Shown here in pieces: positions 1 to 64,000 of a stretch of 64,000 nt of DNA. This stretch comes from Flavobacteriales bacterium (GTDB taxonomy: Bacteria; Bacteroidota; Bacteroidia; Palsa-965): contig JBEIPA010000003.1 of the NCBI GenBank assembly GCA_040377305.1, positions 1-64,000 of the forward strand. The letters are read 5' to 3'. Every line of letters begins with the position of its first letter. Within the stretch, counting starts at the first letter, position 1. The notes under the pieces are model-generated. The model was given only the letters and a program-made list of their open reading frames with translations, ran no database searches and had not been told where the DNA came from. The translations under genes and the position numbers were made by a program.

Positions 1-3000
1 CACCGGCGTTGCAGCCATTGTTGTTGTGATTGCTGGTGGTTGCGTCACAGACACAGTTGATTGAGTTGTACATCCGTTTGCATCTGTCACAGTAATCGAC
101 CACGTTCCCGCAGTAAGTCCTGTTACGTTTGCTGTGCCGTCCCCAGTTGGGTTACCCGGAGTCCAGTTGTATGTGTTGCCACCTGCGCCGCCTGTTGTTG
201 CAACCGATGCAGTTCCTGTTGATCCTCCGTTACACAACACTGGTGTTGCAACTGCGGTGGAAGTGAATGCGGGAGGTTGCGTTAATGTTGCAGTAGCAGT
301 TGCGATACATCCGTTGGCATCAGTTATAGTACAAGTCCACGAACCTGCAGTCAAACCGGTGATTGTAGGAGTACCGTCGCCTGTTGGATTACCTGGCGTC
401 CAGTTATAAGTATACGGGCCGGTTCCACCAGAAGCACTCACAGTCGCAGAACCATTCGCTCCGCCGAAGCAGAGAACGTTCGTTGAGGCTGTGATTGTTG
501 CAGTTGGTGATCCGGCATTTGTGATTGTAATGGTGCGTGTGATTGTACACCCATTTGCATCTGTTACAACAACGACATAAGATCCCGCACCGAGCCCTGT
601 TGGATTCGGTCCGCTTCCTGATGGAGTCCATGCGTATGTGTACGGACCAACACCACCTGTTACTGTAATCGATGCAGCGCCGTTCAGGTTACCACATGTT
701 GCTGGTGTTGATGAAGTTGTTGCGTTTAATGCAGGAGGTGCAGTGATGTTGAAGGTTCGTGTTGTTGTACAACCACCCGGATTTGATGTTACAGTTACAG
801 TATACACTCCGGCACACAATCCTGTAGCGGAAGAACCTGTTCCTCCCGAAGGGGCCCACGCGTATGTATATACCCCGGGACCTCCCGACGCAGTTACGCT
901 GGCAGCACCAGTACAAGAACCACTACACAAAATATTGGTTTGTGATCCGGTTGTTGTAAGTGCAGGCGGTTGTGTAATGCTGAAAGTTTGCGTTGCAGTA
1001 CATCCACCAGGATTTGATGTTACCGTAACTGTGTATGTGCCGAAACACAATCCAGTTGCAGTTGCACCTGTTCCACCAGATGGAGCCCACGAATACGTGT
1101 AAGCACCAGGTCCGCCACTTGCAGCAACGGAGGCCGAACCATTACACAAAGCGTTACACGTAACGTTTGTTTGTGTTGGCGTCAACGTAATTGCTGGTGG
1201 TGCAGTAATGCTAAAAGTTCTTGTGATTGTACATCCCGCTGGACCGGATGTAATAACACAGGTATATGTTCCAGCACACAAACCTGTTGCAGTTGCACCG
1301 GTTCCACCCGAAGGCGACCACGCGTATGTGTAAGTTCCTGTTCCACCGGAGGCGACGACTGAAGCGCTTCCGTTACATAAACCGTTACAGGTAATGTTTA
1401 CTTGCGATTGTGTTGCGTTGATTACAGGAACTTGTGTAATGTTGAATACTTGTGTCGCGGTACATCCCGCAGGTGATGAAACGGTGCATGTGTAAGTTGC
1501 GGCACAAAGTCCGGTAGCATTCGCAGTGCCTTGGCCAGCCCCAGGAGCAGGACTCCAGTTATAACTATATGTACCGTTTCCTCCGGTTGCAACTACAGAT
1601 GCACTTCCTGTACACTGTCCGTTACACAAAATATTAGTTTGTGTCGGGGTGAGCGTTATCGCAGGCGGTTGTGTAATTGTTACTGTTCTTGTTCCTGTAC
1701 ATCCGCTCGCATCAGTTACGGTGATGGTATAAGTTCCTGCACACAATCCAGTTCCGGTATTCGTTGCACCAACCGTTGAGTTTGTTGCAGCAGGACTCCA
1801 CGTGAATGTGTAAGGAGCTGTACCACCGGAAACTGTATTGACAATACTTCCATTACATGAACCGAAACAGTTGGCGTTGGTAACTGCACCAGCCATTGTC
1901 AAACTTCCTCCCGACGTAGTGATATTGAAAGTTTGCGTCTGTACTACACAACTTCCGGTGATCGTGACGGTGTAAATACCTGGACATAATCCGGTAGCAG
2001 TAGGACCCGTTCCTCCCGAGGGAGCCCAACTATACGTGTAACTTCCAACAGGGGAAACAGAGACGGATGCAGAACCGTTACAGTTGGAACATGTTGCAGG
2101 AGTCGAAGAAGGTGTGATTGTTAAAGCTGATGAAGTAGGACATGTCGTACAGGTAGTTGTTCGGAAATACAACCCGGCAATACACAAGTTGAAGCAGTCA
2201 CCGCCCGTATTAACGTTGAAGTTCCCAGACGTACCTGCACCATTCGCAATTGTTGAATTGACCTGTTCAAAGTTCCACCAATTCCACGTGAGCGGAACGG
2301 CAGTACCGTTTGCAGTCCATGAAGTAGGGTTGAACTGAATATCACCAACACCGAAGAATGCACGGCAGTTATTTGTGTTACCGCAAACTGCAGGTGCCAA
2401 AGGAATCTGATAATTCGCTACTCCGCCATTCACTACAATTGCACCATCGGAAATTACCAGACGACCCGCCCATGGTTGAGTCGGTAAACTCCAAATAACA
2501 ATCAGCGTAGCACCGTCCATGTCGTTTCCTGAAGTAGGCGGATTGGTAAGGATTCCACTGATGTTGTAAATACCGTTTCCACTAACGCATGAAGTAACAT
2601 CGGCCCGGTAAGTGTAAGTACCCGAATATCCCCAGCATTTATCCACACCGCTTCCCACCACGGTCATTGGATAGTTGAATGAAGCAGCAGCAGGATTTAC
2701 AATCGTTGCTGTTTGTGCCGCGCCATTTCCTGAACCTTCCGCCCACAGATACGCACGTTCAATAACTGCGCAAGCGGGAATTCCGGTGATGCTGAACGGC
2801 GCAGGCTGATTTACCCCGGCAGGAGTAAAACGTTTACCCATGCGTTGGGTTGCGGTTGCATAATCGAGACCGCACTTCTGCATGTCGAAGATTACGCCAA
2901 GTGTCCCGTTACCGTTTTGCGGTGTTGGATTTGGATTCCCGGAATGCTGAGTTGCGTTGTACCCGCATGCACCCAGAACGCCAGTTGTTCTGCTTGGATC

Positions 3001-3087
3001 AGAAGGAGCTTGTTGTACCTGCGCAAAAAGAGCAGTAGTAGGAAAAAATAGAGCACAGAAAATGAAATGACGTAGGGAGTGTTTCAT
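1..3087 (-). CDS. Large secreted SprB-repeat adhesin-like protein, 3' end outside the window; paralogue of the neighbouring gene, probably T9SS cargo
   Basis: Not in the ORF track. Manual translation from ATG 3087 gives MKHSLRHFIFCALFFPTTALFAQ (signal peptide), then a Cys-containing N-domain (CGLDY...DKCWGYSGTYTYRADVT), then about 9 SprB-type repeats (GSASV...YTYSWAPSGGTG...TATGLC.G.YTVT). No stop seen in the parts of the frame I checked. Confidence 0.88.
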   Translation of the reverse strand, partial: MKHSLRHFIFCALFFPTTALFAQVQQAPSDPSRTTGVLGACGYNATQHSGNPNPTPQNGNGTLGVIFDMQKCGLDYATATQRMGKRFTPAGVNQPAPFSITGIPACAVIERAYLWAEGSGNGAAQTATIVNPAAASFNYPMTVVGSGVDKCWGYSGTYTYRADVTSCVSGNGIYNISGILTNPPTSGNDMDGATLIVIWSLPTQPWAGRLVISDGAIVVNGGVANYQIPLAPAVCGNTNNCRAFFGVGDIQFNPTSWTANGTAVPLTWNWWNFEQVNSTIANGAGTSGNFNVNTGGDCFNLCIAGLYFRTTTCTTCPTSSALTITPSSTPATCSNCNGSASVSVSPVGSYTYSWAPSGGTGPTATGLCPGIYTVTITGSCVVQTQTFNITTSGGSLTMAGAVTNANCFGSCNGSIVNTVSGGTAPYTFTWSPAATNSTVGATNTGTGLCAGTYTITVTDASGCTGTRTVTITQPPAITLTPTQTNILCNGQCTGSASVVATGGNGTYSYNWSPAPGAGQGTANATGLCAATYTCTVSSPAGCTATQVFNITQVPVINATQSQVNITCNGLCNGSASVVASGGTGTYTYAWSPSGGTGATATGLCAGTYTCVITSGPAGCTITRTFSITAPPAITLTPTQTNVTCNALCNGSASVAASGGPGAYTYSWAPSGGTGATATGLCFGTYTVTVTSNPGGCTATQTFSITQPPALTTTGSQTNILCSGSCTGAASVTASGGPGVYTYAWAPSGGTGSSATGLCAGVYTVTVTSNPGGCTTTRTFNITAPPALNATTSSTPATCGNLNGAASITVTGGVGPYTYAWTPSGSGPNPTGLGAGSYVVVVTDANGCTITRTITITNAGSPTATITASTNVLCFGGANGSATVSASGGTGPYTYNWTPGNPTGDGTPTITGLTAGSWTCTITDANGCIATATATLTQPPAFTSTAVATPVLCNGGSTGTASVATTGGAGGNTYNWTPGNPTGDGTANVTGLTAGTWSITVTDANGCTTQSTVSVTQPPAITTTMAATPV

Positions 3088-3200
3088 TTCGATACAGTTT
3101 TTTAGTGGGTGTGACTTCGGTGGAAAGTCACTGGTGTTTGCATCGCTAATATATGAAAAACAGCCTGATTACCAAATGTTTTATATCAACAGGTGTGAAT

Positions 3201-3229
3201 AAAAACGGCGGATCCAATGACCCGCCGTT
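3201..3229 (-). terminator. Intrinsic terminator after the 3256-5679 gene
   Basis: AACGGCGG/CCGCCGTT stem followed by a T-run on the minus strand. Confidence 0.65.
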
Positions 3230-3255
3230 GTAAATTATGAAATGGTTGTTTTCGC

Positions 3256-5679
3256 TTAGCGAATCAGGTTCACGTGACCGATCATCCGGTGGTAGAAACC
3301 TGTGTAAAGCTCGGTATAGGTAATTCGCCAAACATAGGTATCGATCTGGCAGATATTTGTGTGACCCTGAACACGCCCGTCCCAGCCTTTGTAAATATCA
3401 TTTGATTCAAAAATCAGGTTGCCCCAGCGATCGAATACCATCATGTGGAAATCCTGTACGTATTCACCGTAAGCAAAGAAAATATCGTTCTTGCCATCTC
3501 CATTCGGTGTGAACGTATTCGGGACATAAATTGTGGCTTCCGGTACAATGATCACTACGTTTTCTGTCGTGTCGGCACAACCGTATTGGTTTACGGTAAT
3601 GAGAGACACGTAGTAAGTACCGGTGTCATCATACATATTTGCGACATCACCGCATGTAAGATCTGTCAGGACTTGAGTGTCACCAAAATCCCAATGACAA
3701 GTATCGCCACCGGTGCTTAGATTATGAAAAGCAACATTGGCCTCTTCCATGGTTGTTGGCATCGGCGTGAGAATCGTAAATGCCGCAACGGGATCAGGGA
3801 ACACGGTGATGTAAGCCATTGAGGTTGTTGTATTCACGCAACCATTAATGTCAACTACATCAAGTGTAACGTTGTACGTTCCCGGATTTATGTAACAATG
3901 GTTCGGTAATCCTAAATTACTGGTGTCACCATCGCCAAACTGCCAGAAACAAGTTGCAATTGCGGGATTCGATTGAGGCGTGAAATTCACACATACCGGA
4001 GAACAACCGTTCAAATCATCACCTGACAATGAAATCGTCGGAGTAGGATTCACAGTAACTGTTACTAATCCACTATCGACCTGATTACCGCAGGCGTCAC
4101 CAACAATACACGTGTAGGTTGTAGTAACTGATGGATTAACTGTAATCGAGTTTGTATTTCCCGGACCATTTACCCAGTTGTAATTGTATGGAGGAGCACC
4201 CCCGGATGGATTCACACTAATCGTTGTGCTTGCACCAATACAAATTGAAGGTGGAGTTGATGGATTGGCACTGATCGGAATCAGCGGAGGTTCTGTGATG
4301 TTGAAGGTGAAAGAATTCGAACAACCATAATCGTCTGTTACGTCAACCGTATAAACTCCTGCAGTAAGAGTTGTTGCACTTCCTGTTGCAGATACGTTGG
4401 GATTCCACGTATAGGTGAAAGGAGCCGTTCCGCCACTTGGAGTGAATGTCGCTGAACCGTTATTACCACCATTGCAAAGGACATTCACCTGTGATGTGGT
4501 AAACGGTAATGATCCGGTTCCCATTACGATTACCGTGTCAACCGTTGTACAACCGGTTCCGTCAGTCACAGTTACAATGTATTGACCAGGAGGCAATCCT
4601 GTTGCCGTTTGTGTATTCTGAACTGGCACAGTATTCCATGCATACGTATAAGGCGGGGTTCCACCATTCGGAATGGCCGTTGCGGTTCCGTTTTGCGCTG
4701 AACACTGACTTGGTGTTTGCGACATCGACAACGTGTAAGGTGCAATGCAGCAAGTTTGACAGTTGGATTGGAAATACAATCCCATTACGCAGAAGTTGTA
4801 ACAATCGCCTGAAGAGTTGACGTCGAATTGGGACGTGCTTTGTCCTGGAGTCACTGTTGTTGCGACATCCACATAGTTCCACCAATCTTCAACCACTGTT
4901 ATTGGAGCCATGCTATTTAGGGTAAGCTGTGCACCCATTCCTTGTAAATCTGCAATAGCCATAAATGCACGTGCATTGCTAACAGTTCCTGCGCACGCGT
5001 TAAAGTTGTTCATTGTTTGCGTAGTTGTACCACCGTTGATAACAACACAACCATCCCAAATAACGATATCGCCCTGGAAATTCTGAGTTGGGTCGCTCCA
5101 GATTACCATCATGGTTGCCCCGTCTACGTCATTCGTTCCCGCAGAGGAAACACTTGTTGGAAAACCGTTGATTGAATATGTTCCGTTGCCAACAATACAT
5201 GCAGTTACGTCGGCGCGATACGTGTGTGTGCCACTGTAGCCCCAGCATTTATCCTGATCGCTACCGATTAACGTCATGGGAAAATTACTTACGCCAGCGA
5301 AAGGGTCCGTAACAGTAAGATTGATTGCAGCGCCATTACCTGAGGCATCGCACCAGACGTATGCTTTAAGGATAGTTGCAGTTGCGGGAATACCGGCGAT
5401 TGCAAACGGAGCTGGTTGCGCAACTCCCGGAGGAGAAATACGCTGCCCTATTTTCTGCGATACCGCAGTGTAGTTGAGTCCGCAAGCACTTGCAGAATAA
5501 GTAGGACCGAGAAAGGTACTACCATCCAATGGCGTCTGTGGGTCGCCGATACGAGCAGTGCTTTGTGTCGCAACAGGATTGTGCCCATTCTCCGGTGTAG
5601 ATCCTTGTTGAGCGGATACCCCAGTAGAAAGAAGTCCAATAAATATTGCGGCTAAATAGTGTAGAGTAGTGTTAGCCAT
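3256..5679 (-). CDS. T9SS type B (gliding motility-associated) C-terminal domain protein with SprB repeats and PKD domains
   Basis: Signal peptide from ATG 5679; SprB repeats; PKD motifs (WQFGDG, WDFGD); C-terminal IYVPNTFTPNGDGKND...VFDRWG...WDG...GHVNLIR. Confidence 0.92.
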   Translation of the reverse strand: MANTTLHYLAAIFIGLLSTGVSAQQGSTPENGHNPVATQSTARIGDPQTPLDGSTFLGPTYSASACGLNYTAVSQKIGQRISPPGVAQPAPFAIAGIPATATILKAYVWCDASGNGAAINLTVTDPFAGVSNFPMTLIGSDQDKCWGYSGTHTYRADVTACIVGNGTYSINGFPTSVSSAGTNDVDGATMMVIWSDPTQNFQGDIVIWDGCVVINGGTTTQTMNNFNACAGTVSNARAFMAIADLQGMGAQLTLNSMAPITVVEDWWNYVDVATTVTPGQSTSQFDVNSSGDCYNFCVMGLYFQSNCQTCCIAPYTLSMSQTPSQCSAQNGTATAIPNGGTPPYTYAWNTVPVQNTQTATGLPPGQYIVTVTDGTGCTTVDTVIVMGTGSLPFTTSQVNVLCNGGNNGSATFTPSGGTAPFTYTWNPNVSATGSATTLTAGVYTVDVTDDYGCSNSFTFNITEPPLIPISANPSTPPSICIGASTTISVNPSGGAPPYNYNWVNGPGNTNSITVNPSVTTTYTCIVGDACGNQVDSGLVTVTVNPTPTISLSGDDLNGCSPVCVNFTPQSNPAIATCFWQFGDGDTSNLGLPNHCYINPGTYNVTLDVVDINGCVNTTTSMAYITVFPDPVAAFTILTPMPTTMEEANVAFHNLSTGGDTCHWDFGDTQVLTDLTCGDVANMYDDTGTYYVSLITVNQYGCADTTENVVIIVPEATIYVPNTFTPNGDGKNDIFFAYGEYVQDFHMMVFDRWGNLIFESNDIYKGWDGRVQGHTNICQIDTYVWRITYTELYTGFYHRMIGHVNLIR

Positions 5680-5694
5680 GTGTTTACCTAAACA

Positions 5695-5702
5695 CAAAGC
5701 TA
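5695..5702 (-). promoter_or_regulatory. Bacteroidota -7 promoter box (TAGCTTTG)
   Basis: Matches TAnnTTTG about 15 nt upstream of ATG 5679. Confidence 0.55.
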
Positions 5703-5741
5703 TTCAAATTGGTCGAAAAAGCAATACGTTTCATCGAGGAA

Positions 5742-7496
5742 TTACCTCATTTTCTGCATCAAATCAGCGGTTCTGACAATAAGTACGTGAACAGCGGCTG
5801 TATCGGCTGCTGAAATCGTATATCGTTTCAGCATGAGATCTTCGTATTGCTCGATGATGGCATCGATGAACTGCGGATCTTTTTTCGCCATCCGCAACTT
5901 ATAACGCAATGAGTTTACTGAGATTTCTTCGCGGCGCATTTTTGCATAACCGGTGATGCGTATCACCAAAGCTTCATATAAGTTGTTTACAGCAGGAACA
6001 ACCATTCCAGTTTGCAGATATTGTCCTGCACCATGTACAAGTGCATCTGCCTGCGCTATTGTTGTATCAGGTGGCGGAACATACTCTGCAGTCTCGGCAA
6101 GTTTAGCAAGACGGGCAGCTTCTTTTTCTTCAGCATCTTTCCTGATTCTTTGCTTTCGCTTATAGCGGTAGAATACAAATGCACCAACCGGAATAAGCAA
6201 CAAAGCGATACAGATGAAAATAATGGTTGCCTTGTCTTTCTTCTTTCCTTTCTTCTCGAAGAAAGAATCCGGAAGGTTGTTTACAGAGTCAGGCTTTAGC
6301 GTATCGCCCGGATTGACATGCAGTTTAAAGGAGTCGGACTGAAGCGTGACATATTCTTTTTTCTTCGGATCGAAATATGAAAACGAAATTCCCGAAAGAT
6401 CGAAGTCGCCTTCTTTCTCAGGTATGATTAAATAGCGATACAGTTTTCCTGTTTCAGTTGCTTTGTAATCGTAATCGTCGTAGTAATCGTATTCGTACGT
6501 TGATGAATCCTGAGCAAGAATATTCTGTGCGCGAAATCCTGGGGGAAGAGAAAGCTGCGGTGTCATCATGAACTGGAAGTTTCCTGTTCCGGTGATATAC
6601 ATTGTGAAAGTAACAGGCTCCCAGCATTTGGTTGTGTCTTCAGAAATCTTGCAGGCCATTTTGTACTGACCAACATCTCCGGCGAATCCGGGTAGAGAAT
6701 CATGTTTCGGAAGATCGAGAACAGTAATTGATGTTGGTTCTGATACAAGATCGAAGCTCATGTCATATGAATCCCAGCTATAAACATCTTCGTCGTATTT
6801 CGAGAGGTAACAACTGTACGTGTACTCCGGCATTTTTACTGTGCCGATTGCATTCGGATAGAGATACTCCGTGAAAATTGTGCGGCGGCTAAATCGCTTT
6901 CCGTTGATGTAAACAGTTGTGTCGTTGTTCCGCAAATATTCCGGATCTGTTTCACTCCAAAAACCGCTGTATGATGAAGCGACCGGATAATCACCACTCA
7001 CGGTGTATTCCGGTGCATAGTACAGGTACAAAAACGCCCGAACTTTTTCGCCTGCATACACGGTGCTTTTCGCCGGAATGTAGCGCATGAAGACCATTCC
7101 GTTGCTTACCGGATTGTCTCCTGCATTCACGTGAAGATGTACAGTGTTCGAATAAATTCTTCTTGAACCGGATTGAATCCATGCTGCACCGATTGTATAA
7201 TCACCGGCATTGATTGCCTTCATCGTATACGACTGACGAACGGTAGCTGCTTTCGTAGAAGAATTGTAATTGAATGACTCTGTATGGGAAATGGTGACGA
7301 GTCCAGGAACATCAGGAAGAGTTGCGTAGCTCGAGAAGTTGCTCATTTCTCCTTCGAGATAGACTACAAACTGATCGTCTGACGTAATTGTATCCGTACT
7401 GATTGTTAGGGAGAGCTTCTGAGCCGGCAACACGAATCCGCACAACAGAAAAACTGCTGCGAAACAGAAACGTAGTTGATGCTGAAGCTTTACCAA
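5742..7496 (-). CDS. batD: BatD family protein
   Basis: Signal peptide, repeated BatD Ig-like modules, F.G.VGQY, FSYFDP motif, C-terminal TM; last gene of the bat operon. Confidence 0.82.
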   Translation of the reverse strand: MVKLQHQLRFCFAAVFLLCGFVLPAQKLSLTISTDTITSDDQFVVYLEGEMSNFSSYATLPDVPGLVTISHTESFNYNSSTKAATVRQSYTMKAINAGDYTIGAAWIQSGSRRIYSNTVHLHVNAGDNPVSNGMVFMRYIPAKSTVYAGEKVRAFLYLYYAPEYTVSGDYPVASSYSGFWSETDPEYLRNNDTTVYINGKRFSRRTIFTEYLYPNAIGTVKMPEYTYSCYLSKYDEDVYSWDSYDMSFDLVSEPTSITVLDLPKHDSLPGFAGDVGQYKMACKISEDTTKCWEPVTFTMYITGTGNFQFMMTPQLSLPPGFRAQNILAQDSSTYEYDYYDDYDYKATETGKLYRYLIIPEKEGDFDLSGISFSYFDPKKKEYVTLQSDSFKLHVNPGDTLKPDSVNNLPDSFFEKKGKKKDKATIIFICIALLLIPVGAFVFYRYKRKQRIRKDAEEKEAARLAKLAETAEYVPPPDTTIAQADALVHGAGQYLQTGMVVPAVNNLYEALVIRITGYAKMRREEISVNSLRYKLRMAKKDPQFIDAIIEQYEDLMLKRYTISAADTAAVHVLIVRTADLMQKMR

Positions 7497-8239
7497 TCTT
7501 TATCGCGACTTGGTTTGTAGTAGGAGCCGCTGCCAGTTTGATTCATGTTCTGGCGCGTTTTCTGTTCAGAATCGCGGAGCGCACTCATCACGCGTTTTGC
7601 TTCATCCTGAGACATGCCTTGCTTTTTCGGATCTAATGGTTTTTGTGGCTGGCCATTTTGAGATTGTTGCTGTTGCTGTCCGTTTTGCTGATTGGGATTG
7701 CCATTCGCATCCTGCTGTCCTTGTTGCTGTTGTTGTTGCTGTTGCTGTTGTTGCTGCTGACCCTGACCTTGTCCTTTTTGCTGCTGCTGCTGTTGCTCAT
7801 TCTTCAACTGTTTCTGAGCCATCGCAAGATTGTAACGCGCATCTTCATCATTAGGATCATTGCGCAGTGCTTCTTTGTAGGCTTCGATACTCTGACTGTA
7901 TTTTTTCTGCTGATACATGGAGTTGCCGAGATTCTTCCAACCCCGATTCAGTGTATCCGGATTTTTGGAGTCAAGAGCGTTTGCGTATGCTTTTTCCGCT
8001 TCTGCGTATTTCTCTTGTTCATACAACGCGTTTCCAAGGTTGTAGTTCGATACTGTTTTCAAAGAGTCCGTTTTCAAAGCGTCACGATACTTTTGTTCAG
8101 CTTGCTTGAAATCCTTTTTCTTGAAAAATTCGTTTCCGGAGCGGTTGTTCTTCCACGGATCTTTTGACTTGATTGTATCCTGGGCGGTCAATGCAAATGA
8201 CAGCAGGAACGATACGAAGAATGCTACATATTTTCTCAT
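7490..8239 (-). CDS. batC: BatC TPR protein with Gln-rich linker
   Basis: TPRs (YNLGNALY, NLGNSMYQQK, ALRNDPNDEDARYNL), poly-Q tract, C-terminal KDW. Confidence 0.88.
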   Translation of the reverse strand: MRKYVAFFVSFLLSFALTAQDTIKSKDPWKNNRSGNEFFKKKDFKQAEQKYRDALKTDSLKTVSNYNLGNALYEQEKYAEAEKAYANALDSKNPDTLNRGWKNLGNSMYQQKKYSQSIEAYKEALRNDPNDEDARYNLAMAQKQLKNEQQQQQQKGQGQGQQQQQQQQQQQQQGQQDANGNPNQQNGQQQQQSQNGQPQKPLDPKKQGMSQDEAKRVMSALRDSEQKTRQNMNQTGSGSYYKPSRDKDW

Positions 8240-9255
8240 TTGCCCTGTAGATTTCGTTTACGTTTTCCTTCGGCGAGGAATAATTCCACAACCAAAAGCA
8301 ATATGATTGCCGCAACTACGAAGTAGAATACGGGTGTATAACTTGTTACTTGTTGACTATCACTTGTTGTTGCGCTTAATTCACGCAACTGACCCATGAT
8401 GGTTGTTAAACCCATGTCACTATTGGTTGCGCGGACATAGGTTCCGTTTCCTGCTTCCGCAATTTCCTTGAGCAAACCATCGTCGAGCTTCGTTATAACT
8501 ACGTTACCGTTTTCATCGTGCTTCTCTGTGATGTTACCGTTTTCATCTGCAACCGGAATAGTTGATCCATCCGTCGATCCTATTCCGATTGCACACACAA
8601 TAATTCCTTTTTCTGCAGCACGTTCAGCTGCGGCAATAGCATCGTCTTCGTGGTTTTCACCATCTGTGATGAGGATGATTGCTTTGCCGCGACCATCTTC
8701 GGAATTATTGAAAGCAGTTACCGCCTGGTCAATAGCCATTCCGATTGCTGTACCCTGATAAGAAATCGATTCGGTAGAAATTGAATTGATGATCATTTCA
8801 GCGGCACTGCGATCATCGCACAACGGAAGATTTGTTCTTGGTTCACCAGCGAATATGATTGCACCCAAACGATCACCTTCGAGGTTCGCAAGCAAATCAG
8901 TAAGCGCGAGCTTTGATTTCTCGAGACGATTAGGTTTCAGATCATCAGCAAGCATGCTATTTGAAACGTCGATGGCAACAATGATATCAATGCCGCGCAT
9001 CTTCACTGTTTCCTTTCCGCCGGCAATTTGCGGACCCGCGGCTGCGATACTCAGGAGTACGCAGGCAAGGATGAGGATTCCACCTTTGATCATGCGCAAT
9101 GGTTTGCTTTCGCCGAGAATGAGCCTGCCAACGAATGCAGATTCCGCAAATGTTTTAAGTCGTTCACTGCGTCGATGCATTGAAAACCACATCAGGCCTG
9201 CAGGTACGAGTGCCGCGAGCATGAAAATGAGATATATCGGGTTTTCAAAACTCAT
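8236..9255 (-). CDS. batB: BatB VWA-domain protein
   Basis: N-terminal BatA-type TM, MIDAS DVSNSM, ITDGENHE. Confidence 0.88.
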   Translation of the reverse strand: MSFENPIYLIFMLAALVPAGLMWFSMHRRSERLKTFAESAFVGRLILGESKPLRMIKGGILILACVLLSIAAAGPQIAGGKETVKMRGIDIIVAIDVSNSMLADDLKPNRLEKSKLALTDLLANLEGDRLGAIIFAGEPRTNLPLCDDRSAAEMIINSISTESISYQGTAIGMAIDQAVTAFNNSEDGRGKAIILITDGENHEDDAIAAAERAAEKGIIVCAIGIGSTDGSTIPVADENGNITEKHDENGNVVITKLDDGLLKEIAEAGNGTYVRATNSDMGLTTIMGQLRELSATTSDSQQVTSYTPVFYFVVAAIILLLVVELFLAEGKRKRNLQGK

Positions 9256-10274
9256 GTTACGCTGTCGAATAAGGTGTAACGGAGAATCAATTCAATTCCG
9301 AGCAGGAACGCAACCCAGAAAAGCAGGGGAAGGAATTCTTCTTTACGTGCCTGTGCTTCGTCTTTGTCGTATTCGGTTTTCTCCATGGTGTTGATTTCTT
9401 CGTACACCTGTTGAAGTTGCAAATCGTCAGAAGCCCGGAAATATTTTCCACCTGTTGTTTCTGCCATTTCCATCAACTGCTTTTCGTTGATGTTCGTGGC
9501 CGTGTACTGCATCACATAGCTTCCATCCGGATTCTGCAAGGTTGGAGTAAGCTGACTGCCCGATGCGCCTAATCCGATGATGTATGTGCGGATATTGTAG
9601 GTCTTCGCTAAACGAGCAGCATCTTCCGGTGAAATTACACCGGCGTTATTTTCTCCGTCCGTCAAGAGAATAATTACTTTGCTTTTCGCGGTACTTCCTT
9701 CGAGACGTTCAACCGCTTTTGCTAACCCCATTCCGATCGCAGTTCCATCGAGGAGAAAACCTGTAACGGTGGAGCTAATCAGTGTTGACAGGGCTTCGTG
9801 ATCTGTGGTTAGCGGACAAAGTGTGTATGGCTCACCGCTGAATACAACCATTCCAATGCGATCATCGGCACGTTGACTGACGAATTTTACGGCTTGTGTT
9901 TTTGCGGATTCAATTCTCGTAGTTGTACTGTAATCGCTGCCGAGTGAACCATCCATACTTGTGGAAACGTCCATGCACAACATGATGTCGATTCCGTTTC
10001 CGTGATTTTTTCTCCACGCGAGAGTAGATTGCGGACGCGCGAACGCAATGATGAGTAATGCCAGTGCGGTTAAACGGATAACATATAACACCGGACGGAA
10101 ACGTACACGCATCGGTGTTTTCAGTCCGCTGAAGAATCGCAGCGAAGAAATCTGCATGACAGGACGACCTCTTCCTCCGAAGAAAAACAGGAATACCGCA
10201 ATGACCGGAATTAAAGTCAATCCCCACAGCGCCCATGGAAACGCGAACGAAACATTGTTGAACCAGCCTATCAT
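9252..10274 (-). CDS. batA: BatA VWA-domain protein
   Basis: FARPQ, MIDAS DVSTSM, DGTAIGMGLA, LLTDGENNAG. Confidence 0.9.
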   Translation of the reverse strand: MIGWFNNVSFAFPWALWGLTLIPVIAVFLFFFGGRGRPVMQISSLRFFSGLKTPMRVRFRPVLYVIRLTALALLIIAFARPQSTLAWRKNHGNGIDIMLCMDVSTSMDGSLGSDYSTTTRIESAKTQAVKFVSQRADDRIGMVVFSGEPYTLCPLTTDHEALSTLISSTVTGFLLDGTAIGMGLAKAVERLEGSTAKSKVIILLTDGENNAGVISPEDAARLAKTYNIRTYIIGLGASGSQLTPTLQNPDGSYVMQYTATNINEKQLMEMAETTGGKYFRASDDLQLQQVYEEINTMEKTEYDKDEAQARKEEFLPLLFWVAFLLGIELILRYTLFDSVT

Positions 10275-11260
10275 TGGTGTCCGTAGTTAGGTGGTGGCGG
10301 TGGTGAGAATTGTACCGTGGTAAACGAAGTTGACATTACAAAGTCAATGGCGTGCTGAATACATTTTTCATTGATGTATTCATCCGGAACCTGCTTTCCG
10401 AACTTCACGAGATCGGCTGTGCGCAACACATGCTCAAGTTCAGAAGTTTTGTTTCCGCTATCGGGCATACGGCGTAAACGCATCATGATCTGATAGGTCG
10501 TCATCTCCATTGCGGAGAAGTGGAATCGATCAACTACCCAGCCGCGCATGAGTTCTGTAAGTGCAGTGTAATGTCCTTTTGTATTTCCATCGCGCCATGG
10601 TTTCTTAATTGCCATGTCATTCAACTGCTGCAATATGCGTTCGTGTGGAAGCAAGACGTGTCCGACAGGTTGCGGAATAATTTCAATTGCCTTTTTCTTC
10701 CTGCGATTGAGGAAGAAGAAAACTAATCCTGCAGCGAGAAGCAATCCGCCGCCAATCCACCACCAAATAGAAATCGAACTTTCATCCGAATCGGGTGGAG
10801 GAGGAGGAACGTCGAAAATACCAGCAATGGGACGAATTGGTTTAGACGTGTCCGTTGGGACCGTATTCACATACAATTCCATAGTTTGCGTCCACACGGT
10901 GTCTTGATTCACTACGAATGGAACAGGAGGAATCACCCACAGACCTGAATCGAAACAAGTGATTTCCCATCTGCACACTTGTTCGTACATCACCGATGCG
11001 CGATCAACTAGCTTGACAGAGACCGTGTCTTGCTTTGCAATTTCAATCGGGTATGCCAGTGAGTCGCTTATGATTGGCCACACCACACTAGCTTTCGCTG
11101 TGCCCTCGGTGTAACGAACCGCAAGCTTTAATGTGCATCGTTCGCCAATACGAATGGCATAACGATCAAGAATGGCTTCGCAGGTTGCGTTTTGAGCAAA
11201 GAGTGATTCTGCCGAACTGAAGATCAGCAGAAGGAAAAAGATATGTCTGATTTTTTTCAT
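10271..11260 (-). CDS. Conserved bat-operon membrane protein
   Basis: Signal peptide, central TM, AMEMTT and ADLVKF motifs; lies between the DUF58 gene and batA. Confidence 0.75.
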   Translation of the reverse strand: MKKIRHIFFLLLIFSSAESLFAQNATCEAILDRYAIRIGERCTLKLAVRYTEGTAKASVVWPIISDSLAYPIEIAKQDTVSVKLVDRASVMYEQVCRWEITCFDSGLWVIPPVPFVVNQDTVWTQTMELYVNTVPTDTSKPIRPIAGIFDVPPPPPDSDESSISIWWWIGGGLLLAAGLVFFFLNRRKKKAIEIIPQPVGHVLLPHERILQQLNDMAIKKPWRDGNTKGHYTALTELMRGWVVDRFHFSAMEMTTYQIMMRLRRMPDSGNKTSELEHVLRTADLVKFGKQVPDEYINEKCIQHAIDFVMSTSFTTVQFSPPPPPNYGHQ

Positions 11261-12135
11261 CCGCCCTTCTTTTCTCTCTTGCGAAAAATCTTAGACAGCT
11301 TACGGATGTAATTGTCCCCGGTTGTGATGTGCGCAAAATCAATTCCGCACTTCTGGAATAGATCATCTAAGAAGTGACGATGCATTCCGGCGGTGCGTGC
11401 AAACTTATTTCGTGCCGCTTCACTCGACGTGTCGATCCACGTAAGCTCACCGGTTTCCATATCTGCCATTTGAACGAGTCCGATTGAAGGAAGCTCGCGT
11501 TCACGGCGATCATAAATATTTAATGCAATTACATCATGACGACGAGCGGCAATCTGCAGCGCTTTTTCGAACGTGCCAGCCATGAAATCGGAAACAACGA
11601 AGGTGATGCAACGGTGTTTTGTCATGTTGTTGAAATACTCGAGCGCAGATTCCAGATCTGTTCCGCGTCCTTTCGGTTCGATGACAATGCACTCGCGGAT
11701 AATTCGCAGAATATGTGAACGTCCTTTCTTGGGCGGAATGAATTTCTCCACTTTGTCGCTGAAGAAAAGTACACCGGCGTTATCGTTGTTGTAAATGGCA
11801 GAGAAGGCAAGCACTGCAGCGATTTCTGTCATCAGATCTTTTTTGTCCTGCACAGTAGTTCCGAATTGTCCGGACTTACTGATATCGACAAGAATCATAA
11901 CACTGAGTTCGCGTTCTTCTTCGAAAATCTTTACGAAGGTGTTGTTGAATCGTGCAGTTACATTCCAGTCTATTGTACGGATATCATCACCCGCCTGATA
12001 TTCCCTTACTTCGGAGAATTTCATGCCGCGGCCTTTGAACGCGCTATGATACGCCCCGGTAAAGACCTGGTTGGTTAGTCCGCGCGCTTTGAGTTCAATT
12101 CGCCGTACTTTTTCTATGATTTCCGATTCTGTCAT
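11257..12135 (-). CDS. DUF58 family protein (MoxR partner)
   Basis: FSEVREYQAGDDIRTIDWNVTAR, VKIFEEERE, DISKSG. Confidence 0.93.
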   Translation of the reverse strand: MTESEIIEKVRRIELKARGLTNQVFTGAYHSAFKGRGMKFSEVREYQAGDDIRTIDWNVTARFNNTFVKIFEEERELSVMILVDISKSGQFGTTVQDKKDLMTEIAAVLAFSAIYNNDNAGVLFFSDKVEKFIPPKKGRSHILRIIRECIVIEPKGRGTDLESALEYFNNMTKHRCITFVVSDFMAGTFEKALQIAARRHDVIALNIYDRRERELPSIGLVQMADMETGELTWIDTSSEAARNKFARTAGMHRHFLDDLFQKCGIDFAHITTGDNYIRKLSKIFRKREKKGG

Positions 12136-12175
12136 TTATGATTTCGGCAATGTGACTTCAGATGTGGATTCCGGA

Positions 12176-13165
12176 TTAAGGAACCTGCACCACTGATATA
12201 ACTTCGTCAATCACCATGGAAGGTGTAATATTTTCTGCTTCTGCTTCGTAAGAAAGTCCAACGCGGTGACGTAACACATCATGTGCAATTGCACGAACAT
12301 CATCCGGAATTACAAACGCACGATGTTGTAAGAACGCGTACGACTTCGCCGCTTGTGCCAATGAAATGGAAGCACGTGGAGATCCACCGAACGTAATCAT
12401 CGGCGCCAGTTTCTGTAAACGGTATTCAGCCGGGAAACGTGTAGCGAAAACGAGATCAACGATGTATTTCTCGATTTTCTCATCGAGATAAACTTCGTGA
12501 ACTACGGAACGTGCACGCATAATTTCATCCTGCGACAAAACAGCTTTCGGCGTTTTCTTCACCGGATTCAGTTGCTGGCGGATGATATGTTGCTCTTCTT
12601 CTTTGGAAGGATATGTGATTACACACTTCAGCATGAAACGATCGACTTGCGCTTCAGGCAACGGATAAGTTCCTTCCTGTTCAATCGGGTTCATTGTTGC
12701 GAGTACGAGGAATGGTTCAGGAAGTTTGTACGTGGTGTCTCCAATAGTAACCTGACGTTCCTGCATCGCTTCGAGAAGAGCAGCCTGCACCTTTGCCGGA
12801 GCACGGTTGATCTCATCGGCGAGAACAAAATTGGCGAATATTGGTCCTTTGCGCACATTGAATTCCTGCTTGTGCATGTTATAGATCATCGTTCCTGTCA
12901 AATCTGCAGGAAGCAAATCGGGCGTGAACTGTAGTCGGCTGAAATCTGCCTGAATAGCTGCGGCGAGTGACTTTACAGCAAGTGTTTTCGCAAGACCCGG
13001 AACACCTTCGAGAAGGATGTGTCCGTTCGACAAAAGTGCGATCAACAATCTTTCGATCATTGTCTTTTGTCCTACGATAACGTTGTCTAATTCATTGTTG
13101 ATTTTGTCGACGAAAGCGCTTTCTTGTTTGATGCGCTCGGTAAGCTGTTGAAAGTCTTGATTCAT
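12176..13165 (-). CDS. moxR: MoxR family AAA+ ATPase (bat operon)
   Basis: GVPGLAKT, QFTPDLLPAD, DEINRAPAKVQ, EQEGTYPLPEAQVDRF. Confidence 0.95.
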   Translation of the reverse strand: MNQDFQQLTERIKQESAFVDKINNELDNVIVGQKTMIERLLIALLSNGHILLEGVPGLAKTLAVKSLAAAIQADFSRLQFTPDLLPADLTGTMIYNMHKQEFNVRKGPIFANFVLADEINRAPAKVQAALLEAMQERQVTIGDTTYKLPEPFLVLATMNPIEQEGTYPLPEAQVDRFMLKCVITYPSKEEEQHIIRQQLNPVKKTPKAVLSQDEIMRARSVVHEVYLDEKIEKYIVDLVFATRFPAEYRLQKLAPMITFGGSPRASISLAQAAKSYAFLQHRAFVIPDDVRAIAHDVLRHRVGLSYEAEAENITPSMVIDEVISVVQVP

Positions 13166-13184
13166 ATGAGTTTTGTCGTTGAAA

Positions 13185-13192
13185 CAAAGGTA
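13185..13192 (-). promoter_or_regulatory. -7 box (TACCTTTG) for the moxR-bat operon
   Basis: TAnnTTTG about 20 nt upstream of the moxR ATG. Confidence 0.6.
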
Positions 13193-13317
13193 ACCTAAGA
13201 GGCTGCTGAACAGGCGGAAGGGGTGAAAATATTTGTTAAGTGTTGGCCTGTGTTCAATAGTCGTTTTATCCTGAGATGAAAGTACGCCTGTAGGTACAAA
13301 TAACAGCGACCTTTAGC

Positions 13318-13325
13318 TAACTTTG
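13318..13325 (+). promoter_or_regulatory. -7 box (TAACTTTG) for truA
   Basis: TAnnTTTG; it contains the ORF-track TTG, so the real start is likely GTG 13338. Confidence 0.55.
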
Positions 13326-13337
13326 TCGCCACTTATC

Positions 13338-14108
13338 GTGTCACGCTACTTCATCCGTCTCGCTTACAAAGGCACAGCTTATCAGGGCTGGCAGGTTCAA
13401 CCTCATACGCCGCTTACCGTTCAGCATCAGCTCAATGATAAGTTGAGTATGATCTTACGTGAGCCGATTGAAGTGGTTGGTTGCGGAAGAACAGATAGCG
13501 GAGTTCATGCCCGCGATTATTTTGCTCACTTCGATTGTGCGACAAATCCGAAAGATCAGAAGGATTTCATTTATCACCTGAATGCTATTTTGCCCAAAGA
13601 CATTGCTGCGAAAGAGATTACATTGATGCCTGACAATGCACATGCGCGTTTTGATGCGATTTCGAGAACGTACGAGTATCATTTGCTCATTGGGAAAGAC
13701 GCATTCAATGATCATCAGGCGTGGGAAGTGCGCGAAGTTCCTGATGTGCTTGCAATGAACACTGCAGCCGATTACCTGACGCAGTGTGATGACTTCGCTT
13801 CGTTCTGCAAAGCAGGAGCAGATAATAAAACCACAAAGTGCAAGCTTACCGAAGCGTGGTGGATGCAACACGGGAATTATCTCGTTTTCACAATCACGGC
13901 AGATCGTTTTCTGAGAAATATGGTGCGCGCGATCGTAGGAACGCTGATGGATGTTGGTCGCGGAAAAATTACACTGAGTGATGTGGAGCAGATTGTAGCA
14001 TCGGGCGATCGTTCGGAAGCTGGTCAGTCGGTTCCTGCACATGGATTATATCTTACACGAATATTATATCCGATTCAATACAACGTGAACCAGGAGGATG
14101 TGCTATGA
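13338..14108 (+). CDS. truA: tRNA pseudouridine(38-40) synthase
   Basis: Y.GWQ.Q, GRTDSGVHA, HARFDA..RTYEY, FLRNMVRAIVG, AHGLYL. Confidence 0.96.
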   Translation: MSRYFIRLAYKGTAYQGWQVQPHTPLTVQHQLNDKLSMILREPIEVVGCGRTDSGVHARDYFAHFDCATNPKDQKDFIYHLNAILPKDIAAKEITLMPDNAHARFDAISRTYEYHLLIGKDAFNDHQAWEVREVPDVLAMNTAADYLTQCDDFASFCKAGADNKTTKCKLTEAWWMQHGNYLVFTITADRFLRNMVRAIVGTLMDVGRGKITLSDVEQIVASGDRSEAGQSVPAHGLYLTRILYPIQYNVNQEDVL

Positions 14109-15901
14109 GCAAGAGCAAAGAGCAGGGAAAGGCATTTGATTTCGGATTATTCAAACGAGTACTTGGTTATACGAAGCCTTACAAAGGGCTTTTCATCTTC
14201 GCGATTCTACTGACGATTTTCATGTCGTTCCTGGTAATCGTACGGCCATTGATGATACGCTATGTGCTGAACGATTTCGTTAAGGTTCCTACAGATCCGG
14301 CGAACCAAAGTTGGCTTGAATCGAATCTGTTATTGTTTACGATTATCATGATTTCACTGTTGTGCTTTGAAACCGTGATGCAATTCGTTGGTCAGTACAC
14401 GACAAGCTTGATGGGGCAGCGAATTGTTCGTGATATACGCACACAACTTCACAAGAAGATTCTCAGTTTTCGTTCCAAGTATTTCGACAACACGCCGATC
14501 GGTGCGCTTGTGACGCGCGTGATTTCCGATATCGAAGCGATCAATGATGTATTTACACAAGGATTTATTGTCATCGCAGGTGATTTACTCACGATCGTAG
14601 TTTACCTCGGAGCGATGTTATGGGTAAACTGGCAGGTAACACTTGTTGTGCTCACCACGATTCCCGTGATGTTCTTGTCTACATGGTGGTTTAAGAATGC
14701 GGTTAAGCAATCGTTCACGGATGTGCGCAATCAGGTTTCCCGTTTGAACACATTCGTGCAGGAACATATTACAGGTATGAAGATCGTTCAGGTTTTCAGC
14801 AGAGAAGAAGAAGAATTGAAGCGTTTCAAGGAAATTAATGCAAAGCACAGAGACGCGAATGTGAAATCGGTTTGGTATTACTCCGTGTTTTTTCCTGTAG
14901 TGGAAATTCTTGTCTCTGTTTCTTTAGGATTGCTGGTGTGGTATGCGGGCAAACAGATTTTCAATTTTCAGGCACAACCGGGTGATGTCACGTTGTTCGT
15001 TTTATTGATCAACCAGTTCTTCCGTCCGATTCGTATGCTGGCTGACCGTATCAATACGTTGCAAATGGGAATGGTTGCATCGGAACGTGTGTTCAAGATC
15101 ATGGATCAGGATGAAGTTATTTCGAATGATGGAATGATGTCGGCGCAGAATATCAATGGAAATATTCGCTTCAACGATGTTTGGTTTGCGTACAACAATG
15201 AAGATTACGTACTGAAAGGAATTTCATTCGACGTGAAAGCTGGAGAAACGCTTGCACTGGTTGGATCAACGGGTTCCGGAAAGAGTTCCATTATCAATTT
15301 GCTGGGACGATTCTACGAATACAACAAAGGGGAAATCACGATTGATTCAACATCTATTCGTGAGTTTGAACTTTCTTCGTTGCGTAAAAACATTGGCGTT
15401 GTGTTGCAGGATGTTTTCCTTTTCTCGGGAAGTATTCTCAGTAATATCACCTTGGAAAATCCTGCAATTACACGGGAACAAGTGGAAGACGCGGCCAAAG
15501 CGGTTGGTGCACACGATTTTATCATGAAGCTTCCGGGCGGATATGATTTTGATGTGCGTGAACGTGGAGGAATGCTGAGTGTTGGTCAACGACAGCTTAT
15601 TGCGTTCATTCGGGTGTACGTTTACAATCCACGCATACTCGTGCTGGACGAAGCGACGTCGTCTATTGATACCGAATCAGAAATTCTCATTCAGAAAGCG
15701 ACAGAGGTTCTCACGAAAGGAAGAACTTCGGTTGTGATTGCACATCGTTTAGCGACGATTCAGAATGCGACAAATATTATGGTTATTGATCATGGACAGA
15801 TTGTAGAATCCGGATCGCACGATGAGTTGTTGAAGAAAGATGGTCCGTATAAGCGGTTGTTTGAGATGCAGTTTTCCAGGGAAGAGAAACTGGCCGGTTA
15901 A
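14105..15901 (+). CDS. ABC exporter, fused permease/ATP-binding protein
   Basis: Multi-TM domain, Walker A GSTGSGKS, signature LSVGQRQ, LDEATS, IAHRL. Confidence 0.94.
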   Translation: MSKSKEQGKAFDFGLFKRVLGYTKPYKGLFIFAILLTIFMSFLVIVRPLMIRYVLNDFVKVPTDPANQSWLESNLLLFTIIMISLLCFETVMQFVGQYTTSLMGQRIVRDIRTQLHKKILSFRSKYFDNTPIGALVTRVISDIEAINDVFTQGFIVIAGDLLTIVVYLGAMLWVNWQVTLVVLTTIPVMFLSTWWFKNAVKQSFTDVRNQVSRLNTFVQEHITGMKIVQVFSREEEELKRFKEINAKHRDANVKSVWYYSVFFPVVEILVSVSLGLLVWYAGKQIFNFQAQPGDVTLFVLLINQFFRPIRMLADRINTLQMGMVASERVFKIMDQDEVISNDGMMSAQNINGNIRFNDVWFAYNNEDYVLKGISFDVKAGETLALVGSTGSGKSSIINLLGRFYEYNKGEITIDSTSIREFELSSLRKNIGVVLQDVFLFSGSILSNITLENPAITREQVEDAAKAVGAHDFIMKLPGGYDFDVRERGGMLSVGQRQLIAFIRVYVYNPRILVLDEATSSIDTESEILIQKATEVLTKGRTSVVIAHRLATIQNATNIMVIDHGQIVESGSHDELLKKDGPYKRLFEMQFSREEKLAG

Positions 15902-15909
15902 TTTGTGGT

Positions 15910-15968
15910 TGTCTGCGACGCTTTACACGGCGACTCTGCGAAACGGAGAAAGTGTTTCCTAATCTAAA
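15910..15968 (+). repeat. Degenerate left-end fragment of the MITE at 27241-27422
   Basis: tgtctgcgacgctttacacggcgactctgcgaaacggagaaagtgtttcc aligns with tgcctgcggcgcttaccacggcgaaacggggaaacggagaaatgtgtttc. Confidence 0.72.
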
Positions 15969-16002
15969 CCCATTGCGGCACGGAGGATTGCCCAAGCAAT
16001 CT

Positions 16003-16962
16003 CTACGTTTGCTTCATTACAAGCTCAGGCAACTCCACTTTCTCCATTTCATTGATCATTCTTAAATCAAGCAATGTTTTTCCATTCTCCTGTTGCTTGA
16101 ACATCGGCAGGAACTTCGCGCCGATAATTATTTCAGAAGCGCGATACGATGTGCGCGAATAAACGGTTTGAGAGAATGTATCGTCGAATGCTTTTAAGAT
16201 AACGAAGATTTCGAGATTCATCTTGTGAAGCTCTTCCGAAGTTCTGCCGTGCAGCGGACTATTTTCGTCAATGGGATGAACAACGGTCCAGCTTGTTGGG
16301 AACAATGCAATCTTCTTTCTTTCCAACGTAAGCTGAACAAATGATCGTGTTGTTTCCCCAGGTTCTGTGTAACCCATGTTTACTTCCACTTCTGTTTCTA
16401 TGAGCTGATTGCGACGCATGTTCGTGAGTCGGAACATCAAGCCAGTGAATTCACGATATGGAGCAATGACAGCATTGTCGCTGTACAAGAGTTTTGACTG
16501 TGGTCGGGAAAATCTTCCGTATAGCAAACCAGTGGCGAGTGCGAAACCAAGTAGTCCGATCATTGCCTCGATGGAAGAAACTGTGCTTGCGAGATAACCG
16601 ACAGGAGCAATTCGTCCGTAACCGACGGTCGTCAATGTTTGGGAGCTGAAGAAGAATACTTCCATGAATTTTTCTCCTTCGTGCATGTGCGAAGTGTCCA
16701 TGGATAGCTTCTCGGGGCCCATGATATAATAAATGCCCGCGAAGATGAAATTGACTACCGTGTAGCTGAAGAAAATCAGGAAAATGAATTTCCCCCACGA
16801 CATGGTGATGAGACGGTGATAGATTTCGTAGTGGCGATACTTTGGCTCACCCGCGCGCTCGACGTTAAACGTGCCGTCTTTGTTCATTGCACGGTTCGAC
16901 GTATTGAATTTGCCGAAGCCGAGGTCGTTGTCGTTGGAGTTGATCTTATTTTTTTTTGCCAT
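16003..16962 (-). CDS. Inward-rectifier-type (KirBac) potassium channel
   Basis: Two TMs, filter TLTTVGYG, RFSRP, WTVVHPIDENSPL cytoplasmic domain. Confidence 0.92.
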   Translation of the reverse strand: MAKKNKINSNDNDLGFGKFNTSNRAMNKDGTFNVERAGEPKYRHYEIYHRLITMSWGKFIFLIFFSYTVVNFIFAGIYYIMGPEKLSMDTSHMHEGEKFMEVFFFSSQTLTTVGYGRIAPVGYLASTVSSIEAMIGLLGFALATGLLYGRFSRPQSKLLYSDNAVIAPYREFTGLMFRLTNMRRNQLIETEVEVNMGYTEPGETTRSFVQLTLERKKIALFPTSWTVVHPIDENSPLHGRTSEELHKMNLEIFVILKAFDDTFSQTVYSRTSYRASEIIIGAKFLPMFKQQENGKTLLDLRMINEMEKVELPELVMKQT

Positions 16963-16964
16963 TG

Positions 16965-17831
16965 CTATTCGGAGAAGTAGTTTCTTGTAACCTGGAAAAT
17001 GATGAAGAGTCCATCGAGCACTGCCACGTAAGCAAAAATGCGCTTTAAATTAAGTTTGGGAATTTTAGATGCAATATATGGACCCATCCGGCCACCCCAC
17101 AAGCAACCGAGCATGGTAAAAATTGCCATATCCCATGGAACTCCACCGAAATATAACGCGTGAATCAGTGCGAGTGCAATTGAGTTCACGGAAAGAAGCA
17201 CTACACCCAGTCCGATAGATTTGTTTGCAGTCAATCCATAAGCAAGCATACAGAATGCGGCAATGATTTCACCTTCTCCAATTGCAACCCAACCGGTGAT
17301 CAGTCCGCCAAGAACAGAAAGGAGGAACACGGGAATCATTGCACGCTGCGGAAGTGTATCGAGTGTCCCTTTTCTTTGCATTGTAATGAGTGTGAGAACA
17401 CCTACAAGAAGTGAAATTGGTCCGAACAGTGTTTTGACAATTACCGGAGAAGGATGAAAAGCGAAAGTGGAGATGGCGCTTCCCAGCAGGAGTGATGGAA
17501 TTGTCCATTTCAATAGTTTCAACGGAACTTCTTTTCGTTGAAGCCAACCAGAAGCTCCGCTGGTCATGCCGATTGCCTGACTAACGAAAGCAAGTTTGAG
17601 TGATGTTACAGGATCGACATGATATACGAACATCAGAACCGGAATGAAGACAATTCCGCCACCGATTGCAGTAATGTTCCCGATTATTGCGCCAATGAAT
17701 CCAACCAGAATCAGAATTCCGTATTCAGAGAATATTTTTCCCGGATCGGGGAATGCATAAAGAAAAATTACGAGCCAGATAGCTGTCGCGGCGAGTAGCC
17801 AGGGAGAAAGGTATCGGAACGAGAAATTCAC
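16965..17831 (-). CDS. TauE/SafE family (sulfite exporter-like) membrane protein
   Basis: Multi-TM with two Gly-rich repeats (IGGGIVFIP, AIGEGEII). Confidence 0.82.
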   Translation of the reverse strand: MNFSFRYLSPWLLAATAIWLVIFLYAFPDPGKIFSEYGILILVGFIGAIIGNITAIGGGIVFIPVLMFVYHVDPVTSLKLAFVSQAIGMTSGASGWLQRKEVPLKLLKWTIPSLLLGSAISTFAFHPSPVIVKTLFGPISLLVGVLTLITMQRKGTLDTLPQRAMIPVFLLSVLGGLITGWVAIGEGEIIAAFCMLAYGLTANKSIGLGVVLLSVNSIALALIHALYFGGVPWDMAIFTMLGCLWGGRMGPYIASKIPKLNLKRIFAYVAVLDGLFIIFQVTRNYFSE

Positions 17832-17838
17832 CGGGGCG

Positions 17839-17953
17839 ATGATGGGATTATAGGATGATTAGATTATCGGATGGGTCTGTGGTTGAAATTGAAATCAAGG
17901 TAGTAATTAGCAAGGTGCAATGCTATCATCCGATCATTCAATCATCCAATCAT
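17839..17953. repeat. Inverted pair of degenerate 8-mer tandem arrays
   Basis: atgatggg-attatagg-atgattag-attatcgg ... atcatccg-atcattca-atcatcca-atcat. Confidence 0.7.
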
Positions 17954-17970
17954 TAGCCGACTGGTTCTGA

Positions 17971-20868
17971 CTACTTCTTGAGTTTATCCTTAATGTACTT
18001 TCCGGTAACTGAAGTTTTACTCTTCACAATTTCTTCCGGCGTTCCTTCAAAAACAAGTTCACCACCACCATCTCCACCTTCCGGACCGAGATCGATGATC
18101 CAATCGGCACATTTGATTACGTCGGGATTGTGTTCGATGATGATGAGCGAATGTCCTTGCAAAATCAAAGCGTCGAACGCTACGAGTAGTGTTCGGATGT
18201 CGTGAAAGTGCAAGCCTGTTGTGGGCTCGTCGAAGATGAAGAGTGTAGGAGGTTGGTTGTTGCCCATTCCGAGGAAAGAAGCAAGTTTAATACGTTGTGC
18301 TTCTCCACCGGAAAGTGTGCTCGACGATTGTCCGAGTTGCACATATCCAAGCCCCGTGTCTTTCAGTGGCTGCAAACGATTCACGATTTTCTTACCGGAA
18401 TTGGTCGTGTCTCCGGCGAAGAATGTGATGGCATCTTCGACAGTCATGGTGAGAATGTCGTATATATTTTTGCCGCGATATTCTACTTCAAGTGTTTCGT
18501 CTTTGAAACGTTTGCCGTTACACGATTCGCAATTCAGGTGAACGTCGGCCATGAACTGCATCTCAACAGTTACTTCGCCTTCACCTTCACACACTTCGCA
18601 ACGACCACCATCGACGTTGAAAGAGAAGTGCGCTGGTTTGTAGCCGCGGGTTTTCGACATGGGTTGATCGGCATACAAAGCGCGAATTTCGTCGTAAGCT
18701 TTTACATACGTCACGGGATTTGATCGAGATGACTTACCAATCGGATTCTGATCGACAAACTCAACTGCAGTAACGTGACTGTAGTCGCCTTTCAAACCTT
18801 CGAAGCGACCAGTTTGTTCTCCATAACCGCCCAGTTGTTTCTGGAAAGCCGGATATAATATCTTTTTGACGAGCGTAGATTTTCCGGAACCGCTTACGCC
18901 AGTCACAACCGTCATCACATCAAGTGGAAACTTCACATTCAATCCGCGAAGATTGTTTTCGCTTGCGCCGTGCACTTCGATATAGCTTTTCCACTTTCTG
19001 CGTTTGGAAGGAACCGGAATTGATTCGCGACCGGTGAGATATTTCGCAGTGAGACTATCGCACTTCAAAAGCTTATCGTGTGTGCCGGAAAAAACAACTT
19101 CACCACCAAGAGAACCTGCCATTGGTCCCATGTCGACCATCTGATCGCTGCGACGCATAATTTCTTCATCGTGCTCAACAACGATTACGGTGTTGCCTAT
19201 ATCGCGTAATGCGAGAAGTACGTTGATCAATCGCTCTGTGTCTTTCGGATGAAGTCCAATACTCGGTTCATCGAGAATGTACATCGATCCAACCAGTGAA
19301 CTTCCGAGTGAAGTTGCCAGATTAATTCGTTGCGATTCTCCACCCGAAAGAGAAGAAGACAAGCGATTCAACGTGAGATAACCCAAACCAACATCACACA
19401 GGAATCCGAAACGCGTTGTGATTTCTGTCAGCAAACGTTTTCCGACAACTGCATCGTGTTCGTTGAGCTTTATTTTTTTAAAAAATTCGTACGCATCTTT
19501 CACTTGCATCAGTACGATATCGCTGATGGAATGATCGGCAACTTTCACATAGTTCGCATCCTTGCGCAAACGTGTTCCGCGACAATCGGGACAAGCCGTT
19601 TTTCCGCGATAGCGAGAAAGCATTACGCGGTACTGAATCTTGTAACTCTGCGATTCAACGAACTTGAAGAAATCGTCGAGTCCGTCGAAATATTTATTGC
19701 CAGTCCAAAGTAAACTTTGTTGTGCTTTAGTAAGCTGTGAAATCGGTTTGTGAATCGGGAAATCGAACTTGTATGCAGCCATGACAAGTTTTTCTTTCCA
19801 TGCGCTCATTTTTTCGCCTTTCCAGGGAGCAACCGCTTCTTCGAATACAGAAAGCTGTCGGTTTGGAATAACAAGGTCAGGATCAATTCCGATGACACTA
19901 CCGAATCCTTCGCACATCTTACATGCACCAACCGGATTGTTGAAGCTGAAGAAGTGAACACTTGGTTCATCAAACTGAATTCCGTCGGCCTCAAAGCGAT
20001 TTGAAAAAGCTGTTCGATCCGGATTTGATTCCTTTTTCTTGTCAGCGGTTTTCGATTTCGACTTCGCAGATTTCTTGTCGTCACCCTTCTGCTGTGCTCG
20101 GTCTGACAAAATTTCGTCGCGCAAAAGTTGCACGTAGCAATCGCCTTGTCCTTCATAGAATGCAGTCTGTACTGAATCTGCAATTCTTCCGGCAAGTTCT
20201 TCATCGTTATGCTGAACAACCAATCGATCGATTACAATACAGACTTCTTCTTTTTCTGAAAGCGAAGAAGCATTGAGTTCGTTCAGTTTAAGGATTTCTC
20301 CTTTATATAGAATGCGGGCAAAACCTTGTTGCAGTAGAAGACGAAGTACTTCAGCGAGCTTCGTTCCTTTAGCGACACGAATAGGGGAGAGAAGAAGCAC
20401 TTTCGTATCAACCGGAAGAGAAAGAATGTAATCTGTTACATCAGCAACCGTGTGACGTTTTACAATTTCACCAGAAACCGGAGAATATGTTTTACCGATT
20501 CGTGCGAACAACAATTTGAGATAGTCGTAAATCTCTGTAGAGGTTCCAACCGTTGATCGGGGATTGCGCGTGTTTACTTTCTGCTCAATCGCAACCGCTG
20601 GAGAAATGCCTTTAATGTATTCGACCTGCGGTTTTTCGATGCGGCCTAAGAACTGGCGGGCGTATGCAGACAAGCTTTCGACGTATCTGCGTTGTCCTTC
20701 TGCATATAAGGTATCGAACGCGAGGGAAGATTTACCGGATCCGGAAAGTCCGGTGATTACGACAAACTTATTGCGTGGAATGGCTAAATCCACGTTTTTA
20801 AGGTTGTGCATGCGCGCACCTTTGATAAAAATGTACTTCTTGGGGTCCTGAAATTCTGCGTTATCCAC
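17971..20868 (-). CDS. uvrA: Excinuclease ABC subunit A
   Basis: GLSGSGKSSLAFDTLYAEGQRRY, two LSGGE signatures, GVSGSGKS, CxxC zinc motifs. Confidence 0.97.
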   Translation of the reverse strand: MDNAEFQDPKKYIFIKGARMHNLKNVDLAIPRNKFVVITGLSGSGKSSLAFDTLYAEGQRRYVESLSAYARQFLGRIEKPQVEYIKGISPAVAIEQKVNTRNPRSTVGTSTEIYDYLKLLFARIGKTYSPVSGEIVKRHTVADVTDYILSLPVDTKVLLLSPIRVAKGTKLAEVLRLLLQQGFARILYKGEILKLNELNASSLSEKEEVCIVIDRLVVQHNDEELAGRIADSVQTAFYEGQGDCYVQLLRDEILSDRAQQKGDDKKSAKSKSKTADKKKESNPDRTAFSNRFEADGIQFDEPSVHFFSFNNPVGACKMCEGFGSVIGIDPDLVIPNRQLSVFEEAVAPWKGEKMSAWKEKLVMAAYKFDFPIHKPISQLTKAQQSLLWTGNKYFDGLDDFFKFVESQSYKIQYRVMLSRYRGKTACPDCRGTRLRKDANYVKVADHSISDIVLMQVKDAYEFFKKIKLNEHDAVVGKRLLTEITTRFGFLCDVGLGYLTLNRLSSSLSGGESQRINLATSLGSSLVGSMYILDEPSIGLHPKDTERLINVLLALRDIGNTVIVVEHDEEIMRRSDQMVDMGPMAGSLGGEVVFSGTHDKLLKCDSLTAKYLTGRESIPVPSKRRKWKSYIEVHGASENNLRGLNVKFPLDVMTVVTGVSGSGKSTLVKKILYPAFQKQLGGYGEQTGRFEGLKGDYSHVTAVEFVDQNPIGKSSRSNPVTYVKAYDEIRALYADQPMSKTRGYKPAHFSFNVDGGRCEVCEGEGEVTVEMQFMADVHLNCESCNGKRFKDETLEVEYRGKNIYDILTMTVEDAITFFAGDTTNSGKKIVNRLQPLKDTGLGYVQLGQSSSTLSGGEAQRIKLASFLGMGNNQPPTLFIFDEPTTGLHFHDIRTLLVAFDALILQGHSLIIIEHNPDVIKCADWIIDLGPEGGDGGGELVFEGTPEEIVKSKTSVTGKYIKDKLKK

Positions 20869-20910
20869 TGGCTCTCTCGAATGCCCGCCTTAAGTTGGCG
20901 GACAGGGACG

Positions 20911-20959
20911 CAAAATTACGGCATACAGTTTGACTATTGATGTCTATACACTATATTTG
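20911..20959. promoter_or_regulatory. Divergent -7 boxes: TAATTTTG (minus, uvrA) and TATATTTG (plus, sigma factor)
   Basis: TAnnTTTG at 20911-20918 (-) and 20952-20959 (+), the latter with an upstream TTTG. Confidence 0.55.
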
Positions 20960-21155
20960 TGTTAGACGTTTGAACAATTCGATGGTTGCGTACAATTTCA
21001 CACAACATTTCGGTGAATCTCACGTTTAACGAGGAATACAGTTCTTATTGTAAAACCCGGCAGTTAAATTCTGCCAATAAAAAACAGATCGGTCTATAGC
21101 ATAAACTTCTACGTTTTCACTAGCACGAATTGCGAAAACCAAAAAGGAGGTTATC

Positions 21156-21743
21156 ATGCGTTACGACCAAATGCAAGACCAGGAACTGGTCGATCTGTAC
21201 ATCGCCGGGGATGAAGCTTGTCTCAAGCAACTCATCAGTCGCCATCAGAAGAGAGTGTTTTCATACATTATGATGGTCGTTCGCGATCGTCATCTGGCCG
21301 AAGACGTTTTCCAGGACACGTTTATTAAGGTGATTCAGACGCTCAAAAGAGGGTCGTACAACGACGAAGGAAAATTCCTTCCGTGGGTATTGCGTATAGC
21401 GCATAACCTTGTAATTGACCACTTTAGACGTCAGAAAAGAATGCCAACTGTGGATGCTGGCGAAGATTTCGACATTTTTGATGTGCTCGTGCTTCGGCAG
21501 GGGAACGTTGAAGACCGCCTCGTAAAAGGACAGCTGAAGTCCGACATGCGGAAAATGGTCGAGAAGTTGCCGCAGGAACAACGCGAAGTTCTTGTCATGC
21601 GCCACTACATGGACATGAGCTTTAAAGAAATCGCTGATTTCACGAATGTGAGCATCAACACTGCACTTGGGCGCATGCGATATGCGTTAATCAATTTGCG
21701 GAAGATGATTGACAAGAAGGAAATGGTTCCTGTGATCCGTTAG
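21156..21743 (+). CDS. ECF (sigma-70 group 4) RNA polymerase sigma factor
   Basis: AEDVFQDTFIK, WVLRIAHNLVIDHFR, region 4 LPQEQREV...SFKEIA...SINTALGRMRYA. Confidence 0.93.
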   Translation: MRYDQMQDQELVDLYIAGDEACLKQLISRHQKRVFSYIMMVVRDRHLAEDVFQDTFIKVIQTLKRGSYNDEGKFLPWVLRIAHNLVIDHFRRQKRMPTVDAGEDFDIFDVLVLRQGNVEDRLVKGQLKSDMRKMVEKLPQEQREVLVMRHYMDMSFKEIADFTNVSINTALGRMRYALINLRKMIDKKEMVPVIR

Positions 21744-21774
21744 GTTCTCAGTTCTCAGTTCAAAGTACACAGTT
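21744..21774 (+). repeat. Degenerate 7-mer tandem arm starting at the stop codon
   Basis: TAG-gttctca-gttctca-gttcaaa-gtacaca-gtt. Confidence 0.65.
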
Positions 21775-21795
21775 GAGGAATGTAAAGTGTTTAAG

Positions 21796-21823
21796 ATCCC
21801 GATCAGAAATGGTCGGGATTTTT
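21796..21823 (+). terminator. Intrinsic terminator after the sigma factor
   Basis: ATCCCGATC/GGTCGGGAT stem followed by TTTT. Confidence 0.7.
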
Positions 21824-21828
21824 CGTTG

Positions 21829-21954
21829 CGCCTACGGCGCCTTGCCACAGATTCGCAGATTTCTCAGATCTCGCAAATTCTGATTTGTGTTAGTACATGC
21901 AAATCTGAGAAATCAGCGAAATCTGCTCATCTGTGGCAAAAAACGCCGTGGGCG
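21829..21954. repeat. 126-bp palindromic element of 9-mer arms with CGCC(T/C)ACGGCG ends
   Basis: cgcctacggcg-cc-ttgccacagattcgcagatttctcagatctcgcaaatt ... aaatctgagaaatcagcgaaatctgctcatctgtggcaa-aaaa-cgccgtgggcg. Confidence 0.85.
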
Positions 21955-22032
21955 GAAAGAAAACAACGAATAGCCACAATAAAGCCTCGATACCTCTCGT
22001 TTTACATCAAACAACAGCTACAAAAAACACAT

Positions 22033-22221
22033 ATGGCAAAAACCTTTACTCTCACAAATTCTGATTTAATTGTTCAAGCTGATGAGTTGATGAATTACGC
22101 GCAGGATGAATATCAGTTTGAGCCTTCACAAGGAGTAGTCGATTCGATCCTCAGGTATTCGCAATCGCTCGAAATCAGAAAGTCGAAATTCGTAGGCACA
22201 GTTGAAACTGTTTCTAATTAA
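22033..22221 (+). CDS. Small hypothetical protein (62 aa) downstream of the ECF sigma factor
   Basis: MAKTFT...EPSQGVVDSILRYSQSL...N; A-rich leader and a terminator follow-up. The ORF-track N-terminal extension reads through a repeat. Confidence 0.7.
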   Translation: MAKTFTLTNSDLIVQADELMNYAQDEYQFEPSQGVVDSILRYSQSLEIRKSKFVGTVETVSN

Positions 22222-22244
22222 CGACAGGATCACTGTACAGCAAG

Positions 22245-22279
22245 AACCGGGGTAGATGAAAAATCTGCACCGGTTTTTT
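22245..22279 (+). terminator. Intrinsic terminator
   Basis: AACCGG.GTAGAT/ATCTGC.CCGGTT stem followed by a T-run. Confidence 0.7.
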
Positions 22280-22283
22280 CTTT

Positions 22284-22380
22284 GACCCACCCTTCGACAG
22301 GCTCAGGACAGGCATAGGAACATAGTACTGTTGGTGCTAGAAGTTGAATCAACAAGTTGATTCAGAACATAGGACACAAG
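22284..22380. repeat. Composite repeat remnant: REP-like CCCTTCGACAGGCTCAGGACAGG within a CCACATAGGAACATAG arm
   Basis: gaccca[cccttcgacaggctcaggacagg]cataggaacatag; a further gaacataggacacaag downstream. Confidence 0.6.
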
Positions 22381-22541
22381 AGGAAATCGTGGAGCGATTT
22401 ATACTTATGGGAAGTATTGAATTCTCATTAAATGAGGCAGAGCTGAATATGACTTATGGCGCAACGATCTGGTTTGAAGATGTTAAACCACTTACAAAAT
22501 TCGTTGCATTGACATTGCGCTAATGTTCTATATTTCGCGAC

Positions 22542-24491
22542 ATGAGCCATAGGCAATTTCTTCTTGTTCACATTTTTGCGTTCACCGCATTAACTGCAAC
22601 TGCGCAGAATCCCACATACCAGGAAAAAGTTTATTACACCTGTAAGGTTTGGGGCTTTGTGAAATATTATCATTCGGAAGTTTCTACTTGCCAAGTGAAT
22701 TGGGATAGTGCTTTAGTTTCAACGTTCCCTTTGATAAAAAATGCGGTAACGAATAATGACTTCAACGATGCATTGGATACATTGTTGGCCTTTGCGGGAC
22801 CAATGGATATAGCGATTACTCCGCCACCTGCAGCGTTGCCACCGGAACTTTGTCGTAATCTGAATTTCGGATGGACAAATGATCCGATGTTACGTGCTGA
22901 TGTACAAGCCGCACTCGATACAATTCAAGGAAATTACAGACCTGGCCCAAATTGTTGGGTTGAAGATAATCTGTACACAAACAGTTATACTGGATGGCTG
23001 GTTTTTCCGCATGACAGTCTGATGTATAATTATGATACTTATGTCAATTTTCCATCAGAGGAACAACGCGTGTTGATGCTATTTAAATACTGGAACATCA
23101 TCAACTATTTCAATCCATACAACTATGTTATGGATCAGCCGTGGGACTCTACTCTTTCACAACTTGGACTTGCGGTTGTGAACGCGACTACAACGGACTC
23201 TCTTTTTCTCGGATTTAACCTTATGACAACGCAGCTGAACGATATACATGCTGAAGGATTGACTTGGAGTGCGCATGGTCCTGCCAATTACTATTCTCCG
23301 CCGTTGGTATTGAAGTATGCTGAAGGAAAGTATATCGCTGCAAAAGAGAATATCGTTGGCATTGCAAAGGGAGATGAGATTACTGCAGTAGGAGGATTGA
23401 CTACATCACAATGGGAAGACAGCCTGCGCCCATTTATTTCAGCAGGTGATTCTTCTGTGTTCCGGCGAACGATGTGCAACATGATTCTTCGCGGTATTTT
23501 CTCTACCCCTGTTACGATTGAAACGATCGACAGTATGGGGGTGAGTCACACGATAGCAACCTCCTATGGATTTAATATGTATGGCCCGTGGTTCGAGTTT
23601 CGTGAGAATGACACGCTGTTCAATAAAAAATGGAGACTGTGGGATTGTAATGTAGGATATGTGCACATGGGAAATCTCCTGAATTCTGATGTATCAACGA
23701 TGTATGCCGCACTGCAAAATACAGATGCGATTATTTTCGATATCAGAAATTATCCGAATGGTACAATGTATTCAATCGCCAATCTGATGTTTCCTCAAGC
23801 CGAACAATTTGTCATGTTTCACGAGCCGGATGTTAACTATCCCGGCACTTTTTCATGGTCATATTATTATGGAGGATCCAATGGAAATCCGACTCCATAC
23901 CAGGGGCAAGTGATTTTATTGGTTAATGAGGAAACTCAAAGCCATGCAGAGTTTACAACGATGCTCTTGCAGCAAATGCCGAATGCAATTGTAGTTGGCA
24001 GTCAAACTGCCGGAGCTGATGGAAACGTAGTTTACTTCAATGTTAGTCAGGATATACAGGTTGGTTATACGGGGCTCGGAGTTTTTTATCCTAACGGAGA
24101 CAGTACACAGCGGGTAGGAATTGTTCCGGACACCATTGTTGAACGAACGCAAATCGGAATTCGTCATGGTCGTGATATTGTATTGGAGAAAGCATTGGAG
24201 ATTGCTGGCTGCGTGAACAGCGCTGGCGAACAAATTGACGAATTGAATTTCAATTTGTTTCCAAATCCTGCTTCCGATCAATTGACGATTGAGGGAACCA
24301 CAACCAGTTCGGAGCAGATTGTGTATGAGATATTGGATATGACAGGTAAAGTCGTTGCAACGAAAATAGGGAATGCAACTAGCGGCATTTATTCGATGAA
24401 ATTGCGTATTGGTGATCTTACATCGGGGATTTATTTGTTGAGGATTACACAGGGCGATTCTGTATGTTCAAAGAAGTTTATCAAAGAGTAA
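22542..24491 (+). CDS. S41 family peptidase with T9SS type A C-terminal domain
   Basis: KVWGFVKYYH, IFDIRNYPNG, TQSHAE, GSQTAGADG, LFPNPA...GIYLLRI...KKFIKE. Confidence 0.9.
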   Translation: MSHRQFLLVHIFAFTALTATAQNPTYQEKVYYTCKVWGFVKYYHSEVSTCQVNWDSALVSTFPLIKNAVTNNDFNDALDTLLAFAGPMDIAITPPPAALPPELCRNLNFGWTNDPMLRADVQAALDTIQGNYRPGPNCWVEDNLYTNSYTGWLVFPHDSLMYNYDTYVNFPSEEQRVLMLFKYWNIINYFNPYNYVMDQPWDSTLSQLGLAVVNATTTDSLFLGFNLMTTQLNDIHAEGLTWSAHGPANYYSPPLVLKYAEGKYIAAKENIVGIAKGDEITAVGGLTTSQWEDSLRPFISAGDSSVFRRTMCNMILRGIFSTPVTIETIDSMGVSHTIATSYGFNMYGPWFEFRENDTLFNKKWRLWDCNVGYVHMGNLLNSDVSTMYAALQNTDAIIFDIRNYPNGTMYSIANLMFPQAEQFVMFHEPDVNYPGTFSWSYYYGGSNGNPTPYQGQVILLVNEETQSHAEFTTMLLQQMPNAIVVGSQTAGADGNVVYFNVSQDIQVGYTGLGVFYPNGDSTQRVGIVPDTIVERTQIGIRHGRDIVLEKALEIAGCVNSAGEQIDELNFNLFPNPASDQLTIEGTTTSSEQIVYEILDMTGKVVATKIGNATSGIYSMKLRIGDLTSGIYLLRITQGDSVCSKKFIKE

Positions 24492-24502
24492 AATCCGGAT
24501 TT

Positions 24503-24530
24503 TCTTGGTGTCTTAGTGATCTTAGTGGTC
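24503..24530. repeat. Solo arm of degenerate 8/9-mer repeat between convergent genes
   Basis: cttggtgt-cttagtgat-cttagtggt. Confidence 0.55.
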
Positions 24531-24549
24531 AATTTTTTTGAATCAGATT

Positions 24550-25860
24550 TTAAGCAGCCTCCTCCCCCGTCGCCAACGCACTCTCACTCGCAATTCCATC
24601 CAAATAATCTCCGCACAACTGCACCGGCAAATCCCACTCACGCATTTGCGCTCTCAACTTACACATCTGCGTTAATCTTCCCGGCGCGAAGTGAGCAATG
24701 CCCGGATTCCAACGTATGAGATGTGTTCCGAGAATCGCGTCTTTGCATTCAGGAAAACGTTCACGCACAATTTCTTCAGCGCGCTGTTTTACTTCTTCGT
24801 CCGTCTTGGTGGTGATGATTCGATTGCCTTCATCCCACATGAAAACGGAGACTAATCCTTTTCCTTCCGGACATAATTCCCGCGCGCGATTGTTCTCCAC
24901 TTCAATTTCGTATCCGCAATCGACAGATTCGTGAACACCAACTGCGGCGCAATCGGTGTTTGGTTCGCGACTTAACATCACGTGTGCATCGGTCATTTTT
25001 CCGTAGACGGTTTCGCTGAGTAATTTATTTACATCGGCAGGAAGCTGACCGCAGATTTTTGGAACGAGGTTGCCTGGTAATGCAATCACCACTTTTTTCG
25101 CAGGGAGGATTTCTCCGTTCGCACAATGAACCCGGGCACCGTCTTCAAATTCAACCTTCATTACTTCAACATTCGTCTTTACAATCAACTCTTTCCGCAT
25201 CGCCTCCGTAATTCTATCCATTCCACCTTTCATGGCCCAGGTTGGCATGAGGAGAATGTTCCAGAAGGTTTGGAAGAGAATGACACGTGAATTGTTTCGC
25301 AGATTTCCTCCGAGCGGACCATTCAATCCCGGATGTAAAAAGTGATCGAGGACTTCTTTGCCACCGAGTTGCGCGAAGTATTCGTTTACACTCATGTTGT
25401 CGAGTTCTTCGACTTCGCAGGTATCGCCATGACCGAGTTTGTTCCCTTTCAGAAGAACACTCAAACCGAATTTGATCAGCGCCCATTTTGCTCTGAACGG
25501 CAATTTGGGATTGAACAACACATCATCAATTCTTGTGCGACGGATTTTCTTCTTCGTTTTACCGTCGTGTAGTTCGAATGCGAAATCGATTTTATCGATG
25601 TACTGCTCGAGCTTCAGTCGCTTTACGAGGGCTTTCATGTGCTTAAATCTTCCACCGAAAAGTGTGGCCCCGCGATCGATTGCGAATGTGGTGTCAGTAT
25701 TCCGATCCTGACACTGAATGCGGTCAGTCGATATGCGACCACCAACGCGATATTCTTTTTCGAGAACCAGGACATTGAGACCTGCGTCTTTGAGTTTGAG
25801 TGCAGCACCGAGTCCGCTGATTCCCGCGCCTACTACTATAACATCAAAGTTGGTTTCCAT
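24550..25860 (-). CDS. FAD-dependent oxidoreductase (protoporphyrinogen/amine oxidase superfamily)
   Basis: VVGAGISGL...LEKEYRVGGRI, DRGA, C-terminal LCGDYL...ESALATG. Confidence 0.85.
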   Translation of the reverse strand: METNFDVIVVGAGISGLGAALKLKDAGLNVLVLEKEYRVGGRISTDRIQCQDRNTDTTFAIDRGATLFGGRFKHMKALVKRLKLEQYIDKIDFAFELHDGKTKKKIRRTRIDDVLFNPKLPFRAKWALIKFGLSVLLKGNKLGHGDTCEVEELDNMSVNEYFAQLGGKEVLDHFLHPGLNGPLGGNLRNNSRVILFQTFWNILLMPTWAMKGGMDRITEAMRKELIVKTNVEVMKVEFEDGARVHCANGEILPAKKVVIALPGNLVPKICGQLPADVNKLLSETVYGKMTDAHVMLSREPNTDCAAVGVHESVDCGYEIEVENNRARELCPEGKGLVSVFMWDEGNRIITTKTDEEVKQRAEEIVRERFPECKDAILGTHLIRWNPGIAHFAPGRLTQMCKLRAQMREWDLPVQLCGDYLDGIASESALATGEEAA

Positions 25861-25874
25861 AACAAGTTTTATTT

Positions 25875-26034
25875 ACCACATAGTATCATAGAAAAAAGCC
25901 CGTTGTTTTCTAAGCGAGTCCGCCGAGGCGGCCCGTCATAGTTCACAGGAGAATATCGCATAGCGATATTGCTCATGTGAACTATGTAGCTCTTTCGCCC
26001 AACGAGAAAACATCGGGCTATGATTCTATGTGGT
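25875..26034. mobile_element. 160-bp MITE-like element, copy 1
   Basis: Terminal IR accacatagtatcatag/ctatgattctatgtggt; inner IR catagttcaca/tgtgaactatg; homologous inverted copy at 35098-35255. Confidence 0.8.
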
Positions 26035-26852
26035 TAAGTTTTGCGGGCTATGATCATATCCACAGCATAAAGCCGTTCCGCTTTCACATCATTGAAACGC
26101 GTACGAAGGAATTCCATCCACTCTTTATGTTTCGTTACGTGGTAAATCACCGGACCGAAGATGAGGTAGTTCTCGAAGTCGATGCCGTGTTCGAACAGGA
26201 GGATCTTGCCGTTTGGTTTGAGGATGCGTTTTGCTTCCGCGAAAATCTTCGCGCGTTCTTCTCCTTCAGGAATTTCATGGCTGCCGAAACCAAAGACTAC
26301 AACATCCATACTTGCATCCGCCATTGGGATTTCGAAGTTCCGGATCTTGTACGTTTTGATTCGTGGCTCATGTGTTGGAGCAGGTTCGAGGCTGCGCACA
26401 TCGCTTATGGCTTCTTCACTGCTGAAACCATCGGCCCAGCAATCAATGCTGTGAACAGTTGCTTCAGGAAGTAGATTCGCGAACTGATACGTGTGACGAT
26501 ACGTTCCGATGTGTATGTCGGCGAGTTGTACATTGCCTTTCACATCTGCTTTCTCCAGAAGCTTCGTGAAATATTTTTTTGCAGGATGTCCGTACTGCCG
26601 ATACAGACCGAACAAAGAGTAGAAGAGAAGAGCAAATCCTATACAAGCAAGTCCGTATGCAGGATAGAGGAACCAAGGTTCATCGAAAAGCAATCCAGCG
26701 ACACCAAGTGGCACGCCTGCTGCCAGAAAGTTGAGAAAGATTTTGCGATAGTCGTGGCGGCTTACATAAATCGCGCGACCGTAGTACCACCATGGAGTAG
26801 GTTGTTGTCCTGCTTCGGCTTTTGGATACCAGTACTTAGCTGCAGTGTTCAT
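26034..26852 (-). CDS. Membrane-anchored class I SAM-dependent methyltransferase
   Basis: Two N-terminal TMs; ADIHIGT motif I variant; IPMADASMDVV; EAKRILKPNGKILLFEH. Confidence 0.8.
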   Translation of the reverse strand: MNTAAKYWYPKAEAGQQPTPWWYYGRAIYVSRHDYRKIFLNFLAAGVPLGVAGLLFDEPWFLYPAYGLACIGFALLFYSLFGLYRQYGHPAKKYFTKLLEKADVKGNVQLADIHIGTYRHTYQFANLLPEATVHSIDCWADGFSSEEAISDVRSLEPAPTHEPRIKTYKIRNFEIPMADASMDVVVFGFGSHEIPEGEERAKIFAEAKRILKPNGKILLFEHGIDFENYLIFGPVIYHVTKHKEWMEFLRTRFNDVKAERLYAVDMIIARKT

Positions 26853-26869
26853 GGCTGTGAAGTATTAAG

Positions 26870-27112
26870 TTAATTAGTAATAAGTAGGTAAGTCAGGACG
26901 GAAAGTGAAATCAGCAAACCGATTCCCGTGATGGCCGGAATTATGATGTTGCGCTTTTTCTTATCTGCGCGAATGAGGAGCCAGCAAATGATGGCTAAAA
27001 TTGCTGCGGGATAGGAGTAGAACAGATTGACCAGGTAAACCCAAAACCAACCTGTCAAGGCAAACCATGTGGAGAAGAGCAGACCGAGGATGAAGAGGAT
27101 TGTGTTACTCAT
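26870..27112 (-). CDS. Small membrane hypothetical protein
   Basis: 80 aa, three hydrophobic segments; TACCTTTG box at 27153-27160. Confidence 0.7.
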   Translation of the reverse strand: MSNTILFILGLLFSTWFALTGWFWVYLVNLFYSYPAAILAIICWLLIRADKKKRNIIIPAITGIGLLISLSVLTYLLITN

Positions 27113-27240
27113 GACTTTTATGTTTTAGAAGCGTTAAGAACGAACTCTATACCAAAGGTAGGAAGATTATTGAACTTTCAAAATATATTGAAAGTACGAT
27201 AATTGGCACTGAAATTATGCGAAAAAACAAGCTTTTGGGA

Positions 27241-27422
27241 TGCCTGCGGCGCTTACCACGGCGAAACGGGGAAACGGAGAAATGTGTTTCTTGTTCTAAA
27301 CTTAACCGGAGGACACGGCGTATGTAGAGGGGTTGCGCGCCGTGATCGCCGGTTGGGTAACGGTTTTAAACACAAATATTGAACGCCGAAACTCCGCCTC
27401 GCCGTGGTAAGCGCCGCAGGCA
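27241..27422. mobile_element. 182-bp MITE with perfect 24-bp TIR and 5-bp flanking direct repeat
   Basis: TGCCTGCGGCGCTTACCACGGCGA (27241-27264) / TCGCCGTGGTAAGCGCCGCAGGCA (27399-27422); TGGGA at 27236-27240 and 27423-27427. Confidence 0.85.
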
Positions 27423-27436
27423 TGGGATAGTTATCT

Positions 27437-28948
27437 TTGAGCAGTTTGAGCCATCTACTATCAAAGACTTCTTTTTTGCGCGGACAACAATGTCCAAAAG
27501 CCCTGTTCCTTTATAAATACTATCCGCATTTGCGCGATCCGATTTCTCCGGAGAAGCTTGCGATTTTTCGTAGAGGCAATGACGTTGGAATTCTTGCGCG
27601 ACAACTTTTTCCAGGTGGAGAAGATGCGACGGCGGGAATGAGCAGAAGAAACATTGATGCAGTTGGTCGCACACGCGATCTCATGGAAGCCGGCACAAAT
27701 GTGATTTACGAAGCAACTTTCGTACACAATGAAATTCTGGTGATGATCGACATTCTTGTTAAAGTCGATGATCGTTGGAAGATGTACGAAGTGAAAAGTG
27801 GCTTGCGTGTGAATCCGCATAACGTTACGGATGCTGCTTTGCAATTTGCCGTGGTGCGTGGTGCCGGAGTGAACTGCACGGAAGTGATGCTTGTTCACTT
27901 ACACCAGTATTACAAACGTCGCGGCGATTTGTTGCTGCACGATTTGTACAAGATGGTCGACATTACCGAAGATGCGCTTGCCTTGGAAGAATCGCTGCTC
28001 AAAATGGCAGAAGAGCAGAAACTCATTCTCGCGTTGCCACAAGCTCCGGAAGTTGCTATCGGTGGACGATGTTATTTACCGTACGAATGTGACTTCCGTG
28101 GACAGTGCTGGAAACAGTCGGACAGTCAGCAGTCAGGCAGTCAGCAGTTGTATAGTCCGTTCACACTTGCTGGTATTCCCAAATCAGAACAAGGACGGTT
28201 GTACGATGCAGGATATCACGACTACTCAACACTTCCTGCTGATGAAATAAATAATCTTCCAGTGATGACAGCATTGCAGGTTCGCACGGCGAAGAAGAAT
28301 GATCTTCACATTGATAAAGAATCGTTGCGCAGCTACATCAAATCGCTGGGTGAAGAGATGATGTTCGTTGACATCGAAAGCTTTCAACCTGCCATTCCGA
28401 GATACGAAGGAACTAGTCCGTTTGCACAATTGCCATTTGGATATTCGAATCATCATTTGAAGGCAGACGGAGCATTGTCGCAACATGTTTTCATTGCAGA
28501 ACCCGGATCAGATCCGCGCAAAGCATTCCTGTTCGATTTTCTTGAATCAACTGAAGGCGCATGTAAAATTCTCGCTTACGATGTAAGTGCGGAAAATCAG
28601 ATTCTCAAATTGCTTCGCAAATCATTCCCTGAATTTCAGAAGAAGATTGATGATCGGTTGTCGCGCATGGCCGATTTGATGCGACCGTTTTCAGCGGGAT
28701 GGTATCATTCGCCAAAGATGATGGGAAGTATTTCACTGAAGTATGTTCTTCCTGCATTGGCGCCCGATTTGAGTTACGATACGCTAGCAATCAAGAATGG
28801 AAATCATGCCATGGCAGTGTATGATGGGCTTGAAAAAGAAAACGATTTGTTTGCGCGAGCGGAGAAGTTGGATGCGTTGAAGGAGTATTGTACGCTGGAT
28901 ACGATGGCGATGGTGCGGATCTATGAGGTACTAAAAGCAGCTGTGTAA
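27437..28948 (+). CDS. DUF2779-domain protein (Cas4-like PD-(D/E)XK nuclease region plus RNase H-like C-terminal region)
   Basis: LSKT.F..G.QCPK, DIL...YEVKS, C..PYECDF...CW, FVDIE...AIP.Y.GT.PF.QLPF.YS, SISLKYVLPAL, YCTLDT; start TTG 27437 or 27446. Confidence 0.85.
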   Translation: MSSLSHLLSKTSFLRGQQCPKALFLYKYYPHLRDPISPEKLAIFRRGNDVGILARQLFPGGEDATAGMSRRNIDAVGRTRDLMEAGTNVIYEATFVHNEILVMIDILVKVDDRWKMYEVKSGLRVNPHNVTDAALQFAVVRGAGVNCTEVMLVHLHQYYKRRGDLLLHDLYKMVDITEDALALEESLLKMAEEQKLILALPQAPEVAIGGRCYLPYECDFRGQCWKQSDSQQSGSQQLYSPFTLAGIPKSEQGRLYDAGYHDYSTLPADEINNLPVMTALQVRTAKKNDLHIDKESLRSYIKSLGEEMMFVDIESFQPAIPRYEGTSPFAQLPFGYSNHHLKADGALSQHVFIAEPGSDPRKAFLFDFLESTEGACKILAYDVSAENQILKLLRKSFPEFQKKIDDRLSRMADLMRPFSAGWYHSPKMMGSISLKYVLPALAPDLSYDTLAIKNGNHAMAVYDGLEKENDLFARAEKLDALKEYCTLDTMAMVRIYEVLKAAV

Positions 28949-28949
28949 A

Positions 28950-28978
28950 GTTTCCGGTTTCCAGTTCCCTGTTTCCAG
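28950..28978 (+). repeat. Degenerate 7-mer tandem arm 1 nt after the stop codon
   Basis: gtttccg-gtttcca-gttccct-gtttcca. Confidence 0.7.
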
Positions 28979-29036
28979 ATCGTGAGAACCATGATTCAGG
29001 CTTTGTTGTGAGGCCCAGGATTTCCATGGTCATTTA

Positions 29037-29110
29037 ACTACAAAGGCGCCAAGGCGCAAAGGACCGCAAAGAAAAATAGTTTAGCCGTGCTCGCCGTGTC
29101 GCCGTGGTAA
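29037..29110. repeat. Two non-matching repeat arms facing each other
   Basis: actacaaag-gcgccaag-gcgcaaag-gaccgcaaag, then gccgtgctc-gccgtgtc-gccgtggtaa (end shared with the 27241 MITE TIR). Confidence 0.6.
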
Positions 29111-29283
29111 AGCAATTGAGCAACGCGAACTTATCAACTTATCCGATCTTAAACGTTTGTAAACGGCTTAGGAAAAAACAATTTCATATTCTTGCATCGA
29201 ATTAGTCTTATGGCGAGGTCAGATCGTTTCGACTTGCCTTCTTAACGACTTATTCACTTAACAACTTTATTATATGCAAGACT

Positions 29284-31299
29284 ATGGAACTGACACAAGA
29301 ACAAAAGGCGATCATCGCATCGGAGGGAAACATCCGCATTAACGCAGTTGCGGGTTCAGGAAAAACAACCACCATCATTGAGTACGCGCGCACACGGCCG
29401 AAGAAAAGCAAGATTCTCTATCTGGCTTTCAATAAATCGGTGAAGCTTGAAGCGGCGAAGAAATTTGACAAGCTCGGACTTACAAACGTGCGAGTCGAGA
29501 CGGCGCATTCACTGGCTTACAAGTACACGGTTATTCGCTTTAACTACAAAGTGCGTGTTGCGGGTTATCGTGCAACAGAACTAGTAGACATTCTCAAGAT
29601 GCGTCAACTCGGAGAACGTCACGCCGAGTACATTCTCGCCAATCACATTTTACGTTTCGCGGCATACTATTGCAATAGCGATGCACTGAAGCTGGAGGAA
29701 CTCGATTATCTCACCACCGTAAGCGACGCAAAAGCAAAATCGTTTGCACGGGCGAACTATCCGTTTCTGTTGAAGTACACTGCCGAATTTCTCCGCATGA
29801 TGAATAGCCGGGAGATTGAAGTCACACACGACTATTATCTCAAGAAATTTCAATTGCTCACACCGAAGATGAAATACGATTACATTCTCTTCGATGAAGG
29901 TCAGGATGCGTCACCTGCAATGCTCGACGTGTTCTTCAATCAGGATGCAACAAAAGTAATTGTTGGCGATCGGCACCAGCAGATTTATGGTTGGCGTTTC
30001 GCGGTGAATTCACTTGAAAAAGCAGATTACCAAACGTTCAATCTGAGTACGAGTTTTCGTTTTGATGAAAATGTGGCGAAGCTGGCGATGAGTGTGCTTA
30101 AATATAAATCGCACCTTTCAACGTCAGCCTTCGACTCCGCTCAGTCTGACAAGGTGCAGAAACAAGAGCAAGTCGTAATTATTGGAGCCGGTCAATTCAG
30201 AGAAATTAAATCGCGTGCAATTCTGGCAAGAACCAATCTCGGATTGTTGTTGAAAGCAATTGAGTATGTCACTGAAACGAAGAATGTAAAGAAGATTTAT
30301 TTCGAAGGCAACATCAATTCGTACACCTACGCGGAAGATGGAACATCGCTTTATGATGTGTTGAATCTTCACAATGGTCAGCGTGGTAGAATTCGTGATC
30401 GGTTGATTCAGCGCATGAAAGACATGAAGGAACTCGAGCAGTTTATTGAGAAGACGGGCGATCCGCAATTGGGAATGATGGTGGAGATTGTAGAGCAGTA
30501 TGGCGATCGCATTCCGGGAATTCTGGCAAAGATCAAATCGCTGCATGTGGAGAATGAGAAACGGGAAGAAGCAGAGATGATTTTTTCAACGGTACATCGT
30601 TGCAAAGGATTAGAGTATGATCAGATTGAACTGGTGAATGATTTTATAAAGGAGGATAATATCATAAAACAGAAAACGGATCCGAAGAAGAAAGAAGTCA
30701 TGGACGTTCCAAAGCTCACCGAAGAGATCAATCTGCTTTACGTTGCAGCTACGCGGGCGAAGGTGAAGATTATCGTGGACAAGGAAACGTTGCCGAAGGA
30801 GTTTGATGTGACGGAGAATATTGGGCCGAAGGCTATAGACGATTCCTCCTTGTCGCCTTCGACTCCGCATTTGTCGCCTTCGACTCCGCTCAGTCTGACA
30901 AATTCACCATACCATGCGTTGCCTGAGGATATTGAAGATGATGATGAGGAGTTTGAGCGCGAGCTGGAACGACGGGACAACGATCGTTTCATGGAGAAGA
31001 AAGTCGGATATAGTTATGGTCGGTATGGCCGTTCTGGAAAGTATGAAGACTTGCGGCAGGAACTCGAAATGATGCATGGTCGTCCTGCAGCGAAACGTAA
31101 GATGCCAGAAGATCTTGTCGAAGCAGCGCGGAAGACCAACAAGAATGCATTCGCTCCGTGGACTGAACAACTCGAAGTTGAATTGAAACAGAAATATGAA
31201 AGCGGAAAATCAATTGCGGAGATCGCTGCGGAGATGGGAAGATCGAAGTGGGCGATTGAAGCGAGATTGGAAAAAATGAATCTTAAAAAAGCATCGTGA
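29284..31299 (+). CDS. UvrD/Rep-type SF1 helicase (FBH1-like) with C-terminal HTH-like tail
   Basis: AVAGSGKTT, YLAFNK, DEGQD, VGDRHQQIY, SFRF, STVHRCKGLEY, LLYVAATRA; tail WT...GKSIAEIAAEMGRS..AIEARL. Confidence 0.9.
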   Translation: MELTQEQKAIIASEGNIRINAVAGSGKTTTIIEYARTRPKKSKILYLAFNKSVKLEAAKKFDKLGLTNVRVETAHSLAYKYTVIRFNYKVRVAGYRATELVDILKMRQLGERHAEYILANHILRFAAYYCNSDALKLEELDYLTTVSDAKAKSFARANYPFLLKYTAEFLRMMNSREIEVTHDYYLKKFQLLTPKMKYDYILFDEGQDASPAMLDVFFNQDATKVIVGDRHQQIYGWRFAVNSLEKADYQTFNLSTSFRFDENVAKLAMSVLKYKSHLSTSAFDSAQSDKVQKQEQVVIIGAGQFREIKSRAILARTNLGLLLKAIEYVTETKNVKKIYFEGNINSYTYAEDGTSLYDVLNLHNGQRGRIRDRLIQRMKDMKELEQFIEKTGDPQLGMMVEIVEQYGDRIPGILAKIKSLHVENEKREEAEMIFSTVHRCKGLEYDQIELVNDFIKEDNIIKQKTDPKKKEVMDVPKLTEEINLLYVAATRAKVKIIVDKETLPKEFDVTENIGPKAIDDSSLSPSTPHLSPSTPLSLTNSPYHALPEDIEDDDEEFERELERRDNDRFMEKKVGYSYGRYGRSGKYEDLRQELEMMHGRPAAKRKMPEDLVEAARKTNKNAFAPWTEQLEVELKQKYESGKSIAEIAAEMGRSKWAIEARLEKMNLKKAS

Positions 31300-32114
31300 T
31301 GAAAACAAATGGAAATTTCCACCGAAACGTGTATGATGACCTCGCGAAAATCCACAAAGAATGTGCAGGTCAACCGAATCTTGTGCGACTGGAATATTTA
31401 TACTACTGTCAGAATGATTTGAAGGGTGAAGAACTGGTTGAAGACCTTGAAAAGCTCAACTACGAAGGTGAGGTCGATGCAACTGGTCGTAAGTGTGATT
31501 GTGCACGGGTTTATGGGAAAACGGATTGGATAACGAACGACGAGGAGACCATCAAAAAGTGGTACCGAGAAATGAAGGATGTGGGTTGGTACTTTGAATG
31601 CGACTTTAGTTGTTATAGCGTCACTGAGGATCGACTGGTGAGCATGGAGAATATTCTCGATAATACGCAAGTTGTGAACGAGACGAAGTTTGAAATCGGG
31701 AAAGAGGTGCAGGCTTGCGCAACACCAATGGTCATGGAAATTCTACGCAGGTTTGGCGAAGAACAGGGTGCTGAACTGGTGCTCGAATTCTTTTTCTATA
31801 CGAACGAGAGATCGAAAGCAGAAAGCCTGGAGGTAGAACTTAAAAAGTTCGGTTACAACGTATTTGTTCTTGAAGACAAGAAGACGGAAAGGGAATTGAA
31901 GTTCTCGATCACTGGTCAAACAATTCCGTTACCCAACGAGGATGATGTGATTGAAAAGTGGGCTGTTAAAATGAATGAGCTCGGTTTCATTCATGATTGC
32001 GAGTTTGACGGTTGGGGAACGCCAATGACAAATGGAGGCTGGTTCAGCGATGATACACCCGATGAAATCATTCGAAAGCGATTGGGATTGCCACCGAGGG
32101 AGAATGAGGAGTAA
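31299..32114 (+). CDS. RraB-like (ribonuclease E inhibitor-type) domain protein with two copies of the domain
   Basis: C-half LEFFFYT...KAESL..EL...GY...W...M..LG..HDCEFDGWGT; TGATG overlap with the helicase stop. Confidence 0.7.
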   Translation: MKTNGNFHRNVYDDLAKIHKECAGQPNLVRLEYLYYCQNDLKGEELVEDLEKLNYEGEVDATGRKCDCARVYGKTDWITNDEETIKKWYREMKDVGWYFECDFSCYSVTEDRLVSMENILDNTQVVNETKFEIGKEVQACATPMVMEILRRFGEEQGAELVLEFFFYTNERSKAESLEVELKKFGYNVFVLEDKKTERELKFSITGQTIPLPNEDDVIEKWAVKMNELGFIHDCEFDGWGTPMTNGGWFSDDTPDEIIRKRLGLPPRENEE

Positions 32115-32207
32115 GGAAACGTAGTCGCAATTCACCCGCATTCAGTCGCATTCTCCGTGTGTTGTTTTGTTTGTTGGTATAACTTTGTCGGACCTAATAC
32201 TAACCTT

Positions 32208-32735
32208 ATGCTCATCACATTCTCAATCATTGGTGGAATCATCGTTCTCGTTTTGCTCATCGGCGTTCTAACTCCGGGAGATGTAAAAATTGAAGACACG
32301 ATTGTCATCAACAAACCAATTGATCAGGTTTTCGATTACATCCGTCACATGAAGAATCAGGACAAGTACAGTACCTGGAACATGATGGATCCGGAGATGA
32401 AGAAAGAGTATTCCGGTACCGACGGACAAGTTGGTTTCGTTTACAAATGGGACAGCAATAAAGTGAAGAATGTTGGCGCGGGCGAACAGGAGATCAAATC
32501 CATTACTCCCAACAAAAGCATGGAAATGGAATTGCGTTTTACGCGTCCGATGCAGGATGTGGCACACTCAAAATTCGTTACGGAATTGGTCGCGACGAAC
32601 CAGACGAAAGTCATGTGGGGCTTCTACAGCAAAATGAAGTTTCCGATGACGATTATGAAACCGCTACTGACTGGGATGTTACGTAAGGCGTTGGTGACTG
32701 GATTGCAGAATCTGAAGAAGGAAGTGGAGAAGTAG
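32208..32735 (+). CDS. SRPBCC family (polyketide cyclase-like) protein
   Basis: IVINKP...VFDY, W...DP.MKKEYSGTDG.VGF.Y.W, GAGEQEI, GLQNLK; TAACTTTG at 32180-32187. Confidence 0.85.
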   Translation: MLITFSIIGGIIVLVLLIGVLTPGDVKIEDTIVINKPIDQVFDYIRHMKNQDKYSTWNMMDPEMKKEYSGTDGQVGFVYKWDSNKVKNVGAGEQEIKSITPNKSMEMELRFTRPMQDVAHSKFVTELVATNQTKVMWGFYSKMKFPMTIMKPLLTGMLRKALVTGLQNLKKEVEK

Positions 32736-32760
32736 CAAATCAATACCGCTGGTAATTTTT

Positions 32761-32876
32761 ACCACGAAGTACACAAAGACACGAAGAAAATGACCTTGGC
32801 GTTTTGGCGTCTTGGCGGTAGAAATTACCATCGCACATGAACAACGAAAACTTTGTGCCTTTGTGAACTTTGTGGT
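32761..32876. repeat. Inverted 8/9-mer element with a nested arm of a second family
   Basis: accacgaagtacacaaagacacgaag ... ctttgtgcctttgtgaactttgtggt enclosing cttggcgttttggcgtcttggcggt (32795-32819). Confidence 0.82.
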
Positions 32877-32892
32877 CAATATTCAAGTGACG

Positions 32893-33864
32893 CTAAACCT
32901 GCTTATTGTATTTGTTCCGATACTCCACAGGCGTTAGTCCCGTAATTTTCTTGAATACCGTTCGGAACGCTTTCGTATCTGTGTAGCCCACATCAAACAT
33001 CACTTCCGAAATATTCTTCCGGCTCGATTCGAAACTTCTCTTTGCTGCTTCGATCTTCACGCGTTGAACATATTCCGTTACTGAGTTGTTCGTTGCTTTA
33101 CGGAATCGTCGTTCGAAGTTTCTGCGACCGACACCGAATTTGTCGGCAAGTTCATCGACAGTAAATTTTTCAGAGAAATTTTCTTCGATAAACTCCTGCG
33201 CTTTCAAAACATCCGCATCGGCGTGATTTTTCTGCCCCTGAAAAAGCATAAACGCTTGCTGACTATCGCGATCGATGTCAATCGCAAAATATTTCGACGC
33301 GAGAATAGCTGTATCGCGGTCGGTGTATTTCTCCACGAGATAGAGCAGAAGATTCCAATACGAATTCGCACCACCGCTGGAGTAGATACGATCTTCTTCC
33401 GTGATGATGCTACCGTCGACTAGCTCAACATCAGGAAACATCGCACGAAACTCATTCGCAAATCCCCAATGTGTCGAACATTTCTTGTTGTTGACCAAAC
33501 CGGTTTGTGCAAGATGAAATGCTCCAATGCACAATGACGCAAGTTCTGAGCCATTCGCATATTGTTCGCGCAACCAGGGATAGAGTTCCTTGTTCTTCTC
33601 GATCATGGTTGGTATGTCGCCCTTTGTTGGTGGAATGAAAATGAGATCTGTTTTGCCAACTTCACCAATGAGTTTTTCTGTATGAACGGAAAATACACTG
33701 CCGTCCAGCTTCACATCACGTTTTACGCCTACGAGTTCCACCTTGAAAAAAGGTTCGCGCCCTTGTGCACGCAGAAAATCGTTTACGGTATTAAATAGAT
33801 AATGAGGATCAGCGACGGCTTCAATTACTGCTCCTTCCGGCACAAGTATGCTCACGTTTTTCAT
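32893..33864 (-). CDS. GlxA family transcriptional regulator (DJ-1/PfpI plus AraC HTH)
   Basis: ASLCIGAF.LA.TGL, STHW, YSSGG, RNFERRF, VGY.D..AFR.VFKK.TGLTP.EYR. Confidence 0.92.
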   Translation of the reverse strand: MKNVSILVPEGAVIEAVADPHYLFNTVNDFLRAQGREPFFKVELVGVKRDVKLDGSVFSVHTEKLIGEVGKTDLIFIPPTKGDIPTMIEKNKELYPWLREQYANGSELASLCIGAFHLAQTGLVNNKKCSTHWGFANEFRAMFPDVELVDGSIITEEDRIYSSGGANSYWNLLLYLVEKYTDRDTAILASKYFAIDIDRDSQQAFMLFQGQKNHADADVLKAQEFIEENFSEKFTVDELADKFGVGRRNFERRFRKATNNSVTEYVQRVKIEAAKRSFESSRKNISEVMFDVGYTDTKAFRTVFKKITGLTPVEYRNKYNKQV

Positions 33865-33992
33865 GCGACTAAGGTAGCGGAGGAGTTTGTCGCAAACAAC
33901 CCCAGAGATGGTCGTTTTTGCACCCGTTAGGTGTAGTTTTGTTGGTGCATATTTGCAATGTCGGGTTCATTGGTCCACTATCCAGACCCGAC

Positions 33993-34114
33993 GATTAGTT
34001 GATTAGTTGAAATGCCGATTAGTAGATGGTATTATTTGATAATCTATGTTCGCGAGTGAACTCAATAGTAAACAACATCATCAACTAATCAACTAATTTG
34101 CATATCAACTAATC
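33993..34114. repeat. Inverted 8-mer (GATTAGTT/AACTAATC) arms upstream of the VOC gene
   Basis: gattagtt-gattagtt...gattagta versus tcaactaatcaactaat...tcaactaatc. Confidence 0.72.
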
Positions 34115-34123
34115 TTTTTCACT

Positions 34124-34531
34124 ATGTCACGCCAAATCTTCGTCAACCTACCCGTAAAGGACCTTAACAAGTCGATTGAATTCTTTGCTAAACTGGGATT
34201 CACTTTCAATCCGCAATTCACAGATGAAACTGCGACGTGCATGATCATTGCAGATAACATATTTGCGATGCTACTCACGCATGCTCGATTTAAAGATTTC
34301 ACAGATAAAGAAATTGCGGACTCACATAAAACCATTCAGGTTATCAATGCACTTTCTGCAGAGAGTAGAGAGCAGGTGGATGAAATCGTGACGAAAGCGC
34401 TAGCAGGAGGTGGATCCGAACCGAAACCTGCACAGGATCACGGCTGGATGTACATTCGTCAAATTCACGATCTCGATGGACACGCGTGGGAGTTTGCATA
34501 TATGGATGCGAGTCAGATTCCAAATCAGTAA
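34124..34531 (+). CDS. VOC/glyoxalase family protein
   Basis: IFVNLPVKDL..S..FF..LGF.FNPQFTDE, QDHGWMY...DLDGH.WE. Confidence 0.9.
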   Translation: MSRQIFVNLPVKDLNKSIEFFAKLGFTFNPQFTDETATCMIIADNIFAMLLTHARFKDFTDKEIADSHKTIQVINALSAESREQVDEIVTKALAGGGSEPKPAQDHGWMYIRQIHDLDGHAWEFAYMDASQIPNQ

Positions 34532-34538
34532 ATCTGGG

Positions 34539-34609
34539 TGTCATTCCTCGGTACAGCGCTGTTGTATGTCAAGCTGCTCCGCAGATTTCTCAGCTTACTC
34601 GGTCTGACA
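34539..34609. repeat. REP-like doublet (TGTCA...TGACA ends)
   Basis: tgtcattcctcggtacagc ... gatttctcagcttactcggtctgaca; right end related to cttcgactccgctcagtctgaca. Confidence 0.55.
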
Positions 34610-34665
34610 ACGCACCAAAGGCAATCAGCTAATCAGAAATTAGAAATCAGCTAATCAATCACAGC

Positions 34666-35091
34666 ATGGAAACGAACACCACACCTCAAGTAATAACCGT
34701 AGAGGCAACAGTAAGTGCTCCCGTAGATAAAGTATGGGATAACTACAATAATCCTGATCACGTGACGAAATGGAATTTTGCTGCTGACGACTGGCAGTGT
34801 CCCTGGGCGAAATCAGATTTTCGTGTGGGAGGAGAATTTACATCGCGCATGGAAGCGAAGGATGGAAGTTTCGGATTTGAGTTCGGCGCGACGTATACAG
34901 AGATCGAAACGAATAAACGAATTTCTTATGTGATGGCTGATGGTCGCAAGTGCACCGTGTCGTTTCTGCCGATTGGAAATACAACGCACGTGGTTGTAGT
35001 TTTCGATGCGGAATCACAGAACCCGGTGGAATTGCAAAAGGGTGGATGGCAAGCTATTCTCAACAACTTTAAGAAGTATTCTGAACAATAA
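34666..35091 (+). CDS. SRPBCC / Aha1-like domain protein
   Basis: APVDKVW, WNFAADDW.CP, RMEAKDGSFGF, GWQAILNNFKKY. Confidence 0.9.
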   Translation: METNTTPQVITVEATVSAPVDKVWDNYNNPDHVTKWNFAADDWQCPWAKSDFRVGGEFTSRMEAKDGSFGFEFGATYTEIETNKRISYVMADGRKCTVSFLPIGNTTHVVVVFDAESQNPVELQKGGWQAILNNFKKYSEQ

Positions 35092-35097
35092 ATATTC

Positions 35098-35255
35098 ACC
35101 ACATAGAATCATAGTTCGTTGTGTTTATGTTGGGCGAAAGAGGTACATAGTTCACAATAGTTAAATCGCACCGTGATAATCTCCTGTGAACTATGACGGG
35201 CCGCTCAGCGGACGCGCTTAGAAAACAAAGATTATTTTCTATGATCCTATGTGGT
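35098..35255. mobile_element. 158-bp MITE-like element, copy 2 (inverted relative to 25875-26034)
   Basis: accacatagaatcatag...gttgggcgaaagag.tacatagttcaca...tctcctgtgaactatgacgggccgc...gcttagaaaacaa...ctatgatcctatgtggt. Confidence 0.8.
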
Positions 35256-35271
35256 AAAAAAACAGATCAAA

Positions 35272-35700
35272 ATGACAACACAAAAAATTACACCCTTCAT
35301 GTGGTTCGAAAAGGACGGTGAAGAAGCAGCAAAGTACTATTGCAGCATTTTCAGGAATTCGAAAATCATTACAACGAACGCGTGGGTAACGCAGTTTGAA
35401 CTCGAAGGATTGACACTTTGTATACTCAGTGGCGGACCACAATTCAAACTCGACGAAGCATTCTCGCTTTCCATTCCCTGTGATACTCAGGAGGAGATCG
35501 ATTACTATTGGAACCGATTTGTTGGTGACGGAGGAGAGGAAAGTATGTGTGGATGGTGTAAAGACAAGTATGGAGTCTCGTGGCAGGTGGTTCCTGCAAA
35601 GCTGAGCGCGTTCATGAGCGATCCGGTGAAAGGAGAGCGCGTGATGGCTTCATTCATGAAAATGAAGAAGATGATTATTGCAGACCTTGACATTGATTAA
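35272..35700 (+). CDS. VOC family protein (PhnB / 3-demethylubiquinone methyltransferase-like)
   Basis: KITPFMWF..EEAA.YY.SIF, CDTQEEIDYYW, CGWCKDKYGVSWQVVP. Confidence 0.9.
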   Translation: MTTQKITPFMWFEKDGEEAAKYYCSIFRNSKIITTNAWVTQFELEGLTLCILSGGPQFKLDEAFSLSIPCDTQEEIDYYWNRFVGDGGEESMCGWCKDKYGVSWQVVPAKLSAFMSDPVKGERVMASFMKMKKMIIADLDID

Positions 35701-35701
35701 T

Positions 35702-36115
35702 ATGAGTGTGATACAATCCTATTTAACATTCAGTGGAAATTGCAGAGAGGCGATGAATTTTTATCGCGACTGTTTGGGTGGCGAACTTTTTTTTCAAACG
35801 ATAGGAGAATCTCCGCTCGCTGAAAAGATGCCGGAGAAGATGCGTGAAATGATTCTGCATTCTTCACTGGAGAATGGTCCCCTTGTATTGATGGGCAGCG
35901 ACATGGTTCCCGATTCAGGATTAAAAAAGGGAAATGCCGTTTCGCTTTCACTGATGTGCGAGAGCGCAGAAGAAATGCGAGAAAGCTTCAGGAAACTCAG
36001 CGAAGACGGACAACCTACACATCCGATTGAAGAGACATTTTTCGGTGGACTACTTGGTGGCTTAACTGATAAATACGGGAATAACTGGTTGTTACATTAC
36101 GAAGCGAAAGTTTAA
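35702..36115 (+). CDS. VOC family protein (PhnB-like)
   Basis: YLTFSGNCREAMNFY...LGG, ILHSSL, LMGSD, LTDKYGNNW. Confidence 0.9.
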   Translation: MSVIQSYLTFSGNCREAMNFYRDCLGGELFFQTIGESPLAEKMPEKMREMILHSSLENGPLVLMGSDMVPDSGLKKGNAVSLSLMCESAEEMRESFRKLSEDGQPTHPIEETFFGGLLGGLTDKYGNNWLLHYEAKV

Positions 36116-36126
36116 CCGCAAATTGA

Positions 36127-36185
36127 ACCGCCAAGACGCCAAAACGCCAAGATTATTCGTCTTGGCGTTTTGAATTCTTGGCGGT
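36127..36185. repeat. Compact hairpin of 8-mer arms between convergent genes
   Basis: accgccaagacgccaaaacgccaag-attattcgt-cttggcgttttgaattcttggcggt. Confidence 0.82.
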
Positions 36186-36209
36186 AAAAATCCGCATGTG
36201 GTATTCTAT

Positions 36210-38150
36210 TTATTCCTTAACGAACTGAACGTTCTTCATTGCGCCGGAATTGTCCAACGTGCGAAGAATATACGTTCCTGCAGGAAGCTCACTCACGTCA
36301 ATTTTGTTTTGCGAGTTGCCTGAGAAATTCCCTTTCAGTACTTCACGACCATTGATGTCCATCACCGAGTAACCAGTGAGCACCGCAGTGGTTTGCACTT
36401 GCAATACGTTCGTCACCGGATTCGGGAACACGTTAACATTCGATGCAACAGTGTTCTGCATTCCAAGACAGATGTCGACAGTGACGTTCACTTGTGCAGT
36501 GTCTGAACATGCAGTGAGTGAATCTACAAACGTATAAACAAGTACGTACGTACCTACGCCCGCTGTTGCAGGATCGAAGTTGTTTCCTGTTACTGCAGTT
36601 CCAGACCATGTTCCACCTGATGGTGAACCTGTCAATGCAACGGGTGCATCAGCAAGACATGGAATCATATTCGCAGCACTTCCTGCAGCAGTTGGCACGG
36701 TGTTGATCGTTACCGAAATCGTATCTGAATCTGAACAAGCATTCGCATCAGTTACAGTAACAAAGTAAGTTCCGCTTGCTGATGCAATCAATGTTTGATT
36801 CGTTGATGCATCATTCCAAAGATATGTTGCACCTGAAACCTGCGGATCAAGTGTAACTGTTCCTCCACACTGTGTTACGTCTGTTCCTAATGCAGCAACA
36901 GGTGGTGTGTTGATTGTAACGGAGATTACGTCTGTACCTGTGCAACCGTTCACAGTTGTAACGGTAGCGGTGTAAGTTCCGCTAAAAGTCAGCAACACCG
37001 TTTGCGTGGTACTTCCGTTGCTCCATAAATAAGTTGAGCCCGGATTTCCAGCATCTACGGTTGCATTGCTGCACGCTGTAATATCAGCACCTAATGCAAC
37101 AATCGGCAAAGGGTTAATTGTAATTGCCTGTGATGTTGGTGCACTTGATCCGCACGCATTGTCGGCAGTTACAGTTACATTTCCTGAAGTTGATCCGAAA
37201 GTCACGTTGATTGTTGTTGTGCCTTGACCTGAGTTGATTGTTGATCCTGCTGGAACTGTCCACGTATAACCTGTAGCTCCTGCAACCGGATTAATCGAAA
37301 AATTAGCTGTTGATCCATCACAATGTGAATTTGTACCTGCAATGGCACTTGGAGAAGCAGGCGTTGAACCTGAAGGACCGGGTGTAATTACCAGTTGCCC
37401 ATTTCCAGACTGAAAACCTGCTACATGCGTTACTGCTGTAGCCAATGGTTCAGCATAACTGCTTCCACCACCGCCACCAGCGAAACATGATCCGCCACCG
37501 CCGTAGTAGCCACCGCCACCACCGCCGCCGCCTGCACCATCACCGGAACCGGCACCACCAGCACCTAATGAACCAGCGGTAGTATAAGTAGGACAAGAGC
37601 AACATGCAATTCCTTGTTGTCCGCCTGCAGATTGAGTTCCACCTTTGCCACCTGAGTTAGGCCAGCTTGGAAAAGGAGTTCCATCAAGTCCGTTTAATCC
37701 ACCACCGTTTCCACCATTTCCATTCTGGTAGCCGCCACCGCCGCCGCCACCGGCAACAACGAGACGATCATTCACGGTATATGGTGCTCTGCGAATATCT
37801 GTTCCGCCTCCTCCTGTTCCTGAAGTTCCACCTGAGCTGTACGAGAATACACCCGCACCGCCATTGTAAACACCGGGGTGACTTCCCTGATTACTTGCAC
37901 CGAGTTCACCAACGAAAATCTCAAGTACCTCACCCGGAGTAACCGCAATTGTAGCCTGTACACGTCCGCCTAAGCCACCGGGTGCTGTAGGGCCTGTGCC
38001 TCCGGCAGCGCCGTAAGCATCAACCGTAATTGTCGTTACACAAGGAGGCACCGTGTAGGTCTGTGCGGCGCCTGTAAAATTGAATACTGTTTGCGCACCC
38101 AAACTTCCGGATGCAAGTAATAGCAGTAATAGTTTGTAAGTCTTTCTCAT
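36210..38150 (-). CDS. T9SS type A protein with glycine-rich (ALK/LTK-like) domain and Ig/PKD-like repeats
   Basis: FNFTGA.Q.YTVP, GA.GG, GGGGTDIR, RLVVAGGGGGGG, GGGGYYGGGG, GNG.LVIT; YTWTVP and YLWSNG repeats; VFPNP...CTD. Confidence 0.88.
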   Translation of the reverse strand: MRKTYKLLLLLLASGSLGAQTVFNFTGAAQTYTVPPCVTTITVDAYGAAGGTGPTAPGGLGGRVQATIAVTPGEVLEIFVGELGASNQGSHPGVYNGGAGVFSYSSGGTSGTGGGGTDIRRAPYTVNDRLVVAGGGGGGGYQNGNGGNGGGLNGLDGTPFPSWPNSGGKGGTQSAGGQQGIACCSCPTYTTAGSLGAGGAGSGDGAGGGGGGGGYYGGGGSCFAGGGGGSSYAEPLATAVTHVAGFQSGNGQLVITPGPSGSTPASPSAIAGTNSHCDGSTANFSINPVAGATGYTWTVPAGSTINSGQGTTTINVTFGSTSGNVTVTADNACGSSAPTSQAITINPLPIVALGADITACSNATVDAGNPGSTYLWSNGSTTQTVLLTFSGTYTATVTTVNGCTGTDVISVTINTPPVAALGTDVTQCGGTVTLDPQVSGATYLWNDASTNQTLIASASGTYFVTVTDANACSDSDTISVTINTVPTAAGSAANMIPCLADAPVALTGSPSGGTWSGTAVTGNNFDPATAGVGTYVLVYTFVDSLTACSDTAQVNVTVDICLGMQNTVASNVNVFPNPVTNVLQVQTTAVLTGYSVMDINGREVLKGNFSGNSQNKIDVSELPAGTYILRTLDNSGAMKNVQFVKE

Positions 38151-38228
38151 AGTGTTCAATTAGTTTGCATGGTGAATTTAGTGAAATTCAGCCTTGTGGC
38201 GGCACACAGCATGACTATATTAGTGCTT

Positions 38229-38522
38229 ATGGCAGCAACCAAAGGTTCCAGACGCGTTTGCAATCAAGGACACGTGTATTACAAGAGTAGCGATTGTCCA
38301 ACTTGTCCGGTTTGTGAAAGCGCGCGCAAACCTGCAGCAGATTTCATGAACGGACTTTCTGCTCCTGCTCGTCGGGGGTTGGAGAATGCCGGAATCAAAA
38401 CACTGAAACAGTTGGCGAAATATTCGGAGAAGCAAATTCTAGAATTGCATGGAATCGGACAGAGTGCGATACCGAAGTTGAAGAAAGTATTGGAGGAAGA
38501 AGGATTAACTTTTAAGAAGTAG
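38229..38522 (+). CDS. RNA polymerase alpha CTD-like (HhH) small protein with N-terminal Cys/His cluster
   Basis: CNQGH.YYKSSDCPTCPVCE; LSAPARRGLENAGI.TL.QL..YSE..IL.LHGIG. Confidence 0.82.
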   Translation: MAATKGSRRVCNQGHVYYKSSDCPTCPVCESARKPAADFMNGLSAPARRGLENAGIKTLKQLAKYSEKQILELHGIGQSAIPKLKKVLEEEGLTFKK

Positions 38523-38534
38523 ATTGCTGATCAA

Positions 38535-39503
38535 ATGAAAATGTGGCGGACTGTTATTTACGCGTTTTGTATTTTGATTTTAAGCGGGGGCTGTTCCGAA
38601 AACCCCGAACCAGTTTCTATTCCAAACATTGTTCCTGTTCAATTCGGGTCATTTTCATTTCATGTGACAGATGAATGGACCATCACACGTTCTGCGGACA
38701 CACTCTTGCTCAAAAATGACAGCTGCACAATTAAAGTGCATCGCGGTATTAATCTACACCTTTCAATATTCAGAACAATGCCACCCACGCGGTTGCCGGA
38801 ACTAACAATTCGGGAAAGGAAAATGCTCAACCGATATTTTCCTTCTCCGTATTATCCGGATTCACTCCCCGATAGTCTTGCAACACTGCGCTTCACCGTT
38901 GCAAACGATTCCATTCTGCGCCGATATACCTGCAATTCGGATAGTGCCAATTTCCCTTCCGATTTTCTGGCAGTGCACCCTGTCAGCGGTAATAGTGTCC
39001 ACTTCGAAACAATTGTAGGACACGCAGACGCCGATTCTGTTTTTGCACTGATAGCCGGTAGCATTCGCTTCGTTCCTGATCGAACAGTGCCAACTATTCT
39101 CGCCTTTTCGTTTAATGATACTGCGATTAATTGTTGCGATGAGCTTCTGAAGGATGGAACAGACAACCCGTACTACAATAAAACGGTGATGCGGGTCAAC
39201 GATTCAATCATTGAGTACTGGACACCTCAACGGTTCCACAGTACGTATGTAAAGACAATGGATCATTCCATGGAGGTCATCGGAGATTCTATATTCGTCA
39301 AGGCGTTCAACGGACGTGCTGATCTCCATTATTTCGAGGAGTCTGAAATTATCGCGGCACCACCTAGCGAGGTAAGGATACAATGTGATTGCTGGACATG
39401 CGAGACCATTTATTTTAAGATCGGCATACCACGAGACCGCAAATACAAGATCAAATTCGTTGGTGAAACGGCTGCTGTTGGCGAAAAGATATTACTTCAG
39501 TAA
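38535..39503 (+). CDS. Hypothetical lipoprotein
   Basis: Lipobox-like LSGGC after a hydrophobic N-terminus; 322 aa. Confidence 0.65.
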   Translation: MKMWRTVIYAFCILILSGGCSENPEPVSIPNIVPVQFGSFSFHVTDEWTITRSADTLLLKNDSCTIKVHRGINLHLSIFRTMPPTRLPELTIRERKMLNRYFPSPYYPDSLPDSLATLRFTVANDSILRRYTCNSDSANFPSDFLAVHPVSGNSVHFETIVGHADADSVFALIAGSIRFVPDRTVPTILAFSFNDTAINCCDELLKDGTDNPYYNKTVMRVNDSIIEYWTPQRFHSTYVKTMDHSMEVIGDSIFVKAFNGRADLHYFEESEIIAAPPSEVRIQCDCWTCETIYFKIGIPRDRKYKIKFVGETAAVGEKILLQ

Positions 39504-39602
39504 CTTTCAATACTCCGTAGGCTGATTATCTATGAAACGCAACGATTGTATCGCGTCACGGTGAAAAGTGACGGATTTTCACTTAGCATCACTAATTGGT
39601 AG

Positions 39603-40277
39603 ATGAAAAAGTTCTGGTCAGTTCCCGTTTTGATAGCCGTGTTGTCTTCGTGTTCCGAAACGACTGAGTCAGAATCAAAGCAAATCATAGATTCCACGGA
39701 TAAGGATACCGTGCAAACCTTAAAAGTCTACCCCATCGAAGCCCGCCTCTGCGGACCCATGCTCTCCTTCGCAAACCACATCGACTCGAATGGTTTCAGT
39801 TGTGATTCATCACGCCTTGCTAAAGTTTATACATGGCTCAGCGACAACGAAAATTTGTATGGACGCAATCACTCGTTTTATGTGTGTGATAGAAGTGAAA
39901 GTTGTCTTGCAACATCTTCTATGCTCGACAATACGGAGCATGCAGAGTGGTTTGATTCGATCTGGGGTGACACTCCGGAACCGATCATTGCTTATTTCTT
40001 CACTGATCCAGGCTCGGATGGTTTCTATATAGACGGTGTCATGGAACAATGGAAGCTCAGCGATTCAACAGCTGCCCGATTGGTTGCTGAGAAAATTGCA
40101 TTCACAGAAAACATTTTTGGTCACAACGTAGCTCCAATGCTCTGTTACGTTGATGATTGTGTTTACGTAATCTATTCACGTTCTACACCGGCGATGTATA
40201 CGCTGCTTCCGTACTTCAGATGGTTCGTTGATGACAACAGTGCTGTAATTGTCGCGCGCGAAAACGGCTGGCAATAA
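39603..40277 (+). CDS. Hypothetical lipoprotein
   Basis: MKKFWSVPVLIAVLSSC lipobox. Confidence 0.7.
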   Translation: MKKFWSVPVLIAVLSSCSETTESESKQIIDSTDKDTVQTLKVYPIEARLCGPMLSFANHIDSNGFSCDSSRLAKVYTWLSDNENLYGRNHSFYVCDRSESCLATSSMLDNTEHAEWFDSIWGDTPEPIIAYFFTDPGSDGFYIDGVMEQWKLSDSTAARLVAEKIAFTENIFGHNVAPMLCYVDDCVYVIYSRSTPAMYTLLPYFRWFVDDNSAVIVARENGWQ

Positions 40278-40320
40278 CGCTGAAAAGGAAACGAAGCCAG
40301 GTTTAAAATCTGAATTATGC

Positions 40321-40351
40321 AACCGGGAACGGGGAACTGAGAACCGGAAAC
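40321..40351 (-). repeat. Degenerate 7-mer arm overlapping the stop codon
   Basis: Minus strand TA-gtttccg-gttctca-gttcccc-gttcccg-gtt; same family as 21744 and 28950. Confidence 0.7.
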
Positions 40352-40668
40352 TATTCTTCTGAACTCACATAAACATAATCCAGATTCGGATTGAACTCCG
40401 GATTTGTTTCGAGAATCGTTTCAGCTAGTTGGCGAAGTGCGTAGTTGCGAACCGGACGACCTTCGTTGAGATCTTCCAGACGCTGCATGAACTTGAAAGG
40501 AATTCCAGTCCACACCTGAGCGAGTGGTTCAGAAATCTCAGTAAACTTAAACTGCACCCACTTGTCTTCTTCCTGATTGTGCAGTCCATGACTACCATTG
40601 ATCATTCGGTCGGCATTTACCGGGATGATCCGCACTCCTGTTGTCATTTCCACCATGATCTGCACCAT
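40351..40668 (-). CDS. Hypothetical protein (~105 aa)
   Basis: Plausible composition, no competing gene; start uncertain. Confidence 0.6.
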   Translation of the reverse strand: MVQIMVEMTTGVRIIPVNADRMINGSHGLHNQEEDKWVQFKFTEISEPLAQVWTGIPFKFMQRLEDLNEGRPVRNYALRQLAETILETNPEFNPNLDYVYVSSEE

Positions 40669-40938
40669 AAACAAAGAAATTACTTCTTGTTGCCGTCAAA
40701 AATAGATGGTGGATCGATAGCTAAATGGAAATGCGTTTTGAAGTTATTAGCATTAAAATGTTTAATACGACGAAAAATCGCCCTTTTTCAATTGTTCAAA
40801 ACCCAAAATTCTACACTGGGATAAGGCGTGGAACGTGCATGAACGCTGCAAAAGTGCGATTGTGTGTAAGGTTCGTAATGCTGTTAATATCGATGATTTT
40901 GAGCATGATTATTCTTATCAACAAGTGCAGCTTTTAAG

Positions 40939-41093
40939 AGACGATGGACTTCAGACGACAGACGGGAGTAGTAAAGCAATCGCAAATCGGCTAGTCTTAG
41001 ATGGAGGAACGAAAAAAGCGCGAATCCCTTCGCGCCTTTTTCCTTCTTAAACTCTTCGACTTACTCCCGTCTGTCGTCTGAAGTCTGTCGTCT
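40939..41093. repeat. 32-bp inverted 7-mer arms enclosing a terminator
   Basis: agacgatggacttcagacgacagacgggagta / tactcccgtctgtcgtctgaagtctgtcgtct (30/32 complementary). Confidence 0.85.
41012..41041. terminator. Intrinsic terminator, possibly bidirectional
   Basis: AAAAAA-GCGCGAA-tccc-TTCGCGC-cTTTTT. Confidence 0.75.
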
Positions 41094-41571
41094 ATTTATA
41101 CCCGAGCATGAACACAACACATTCCTGTCCCGTCACCGTATCAGTAACCGCCGGCATGTCATAATCAACGTAGAACTTAAACTTCGCATTATCCGGTTCG
41201 AACACGTGAAGCTTTGTACCTGCAGGAGAATTTTTGCTCGTCCACAGCACTTTGCGGTTCTTGGTTTCTTTGTCTTTGTTATAAACAGAGATCACCACGT
41301 CTTTCGTAAGGGCGGTTGTATTGAATACCATGCGGTACTTTTCACCAATGAAGACCGGAACTTCGATCTCTTTCATCTGCACTTTATTCTTGTAACGCAG
41401 CTGTGTTACTTTCCCTGAATCGTATTTGAACGGATCCAGTTTTTCACGCGCTGCATCTTTCAACGCTTTCTGGTCGCAGGTAACTGCTTGCTGGATTGCC
41501 GCGCTTGTAAGTGACAACACGATCACCATCGCCGGTACAATCAGGAAAAAAAATCGTTTCATATTTTTCAT
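41092..41571 (-). CDS. Secreted hypothetical protein
   Basis: Signal peptide MKNMKRFFFLIVPAMVIVLSLTSA; two Cys; co-oriented with the upstream lipoprotein. Confidence 0.75.
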   Translation of the reverse strand: MKNMKRFFFLIVPAMVIVLSLTSAAIQQAVTCDQKALKDAAREKLDPFKYDSGKVTQLRYKNKVQMKEIEVPVFIGEKYRMVFNTTALTKDVVISVYNKDKETKNRKVLWTSKNSPAGTKLHVFEPDNAKFKFYVDYDMPAVTDTVTGQECVVFMLGYK

Positions 41572-41590
41572 AATAGAGTGGGGGTTTCGC

Positions 41591-42442
41591 TTATCCTTTA
41601 ATGATGTTAGCACGAATCACTGCAATCTTTTCAATGAGTGGATCCATTTCGCCTTTAGCTGGTTTTACGTCCGAGAAATCCAGATCCGGATTTTCGTGCA
41701 GCTTCACAACTGATGGCATCTTCTCGAATTCAGCATGTAAGTCGTTCAACTGAGTGATGAGCCCGGTGATACTTGGATCTTGCGCTTCGTATGCTTTCAA
41801 TTCTGAAATGATAGATGAGAGCACAGCCATTTGTTCAAACAGAGCCTGTTCCACATTCTCATTTCCTTCTTTCTTGTAAACTTCACCTGCGATGTACATC
41901 GATTCGATCCATGCACCTGCAAAAATTACTCCATACAATTCATTCTGTTGGTTCTCTTCAAGCTGCAAATCGGTTTGATACTGAATTTCCGCAACAATCG
42001 CTCCGATAGAATCTTCATTCTCCATATTGTTGTTGAAACGATCAAACAGGTCCGACTGATCGAACACTTTCGAAAGATTGAGCTTGTTGCCCACTTCGCG
42101 AACTGTTTTCAAGTACAACTGACCTTCCTGCGTCTGTTTGTTCAGAACGCTGTAAGCCATATCGGCACTGTAAACACCCATGATTTGTGCAAGCTGAAAA
42201 GTGCTGGAATAATTCGACACTTTAGTAACGTCGAAGGTCAGTCCCGGCAAGTAACTAAGCTCTGAACGCTTAAACATTGCAGCAACACGGAACGGCGTTG
42301 GCAGAGACGAATTTGTCTCGATGATTTCCACAGTCGCGTTGGTATCAACATAATTTGAATCAACATTTTCAACAACTTGTGGGTCGCCACCGCATGCTGC
42401 AAGCATAGCAAGGGGCAGTACAAACGCATAGCGTAATTTCAT
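41591..42442 (-). CDS. Hypothetical helical lipoprotein
   Basis: LAAC lipobox; MGVYSADMAYS and GAWIESMYIA motifs; TACCTTTG at 42474-42481. Confidence 0.8.
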   Translation of the reverse strand: MKLRYAFVLPLAMLAACGGDPQVVENVDSNYVDTNATVEIIETNSSLPTPFRVAAMFKRSELSYLPGLTFDVTKVSNYSSTFQLAQIMGVYSADMAYSVLNKQTQEGQLYLKTVREVGNKLNLSKVFDQSDLFDRFNNNMENEDSIGAIVAEIQYQTDLQLEENQQNELYGVIFAGAWIESMYIAGEVYKKEGNENVEQALFEQMAVLSSIISELKAYEAQDPSITGLITQLNDLHAEFEKMPSVVKLHENPDLDFSDVKPAKGEMDPLIEKIAVIRANIIKG

Positions 42443-42569
42443 GGGAGGGATTGATTTTTTGGTTTGAGTGTCGCAAAGGTAAAAAAAGCAGCCATATCAG
42501 TGTAAAAAGACTGTTAATAAGGGTGGTGGATAGGGTGGGAATCAGTACTTTTGGTCCCTCAAAATTTGC

Positions 42570-44678
42570 ATGCCACTTATGAAAAAAGGCTTCTTTCTAA
42601 CGCTGGTAACCGCTTTTCTGGTTGTCGGCACATCTTTCGCACAAGCATCCGCTGATGCCAATGATCCGATTCTAATGTCAATCGGTGCTAAGCAAGTGAA
42701 ACTCTCGGAGTTCACTTATGTGTACAAGAAAAACAACAAAGACACAACCAACAATCCAGAGGCGGTAGAGAATTACCTCGAGCTCTTCACAACTTTCAAG
42801 ATGAAAGTGATGGAAGCGGAAGAGTTGAAAATGGATACTTCAGGTGCATTCCGCGACGAACTCGCCGGATACCGCCGTCAGGTTTCATTACAGTATCTCA
42901 CGGATCGTAAGGTAAACGACAGTCTTCTCATGGAAGCGTACAATCGCATGAAGGAAGATATTCGTGCAAGTCACGTCCTTGTTCTTTGTGATGAGAATGC
43001 ACTTCCCAAAGACACTGCGATTGCTTACACCCGTGTGCAGATCATTCAGAATCTTTTGAACGGCAAACCGGCAACAAAACTCATCGCTGACTACGAAGCA
43101 CAGCTGAAATCGAAATACGCGATCACATCAAAATCGCCTGCGGGAGATATCGCTAAAGTGAATATGCTGGTGAATCCTTTGAAGGATCTTGACAAGAAAT
43201 ACAAAGGCAAACCCGCTCCGTTTGACGAAGTTGCATTCACAGCTTCTGAAGACAAGTCGGCTTTGACGAATCGTGGCGATTTGGGTTGGTTCACAGCGTT
43301 CTCAATGGTTTATCCGTTTGAGACCTTGTGTTATAACACGCCAGTAGGCAAAGTTGGTGGTCCAACCAGAACGAAATTCGGTTACCACGTGGTGTACGTT
43401 GCTGATCGTCGTCCGGCTGTTGGAAAGATTACAGTAACACACATCATGATCAATTCCCGCGCTGGTGCTCCGTTGCAGGATTCACTGAATGCGAAAGCAA
43501 AAGCAGATGAGATCTATGCAAAAGCAATTGCCGGAGAAGATTTCGCAACATTGGCGAAGCAGTTCTCCGACGACAAACAATCGGCTGTGAAAGGCGGAGA
43601 GATTCCAAAGTTTGGTTTGTACGAGATGCCTGCTCCGTTTGAGAAAGCAGCATTCGACCTCAAAGCAGATGCTGAAATCACTGCGCCAATTAAAACGAAT
43701 TGGGGATGGCATATTATCAAGCGTGTTCGCAAAGAGCCTTTCCCAACATTCGATCAGGCAAAAGCCGACATCAAACAACGTGTTAGCCGTGACCAGCGTT
43801 CTATCCAGGGCCGTGCTTCGTTGGTTGCTCGTGTGAAAGCGGATAATGGATTTACAGAATATCCGAACACTGTGAAAGATTTCTACCCCGTTATCGACTC
43901 CACTTACTTCAAAGGCATGTGGAAAGCAGATAAAGCGAAGAATCTGAACAAAACTATGTTCACGCTCGCTGGTAAGAATTACACGCAACAGGATTTCGCT
44001 TTGTGGCTTGAGATTCACCAGGTACGCGGTCCAAAGCGCGATATTCCAACTCTGGTTGACGCTGGCTACAAACTTTGGGTTGAAGAATCGTGTGTTGCAT
44101 ACGAAGACACACAACTTGAACGCAAGTATCCTGATTTCAAAAACCTCATGCAGGAATATCGCGACGGTATGTTGTTGTTCGATCTGATGGACAAAAAAGT
44201 GTGGTCAAAGGCAGTAAAAGACACTGCAGGGTTGCGCACATTCCACGAGCAGAACAAAGGCAAATACATGCAGGTTGAGCGTGCGGATGCAACTGTATTC
44301 TCCTGCAAAGACGAAGCTACTGCGAAGAAAGTGCGCAAGATGCTGAAGCAGAAAAAAACAACGAAGGAAATTCAGGATGAGCTCAACAAAGATTCTCAGC
44401 TGAACGTAACTGCAGAACATAAACTTTACATCAAAGGCGAAAGCGATATTGTTGATCGTAACTGGAAAACGGGCACGTCTAAGAACGAGAATATCGACGG
44501 TCGCGTGAAGTTTGTTGTTGTTGATCACCTCGAGCCGGCACGCCCGAAGACTTTGCAGGAAGCGCGTGGTGCAGTTACAACAGATTATCAGAACCAACTT
44601 GATAAAGAGTGGATCGCATCACTGAAAGCAAAGTATCCGGTGACAGTGAACCGCGATGTATTGAAGATGGTGAAATAA
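42570..44678 (+). CDS. Parvulin-type peptidyl-prolyl isomerase (two PpiC domains)
   Basis: IRASHVL, GDLGWF..F.MV.PFE, TKFGYHVV, FATLAKQFSDD, TNWGWHII; TACTTTTG at 42546-42553. Confidence 0.9.
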   Translation: MPLMKKGFFLTLVTAFLVVGTSFAQASADANDPILMSIGAKQVKLSEFTYVYKKNNKDTTNNPEAVENYLELFTTFKMKVMEAEELKMDTSGAFRDELAGYRRQVSLQYLTDRKVNDSLLMEAYNRMKEDIRASHVLVLCDENALPKDTAIAYTRVQIIQNLLNGKPATKLIADYEAQLKSKYAITSKSPAGDIAKVNMLVNPLKDLDKKYKGKPAPFDEVAFTASEDKSALTNRGDLGWFTAFSMVYPFETLCYNTPVGKVGGPTRTKFGYHVVYVADRRPAVGKITVTHIMINSRAGAPLQDSLNAKAKADEIYAKAIAGEDFATLAKQFSDDKQSAVKGGEIPKFGLYEMPAPFEKAAFDLKADAEITAPIKTNWGWHIIKRVRKEPFPTFDQAKADIKQRVSRDQRSIQGRASLVARVKADNGFTEYPNTVKDFYPVIDSTYFKGMWKADKAKNLNKTMFTLAGKNYTQQDFALWLEIHQVRGPKRDIPTLVDAGYKLWVEESCVAYEDTQLERKYPDFKNLMQEYRDGMLLFDLMDKKVWSKAVKDTAGLRTFHEQNKGKYMQVERADATVFSCKDEATAKKVRKMLKQKKTTKEIQDELNKDSQLNVTAEHKLYIKGESDIVDRNWKTGTSKNENIDGRVKFVVVDHLEPARPKTLQEARGAVTTDYQNQLDKEWIASLKAKYPVTVNRDVLKMVK

Positions 44679-44684
44679 CCAATT

Positions 44685-45584
44685 ATGCACAGTACACCGA
44701 GCAGGCAACCATACAAGCGAACCGGCGTCATCTCACTGATGACGCTGGTTTGTTTTTTAATGGCGGCGTGCGGCAATGAAATAACTACCGAAACCCCTGA
44801 ACAGGGAAAGATCATTGCAACCGTGTACACGCACAATTTGTACGAGAGTGATTTGGCTGCAGCGATGCCGGCAGGATTGACTTCTGAAGACAGTGCTCGC
44901 CGTGCGGAGAATTACATTAACTCGTGGGTACGGGAAATGTTGTTGTTAAGCAAAGCAGAAAACAACTTGCCTGAGAACGATGCAGAAATGGAGAAGAAGC
45001 TCCGCGATTATAAGAACTCACTCATCATTTACGCGTACGAAACGGAACTTGTACATCAGAAACTGGATACCGTTGTGAGCGATGCGGAAATTGAAACCTA
45101 TTACAACGAACATAGCAGCGATTTTCAGCTTCGCGATAATATTGTGAAAGTGGTTTATGTGAAAGTCGATAACAAAGCTCCGAATCTGCCTAAGTTGAAG
45201 GGCTGGGTGAAGTCAGACAAGCCTGCTGATCGGGAAGAGCTTGACAAGTACTGCCGACAATATGCGACGAACTACTACCTCGACGACAATTCATGGCTGC
45301 TTCTGGATGATTTGCTCAAGGAAGTTCCGATTCAGAGCTATAACTGGGAGCTTTTCCTGCAAACCAACAAGTTTGTAGAGGTTTCCGATTCAACATCGAC
45401 CTACTTTTTGAACTTTAAGGGCTACATGACGCGTAACAGTCAGTCGCCCTTGTCGTTCGAAAAAGAGAATATCAGAAATATTATTCTTAATAAACGCAAA
45501 CTCGAGCTAATTGATAAGATGCATGACGATCTTTACAATGAAGCTGTGGAGAGTGACCGTATAAAGATCTATCCGAGAAAATGA
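44685..45584 (+). CDS. PPIase-associated lipoprotein
   Basis: LMAAC lipobox; IIATV...LYESDL, YINSW...LL..AE.N, EIETYY; between two PPIases. Confidence 0.78.
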   Translation: MHSTPSRQPYKRTGVISLMTLVCFLMAACGNEITTETPEQGKIIATVYTHNLYESDLAAAMPAGLTSEDSARRAENYINSWVREMLLLSKAENNLPENDAEMEKKLRDYKNSLIIYAYETELVHQKLDTVVSDAEIETYYNEHSSDFQLRDNIVKVVYVKVDNKAPNLPKLKGWVKSDKPADREELDKYCRQYATNYYLDDNSWLLLDDLLKEVPIQSYNWELFLQTNKFVEVSDSTSTYFLNFKGYMTRNSQSPLSFEKENIRNIILNKRKLELIDKMHDDLYNEAVESDRIKIYPRK

Positions 45585-46957
45585 GAAAGTTAATTGTCGT
45601 GCTGATCGTATTCAGCGCTTTTACATCAGGAAAAGTATTTGCACAAACGGGAGCCCGTGTGGTTGATCGTATAGTAGCCGTTGTTGGAAGCCAGATCGTA
45701 AAGGAGTCCGACATCATGGCTTCGTATGAGCCATATCGCGCAGAAGGTTACGCATTGAACGATACTTTGCGCGGAGAGTTGCTCGAAGAATTGATGATCA
45801 ACATGCTGTTGAAGGAACAGGCTATTCATGATAGTATTGTTGTAGATGACGCAGACGTTGATAACGAGCTTGACCGTCGTCTGCGTTATTATATTCAGCA
45901 ACTCGGTTCGGAAGAAGCGTTCGTAAAATTCTACGGTAAGTCTGTGGAGTCTTACAAGTTTGAGTTACGCGGGAAGATCCGTGACCTGATCATGATTCAG
46001 CGGGTTCAAGGTGAAATTGTTGGAGGCGTTACTGTTTCTCCACAGGAAGTGAAAGACTTTTACAACAGCTTCAACCCGGACAGCTTGCCCTTGATCAATT
46101 CACAGGTTGAAGTGGGGCAAATTGTGTTGACTCCACCAGTGAATCAGGAGCTGAAAGAATTTACGCGGATGGAATTGGAGAACATTCGTCTGCAAGTCAT
46201 TTCAGGCAAGCTTGATTTTTGTACAGCGGCAGCCGCGCACAGCGACGATCCCGGATCGAAATTCAATTGCGGTAAATATGAGAATGTTCGTCGCGGAACT
46301 TTTGTGCCGGAATTTGATGCCGTGAGTTTCAGCCTGAAAGACGGAGAATATTCAGAAGTTTTCGAAACAGAATTTGGTTTCCACTTCATGCGATTGATTG
46401 TGCGTAAAGGGGAAGAGGTGTCGATGCAACATATCCTGAAATCAATTCCTACTGCTCCGGCTGATCTTCAGAAATGTAAAACGCGTCTGGATTCAATCAT
46501 GAAAGCAATTCGCATGGACAGCATGACATTCTGCGAGGCGGCTGCGCGTTTTTCAAACGACGAAAACTCAAAGTTCTCTTGTGGATTGATCCTGAATCCG
46601 CTTACGGGCAACAGTAAAATCGACATGGATATTCTCGGTGAGATTGATCCGAATCCTGACTTTCCGGTAATTGTTGGTGGACTGAAAGTCGGAGCTTATT
46701 CTGCACCACATCCGTGTTACACGATGGATGGTAAACAGGGCTATCGTGTGTTGTGGCTGAAGTCACGATCAGAACCGCACCGAGCAAACCTGAAAGATGA
46801 TTATCAATTGATTCAGGATATGGCGCTTGAGAAGAAGCAAGACGAGAAGATGCGTACATGGATCATGAGTAAACTTCCGCACACGTATATACGCGTTGCA
46901 GACAGCGATCGTCATCACAAATTCAAGTATCCTTGGCTGTCATACATTAAGCCATAG
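45581..46957 (+). CDS. surA: SurA-like chaperone/PPIase
   Basis: VVDRIVAVVG, VTVSPQEV, SDDPGS, FVPEF, ETEFGFH, HIL. Confidence 0.85.
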   Translation: MRKLIVVLIVFSAFTSGKVFAQTGARVVDRIVAVVGSQIVKESDIMASYEPYRAEGYALNDTLRGELLEELMINMLLKEQAIHDSIVVDDADVDNELDRRLRYYIQQLGSEEAFVKFYGKSVESYKFELRGKIRDLIMIQRVQGEIVGGVTVSPQEVKDFYNSFNPDSLPLINSQVEVGQIVLTPPVNQELKEFTRMELENIRLQVISGKLDFCTAAAAHSDDPGSKFNCGKYENVRRGTFVPEFDAVSFSLKDGEYSEVFETEFGFHFMRLIVRKGEEVSMQHILKSIPTAPADLQKCKTRLDSIMKAIRMDSMTFCEAAARFSNDENSKFSCGLILNPLTGNSKIDMDILGEIDPNPDFPVIVGGLKVGAYSAPHPCYTMDGKQGYRVLWLKSRSEPHRANLKDDYQLIQDMALEKKQDEKMRTWIMSKLPHTYIRVADSDRHHKFKYPWLSYIKP

Positions 46958-46975
46958 TTCAACCTAAAGAAACAT

Positions 46976-47011
46976 CACGCAGCGCCTCAGCATTTGCTGT
47001 GCCGCTGCGGT
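46976..47011. repeat. Mini hairpin between surA and the second moxR-like gene
   Basis: cacgcagcgcctcagc-attt-gctgtgccgctgcggt. Confidence 0.5.
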
Positions 47012-47023
47012 AAACAGTTAGAT

Positions 47024-47989
47024 ATGCAGCAGTTCAAGAGCGACGTTGAAGCAGTAGATTACTTCCAGGACAAGTACAAAAAACTCTCTGCAGAGATTCA
47101 TAAAGTTATTGTAGGACAAGACGACGTTGTGAAAGACGTTCTCATTTCCATTTTCTCGAACGGTCACTGTTTGCTTGTAGGTGTACCCGGACTTGCGAAA
47201 ACTTTGCTGGTAAATACGATTGCGCAATCGCTTGGTTTGAGTTACAACCGTATTCAGTTTACACCCGATCTGATGCCTTCGGATATAATCGGAACAGAAA
47301 TTCTGGATGAGTCCCGCAATTTCAAATTTGTAAAAGGTCCGTTGTTTTCGAATATCATTCTCGCGGATGAGATCAACCGTACGCCACCGAAAACACAAGC
47401 AGCACTGCTCGAAGCCATGCAGGAGCGCGCTGTAACTGCAGCCGGAAAGCGCTACTCACTCGATAAACCATTCTTCGTACTCGCTACACAAAACCCGATC
47501 GAGCAGGAGGGAACATATCCTCTTCCGGAAGCACAACTTGACCGTTTCATGTTCAACGTGTGGCTCGATTATCCTTCGTACAAAGAAGAGATTGAAGTGG
47601 TGCGTCAGACAACAACAGATCGTGCAATCACTCCGGACAAAGTTCTGGGTGCAGACGAAATCCTCTTCATTCAGGAGTTGGTTCGTCGTGTTCCTGTTCC
47701 GGAAAATGTGCTTGAATACGCTGTAAAACTCGCTTCGAAAACGCGTCCGAATACAGAGCATGCCACTGCGGATATTAACCGCTTACTCTCCTGGGGTGCA
47801 GGTCCGCGTGCATCACAATATCTGGTGCTCGGCGCAAAATGTCACGCTGTTGTTTCAGGCAAATACTCTCCCGATATCGAAGACGTTCGCGCAGTAGCCG
47901 GACCAATTCTTCGTCACCGTATCGTCCGCAATTATAAGGCGGAAGCGGAAGGGGTTTCTGTTGAGTCCATAATCAAGGGTCTTCTGTAA
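47024..47989 (+). CDS. Second MoxR family AAA+ ATPase
   Basis: GVPGLAKT, IQFTPDLMPSD, DEINRTPPKTQ, EQEGTYPLPEAQLDRF. Confidence 0.94.
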   Translation: MQQFKSDVEAVDYFQDKYKKLSAEIHKVIVGQDDVVKDVLISIFSNGHCLLVGVPGLAKTLLVNTIAQSLGLSYNRIQFTPDLMPSDIIGTEILDESRNFKFVKGPLFSNIILADEINRTPPKTQAALLEAMQERAVTAAGKRYSLDKPFFVLATQNPIEQEGTYPLPEAQLDRFMFNVWLDYPSYKEEIEVVRQTTTDRAITPDKVLGADEILFIQELVRRVPVPENVLEYAVKLASKTRPNTEHATADINRLLSWGAGPRASQYLVLGAKCHAVVSGKYSPDIEDVRAVAGPILRHRIVRNYKAEAEGVSVESIIKGLL

Positions 47990-48112
47990 TTCGAAAATTT
48001 GAAGATTCGAAATTCGAGAAGGTAGTCGGGGCATTGGAAACGACACTCTGACCGATTTCGCGAGCAAATTCCGGTCAAATCTTCAAATTTTCGAATATCC
48101 AAATCTTCGAAT
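47989..48112. repeat. Inverted 8-mer arms starting at the stop codon
   Basis: attcgaaaatttgaagattc (47989-48008) versus aaatcttcaaattttcgaat (48077-48096), 19/20 complementary, plus further units. Confidence 0.8.
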
Positions 48113-48194
48113 GCCTCTGGCATTTCTTATATTTGGTACGCTGATCCCGCTTATCGGCACAAATTTTGCCTTATAGCAGGGCCAAACCAACCAC

Positions 48195-48971
48195 ATGAAA
48201 CAGCGTTTACCCCTCTTGATCGCTCTACTTGTACTTCCGGCAGTATTTGTCGCGCAAGGATTCGGACTACCTCCGGGATTTGATCTCAAGCAATTCAACA
48301 AGAACGAAGAACAGGCGCTCTGGTTTATCCAGTACGACTCCATGATTGTACGCGTTCAGAATTTCGATCGCGGAACAGCCGGGAAAGATTTCATCTGTTT
48401 TCAGGATAAGAAAGGCTGGAAAGTTGTTGCCGGAAGAATTGATTCGGCTCGCGGTATCATCGACCGCAAATGGTTTTCTGTGGATGTGAAGAACGTGGTT
48501 ACAGAAATGAAGAAAGAAGGAGACACGGTTCTTATTACATCAATGGGTCATGCCTTATACAACGGCGCAGTGGCGCACAAGAAACTGAAACTGTCCACTT
48601 CAGCTGTCTGGAAAAAATTCATTCGACAAAACGCCGATCTCACTTACACCGTAACTTATTTCTGTGATCAGGATGCGGGCGGTGTAATCTGGTACGGACC
48701 GGAATGCAACTGGTGGTACAGCGCAGATGGCATGAATCTCGTCACCACAAAAATTTCTGCAACGAAAGCACCCATGATGGCAACATCAACAGGTAATTTC
48801 CTCAACTTCTCTTGTCCCACCGAGAAGATGCCGACCATCGGAACCATGTGGATGGCTCACCGTGTTGGGCAGAAATATCCGAACGTTCACATCATCTATA
48901 AGACGGGGACGAGTACGTTGACTTATAACGCTACGAGCGGATCCTACTCTTGGATGCACGCTGCGAACTAG
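48195..48971 (+). CDS. Secreted hypothetical protein
   Basis: Signal peptide; TATATTTG at 48128-48135. Confidence 0.75.
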   Translation: MKQRLPLLIALLVLPAVFVAQGFGLPPGFDLKQFNKNEEQALWFIQYDSMIVRVQNFDRGTAGKDFICFQDKKGWKVVAGRIDSARGIIDRKWFSVDVKNVVTEMKKEGDTVLITSMGHALYNGAVAHKKLKLSTSAVWKKFIRQNADLTYTVTYFCDQDAGGVIWYGPECNWWYSADGMNLVTTKISATKAPMMATSTGNFLNFSCPTEKMPTIGTMWMAHRVGQKYPNVHIIYKTGTSTLTYNATSGSYSWMHAAN

Positions 48972-49074
48972 TGAGCTTCGCGGGGTAAAGAGTAGAGAGT
49001 AAAGGGGCGAGAGCAACCGACTACGATCATAATACACATGGTTGTCAAATTAGCAATTTGTTCAAACTTGAATT

Positions 49075-49325
49075 ATGAGAAAAGTTCAACTTGTGACAAT
49101 CTCAATAGTCACAACCATTTTTGGAATTCTCTTTCTTGGGTTGTATCTCAATTATTTGCTTGACGACAAATATCTATACGATTCAAATTTACCTAATGTG
49201 CAGGTTTAACAGGTGGCAAATTTGTTCAAGGAAAGAATGGCGTCCTGTGTTGGATTTACGCTCGCACTGTTGTTGTGGATTTTAGAGTTAACGGCATTGT
49301 GCATCAGGTGACTGGTGAAGAATAA
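49075..49325 (+). pseudogene. Probable frameshifted membrane-protein remnant
   Basis: MRKVQLVTISIVTTIFGILFLGLYLNY... stops at 49209; the -1 frame continues ...TVVVDFRVNGIVHQVTGEE* to 49325. Confidence 0.35.
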
Positions 49326-49399
49326 GTAATCGCAAGAATTTATCCGTTTACAAACGTTTGTTACCGACTAGTGTCGTTGACTTGTCTTTCATTTGCGCT

Positions 49400-49765
49400 A
49401 TGGAAAATCACTTCACTTTTGAAGACCTCAAGGTCTACCAGCGCGCACTGGATTTTATTGATAAAGTCTACGCTGCAACCGAAAAATATCCTTCTACGGA
49501 AAAATTCAATCTTACCAGTCAATTTCAGCGGGCCTCCGTTTCAATTTCCTTGAATATTGCAGAAGGAAATGGGTCAACCAACAAGGAGAACTTGAAGTAC
49601 CTTGGAATTGCGTCTCGGTCACTTAAAGAATGCGTAGTCTGCATTACCATTTCATTGCGAAGAAAGTACATTGATCAAGATGTTCACAATGCCTTACGCA
49701 ATGAGTTGGCTGAAATAAGTCGCATGATAAGCGGCTTGAAAAATTACATGAAGAAAAACATGTAG
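49400..49765 (+). CDS. Four helix bundle protein (TIGR02436 / 23S rRNA IVS-protein family)
   Basis: FEDLKVYQRA, YPSTEKFNLTSQFQRASVSISLNIAEG, LGIASRSLKEC. Confidence 0.92.
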   Translation: MENHFTFEDLKVYQRALDFIDKVYAATEKYPSTEKFNLTSQFQRASVSISLNIAEGNGSTNKENLKYLGIASRSLKECVVCITISLRRKYIDQDVHNALRNELAEISRMISGLKNYMKKNM

Positions 49766-49828
49766 AAACGGGAGACGAACTCGGATTTACCCGGTTCTGT
49801 CTCCCGCCTCTTTACTCTCTCCTCTTTA

Positions 49829-52800
49829 CTAATTATACACTTCCGGAATAACATCCACCCACATCCCCATCTTCCGCGCATTCACAGCATTGTCATACAT
49901 CGCTTCGCAATACACTGCCGGTAAATAGAAGTGTCCGGTGTACGTGGCGTGAAGCTGTACGCGATAAGTGCGAGATGAATTCTGTCCGATGTAGAAGTAG
50001 GTGAGTGCACGATCATCGCGAATGTCGCGGTAGTCGAAGTAATCTGATTTCGCCATCGGTTCTCCCGGACCAGCCATCATACGCTCGTTGCGCACTTCCC
50101 AACCCGAAGGGAAAATTTGTGTGAGCGCCATCTCGCGATACTCTCCGCGCAAACCGGGATTGCTGATTACAACTTCTGCAATGAAGTCGGTTCCCTGCGT
50201 GATTTGTTTCGGATCGAGATCCAATCCATTCATGCTGAAGTAACGAACATTCATGAGCAGGTTCGATTGTGCATCTTTTTCATTTCCTGCTTCAGGCACA
50301 CCAGCGAGAACAACGCGAACGTAAAGAATTCCTTTTCCGTTGTTCTTCACAGTAACTTTTCCAGGGTTTATTCCTTTCACATTCATGTCGGTTTGTGAAA
50401 CAGGATCTTTGATGTCAATCGTTCCGCTCTTGCCGTCGATGGTGTATTCTGCCTGAACACCTTTTTGTCCGGGATCTCCAGAAGAGAACTTGCACAACGC
50501 AAGCAACGTGTACGCAGTGGCTTGTGTGTTCATGTAGTAGTACGTGCGGTTCATGCGATCTGAAAGTGCTTTCGCAACCGGCGCACCCATTGTGCGATAC
50601 GTTCCGCCCATGAGACTGAGTGTTTCGAGAATCATGGCTTCATCGCGATCACCGCTACCGTAGGAGTAGGAATATTCGGTGTACGGTGAAATGGTTGTAG
50701 ATAGTCCCGTTACGATCTGTTTCGCAATTTCCGGTTGACCTGCGAGGTGATATGCAGCTGCCAGTCTCCACTTTGCCTGAAGCGTAAGTGTTTTTACTTC
50801 ACGCAAGCGATTCATCGCACCAAGTTCAGGAGCTTTCGCAAGCGCAAGTGTGTACAAGCGATACGCCTGAATCAAATCATCGTTGCGGTAGTAGAAACGA
50901 TCGTAACGTGGAGACCAATTCATCGCTTGTTCTTTCTGGAACGATTTCCAATCTGCCATCACACCACCGGGAAGTGTATAGCCTTTCGCTTCGGCTTCGA
51001 GCAGGAAATGACCAGCGTAGTTCGAGCCCCATTCGCTCGGGTATTGATCGCCTGGCCAGTATGCAAATCCTCCCGAAGAAGTCTGGAAGTCGCGCAAATG
51101 GTTGACCGCAGCTGTTACGTTTTCTTTGACCATACCTTTCTGATTCTCGGTGAGGTCAACTACATCATCGAGATAAAGTTGCGGGAATGCAGCAGACGTC
51201 GTTTGCTCAATACATCCGTGCGGATAGCTGATCAGATACTTTAATCGTTCTCCAAGATTCAGCGGAGGAATACTACTGATCTCAAGCGTTCCGGAATTTG
51301 TTCCTAGTATTCCAACCGGAATGTAATCACTAGTCCATGTTTGACCGGGATCAACGATTGCTTCTTTCGCTTCCGTCATTCTCGGATTCGGATTGCGCAC
51401 ATCAATTTCAATTTCGTACACTGCTGTCTCACCGCCACCTTTCGCAATAATCTTCACTGTGCCAAGTCCTGCTGCCTTCGCAACATTGAGTTTGTAGGTG
51501 AGCACTTCTTCGCCGATTGCTTTGAAGTTGACAGATTTAGTTGCGCCATCAGCAATCGTGAACATTTCGTTCGTGCTTACAGTGACTGTTACGTCTTTCA
51601 CTTTTGATTCCATTGCGAAAATGTTCACTGGCAAGTCAACCGTTTCACCAGGACCAACCACGCGCGGTAATGTTCCGAGAATCATCAACGGCTTGCGAAC
51701 AGGAACTGCTTTCTCCGCATTTCCATACGCGGCATCCTGTCCGGCGATAACCATCACACGAACAGAACCAACGTACTGTGGCATCATCACCGCGTGATTC
51801 ATTTTTTGTCCGGCTTTCAATTCGAATGGCCCGAGGAATTTCACCATCGGTTTGAATCGATTCGCTTTCTGTGTGCCTTTGTCTTTTCCTTCTCCATCAC
51901 CACCAATACCGAGTACACGTTCAAGTTCTGCGCCGTAAGCACCCATGACCATGTCGTACATATCCCACGTCTTCACACCAAGTGCTTCGCGCGAGTAGAA
52001 ATTATTCCATGGATCGGGAGTTTTGAATCGGGTGAGATCCAACAATCCTTCATCGACGATCGCAAGTGTGTACGTCATTGGTTTTCCGTTCTGTTCGCTG
52101 ACAGAAACATTCGCAATAGATTCCGGAGCCCACGCAGCAGCAGTTGTAATGACCGGTTCCAGATGCGTTTTCGGATCATCGACCACGATTGGTATTACGC
52201 CATACATTCTGATCGGTGCATCGTTCACCGTTTGTGCATGCGGTTGTATCAGAGTAACACCCACGTACACGTTCGGTGACATTTCTGCCGTAATCGGAAT
52301 GGCGTAACTGAGATTTCCTTTCGCTTTCGATTCAACCCAATAGTGTCCAAGAATTCCAGCGCCGTTTTCAACAGTGATCAGTGCGCGACCTTGTCCCGGA
52401 GAAGGAATCGTAATGTTCATTGTTTCTCCAACGGTGTACGATTTCTTATCCGAACTAAACTGAAGAAGACTCGCTGCTTCGTTGTTACGCGATGAGCTTC
52501 CGTCCCAGTATGGCCAGTCGAACCAAACCACTTTTCCTGTGGAATGTCCCGCTTTGTCGGTTACACGAATAAGGTAACGACCGTATTCATCGTCTTTCAC
52601 TTTGATGTTGAATGCGCCTTTTCCTTTTGCATCGGAATTGATTACCGTGTCAAGTATTGGTTCGTAGTAGTTGCTGTTTACATAGTAAGCAAGATCGTTG
52701 TAACCAGACGACCACCACCAACGCCAGCTCATCTTGTAGACTTTCACTTGTAAGTCGTTTCGCTGTGCAACTTTGCCGGTTTCATCAACTGATTGAGTCA

Positions 52801-55438
52801 GGATCGTATAGTTGGTTCCTGTGAATAATGTACCACCCCAGCCACTTCCTTCCGGTGCGTAAACTCCAACGTAATGCGAGTATGGAGAGAATTCGCTGGT
52901 GAAGTAGTCAATGCTGAATGCACCGCTTTGTTCGAATACACGCGTGTTGAACGAGGCGTTCAGTTTTCCCGGAGCACCTTTTCCGTTGAGAGAAGGTGAG
53001 AAAGTAGCTTTACCGTTCTCGTCGAGATTTCCTTCGAAGATGGTTTGATTTTCGGTGTTGAAGTTTGAAGCCGGATCATCGAATTCATAATTGTCGAATC
53101 CTTTGAACTTCGTGTCGCTTTCGTAAAGTGAAACATCAACCTGCGCGTTTAAATTTTTCGCAGGAGCACCAACGAGCCAGTTTGAGGAGAGATTGATTTT
53201 GTCGTCCGTTTTGCTCGCGAGGCCATCCGTTCCGAAATCCATGTTGATCTTCAAACGGTTTGGCATGATGGCTTCAACTTTCAGATTTTTCGTGAAGACC
53301 GCACCACCGACTTTAACTTTCGCAGACCAATATCCGGTTGGAGCTTCTGCATCAGTTGGAGTAGGGAAGGTGTAAAATCCGTTGACAGCAGTTGACTTCA
53401 CCGTGCGACTCACGAGTTGTCCACGCGCATTGTACACTTCCATCGTCACCGGGTGATTTGGAGGAAGCACGTTCAGCTTGTCTTCAAGAATAAATCCAAG
53501 GAAAAGTGTGTCTCCCGGTCGCCACACTCCGCGCTCACCGTAAATCATTCCTTTGATTCCTTTTTGAACTTCGAGTCCGCCCACATCAAATGCGCTCACA
53601 GAAAGTGCAGAACCATCATCCAGCTTCAGATAGCCGCGTTGAGTTCCGTTTTTCGCAACGAGGAGAAATGGTTTTTTCTTTGGCAATTCAATTTCCGCCA
53701 TTCCGTTTGCATCGCTCTTGAATGTTGAGATCAACTGATTCTGGAAACTGTAGAGTTCCATCTCCACATTCGCAAGTGGCATCGTTGACTTGATATCATT
53801 CACAGCGAACAACATGGAGCCGTCGTTGCCTCGTTTTGCCATCAAACCAAGGTCAGATGCAAGTACGTTGCGTGTTATTCCGCGAGAATAGTAGTAGGCG
53901 TTCGAACATGGATCGTCTCGATCTCCATCCCAGTACCAATAGTAATCGTCGTAGTAATCACCACCATAGTATCCGTATTCTCCACCGTCAAATTCAGGAT
54001 CGAATTCTTCTTCGCTTGGTGGAACGTACGCTGTTTCTTCGTCGTTATTCGTTGTGTCTTTCGGACAATTGTACATGGAGTACTCTTTGCGGAAACTGAT
54101 GTTCACACGATAAATTGCACCGGGTTCAGTTGCAATAAGCTGCCCCAAATCGAGTGAATAAGTCGTCCAGCGTGAATAATCCGCTTTCGCTTTGATATTC
54201 AGATCAACTTTTTTCTTCAGTACTACTTTTCCAACACGATACAGTTCGTTGTTTCCATCGATATTATTTACCTGAAGAAATTGCGGAATGTTGTTTTCAT
54301 AAATGCGGATGATCTTTACGTCAACAGCATTCAGGTTCACTACCTGAAACGGGAAAAGCAAACCTTTGTCCGTGTTAGGTAGAATTACACCATTACCAAC
54401 GAGTTTAAGTTCCGGTTTGAGATCTTCGAACTGAACTTTTTGGGTTTGCTTTTTCGACAAGCCAAACCCAAGAATGTTCTTCACGCCGGGATTTACGCTC
54501 ACAGAATAACTTCCGGTTAAATGCTCAGATGGATAGACACGCACATCGTTGTCTTCAACGGTATAACGATAAGTTGAACTCGATTTTTCGATTTCAATCA
54601 ATCCATTCAGGTCCTGTTTCTCCATAATCGGGTCGGAGAATTGAACGACCACACACTGCTCTTGCCCCTGTTCAACCCGAACACCCAGTACTTTGAAATC
54701 TTTCAGCGACGAAACATCAACTTTCTTACTATCTGCAAAATCAACTCCAATTGATTTTCCGTTTACCTCGACTAAGAAACTTCCTGCTTTATCGGTTCTT
54801 GCAATCGAATCAATTGTGAATTTGTGAGTTGCATGATCGATTTCATGTTCCCAGCGAACAGGAAGTTTTTTGCCGTTCTGTGTTGCGGTGAGCACTTTCT
54901 CCAACTCAGCGTTATCAGCCGCATCCCCGGTGATAATACTGCCCTTCATTTGTTGCCAGCGAAGTGTTTTCTTGTCAATCGTTTTTGTCCCTTCCAACTG
55001 ATAATTCATCGTCTGCATCATCGTACGGAAGCTGAACTTCATGCGCTGTAGATTCTCCGGAAGATTTGCAACGAGTTTGCTCAAGGCGAAATCCACCTCG
55101 TAGGATTTATCAGAAGGTAGTCGCTTCGCCGGACGAAACTCGATCGTTCGTGTGTCGATCCAATACGTTTCTCCTTCAATCGCGGGACTGAAAGAAAAGT
55201 ATTCATCGGTTACTGCTTCGTCGATGGTGATTGCACCTGTGTACTCTTCGCTAAGCATTACACGGATGTAAGATTCATTGCTGATTACGCCCGAAGTGTA
55301 AGCTGCAACGTAACCGCTGAATGCAGGATCCACTTTTGTGATTTGGACTGCAGATTCGCTGCGGTTTGCGATGAACGGAATGGAGATCATCGTTATGACA
55401 ATCAGGACAAAGATTCCGAGAAGTACTTTTCTGGACAT
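49829..55438 (-). CDS. Bacterial alpha-2-macroglobulin
   Basis: ERGVWRPGD, LAIVDEGLL, PQYVGSVRVM, LPRV..PGE, thioester YPHGCIEQTTS, EAMYD. Confidence 0.95.
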   Translation of the reverse strand: MSRKVLLGIFVLIVITMISIPFIANRSESAVQITKVDPAFSGYVAAYTSGVISNESYIRVMLSEEYTGAITIDEAVTDEYFSFSPAIEGETYWIDTRTIEFRPAKRLPSDKSYEVDFALSKLVANLPENLQRMKFSFRTMMQTMNYQLEGTKTIDKKTLRWQQMKGSIITGDAADNAELEKVLTATQNGKKLPVRWEHEIDHATHKFTIDSIARTDKAGSFLVEVNGKSIGVDFADSKKVDVSSLKDFKVLGVRVEQGQEQCVVVQFSDPIMEKQDLNGLIEIEKSSSTYRYTVEDNDVRVYPSEHLTGSYSVSVNPGVKNILGFGLSKKQTQKVQFEDLKPELKLVGNGVILPNTDKGLLFPFQVVNLNAVDVKIIRIYENNIPQFLQVNNIDGNNELYRVGKVVLKKKVDLNIKAKADYSRWTTYSLDLGQLIATEPGAIYRVNISFRKEYSMYNCPKDTTNNDEETAYVPPSEEEFDPEFDGGEYGYYGGDYYDDYYWYWDGDRDDPCSNAYYYSRGITRNVLASDLGLMAKRGNDGSMLFAVNDIKSTMPLANVEMELYSFQNQLISTFKSDANGMAEIELPKKKPFLLVAKNGTQRGYLKLDDGSALSVSAFDVGGLEVQKGIKGMIYGERGVWRPGDTLFLGFILEDKLNVLPPNHPVTMEVYNARGQLVSRTVKSTAVNGFYTFPTPTDAEAPTGYWSAKVKVGGAVFTKNLKVEAIMPNRLKINMDFGTDGLASKTDDKINLSSNWLVGAPAKNLNAQVDVSLYESDTKFKGFDNYEFDDPASNFNTENQTIFEGNLDENGKATFSPSLNGKGAPGKLNASFNTRVFEQSGAFSIDYFTSEFSPYSHYVGVYAPEGSGWGGTLFTGTNYTILTQSVDETGKVAQRNDLQVKVYKMSWRWWWSSGYNDLAYYVNSNYYEPILDTVINSDAKGKGAFNIKVKDDEYGRYLIRVTDKAGHSTGKVVWFDWPYWDGSSSRNNEAASLLQFSSDKKSYTVGETMNITIPSPGQGRALITVENGAGILGHYWVESKAKGNLSYAIPITAEMSPNVYVGVTLIQPHAQTVNDAPIRMYGVIPIVVDDPKTHLEPVITTAAAWAPESIANVSVSEQNGKPMTYTLAIVDEGLLDLTRFKTPDPWNNFYSREALGVKTWDMYDMVMGAYGAELERVLGIGGDGEGKDKGTQKANRFKPMVKFLGPFELKAGQKMNHAVMMPQYVGSVRVMVIAGQDAAYGNAEKAVPVRKPLMILGTLPRVVGPGETVDLPVNIFAMESKVKDVTVTVSTNEMFTIADGATKSVNFKAIGEEVLTYKLNVAKAAGLGTVKIIAKGGGETAVYEIEIDVRNPNPRMTEAKEAIVDPGQTWTSDYIPVGILGTNSGTLEISSIPPLNLGERLKYLISYPHGCIEQTTSAAFPQLYLDDVVDLTENQKGMVKENVTAAVNHLRDFQTSSGGFAYWPGDQYPSEWGSNYAGHFLLEAEAKGYTLPGGVMADWKSFQKEQAMNWSPRYDRFYYRNDDLIQAYRLYTLALAKAPELGAMNRLREVKTLTLQAKWRLAAAYHLAGQPEIAKQIVTGLSTTISPYTEYSYSYGSGDRDEAMILETLSLMGGTYRTMGAPVAKALSDRMNRTYYYMNTQATAYTLLALCKFSSGDPGQKGVQAEYTIDGKSGTIDIKDPVSQTDMNVKGINPGKVTVKNNGKGILYVRVVLAGVPEAGNEKDAQSNLLMNVRYFSMNGLDLDPKQITQGTDFIAEVVISNPGLRGEYREMALTQIFPSGWEVRNERMMAGPGEPMAKSDYFDYRDIRDDRALTYFYIGQNSSRTYRVQLHATYTGHFYLPAVYCEAMYDNAVNARKMGMWVDVIPEVYN

Positions 55439-55744
55439 GGGAGTTGGGTGTAGTTATCTAGGGTAAAATTACGATGACAAGTGATTGATCTAAGGAATCG
55501 GAATCCATATTTTTCATGCGAGGTCTGGAGACTGACAACTGTGTTACTTCAAGTGACATCTGCACACTCGTCTGGAAAGTTTGCCTAATTTGATATAATA
55601 ACTGCAATTCTGCCTGTATCGTACGTGCTCAATATCCTCATACTTAATCGTTTATTAATCGACATTTTCAAGGGCTCGGTCTAATTAATGTCTTTTTCGG
55701 ATATGCATTAGTTATATTCGGGTGGCTTCAACGTAAATCACATT

Positions 55745-58700
55745 ATGCACCGAATCCCTCTCCGGGCATGTTGTTTGTTTGTACCGCTCATGTTTTTATT
55801 GATGTGCAATTTGCTAAGAGCACAATCAATTGCAAACTACGCGGCAACACGAACAACTGGAATTACTTTTTCCTCGATTATGTCGACGGGTCTTCCGTGC
55901 AATAGCTGGAGGTATAACGGCGCATTTCAGCAAGACGACAACAGAAGCAATCCGGTCGAAATTGGTTTTGATTTTTGGTATAATGGTGTGCGCTACACAG
56001 AGGTTTCCATTTCCACCAACGGTTACATTGATTTTTCTGCGTCTACCAACGATGGAGGTCCAACCGGAGCGGCTTATGGTTACGTGAACACGCAATTCAC
56101 CGCTCCCAACGGCACGCTTTTGGCAATTGCACCATTTTACGATGATCAGACAACTCAAGGAGGAAATGATCCGCTTGGAAACAGTATTCGCACGTTAACG
56201 AGTGGAGTTGCACCTAACCGGATTTTTACAGTGGAGTGGAATGACATGGCAGTTTATCAGAATACAACTCCAAGTCTGACTTACCAGGTTAAACTTTATG
56301 AATCTAATGGAATAATCGAGTTTCTGTACTCTACAATGACAACAGGGACTGCTAACTTCTCTTACAGTTGTGGTATCAATGGACCTACGATGAGTGCCAA
56401 TCCAACCCCAGCACAGTTGAAGTGTCAGCAAACTGCAAATACTGCAACGTTCAACGATGGCGAGCAGAATAACCTGAACGCAATGCCCGCTGCAAATTCG
56501 AGAATACGATTTACTCCACCTGTTCCATTAAATCCCGGTAGCGGACTCACATTTACAAATGTTCAATCTGCACAAATGCAATTGAACTGGACGAATTGGG
56601 CAACGAATGAAGTAGGATACGTTGTGTATTCATCGGTAGATGGAATTAATTGGGAATTCGAAACACAAACTGCGGCGAATGCTACCAATGCAGTTATTAC
56701 AGGATTGTTTTCAGGCAGCACTTATCAGTGGAGATTGTACGCGGTGACTGAAGGGTGTTTAAGCACTGCTGTAACCGGAACGCAGGCAACCTTACCAGGA
56801 ACTACATTTATTTCTCAGCAAAGTGGTAACTGGCAAACCGGTTCAACCTGGAATACAGGAACTGTTCCGGGTATAAACGACAATGTCATTATCAATAACA
56901 ACCACACAGTAACCATTAATCAAAATGCTGCATGTCATAATCTGACTATTGGTCAAGGTATATCAGGAACTCTTCGGGTTGGAAACAACAATACTTCACG
57001 CACGTTCAATGTGACTGGTAATGTTACGATAATGGTTGGAGCACAGTTTATCGCTAATCCACTTTCCACCTCGACGCATAATATTTTGATTACCGGAAAT
57101 CTTGCGAATGCAGGTACGCTGGACATGATGATAGATGCGAATTCCATGTGCAACGTGACTTTTAATCACGCGTATGCCAATCAGACTGTAAGCGGCTCTG
57201 GAGTCTTAACCCGGTTTAATCGCATTACTTGTGATAAGGGTGCTACGCTTGGTCGCCTGTTGGATATTACATCCACCGCTTTTGCTGCGCCTGCCGGATT
57301 TCTGACATTGGTGAATGGAACTTTCCGTTTCTCAAGTCCTTCGGCTCTAACGATTACGCCGTTTAATACGACTGCCACAATTCCGTATACAGCGCGTCTG
57401 GTAATGAATAGCGCCTCAAGCACTATGGCGTTCACCGGTGGAAATATTGATTTGTTCGGAGAACTTCGCAACAATATCGGAACAATGAACATTGGAAATG
57501 CTGCTAACAACGGTATAAGCTCTAACGGAGGATTGTTCTATATAGCAGGAGGAACTGTTAACGTCGCAGGGCGTTATGATCGTCCGAATACTACTTGTCT
57601 TTCACGTTTTACAATGACAGGAGGAACAGTAATTCTGAACACCGTAGGTTCAACTTCTACAACGGTAGCGCCTTTTCAAATGGACGTTCCCGGATCGCAG
57701 TATACACACACGGGTGGTACAATCATCATTCGTCGTGAAGGTGGAACCGGTGCGCAAAATCTTGGGTTTACATGCACGGGTGGAAACATCAACAATGCAA
57801 TTGGAGGAACACTCCAGATTGGAGATGCGTCAACGCCGGTTGGACAGATTATGTTGATCAATACAATTTCTCCTGTAGGAAATTTACGGGTGAATAGTCC
57901 CAATGCCACAGCACAACTTTCGGTTAATACGTTAACCGTTTTGGGTAATGTCACTATTTCAACAGGAGTACTGCTCGCGTCTAATCTGAATCTGAATGTT
58001 GGAGGCAACTGGGTAAATGCCGGCGGCACGTACACAGCGGGTACCAACAACACTACATTTAACGGGACTTCTCCTCAATCCATTTCACGTACAAGCGGAG
58101 CAGAAAACTTCAACAACATTTCTTTCTCGAATGCTGGAGCGAAAGTTTTATCGCAGGCGATCAATTGTCGTAACGTAACGATTAACGCGAACTCATCATT
58201 CTCTGCTGGTGCAACTGGCTTTCAAATCGCAACAATAGGCAACTGGGTGAATAACGGAACGTTCACAGCAGGCACTTCCGGCGTTGTTTTGTGTAATGGC
58301 ACAACAGCACAAACAATAGGAGGAAGCGCTGTTACGAATTTCCGTCACCTCACAATCCAGAATGCGGCAGGCGTTTCGATTACAGCAAATGAGAATTTAT
58401 TGGGAACCCTGTCCTTGAATTCAGGAATGTTCACGACAAGCGGATTTGATTTTACACTTGTCTCGAATGTAAACGGTACTGGACGTATTGGTGCAATCAC
58501 TGGTGGAAACATCACCGGAGACATTGTGCAGCAGCGATACATTTACACCGGCCCAACGAATTGGCGACAGCTTGCAGCACCGGTTGATGCACAAACATTT
58601 CAGAGCTGGAATGATGATCTGATTACATCGGGATTCCCTGGTTCTGATTATCCCAATATGGCATTCTACTCGGTTGCGTTGTACAATGAAACTGCAGCTG

Positions 58701-60565
58701 GTCCTAAAGAATTCGGATATTCTGCTCCTGCGAATGTTACAGACGCAATTAATCCTCTTCGTGGTTATTACGTGTATGTAGGCCCACTCGCGGTTACGCT
58801 TGATGTGAAAGGTCCACCAAGAAAATTCAATCAAACATTTTCTCTCAGTTATACTCCGTCTGCCGGTCCTACACAAGATGGCTGGAATATATTGTCGAAT
58901 CCATATCCTTCCGCTATTGATTGGGATGCTCCAGGATTTACTCGAACGAATACTGATCAGGTGCTGTATATCTGGAACCCAACGAACAACCAGTATGCAA
59001 CGTATGTTGGTGGCGTAGGAACGAATGGTGGAAACCGATACATTCCTTCTTCACAAGCCTTCTGGGTTCGGGCGGTAGCGCCTTCTCCGGCAGTTTCACT
59101 TACGGAAAACGTAAAAGCGAATCAGGATCCGTCGTACATGCACACTGCGCCGAATACGATTCCGTACCTGCTCAAACTTAAGCTGAGCACTTCGAATGGT
59201 ACCGATGAAACAGTTGTGCGTTTCGACGCAGGCGGTTCGGATACTTTTGACATTGGTTACGATGCTTACAAACTTGCGAGTAGCGATACGAACGCACCAT
59301 ACATTGCTTCAACTTTGGATTCGGTTGAAGATTATTCCATCAACACGATGGGAACTCTGAGTGGAGATCGTGTTGTGCCACTGAAAGTTTTCCGAACAAC
59401 GAGCGGAATATTTACAATATCCCGCGACTCTGCTACCAATATGCCAGGTAGCGTCTGCATAATACTTGAAGATTTACATACAGGAATTCTGACTTCATTC
59501 AGTTCGGGAGGATCGTACACTTATTCGCACATTGGTGGAGATACCAGCGTTCGATTCCTTTTACATTTTAGCCCTGCGTTGACGAAAGGATGCGTTGCAA
59601 GTATTTGTCCTTCGAGTGCCGATGGTAAAGCATACGCTGCAGGAATTGGTGCAGGCCCATGGGATTACACCTGGGAAGATGCGAATGGGAATCAGATTGC
59701 ACAGCACAACTCAGTGAGCGGAGCAGATACATTGTTCGGATTGTCGCCGGGAGTTTATACCGTTACAGTCGATGGCAATTTCGGAAACTGTTCACAACGT
59801 ACCGATACAATTCACGTTGAAGGTCCGCCACTGTTATATGCAGATGATTCAATAGTTCAACCTGTTTGTCCGAACGATCTCAACGGAGAAATTTACGTGT
59901 TCAACGTGAGCGGAAGATCGGGACCATACTCGTTTCAGTGGAACACCGGTGAAACAGATTCAACGATCATCGGTTTAGGAGTTGGACAGCATGAGGTTTA
60001 TATTACCGACAACATCGGTTGTACGGACACCATGAGCTATAACGTCACGAGTGTTTCGCAGCTCAATGCAGATTTCATCTTCCCAACAGATACGGTGTAT
60101 TATCCGAATCCGATTTCTCCACTGAATTACTCGAATTACTCTTCATCGTGGTTCTGGGATTTCGGTGACATGAGCGGAACAGCTACTGACGCGAATCCAT
60201 TCTACTTCTATTCGACCTGGGGAACCTACAACGTTATGCTTGTGTCGTATGACAGCGTATGTTCAGACACCGTTTGGAATACAATTGTTATGTTGAACAA
60301 TGTTGGAATTCCGGAAGTGACATCGGCTGCAGATATTCAGCTGGCAAATACTTCGCAAGGAGCCGATCTGATTCTGCATGATAATCTTTCGCCAGTTATA
60401 GAAGTTCAGATTTATTCTGCGAATGGACAGTTGGTGTACGCGTCACAGGAAGCAATCAGCGATGGCATGATTCACCTGAACATGTTGGGTTACTCAGAAG
60501 GGAACTACATCGTGCGTGTAATTGACGACGGACGTGTTTGGAGTGGAAAGCTCTTCTGGCGCTAA
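55745..60565 (+). CDS. Large T9SS type A secreted protein (Fn3-like, beta-helical region, SprB-like, PKD, CTD)
   Basis: Signal peptide, IGFDFWYNG, SGNWQTGSTW, GWNILSNPYPSAIDW, WFWDFGD, IYSANGQLV...GNYIVRV. Confidence 0.88.
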   Translation: MHRIPLRACCLFVPLMFLLMCNLLRAQSIANYAATRTTGITFSSIMSTGLPCNSWRYNGAFQQDDNRSNPVEIGFDFWYNGVRYTEVSISTNGYIDFSASTNDGGPTGAAYGYVNTQFTAPNGTLLAIAPFYDDQTTQGGNDPLGNSIRTLTSGVAPNRIFTVEWNDMAVYQNTTPSLTYQVKLYESNGIIEFLYSTMTTGTANFSYSCGINGPTMSANPTPAQLKCQQTANTATFNDGEQNNLNAMPAANSRIRFTPPVPLNPGSGLTFTNVQSAQMQLNWTNWATNEVGYVVYSSVDGINWEFETQTAANATNAVITGLFSGSTYQWRLYAVTEGCLSTAVTGTQATLPGTTFISQQSGNWQTGSTWNTGTVPGINDNVIINNNHTVTINQNAACHNLTIGQGISGTLRVGNNNTSRTFNVTGNVTIMVGAQFIANPLSTSTHNILITGNLANAGTLDMMIDANSMCNVTFNHAYANQTVSGSGVLTRFNRITCDKGATLGRLLDITSTAFAAPAGFLTLVNGTFRFSSPSALTITPFNTTATIPYTARLVMNSASSTMAFTGGNIDLFGELRNNIGTMNIGNAANNGISSNGGLFYIAGGTVNVAGRYDRPNTTCLSRFTMTGGTVILNTVGSTSTTVAPFQMDVPGSQYTHTGGTIIIRREGGTGAQNLGFTCTGGNINNAIGGTLQIGDASTPVGQIMLINTISPVGNLRVNSPNATAQLSVNTLTVLGNVTISTGVLLASNLNLNVGGNWVNAGGTYTAGTNNTTFNGTSPQSISRTSGAENFNNISFSNAGAKVLSQAINCRNVTINANSSFSAGATGFQIATIGNWVNNGTFTAGTSGVVLCNGTTAQTIGGSAVTNFRHLTIQNAAGVSITANENLLGTLSLNSGMFTTSGFDFTLVSNVNGTGRIGAITGGNITGDIVQQRYIYTGPTNWRQLAAPVDAQTFQSWNDDLITSGFPGSDYPNMAFYSVALYNETAAGPKEFGYSAPANVTDAINPLRGYYVYVGPLAVTLDVKGPPRKFNQTFSLSYTPSAGPTQDGWNILSNPYPSAIDWDAPGFTRTNTDQVLYIWNPTNNQYATYVGGVGTNGGNRYIPSSQAFWVRAVAPSPAVSLTENVKANQDPSYMHTAPNTIPYLLKLKLSTSNGTDETVVRFDAGGSDTFDIGYDAYKLASSDTNAPYIASTLDSVEDYSINTMGTLSGDRVVPLKVFRTTSGIFTISRDSATNMPGSVCIILEDLHTGILTSFSSGGSYTYSHIGGDTSVRFLLHFSPALTKGCVASICPSSADGKAYAAGIGAGPWDYTWEDANGNQIAQHNSVSGADTLFGLSPGVYTVTVDGNFGNCSQRTDTIHVEGPPLLYADDSIVQPVCPNDLNGEIYVFNVSGRSGPYSFQWNTGETDSTIIGLGVGQHEVYITDNIGCTDTMSYNVTSVSQLNADFIFPTDTVYYPNPISPLNYSNYSSSWFWDFGDMSGTATDANPFYFYSTWGTYNVMLVSYDSVCSDTVWNTIVMLNNVGIPEVTSAADIQLANTSQGADLILHDNLSPVIEVQIYSANGQLVYASQEAISDGMIHLNMLGYSEGNYIVRVIDDGRVWSGKLFWR

Positions 60566-60651
60566 ACTTTTCCAAAGTTGACCACTAGCAATATTAACGA
60601 TCCGAAAGATTTCGAAGTCTGATTTAACGCACGCTCAACTTTGGAAAAGTT
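60565..60651. repeat. 87-bp REP/MITE-like element with perfect 17-bp inverted ends
   Basis: AACTTTTCCAAAGTTGA / TCAACTTTGGAAAAGTT between convergent genes. Confidence 0.82.
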
Positions 60652-60654
60652 ACG

Positions 60655-61152
60655 CTACCGGATAATGTGAAACCGCAAATCTCCATTCTCTTCAATTCCT
60701 GCAGCGATAAATCCATTCTTACGCAACACACCCTGTGATCCAAGATTCTTCTGCGCAGTTATTGCAAATACTTTTTTGAGCTTCATTTCGCTGAAACCAA
60801 AATCCACCGCGAGCTTCACTGCTTCTGCCATATATCCGTTGCGTCGATATTGTTCCTTCACGATGTAACCGATTTCTCCGCTGTCATTGGCGAATCCGCG
60901 GTAATACCCACACGTACCCACAATTTGTTGGAGCGCAATGTCTTCAATACCCCAGTGAATGCCCGAACCTTCGTTGTACCGGTCGTCAATCTTTCCGAGC
61001 ATCTCAACTGCTTCTTCCGCAGTCTTTGCTTGTATACGATTAAAGAAACTCAATTCCATAATTTGCGGAACATCTGCAGCAACCAATCGGCGCAGACGAA
61101 TGCGATTTGATTTTAGTTCTGGAAATAAGGGAAACGGCGGAGTAATCATCAT
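60655..61152 (-). CDS. GNAT (RimJ/RimL) acetyltransferase
   Basis: FPEL.S.RI.LR, IVGTCGY, EIGY, YRRNGYMAEA, N..S..VL.KNGF. Confidence 0.9.
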   Translation of the reverse strand: MMITPPFPLFPELKSNRIRLRRLVAADVPQIMELSFFNRIQAKTAEEAVEMLGKIDDRYNEGSGIHWGIEDIALQQIVGTCGYYRGFANDSGEIGYIVKEQYRRNGYMAEAVKLAVDFGFSEMKLKKVFAITAQKNLGSQGVLRKNGFIAAGIEENGDLRFHIIR

Positions 61153-61619
61153 TCACATCCTTTTATTAATCCTGCAAATATTGCAATCCAAACCAGACCT
61201 TTCACAAGAAAGAAGAGAAATCCCGAAACCCCGATACGTTTCAGCCACAAATACATTTTCTGATTTGTCGCAGAAGGCAGTGTCTGAGGATTTTGTGCAA
61301 GCTTGGTTTGTTCCGGACGAATGATTTTGAATTCAACAAGCAGAAAACCAAAGGGAACGAGCGAGGCAAGCGCAATTGCCAGAAACGTCGTCAACTTCCA
61401 CTTGTATTCCAGGGTAGCCACAACTGCGATGACGATATACAATAAAAAAATGCCACCATGAACCGGACCAATCACATGCACCATATTGGCGCCCAACCCG
61501 GAAATATTGCTGGGACCAACCCCGAAATATTTCATGGGTACTGCAATCAACAAAGCGAGCAGCGACAATCCTTCGAGAAGACCAACAATAGATAAACTGC
61601 GAAGTGAACGACCTTTCAT
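61149..61619 (-). CDS. DUF3817 membrane protein with extra C-terminal TM module
   Basis: LEGLSLL...AVPMKY...GPVHGGIFLLY...ASLVPFG, then WLKRIGVSGFLFFLVKGLVW. Confidence 0.8.
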   Translation of the reverse strand: MKGRSLRSLSIVGLLEGLSLLALLIAVPMKYFGVGPSNISGLGANMVHVIGPVHGGIFLLYIVIAVVATLEYKWKLTTFLAIALASLVPFGFLLVEFKIIRPEQTKLAQNPQTLPSATNQKMYLWLKRIGVSGFLFFLVKGLVWIAIFAGLIKGCE

Positions 61620-61626
61620 TTTTATT

Positions 61627-61935
61627 CTAAACGTTTTGCTCCTTCAGCACCTGTGCGAACAATTTCTTGTCGACGTAAAAACAACCGAACGGAACAATGG
61701 AAGCAATCATGATCATTGCCATGCGTTTGAATTTCCATCCAAGTTCAATACCTACCATGAGTGTCAGCGCACCCAAGCCGAGAAAAAGAACACCGTGTGC
61801 CATGCCGATGTAACGAACGAATAGCGGGCTGTCGAACATGTATTTCATGGGAACAGCGAAGAAAATCAACAAGACTAACGACATTCCTTCTATCAAACTG
61901 AGGAGACGCAAGCGTCCAATTTTAGTTTTTAGCAT
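61627..61935 (-). CDS. DUF3817 membrane protein
   Basis: IEGMSL...AVPMKY...GMAHGVLF...ASIVPFG. Confidence 0.85.
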   Translation of the reverse strand: MLKTKIGRLRLLSLIEGMSLVLLIFFAVPMKYMFDSPLFVRYIGMAHGVLFLGLGALTLMVGIELGWKFKRMAMIMIASIVPFGCFYVDKKLFAQVLKEQNV

Positions 61936-61938
61936 ACA

Positions 61939-63999
61939 CTAGTGTTTAACAGTAATTTTCTCCGTGTGCAATATCTCCTCGTGTTGTGCCACATCAACAA
62001 AGTACAACCCTTCTGCCCACGATGAAGTGGAAAGTGTGAACTGATGGTCAGTATGTGACTCGCGATAGATCACACGGCCCATCATGTCGGTCGCTGTAAC
62101 TACAACTTGTCCATGAATAGTTTCAGGAATGTTTACGTTGAGCACTTCGCTCGTTGGATTCGGATAAATTTCTATCGGTGCAACATATACTTCTTCGTCC
62201 GCAATTCCGATTACCGTTGAAACACCGTTTGCAAATGTGTATTCTCCCGGAAGAAGGGAGTCTGCAACAACGTATCCAAGCTTCGATGTTCCAGGCGAGC
62301 CTTGAATTGTTTTTGTGTAGTAAGGCCACTCGTGCCAGTCGTCAGCGGCATTTGCGCGGTAGAGCAGTATAATGCTGTCGCCGTTCGGAATGGTAAGATC
62401 ATGATCGAGCCAGCATGTGCCACCTGCAGTTGTTGTGGTGCGACCGTCGTAATTGAATCTCGCACGCGTAACAAATCCTGCAGGCCACAATCCACCGATC
62501 TTCCAGTAACGCAGATCAGAAATATTGTAATTGTTTACGTTGTTCTGTATCGGATCAGGAGCAACCCAATGATGTTCTACGCGCATCCACGTGGTGTCCG
62601 GACAATTCTGCACGGTGAAAATTACGCGCCCATAAGTAAATGTGTTGCCACCCGTTGCGGTAATGAGTTTCTCCTCGTTCGATTCCGCATCGCACAATAA
62701 ATTATTCGGATCGATGATGACCATGAAAGGATCGTATGGCAATGTGATGTTCACGGTGTCGTACTGACCGGAACAGAAGAAACGTTGATTTGTTACAGAC
62801 ATATCTGTATCCATGAATGCAAATTCAAGCGGAACGTTTGTGTAGAAATTCGGAGAACCCAATAACTTCTGCTGAACGTAAACAGTAACATCGAAGTTGG
62901 GACCATTCGGAACAGAAACCACAGAGTCTGCAACGAAATTTGTCCAGCCGGGTTGGAAAATCCAATCGTTGAAGTAATCGTTCACGTGTGCCATTCCGGA
63001 GGATGCAACAAGGTTGTCGCGGAAATCGACACTGCTTACATCTTTGAATTCGCTTTGTGATAGGTGATAGCGAACGCCGGCGAAGAAAGCTGAATCGCCC
63101 ATGTATCCACGCAGGTTGTGAGCCATCAACGCACCTTTCAGGTACACGTGATTGCCGTAGGTATCTGTGAACGGAATATTATTCATCGTAAGCCAGCCTT
63201 CCTGGTGATGGAAGTAATGCACTGCCGTTTCCTGTTGCGCCTTCACATCGTTGTCGTAAACCGCACGACCATATACCCATTCGTCAAAAATGTATTCGCA
63301 GTACGAAGCCCAACCTTCATTCAGCCACATATCTTCCTGTGTTCTGCACGTGGCCAGATCGCCGAACCAATGATGCGACAACTCGTGTGCCATTATACTC
63401 TGGTAAGTAAGAGATCCGGCTGCAAAAGATTTCGGATACGCAATTGCTGTGGCGTGTTCCATCGCACCTGCAGCAAAAGGAACGAAAGTGTATCCAACCT
63501 GTTGCCACATGTATGGATAGAATAAAGTGTCGTACGCACCGATTGCACGTTTCAGGTTTACAAATGAATTTTTGTGACCTGTTGTATCTGTCGCAATTCC
63601 GGCAAGCATAATCGGAATAGTACCATTCGTGCCAACGTGCGACCAATTTACATGTGTGTAATTGGCAACTGCAACGCAAGCGAGATAACTTGGAATAGGA
63701 TCAGTCAGTTCCCAGGTTCTCCATCGCACACCGTTGCCGTCTGTTGTGTCGTTAATCAATAGACCGTTGCAGTATGCAAGTTTGCCATTGTTCGATCCAA
63801 TCGTCTGCGTATAAGTTGCACGTTCCACAAAATTATCGAAGCAAGGATGCCACACACGTCCGTATACGTGCGGATTAGCAGCGAAGCCAACACCGAGGTT
63901 ATAGGCATAACCGCTTTGGAAATAAAATCCGCCCCACTGCGCATCCGATTGCGGTTGCCCATTATACCAAACGGTAAGATCTGCAGTATCGCCGACATT
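61939..63999 (-). CDS. M1 family aminopeptidase with T9SS type A CTD (5' end outside the window)
   Basis: GAMEH, HELSH...WLNEGWASY, YLKGA, IYPNP CTD; frame stays open from 63855 to the window end. Confidence 0.93.
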   Translation of the reverse strand, partial: NVGDTADLTVWYNGQPQSDAQWGGFYFQSGYAYNLGVGFAANPHVYGRVWHPCFDNFVERATYTQTIGSNNGKLAYCNGLLINDTTDGNGVRWRTWELTDPIPSYLACVAVANYTHVNWSHVGTNGTIPIMLAGIATDTTGHKNSFVNLKRAIGAYDTLFYPYMWQQVGYTFVPFAAGAMEHATAIAYPKSFAAGSLTYQSIMAHELSHHWFGDLATCRTQEDMWLNEGWASYCEYIFDEWVYGRAVYDNDVKAQQETAVHYFHHQEGWLTMNNIPFTDTYGNHVYLKGALMAHNLRGYMGDSAFFAGVRYHLSQSEFKDVSSVDFRDNLVASSGMAHVNDYFNDWIFQPGWTNFVADSVVSVPNGPNFDVTVYVQQKLLGSPNFYTNVPLEFAFMDTDMSVTNQRFFCSGQYDTVNITLPYDPFMVIIDPNNLLCDAESNEEKLITATGGNTFTYGRVIFTVQNCPDTTWMRVEHHWVAPDPIQNNVNNYNISDLRYWKIGGLWPAGFVTRARFNYDGRTTTTAGGTCWLDHDLTIPNGDSIILLYRANAADDWHEWPYYTKTIQGSPGTSKLGYVVADSLLPGEYTFANGVSTVIGIADEEVYVAPIEIYPNPTSEVLNVNIPETIHGQVVVTATDMMGRVIYRESHTDHQFTLSTSSWAEGLYFVDVAQHEEILHTEKITVKH

Positions 64000-64000
64000 C

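Follow-up and report, generated by a model that had tools for sequence, protein, structure and literature searches.

Results

Architecture of the locus

The DNA analyzed here (the window, 64,000 nucleotides) corresponds to positions 1-64000 of contig C45 in the source genome G000, which is 5.18 Mb in size and 99.99% complete and, judging by gene content, probably belongs to the Bacteroidota. A cassette located between two protein genes, outside any rRNA gene, consists of two inverted arms enclosing a broken open reading frame (ORF), a leader motif and an intact gene of a four-helix-bundle protein. The features are as follows (coordinates, strand, description, basis):

47989..48112, no strand: empty 8-mer hairpin, of the family that borders the C11 paralogue (of the same class as this cassette, but no derivative of it)
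48195..48971, + strand: flanking host gene, 258 aa, no family (ORF, profile searches)
48985..49013, + strand: left arm, four 7-base units, 29 nt (inverted-repeat search; alignment with five other arms of the same family)
49075..49329, + strand: broken small ORF, 84 codons, hydrophobic, 37% GC (in-frame stops at codons 45 and 79)
49340..49370, + strand: leader motif, 31 bases (copies before comEC, dprA, yraN, radC, Y1 transposase and GxxExxY genes)
49388..49395, + strand: -7-like box, 17 nt 3' of the leader motif (spacing fixed at 17 nt across motif copies)
49400..49765, + strand: four-helix-bundle gene, 121 aa, PF05635/TIGR02436, Avd-like fold (profile matches, structure model)
49769..49806, no strand: local predicted hairpin 3' of the four-helix gene, sharing 6 nt with the inner end of the right arm (predicted fold)
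49801..49829, - strand: right arm, 29 nt (inverted-repeat search)
49829..55438, - strand: flanking host gene, alpha-2-macroglobulin family (ORF, profile searches)

The arms are complementary at 26 of 29 positions and represent the top inverted repeat of the 11 kb searched. Their ungapped score is 20, compared to a maximum of 11 among 300 shuffles, and the best period of both arms is 7 (0.68 and 0.64). An earlier interpretation of the same DNA made from its letters (the sequence-only reading) had described 29-bp arms around a decayed ORF and an intact four-helix gene; this description holds, with a measured spacing of 787 nt. It also stated that the right arm overlaps the stop codon of the alpha-2-macroglobulin gene: the overlap exists, but it is a single base (the outermost base of the arm is the last base of the stop codon) and is common among such hairpins. 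No target-site duplication is visible at the window cassette; an empty copy of the arms on contig C52 has a possible A-rich 6-base repeat, perhaps by chance. An Rfam search over 47900-50000 yielded no rRNA match, and its four matches are all far under gathering scores. The predicted hairpin at 49769-49806 may terminate transcripts from both directions; it is absent from the results of the terminator scan.

Further empty hairpins of other families are present in the window at 27258-27408, 33993-34089 and 36129-36167. In 5 relatives, alpha-2-macroglobulin is followed on its own strand by the 258-aa gene, but the two genes face each other in G000 and in the relative G015; therefore, the 258-aa gene seems inverted. 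Repeat hairpins now abut both ends of this gene (48195-48971). The gap between it and the MoxR ATPase gene (47989-48112; loci L079, L080, L081) is filled by a different repeat family in each of three relatives, and a further relative has no repeats there.

The four-helix protein and the broken ORF

The 121-aa protein encoded at 49400-49765 scores 110.7 bits against PF05635 (cut-off 33.8) and 103.3 against TIGR02436 (cut-off 24). Its structure model (pLDDT 96.8) has four long helices and superimposes on 2GSC with a TM score of 0.91 and on Avd (4DWL) with a TM score of 0.80, in agreement with the Avd relationship proposed from sequence; over the Avd structures 4DWL and 8UB7, the TM score is 0.78-0.80 at 12% identity. 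The solved relatives 2GSC and 2RLD have five chains. The protein does not reach the Avd cut-offs (NF033474, 38.8 versus 80 bits), and the 99.99% complete genome contains no PF00078 match, so that no reverse-transcriptase partner was found; on these two grounds, a diversity-generating retroelement was rejected. A GTDB scan with the protein as the query returned distant homologues only (31-49% identity). The nearest homologue, 61% identical, is located at a different site in G015, with related arms and the same leader.

The decayed ORF proposed by the sequence-only reading is real: in addition to its two in-frame stops, an unbroken 84-aa homologue with 87% identity was found, the single homologue detected. 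This intact homologue has no Pfam family, and its Atlas matches are at most 0.86 and without a name; the broken ORF itself, used as a query, gave no match in 26 genus genomes. It is likely to be a passenger, or cargo, that was inserted in the loop between the left arm and the leader and is now decaying. The low GC content of this ORF and an integrase gene led by the same motif prompted consideration of an integron cassette, a reading that was dropped because the arms are periodic and no attC-like core is apparent by eye.

Inverted arms accompany the family

G000 contains 9 genes of the PF05635/TIGR02436 family, and the 7- or 8-base unit in the flanks differs from gene to gene; the arm score is at least 15 at 8 of the 9 genes and 10 at the ninth. 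Across the genus, inverted arms (score of at least 12) were detected at 32 of 38 family loci (the 9 of G000 and the best 29 of 148 matches from other genus genomes), compared to 4 of 150 random control genes. These control counts and the shuffle scores reject a chance origin of the arms and of their layout. In other phyla, 80 distant loci were sampled and 2 truncated ones dropped; 55 of the remaining 78 have arms that reach the same score, mostly of period 6. The arm-gene-arm arrangement is, as the sequence-only reading proposed, a recurring unit, and other family members carry inverted arms in their flanks. Likeness of arms tracks likeness of proteins only weakly (Mantel rho 0.15, 36 loci), and once near-identical pairs are set aside, little co-evolution of arm and protein is seen; labels are, moreover, shared among kin. 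It should be noted that an unpublished genome (G012) contributes single rows to several of the genus-wide counts; no conclusion rests on this genome alone.

Inverted flanks scoring at least 15 were also found at 8 of 8 GxxExxY genes (L171-L178); several of these flanks consist of 9-base units, and empty copies exist in G000. Unrelated ORFs of 158-260 aa are located within arm pairs or between two hairpins (G000:C21:36372, C6:157888, C7:79399, C60:178147; L271), and these enclosed ORFs are possibly captured cargo.

Empty copies of the arms

The genome contains 98 period-7 and 173 period-8 arrays, compared to 0 and 3, respectively, after triplet shuffling. An inverted partner is present for 175 of 614 arrays in G000 versus 0 of 105 in shuffled sequence. 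There are 129 inverted pairs, of which 105 are short (at most 250 bp) and empty; 108 pairs span at most 300 bp, and in these the paired arms are approximately three units long. The arms of the genome's own paralogues were matched by 49 of the 108 empty hairpins, whereas foreign arms, in sets of 9 drawn from 28 loci of other genomes, matched 7.5 on average and 21 at most. The arms of the window locus gave the best score for only 1 of the 108 hairpins. The window arm has six matches, all in G000, and none in 26 other genus genomes; its empty pairs are two in total, C45:181313-181444 and C52:146925-147019. The claim that gene-less derivatives of the cassette exist is, therefore, correct for these two pairs, located elsewhere in G000, but not for the nearby hairpin at 47989-48112, which was rejected as a derivative because it belongs to the 8-mer family of the C11 paralogue. 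In alignment A1, for each of the three pairs of the window family, one arm starts after GG and its partner after TA; the element may thus be polar.

The same data bear on the possibility that the hairpins are REPIN-like passengers of Y1 transposases, with small genes falling into the loops and the four-helix protein uninvolved. There are 10 Y1 genes in G000, unrelated small ORFs (including the broken ORF of this cassette) are also found within arm pairs, and Bacteroidetes Y1 genes of subclass 2.6 are described as having atypical flanking structures with copies elsewhere (available sections of PMC6006769). However, the association of arms with four-helix genes is family-wide and extends across phyla, each paralogue's own arm family is matched by empty hairpins of the genome, and the Y1 genes that were inspected are flanked by non-periodic palindromes rather than by arrays of 7-8-mers. 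We consider this explanation quite improbable.

Turnover at the sites in relatives

At the 3' end of alpha-2-macroglobulin, no four-helix gene was found in any of 28 relatives (1.5-kb flank, in some cases shortened by contig ends); many of them have other repeat arrays directly behind the stop codon. Only G015 shares the gene order of G000; it has a palindrome and another 7-mer family at this site, but no four-helix gene. In a relative represented by pieces 94-100% identical to G000 (run X2), another arm family is reached from both flanking genes, on two separate contigs, and the 298 nt adjoining the stop are unlike the four-helix gene. A relative of about 87% identity (run X4) has the same cassette, with the left-arm stretch outside the comparison; it differs at 37 of 297 nt in the small ORF and at 52 of 755 nt in the gene and right end. 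Since the cassette is old enough to occur in this relative as well, its movement is rare. On a metagenome contig (L080:1643-1951) that breaks off within the four-helix gene, a 53%-identical homologue occupies the opposite strand directly behind the 258-aa gene, either through an independent insertion or through an inversion between arms.

The sites of the two empty copies are similarly variable. Of the five relatives compared at the C52 site, three are empty and the remaining two have other repeat families; four relatives are readable at the second C45 site, one of them empty and three with other repeat families. Thus, empty alleles of the kind anticipated by the sequence-only reading do exist, and, far from being stably syntenic, the window locus itself is filled differently in relatives. 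In two orthologues of the C52 site (L274 and L275, corresponding to G000:C52:146925), the left and right arms come from different repeat families, which suggests recombination between elements. At the second C45 site, G015 has a related repeat family with a similar inner unit, and its 61%-identical four-helix homologue is located between arms of that same family; hence, the window arms are likely a drifted branch of it. No contig joint removes the cassette, as excision or circle formation would, although contigs drop rare variants. One candidate, a joint of 48011 to 49337 in run X1, has a 23-base side and no explaining locus in G000; it was left out of account as probably coming from another organism. 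Behind alpha-2-macroglobulin in another genome (G008, L024), there is an 8-mer array, a terminator, the same leader motif, and then a gene that is KilA-N-like by eye.

Turnover is relevant to the view that the four-helix protein is a domesticated host regulator and the hairpins its regulatory sites at gene ends and promoters, with one family per paralogue. The hairpins are intergenic (9 of the 108 pairs are inside called ORFs) and often adjoin stops or promoters; the repeat families are paralogue-specific, and a regulated promoter would fit as well. Conversely, close relatives have either no repeats or a different family in the same gap, the protein family is missing altogether from 4 of 24 genus genomes, and the proximity to stops is a modest excess (50 of 91, compared to a rough expectation of 38). 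A regulatory role of this kind appears very unlikely.

A leader motif shared with DNA-uptake genes

The 31-base leader motif is followed by 17 nt, the -7-like box and the start codon of the four-helix gene; the box (49388-49395) has one mismatch to the Bacteroidota -7 consensus. About 40 copies of the motif are present in G000. They precede comEC, dprA, one of the two radC genes, and genes of the UPF0102 (YraN), integrase, HigB, DUF559, NYN and exonuclease types, two clusters that are ssb-like by eye, and also Y1 transposase, GxxExxY and other four-helix genes; there is no leader motif upstream of comM and the second radC. Examples in G000 are L252 (comEC), L179 (dprA), L185, L182, L199 and L200. 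In another genome (L166, G010), a close homologue of the four-helix gene is located within an ssb-like gene cluster led by the same motif. Genes such as comEC and dprA serve transformation, and competence reportedly occurs in a Bacteroidota, Riemerella. The sequence-only reading passed over this motif.

We evaluated the association in both directions. A matrix made from nine copies at mobile or small genes (threshold of at least 14 bits) matched before dprA in 13 of 26 and before comEC in 12 of 22 genomes of the genus (both counts include G000, and 3 short comEC loci were dropped), compared to 79 of 4008 background genes (2%). The reverse matrix, made from ten motif copies upstream of dprA and comEC in other genomes, matched before 4 of 9 four-helix, 6 of 10 Y1 and 3 of 8 GxxExxY genes versus 75 of 4008 background genes; these ten copies were picked from the result of the first matrix, so the second result is not independent of it. 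Among four-helix genes of other genomes, 3 of 34 have the motif by matrix (1 short locus dropped) and a few more by position; the G015 homologue has the motif, which was missed because of a wrong start call. Outside the genus, there is one motif match in 80 other genomes of the class.

Some motif copies are perfect 32-bp palindromes and others are runs of 11-base units. Because several copies are located in REP-like palindromes or before unrelated genes, the motif itself may be mobile. The motif at 49340-49370 is likely to be a regulator site or an upstream promoter element; genus-restricted and set at a constant 17 nt from the -7 box, it likely marks a DNA-uptake regulon. A sigma-70 promoter scan, which does not cover the promoter type of this lineage, was at chance level. 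In the literature searched, which covered few subscription journals, we found no described regulatory motif of a Bacteroidota competence regulon and no paper on the arm-gene-arm unit or the motif.

The probable promoter inside the arms is important for the suggestion, made in the sequence-only reading, that the unit is processed as an RNA stem-loop. In this explanation, the unit is an mRNA intervening sequence: read-through transcription would allow the arms to pair, and RNase III would excise the gene-bearing loop. In predicted folds, the outer 20-23 bases of the arms pair with probability near 1 on either strand (z -5.8), and the same protein family occurs in RNase III-excised 23S intervening sequences with complementary ends (available text of PMC4990558). 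A promoter inside the arms, however, would mean that the gene's own transcript holds the right arm only, and at 5 of 9 paralogues the upstream neighbor points away. Furthermore, pairing is not partner-specific: for 78 pairs chosen regardless of pairing, the score was 16.7 with the own partner and 16.4 with cross-partners (p 0.70), and no local covariation of the paired arms was found. Left and right arms of different families are tolerated at one site in relatives, and RNA cutting alone leaves the gain and loss of DNA unexplained. We regard RNA processing as unlikely.

Discussion

A proposed repeat-armed element read by its own protein

Observed directly are the arms, a family of three arm pairs (one loaded, two empty), sites that are empty or differently filled in relatives, eight further paralogues, and the leader motif. 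On balance, we lean toward the explanation that the cassette represents the copy with a gene in a small repeat-armed family specific to this lineage, the element likely spreading as single-stranded DNA hairpins during competence. The two parts of this explanation differ in strength: that the cassette belongs to a mobile repeat-armed element is, taken alone, quite probable, whereas the competence-linked single-strand route is a possibility that falls short of probable. The four-helix gene probably serves as the master copy of a very small selfish element, switched on at DNA uptake, and the system as a whole is likely to be REPIN/RAYT-like, with an Avd-like cognate gene instead of a transposase, acting on single-stranded DNA in competence.

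The following steps can be envisaged. The leader motif, shared with uptake genes, would cause the four-helix gene to be co-expressed with them. The protein would form a ring, like its solved relatives, and the ring would bind single-stranded DNA in which the cognate four-unit arm has folded. There is no mobility enzyme within the arm-gene-arm unit, and the four-helix protein has no known catalytic role; cutting and joining would, therefore, have to come from elsewhere, most likely from a Y1 (HUH) transposase whose gene follows the same motif, or from the transformation machinery. All 10 Y1 (PF01797) genes of G000, the one transposase type covered by the search, are located away from the cassette; enzymes of this type act on single-stranded hairpins, as outlined in PMC6006769. 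The borrowed enzyme would then place arm pairs in gene gaps or over resident hairpins.

A broader and rather doubtful extension is that these elements constitute a new class of selfish elements, in which each Avd-like ring would be the specific reader of its own arm family, would be made in competence, and would pass single-stranded arms to a borrowed enzyme that writes empty hairpins, along with caught genes, into gene gaps. If true, this would provide a function for the 23S "intervening sequence protein" family, which is widespread and has solved structures but no known function. It would also explain why intergenic repeats of 7-8 bases are, as has long been noted, over-abundant in bacteria; such heptamer repeats lack an accepted origin (available sections of PMC4692102 and PMC4679880). 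G000 offers nine paralogues with distinct arm families and, for the window arm, a minimal family in which one copy is loaded and two are empty; the motif hints at when the four-helix gene is likely expressed.

Comparison with known systems

The protein has the same fold as Avd of diversity-generating retroelements (4DWL, 8UB7; TM 0.78-0.80, 12% identity; available sections of PMC10053308). Unlike in Avd systems, however, its score is below the Avd cut-offs and no reverse transcriptase was found in the genome. With the 23S rRNA intervening sequences (S23p/IVP), as outlined in the available text of PMC4990558, the cassette shares a PF05635 protein (2GSC), complementary stem-closing ends, which are predicted here, and a patchy distribution. 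It differs in its location between two protein genes, in the likely promoter inside the arms, and in having gene-less copies elsewhere.

In the REPIN-RAYT system, the repeats are thought to derive from the flanks of an autonomous element (Bertels and Rainey 2011, available sections of PMC3116915). As far as that account goes, there are three similarities: (i) extragenic inverted doublets with a short spacer, predicted to form hairpins, occur in many copies per genome; (ii) several families coexist in a genome, and each is linked to one single-copy gene that it flanks; (iii) presence varies between close relatives here, comparable to the strain-level turnover of REPINs. The differences are that the tied gene encodes an Avd-like four-helix bundle (PF05635) rather than a Y1/HUH tyrosine transposase, that the arms are built from 7-8-base units in periodic succession, whereas a REP is palindromic, and that no excision intermediate was seen here in contigs, which drop rare variants. 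The cassette falls outside the REPIN-RAYT system, as its tied gene does not encode a Y1 transposase.

Intergenic heptamer repeats have been reported for Xanthomonas and Nostoc (PMC4692102) and for Beggiatoaceae and Bacteroidetes (PMC4679880). In the available sections, these two papers tie the repeats to no four-helix-bundle gene, unlike the results presented here ("four helix" occurs 0 times in both), and name no mechanism of spread. The published repeats nevertheless resemble the arms described here: as characterized in those sections, they consist of 7-base units, about four per run, often form inverted pairs, are located within 50 bp of stops, and are likewise sporadic and strain-specific.
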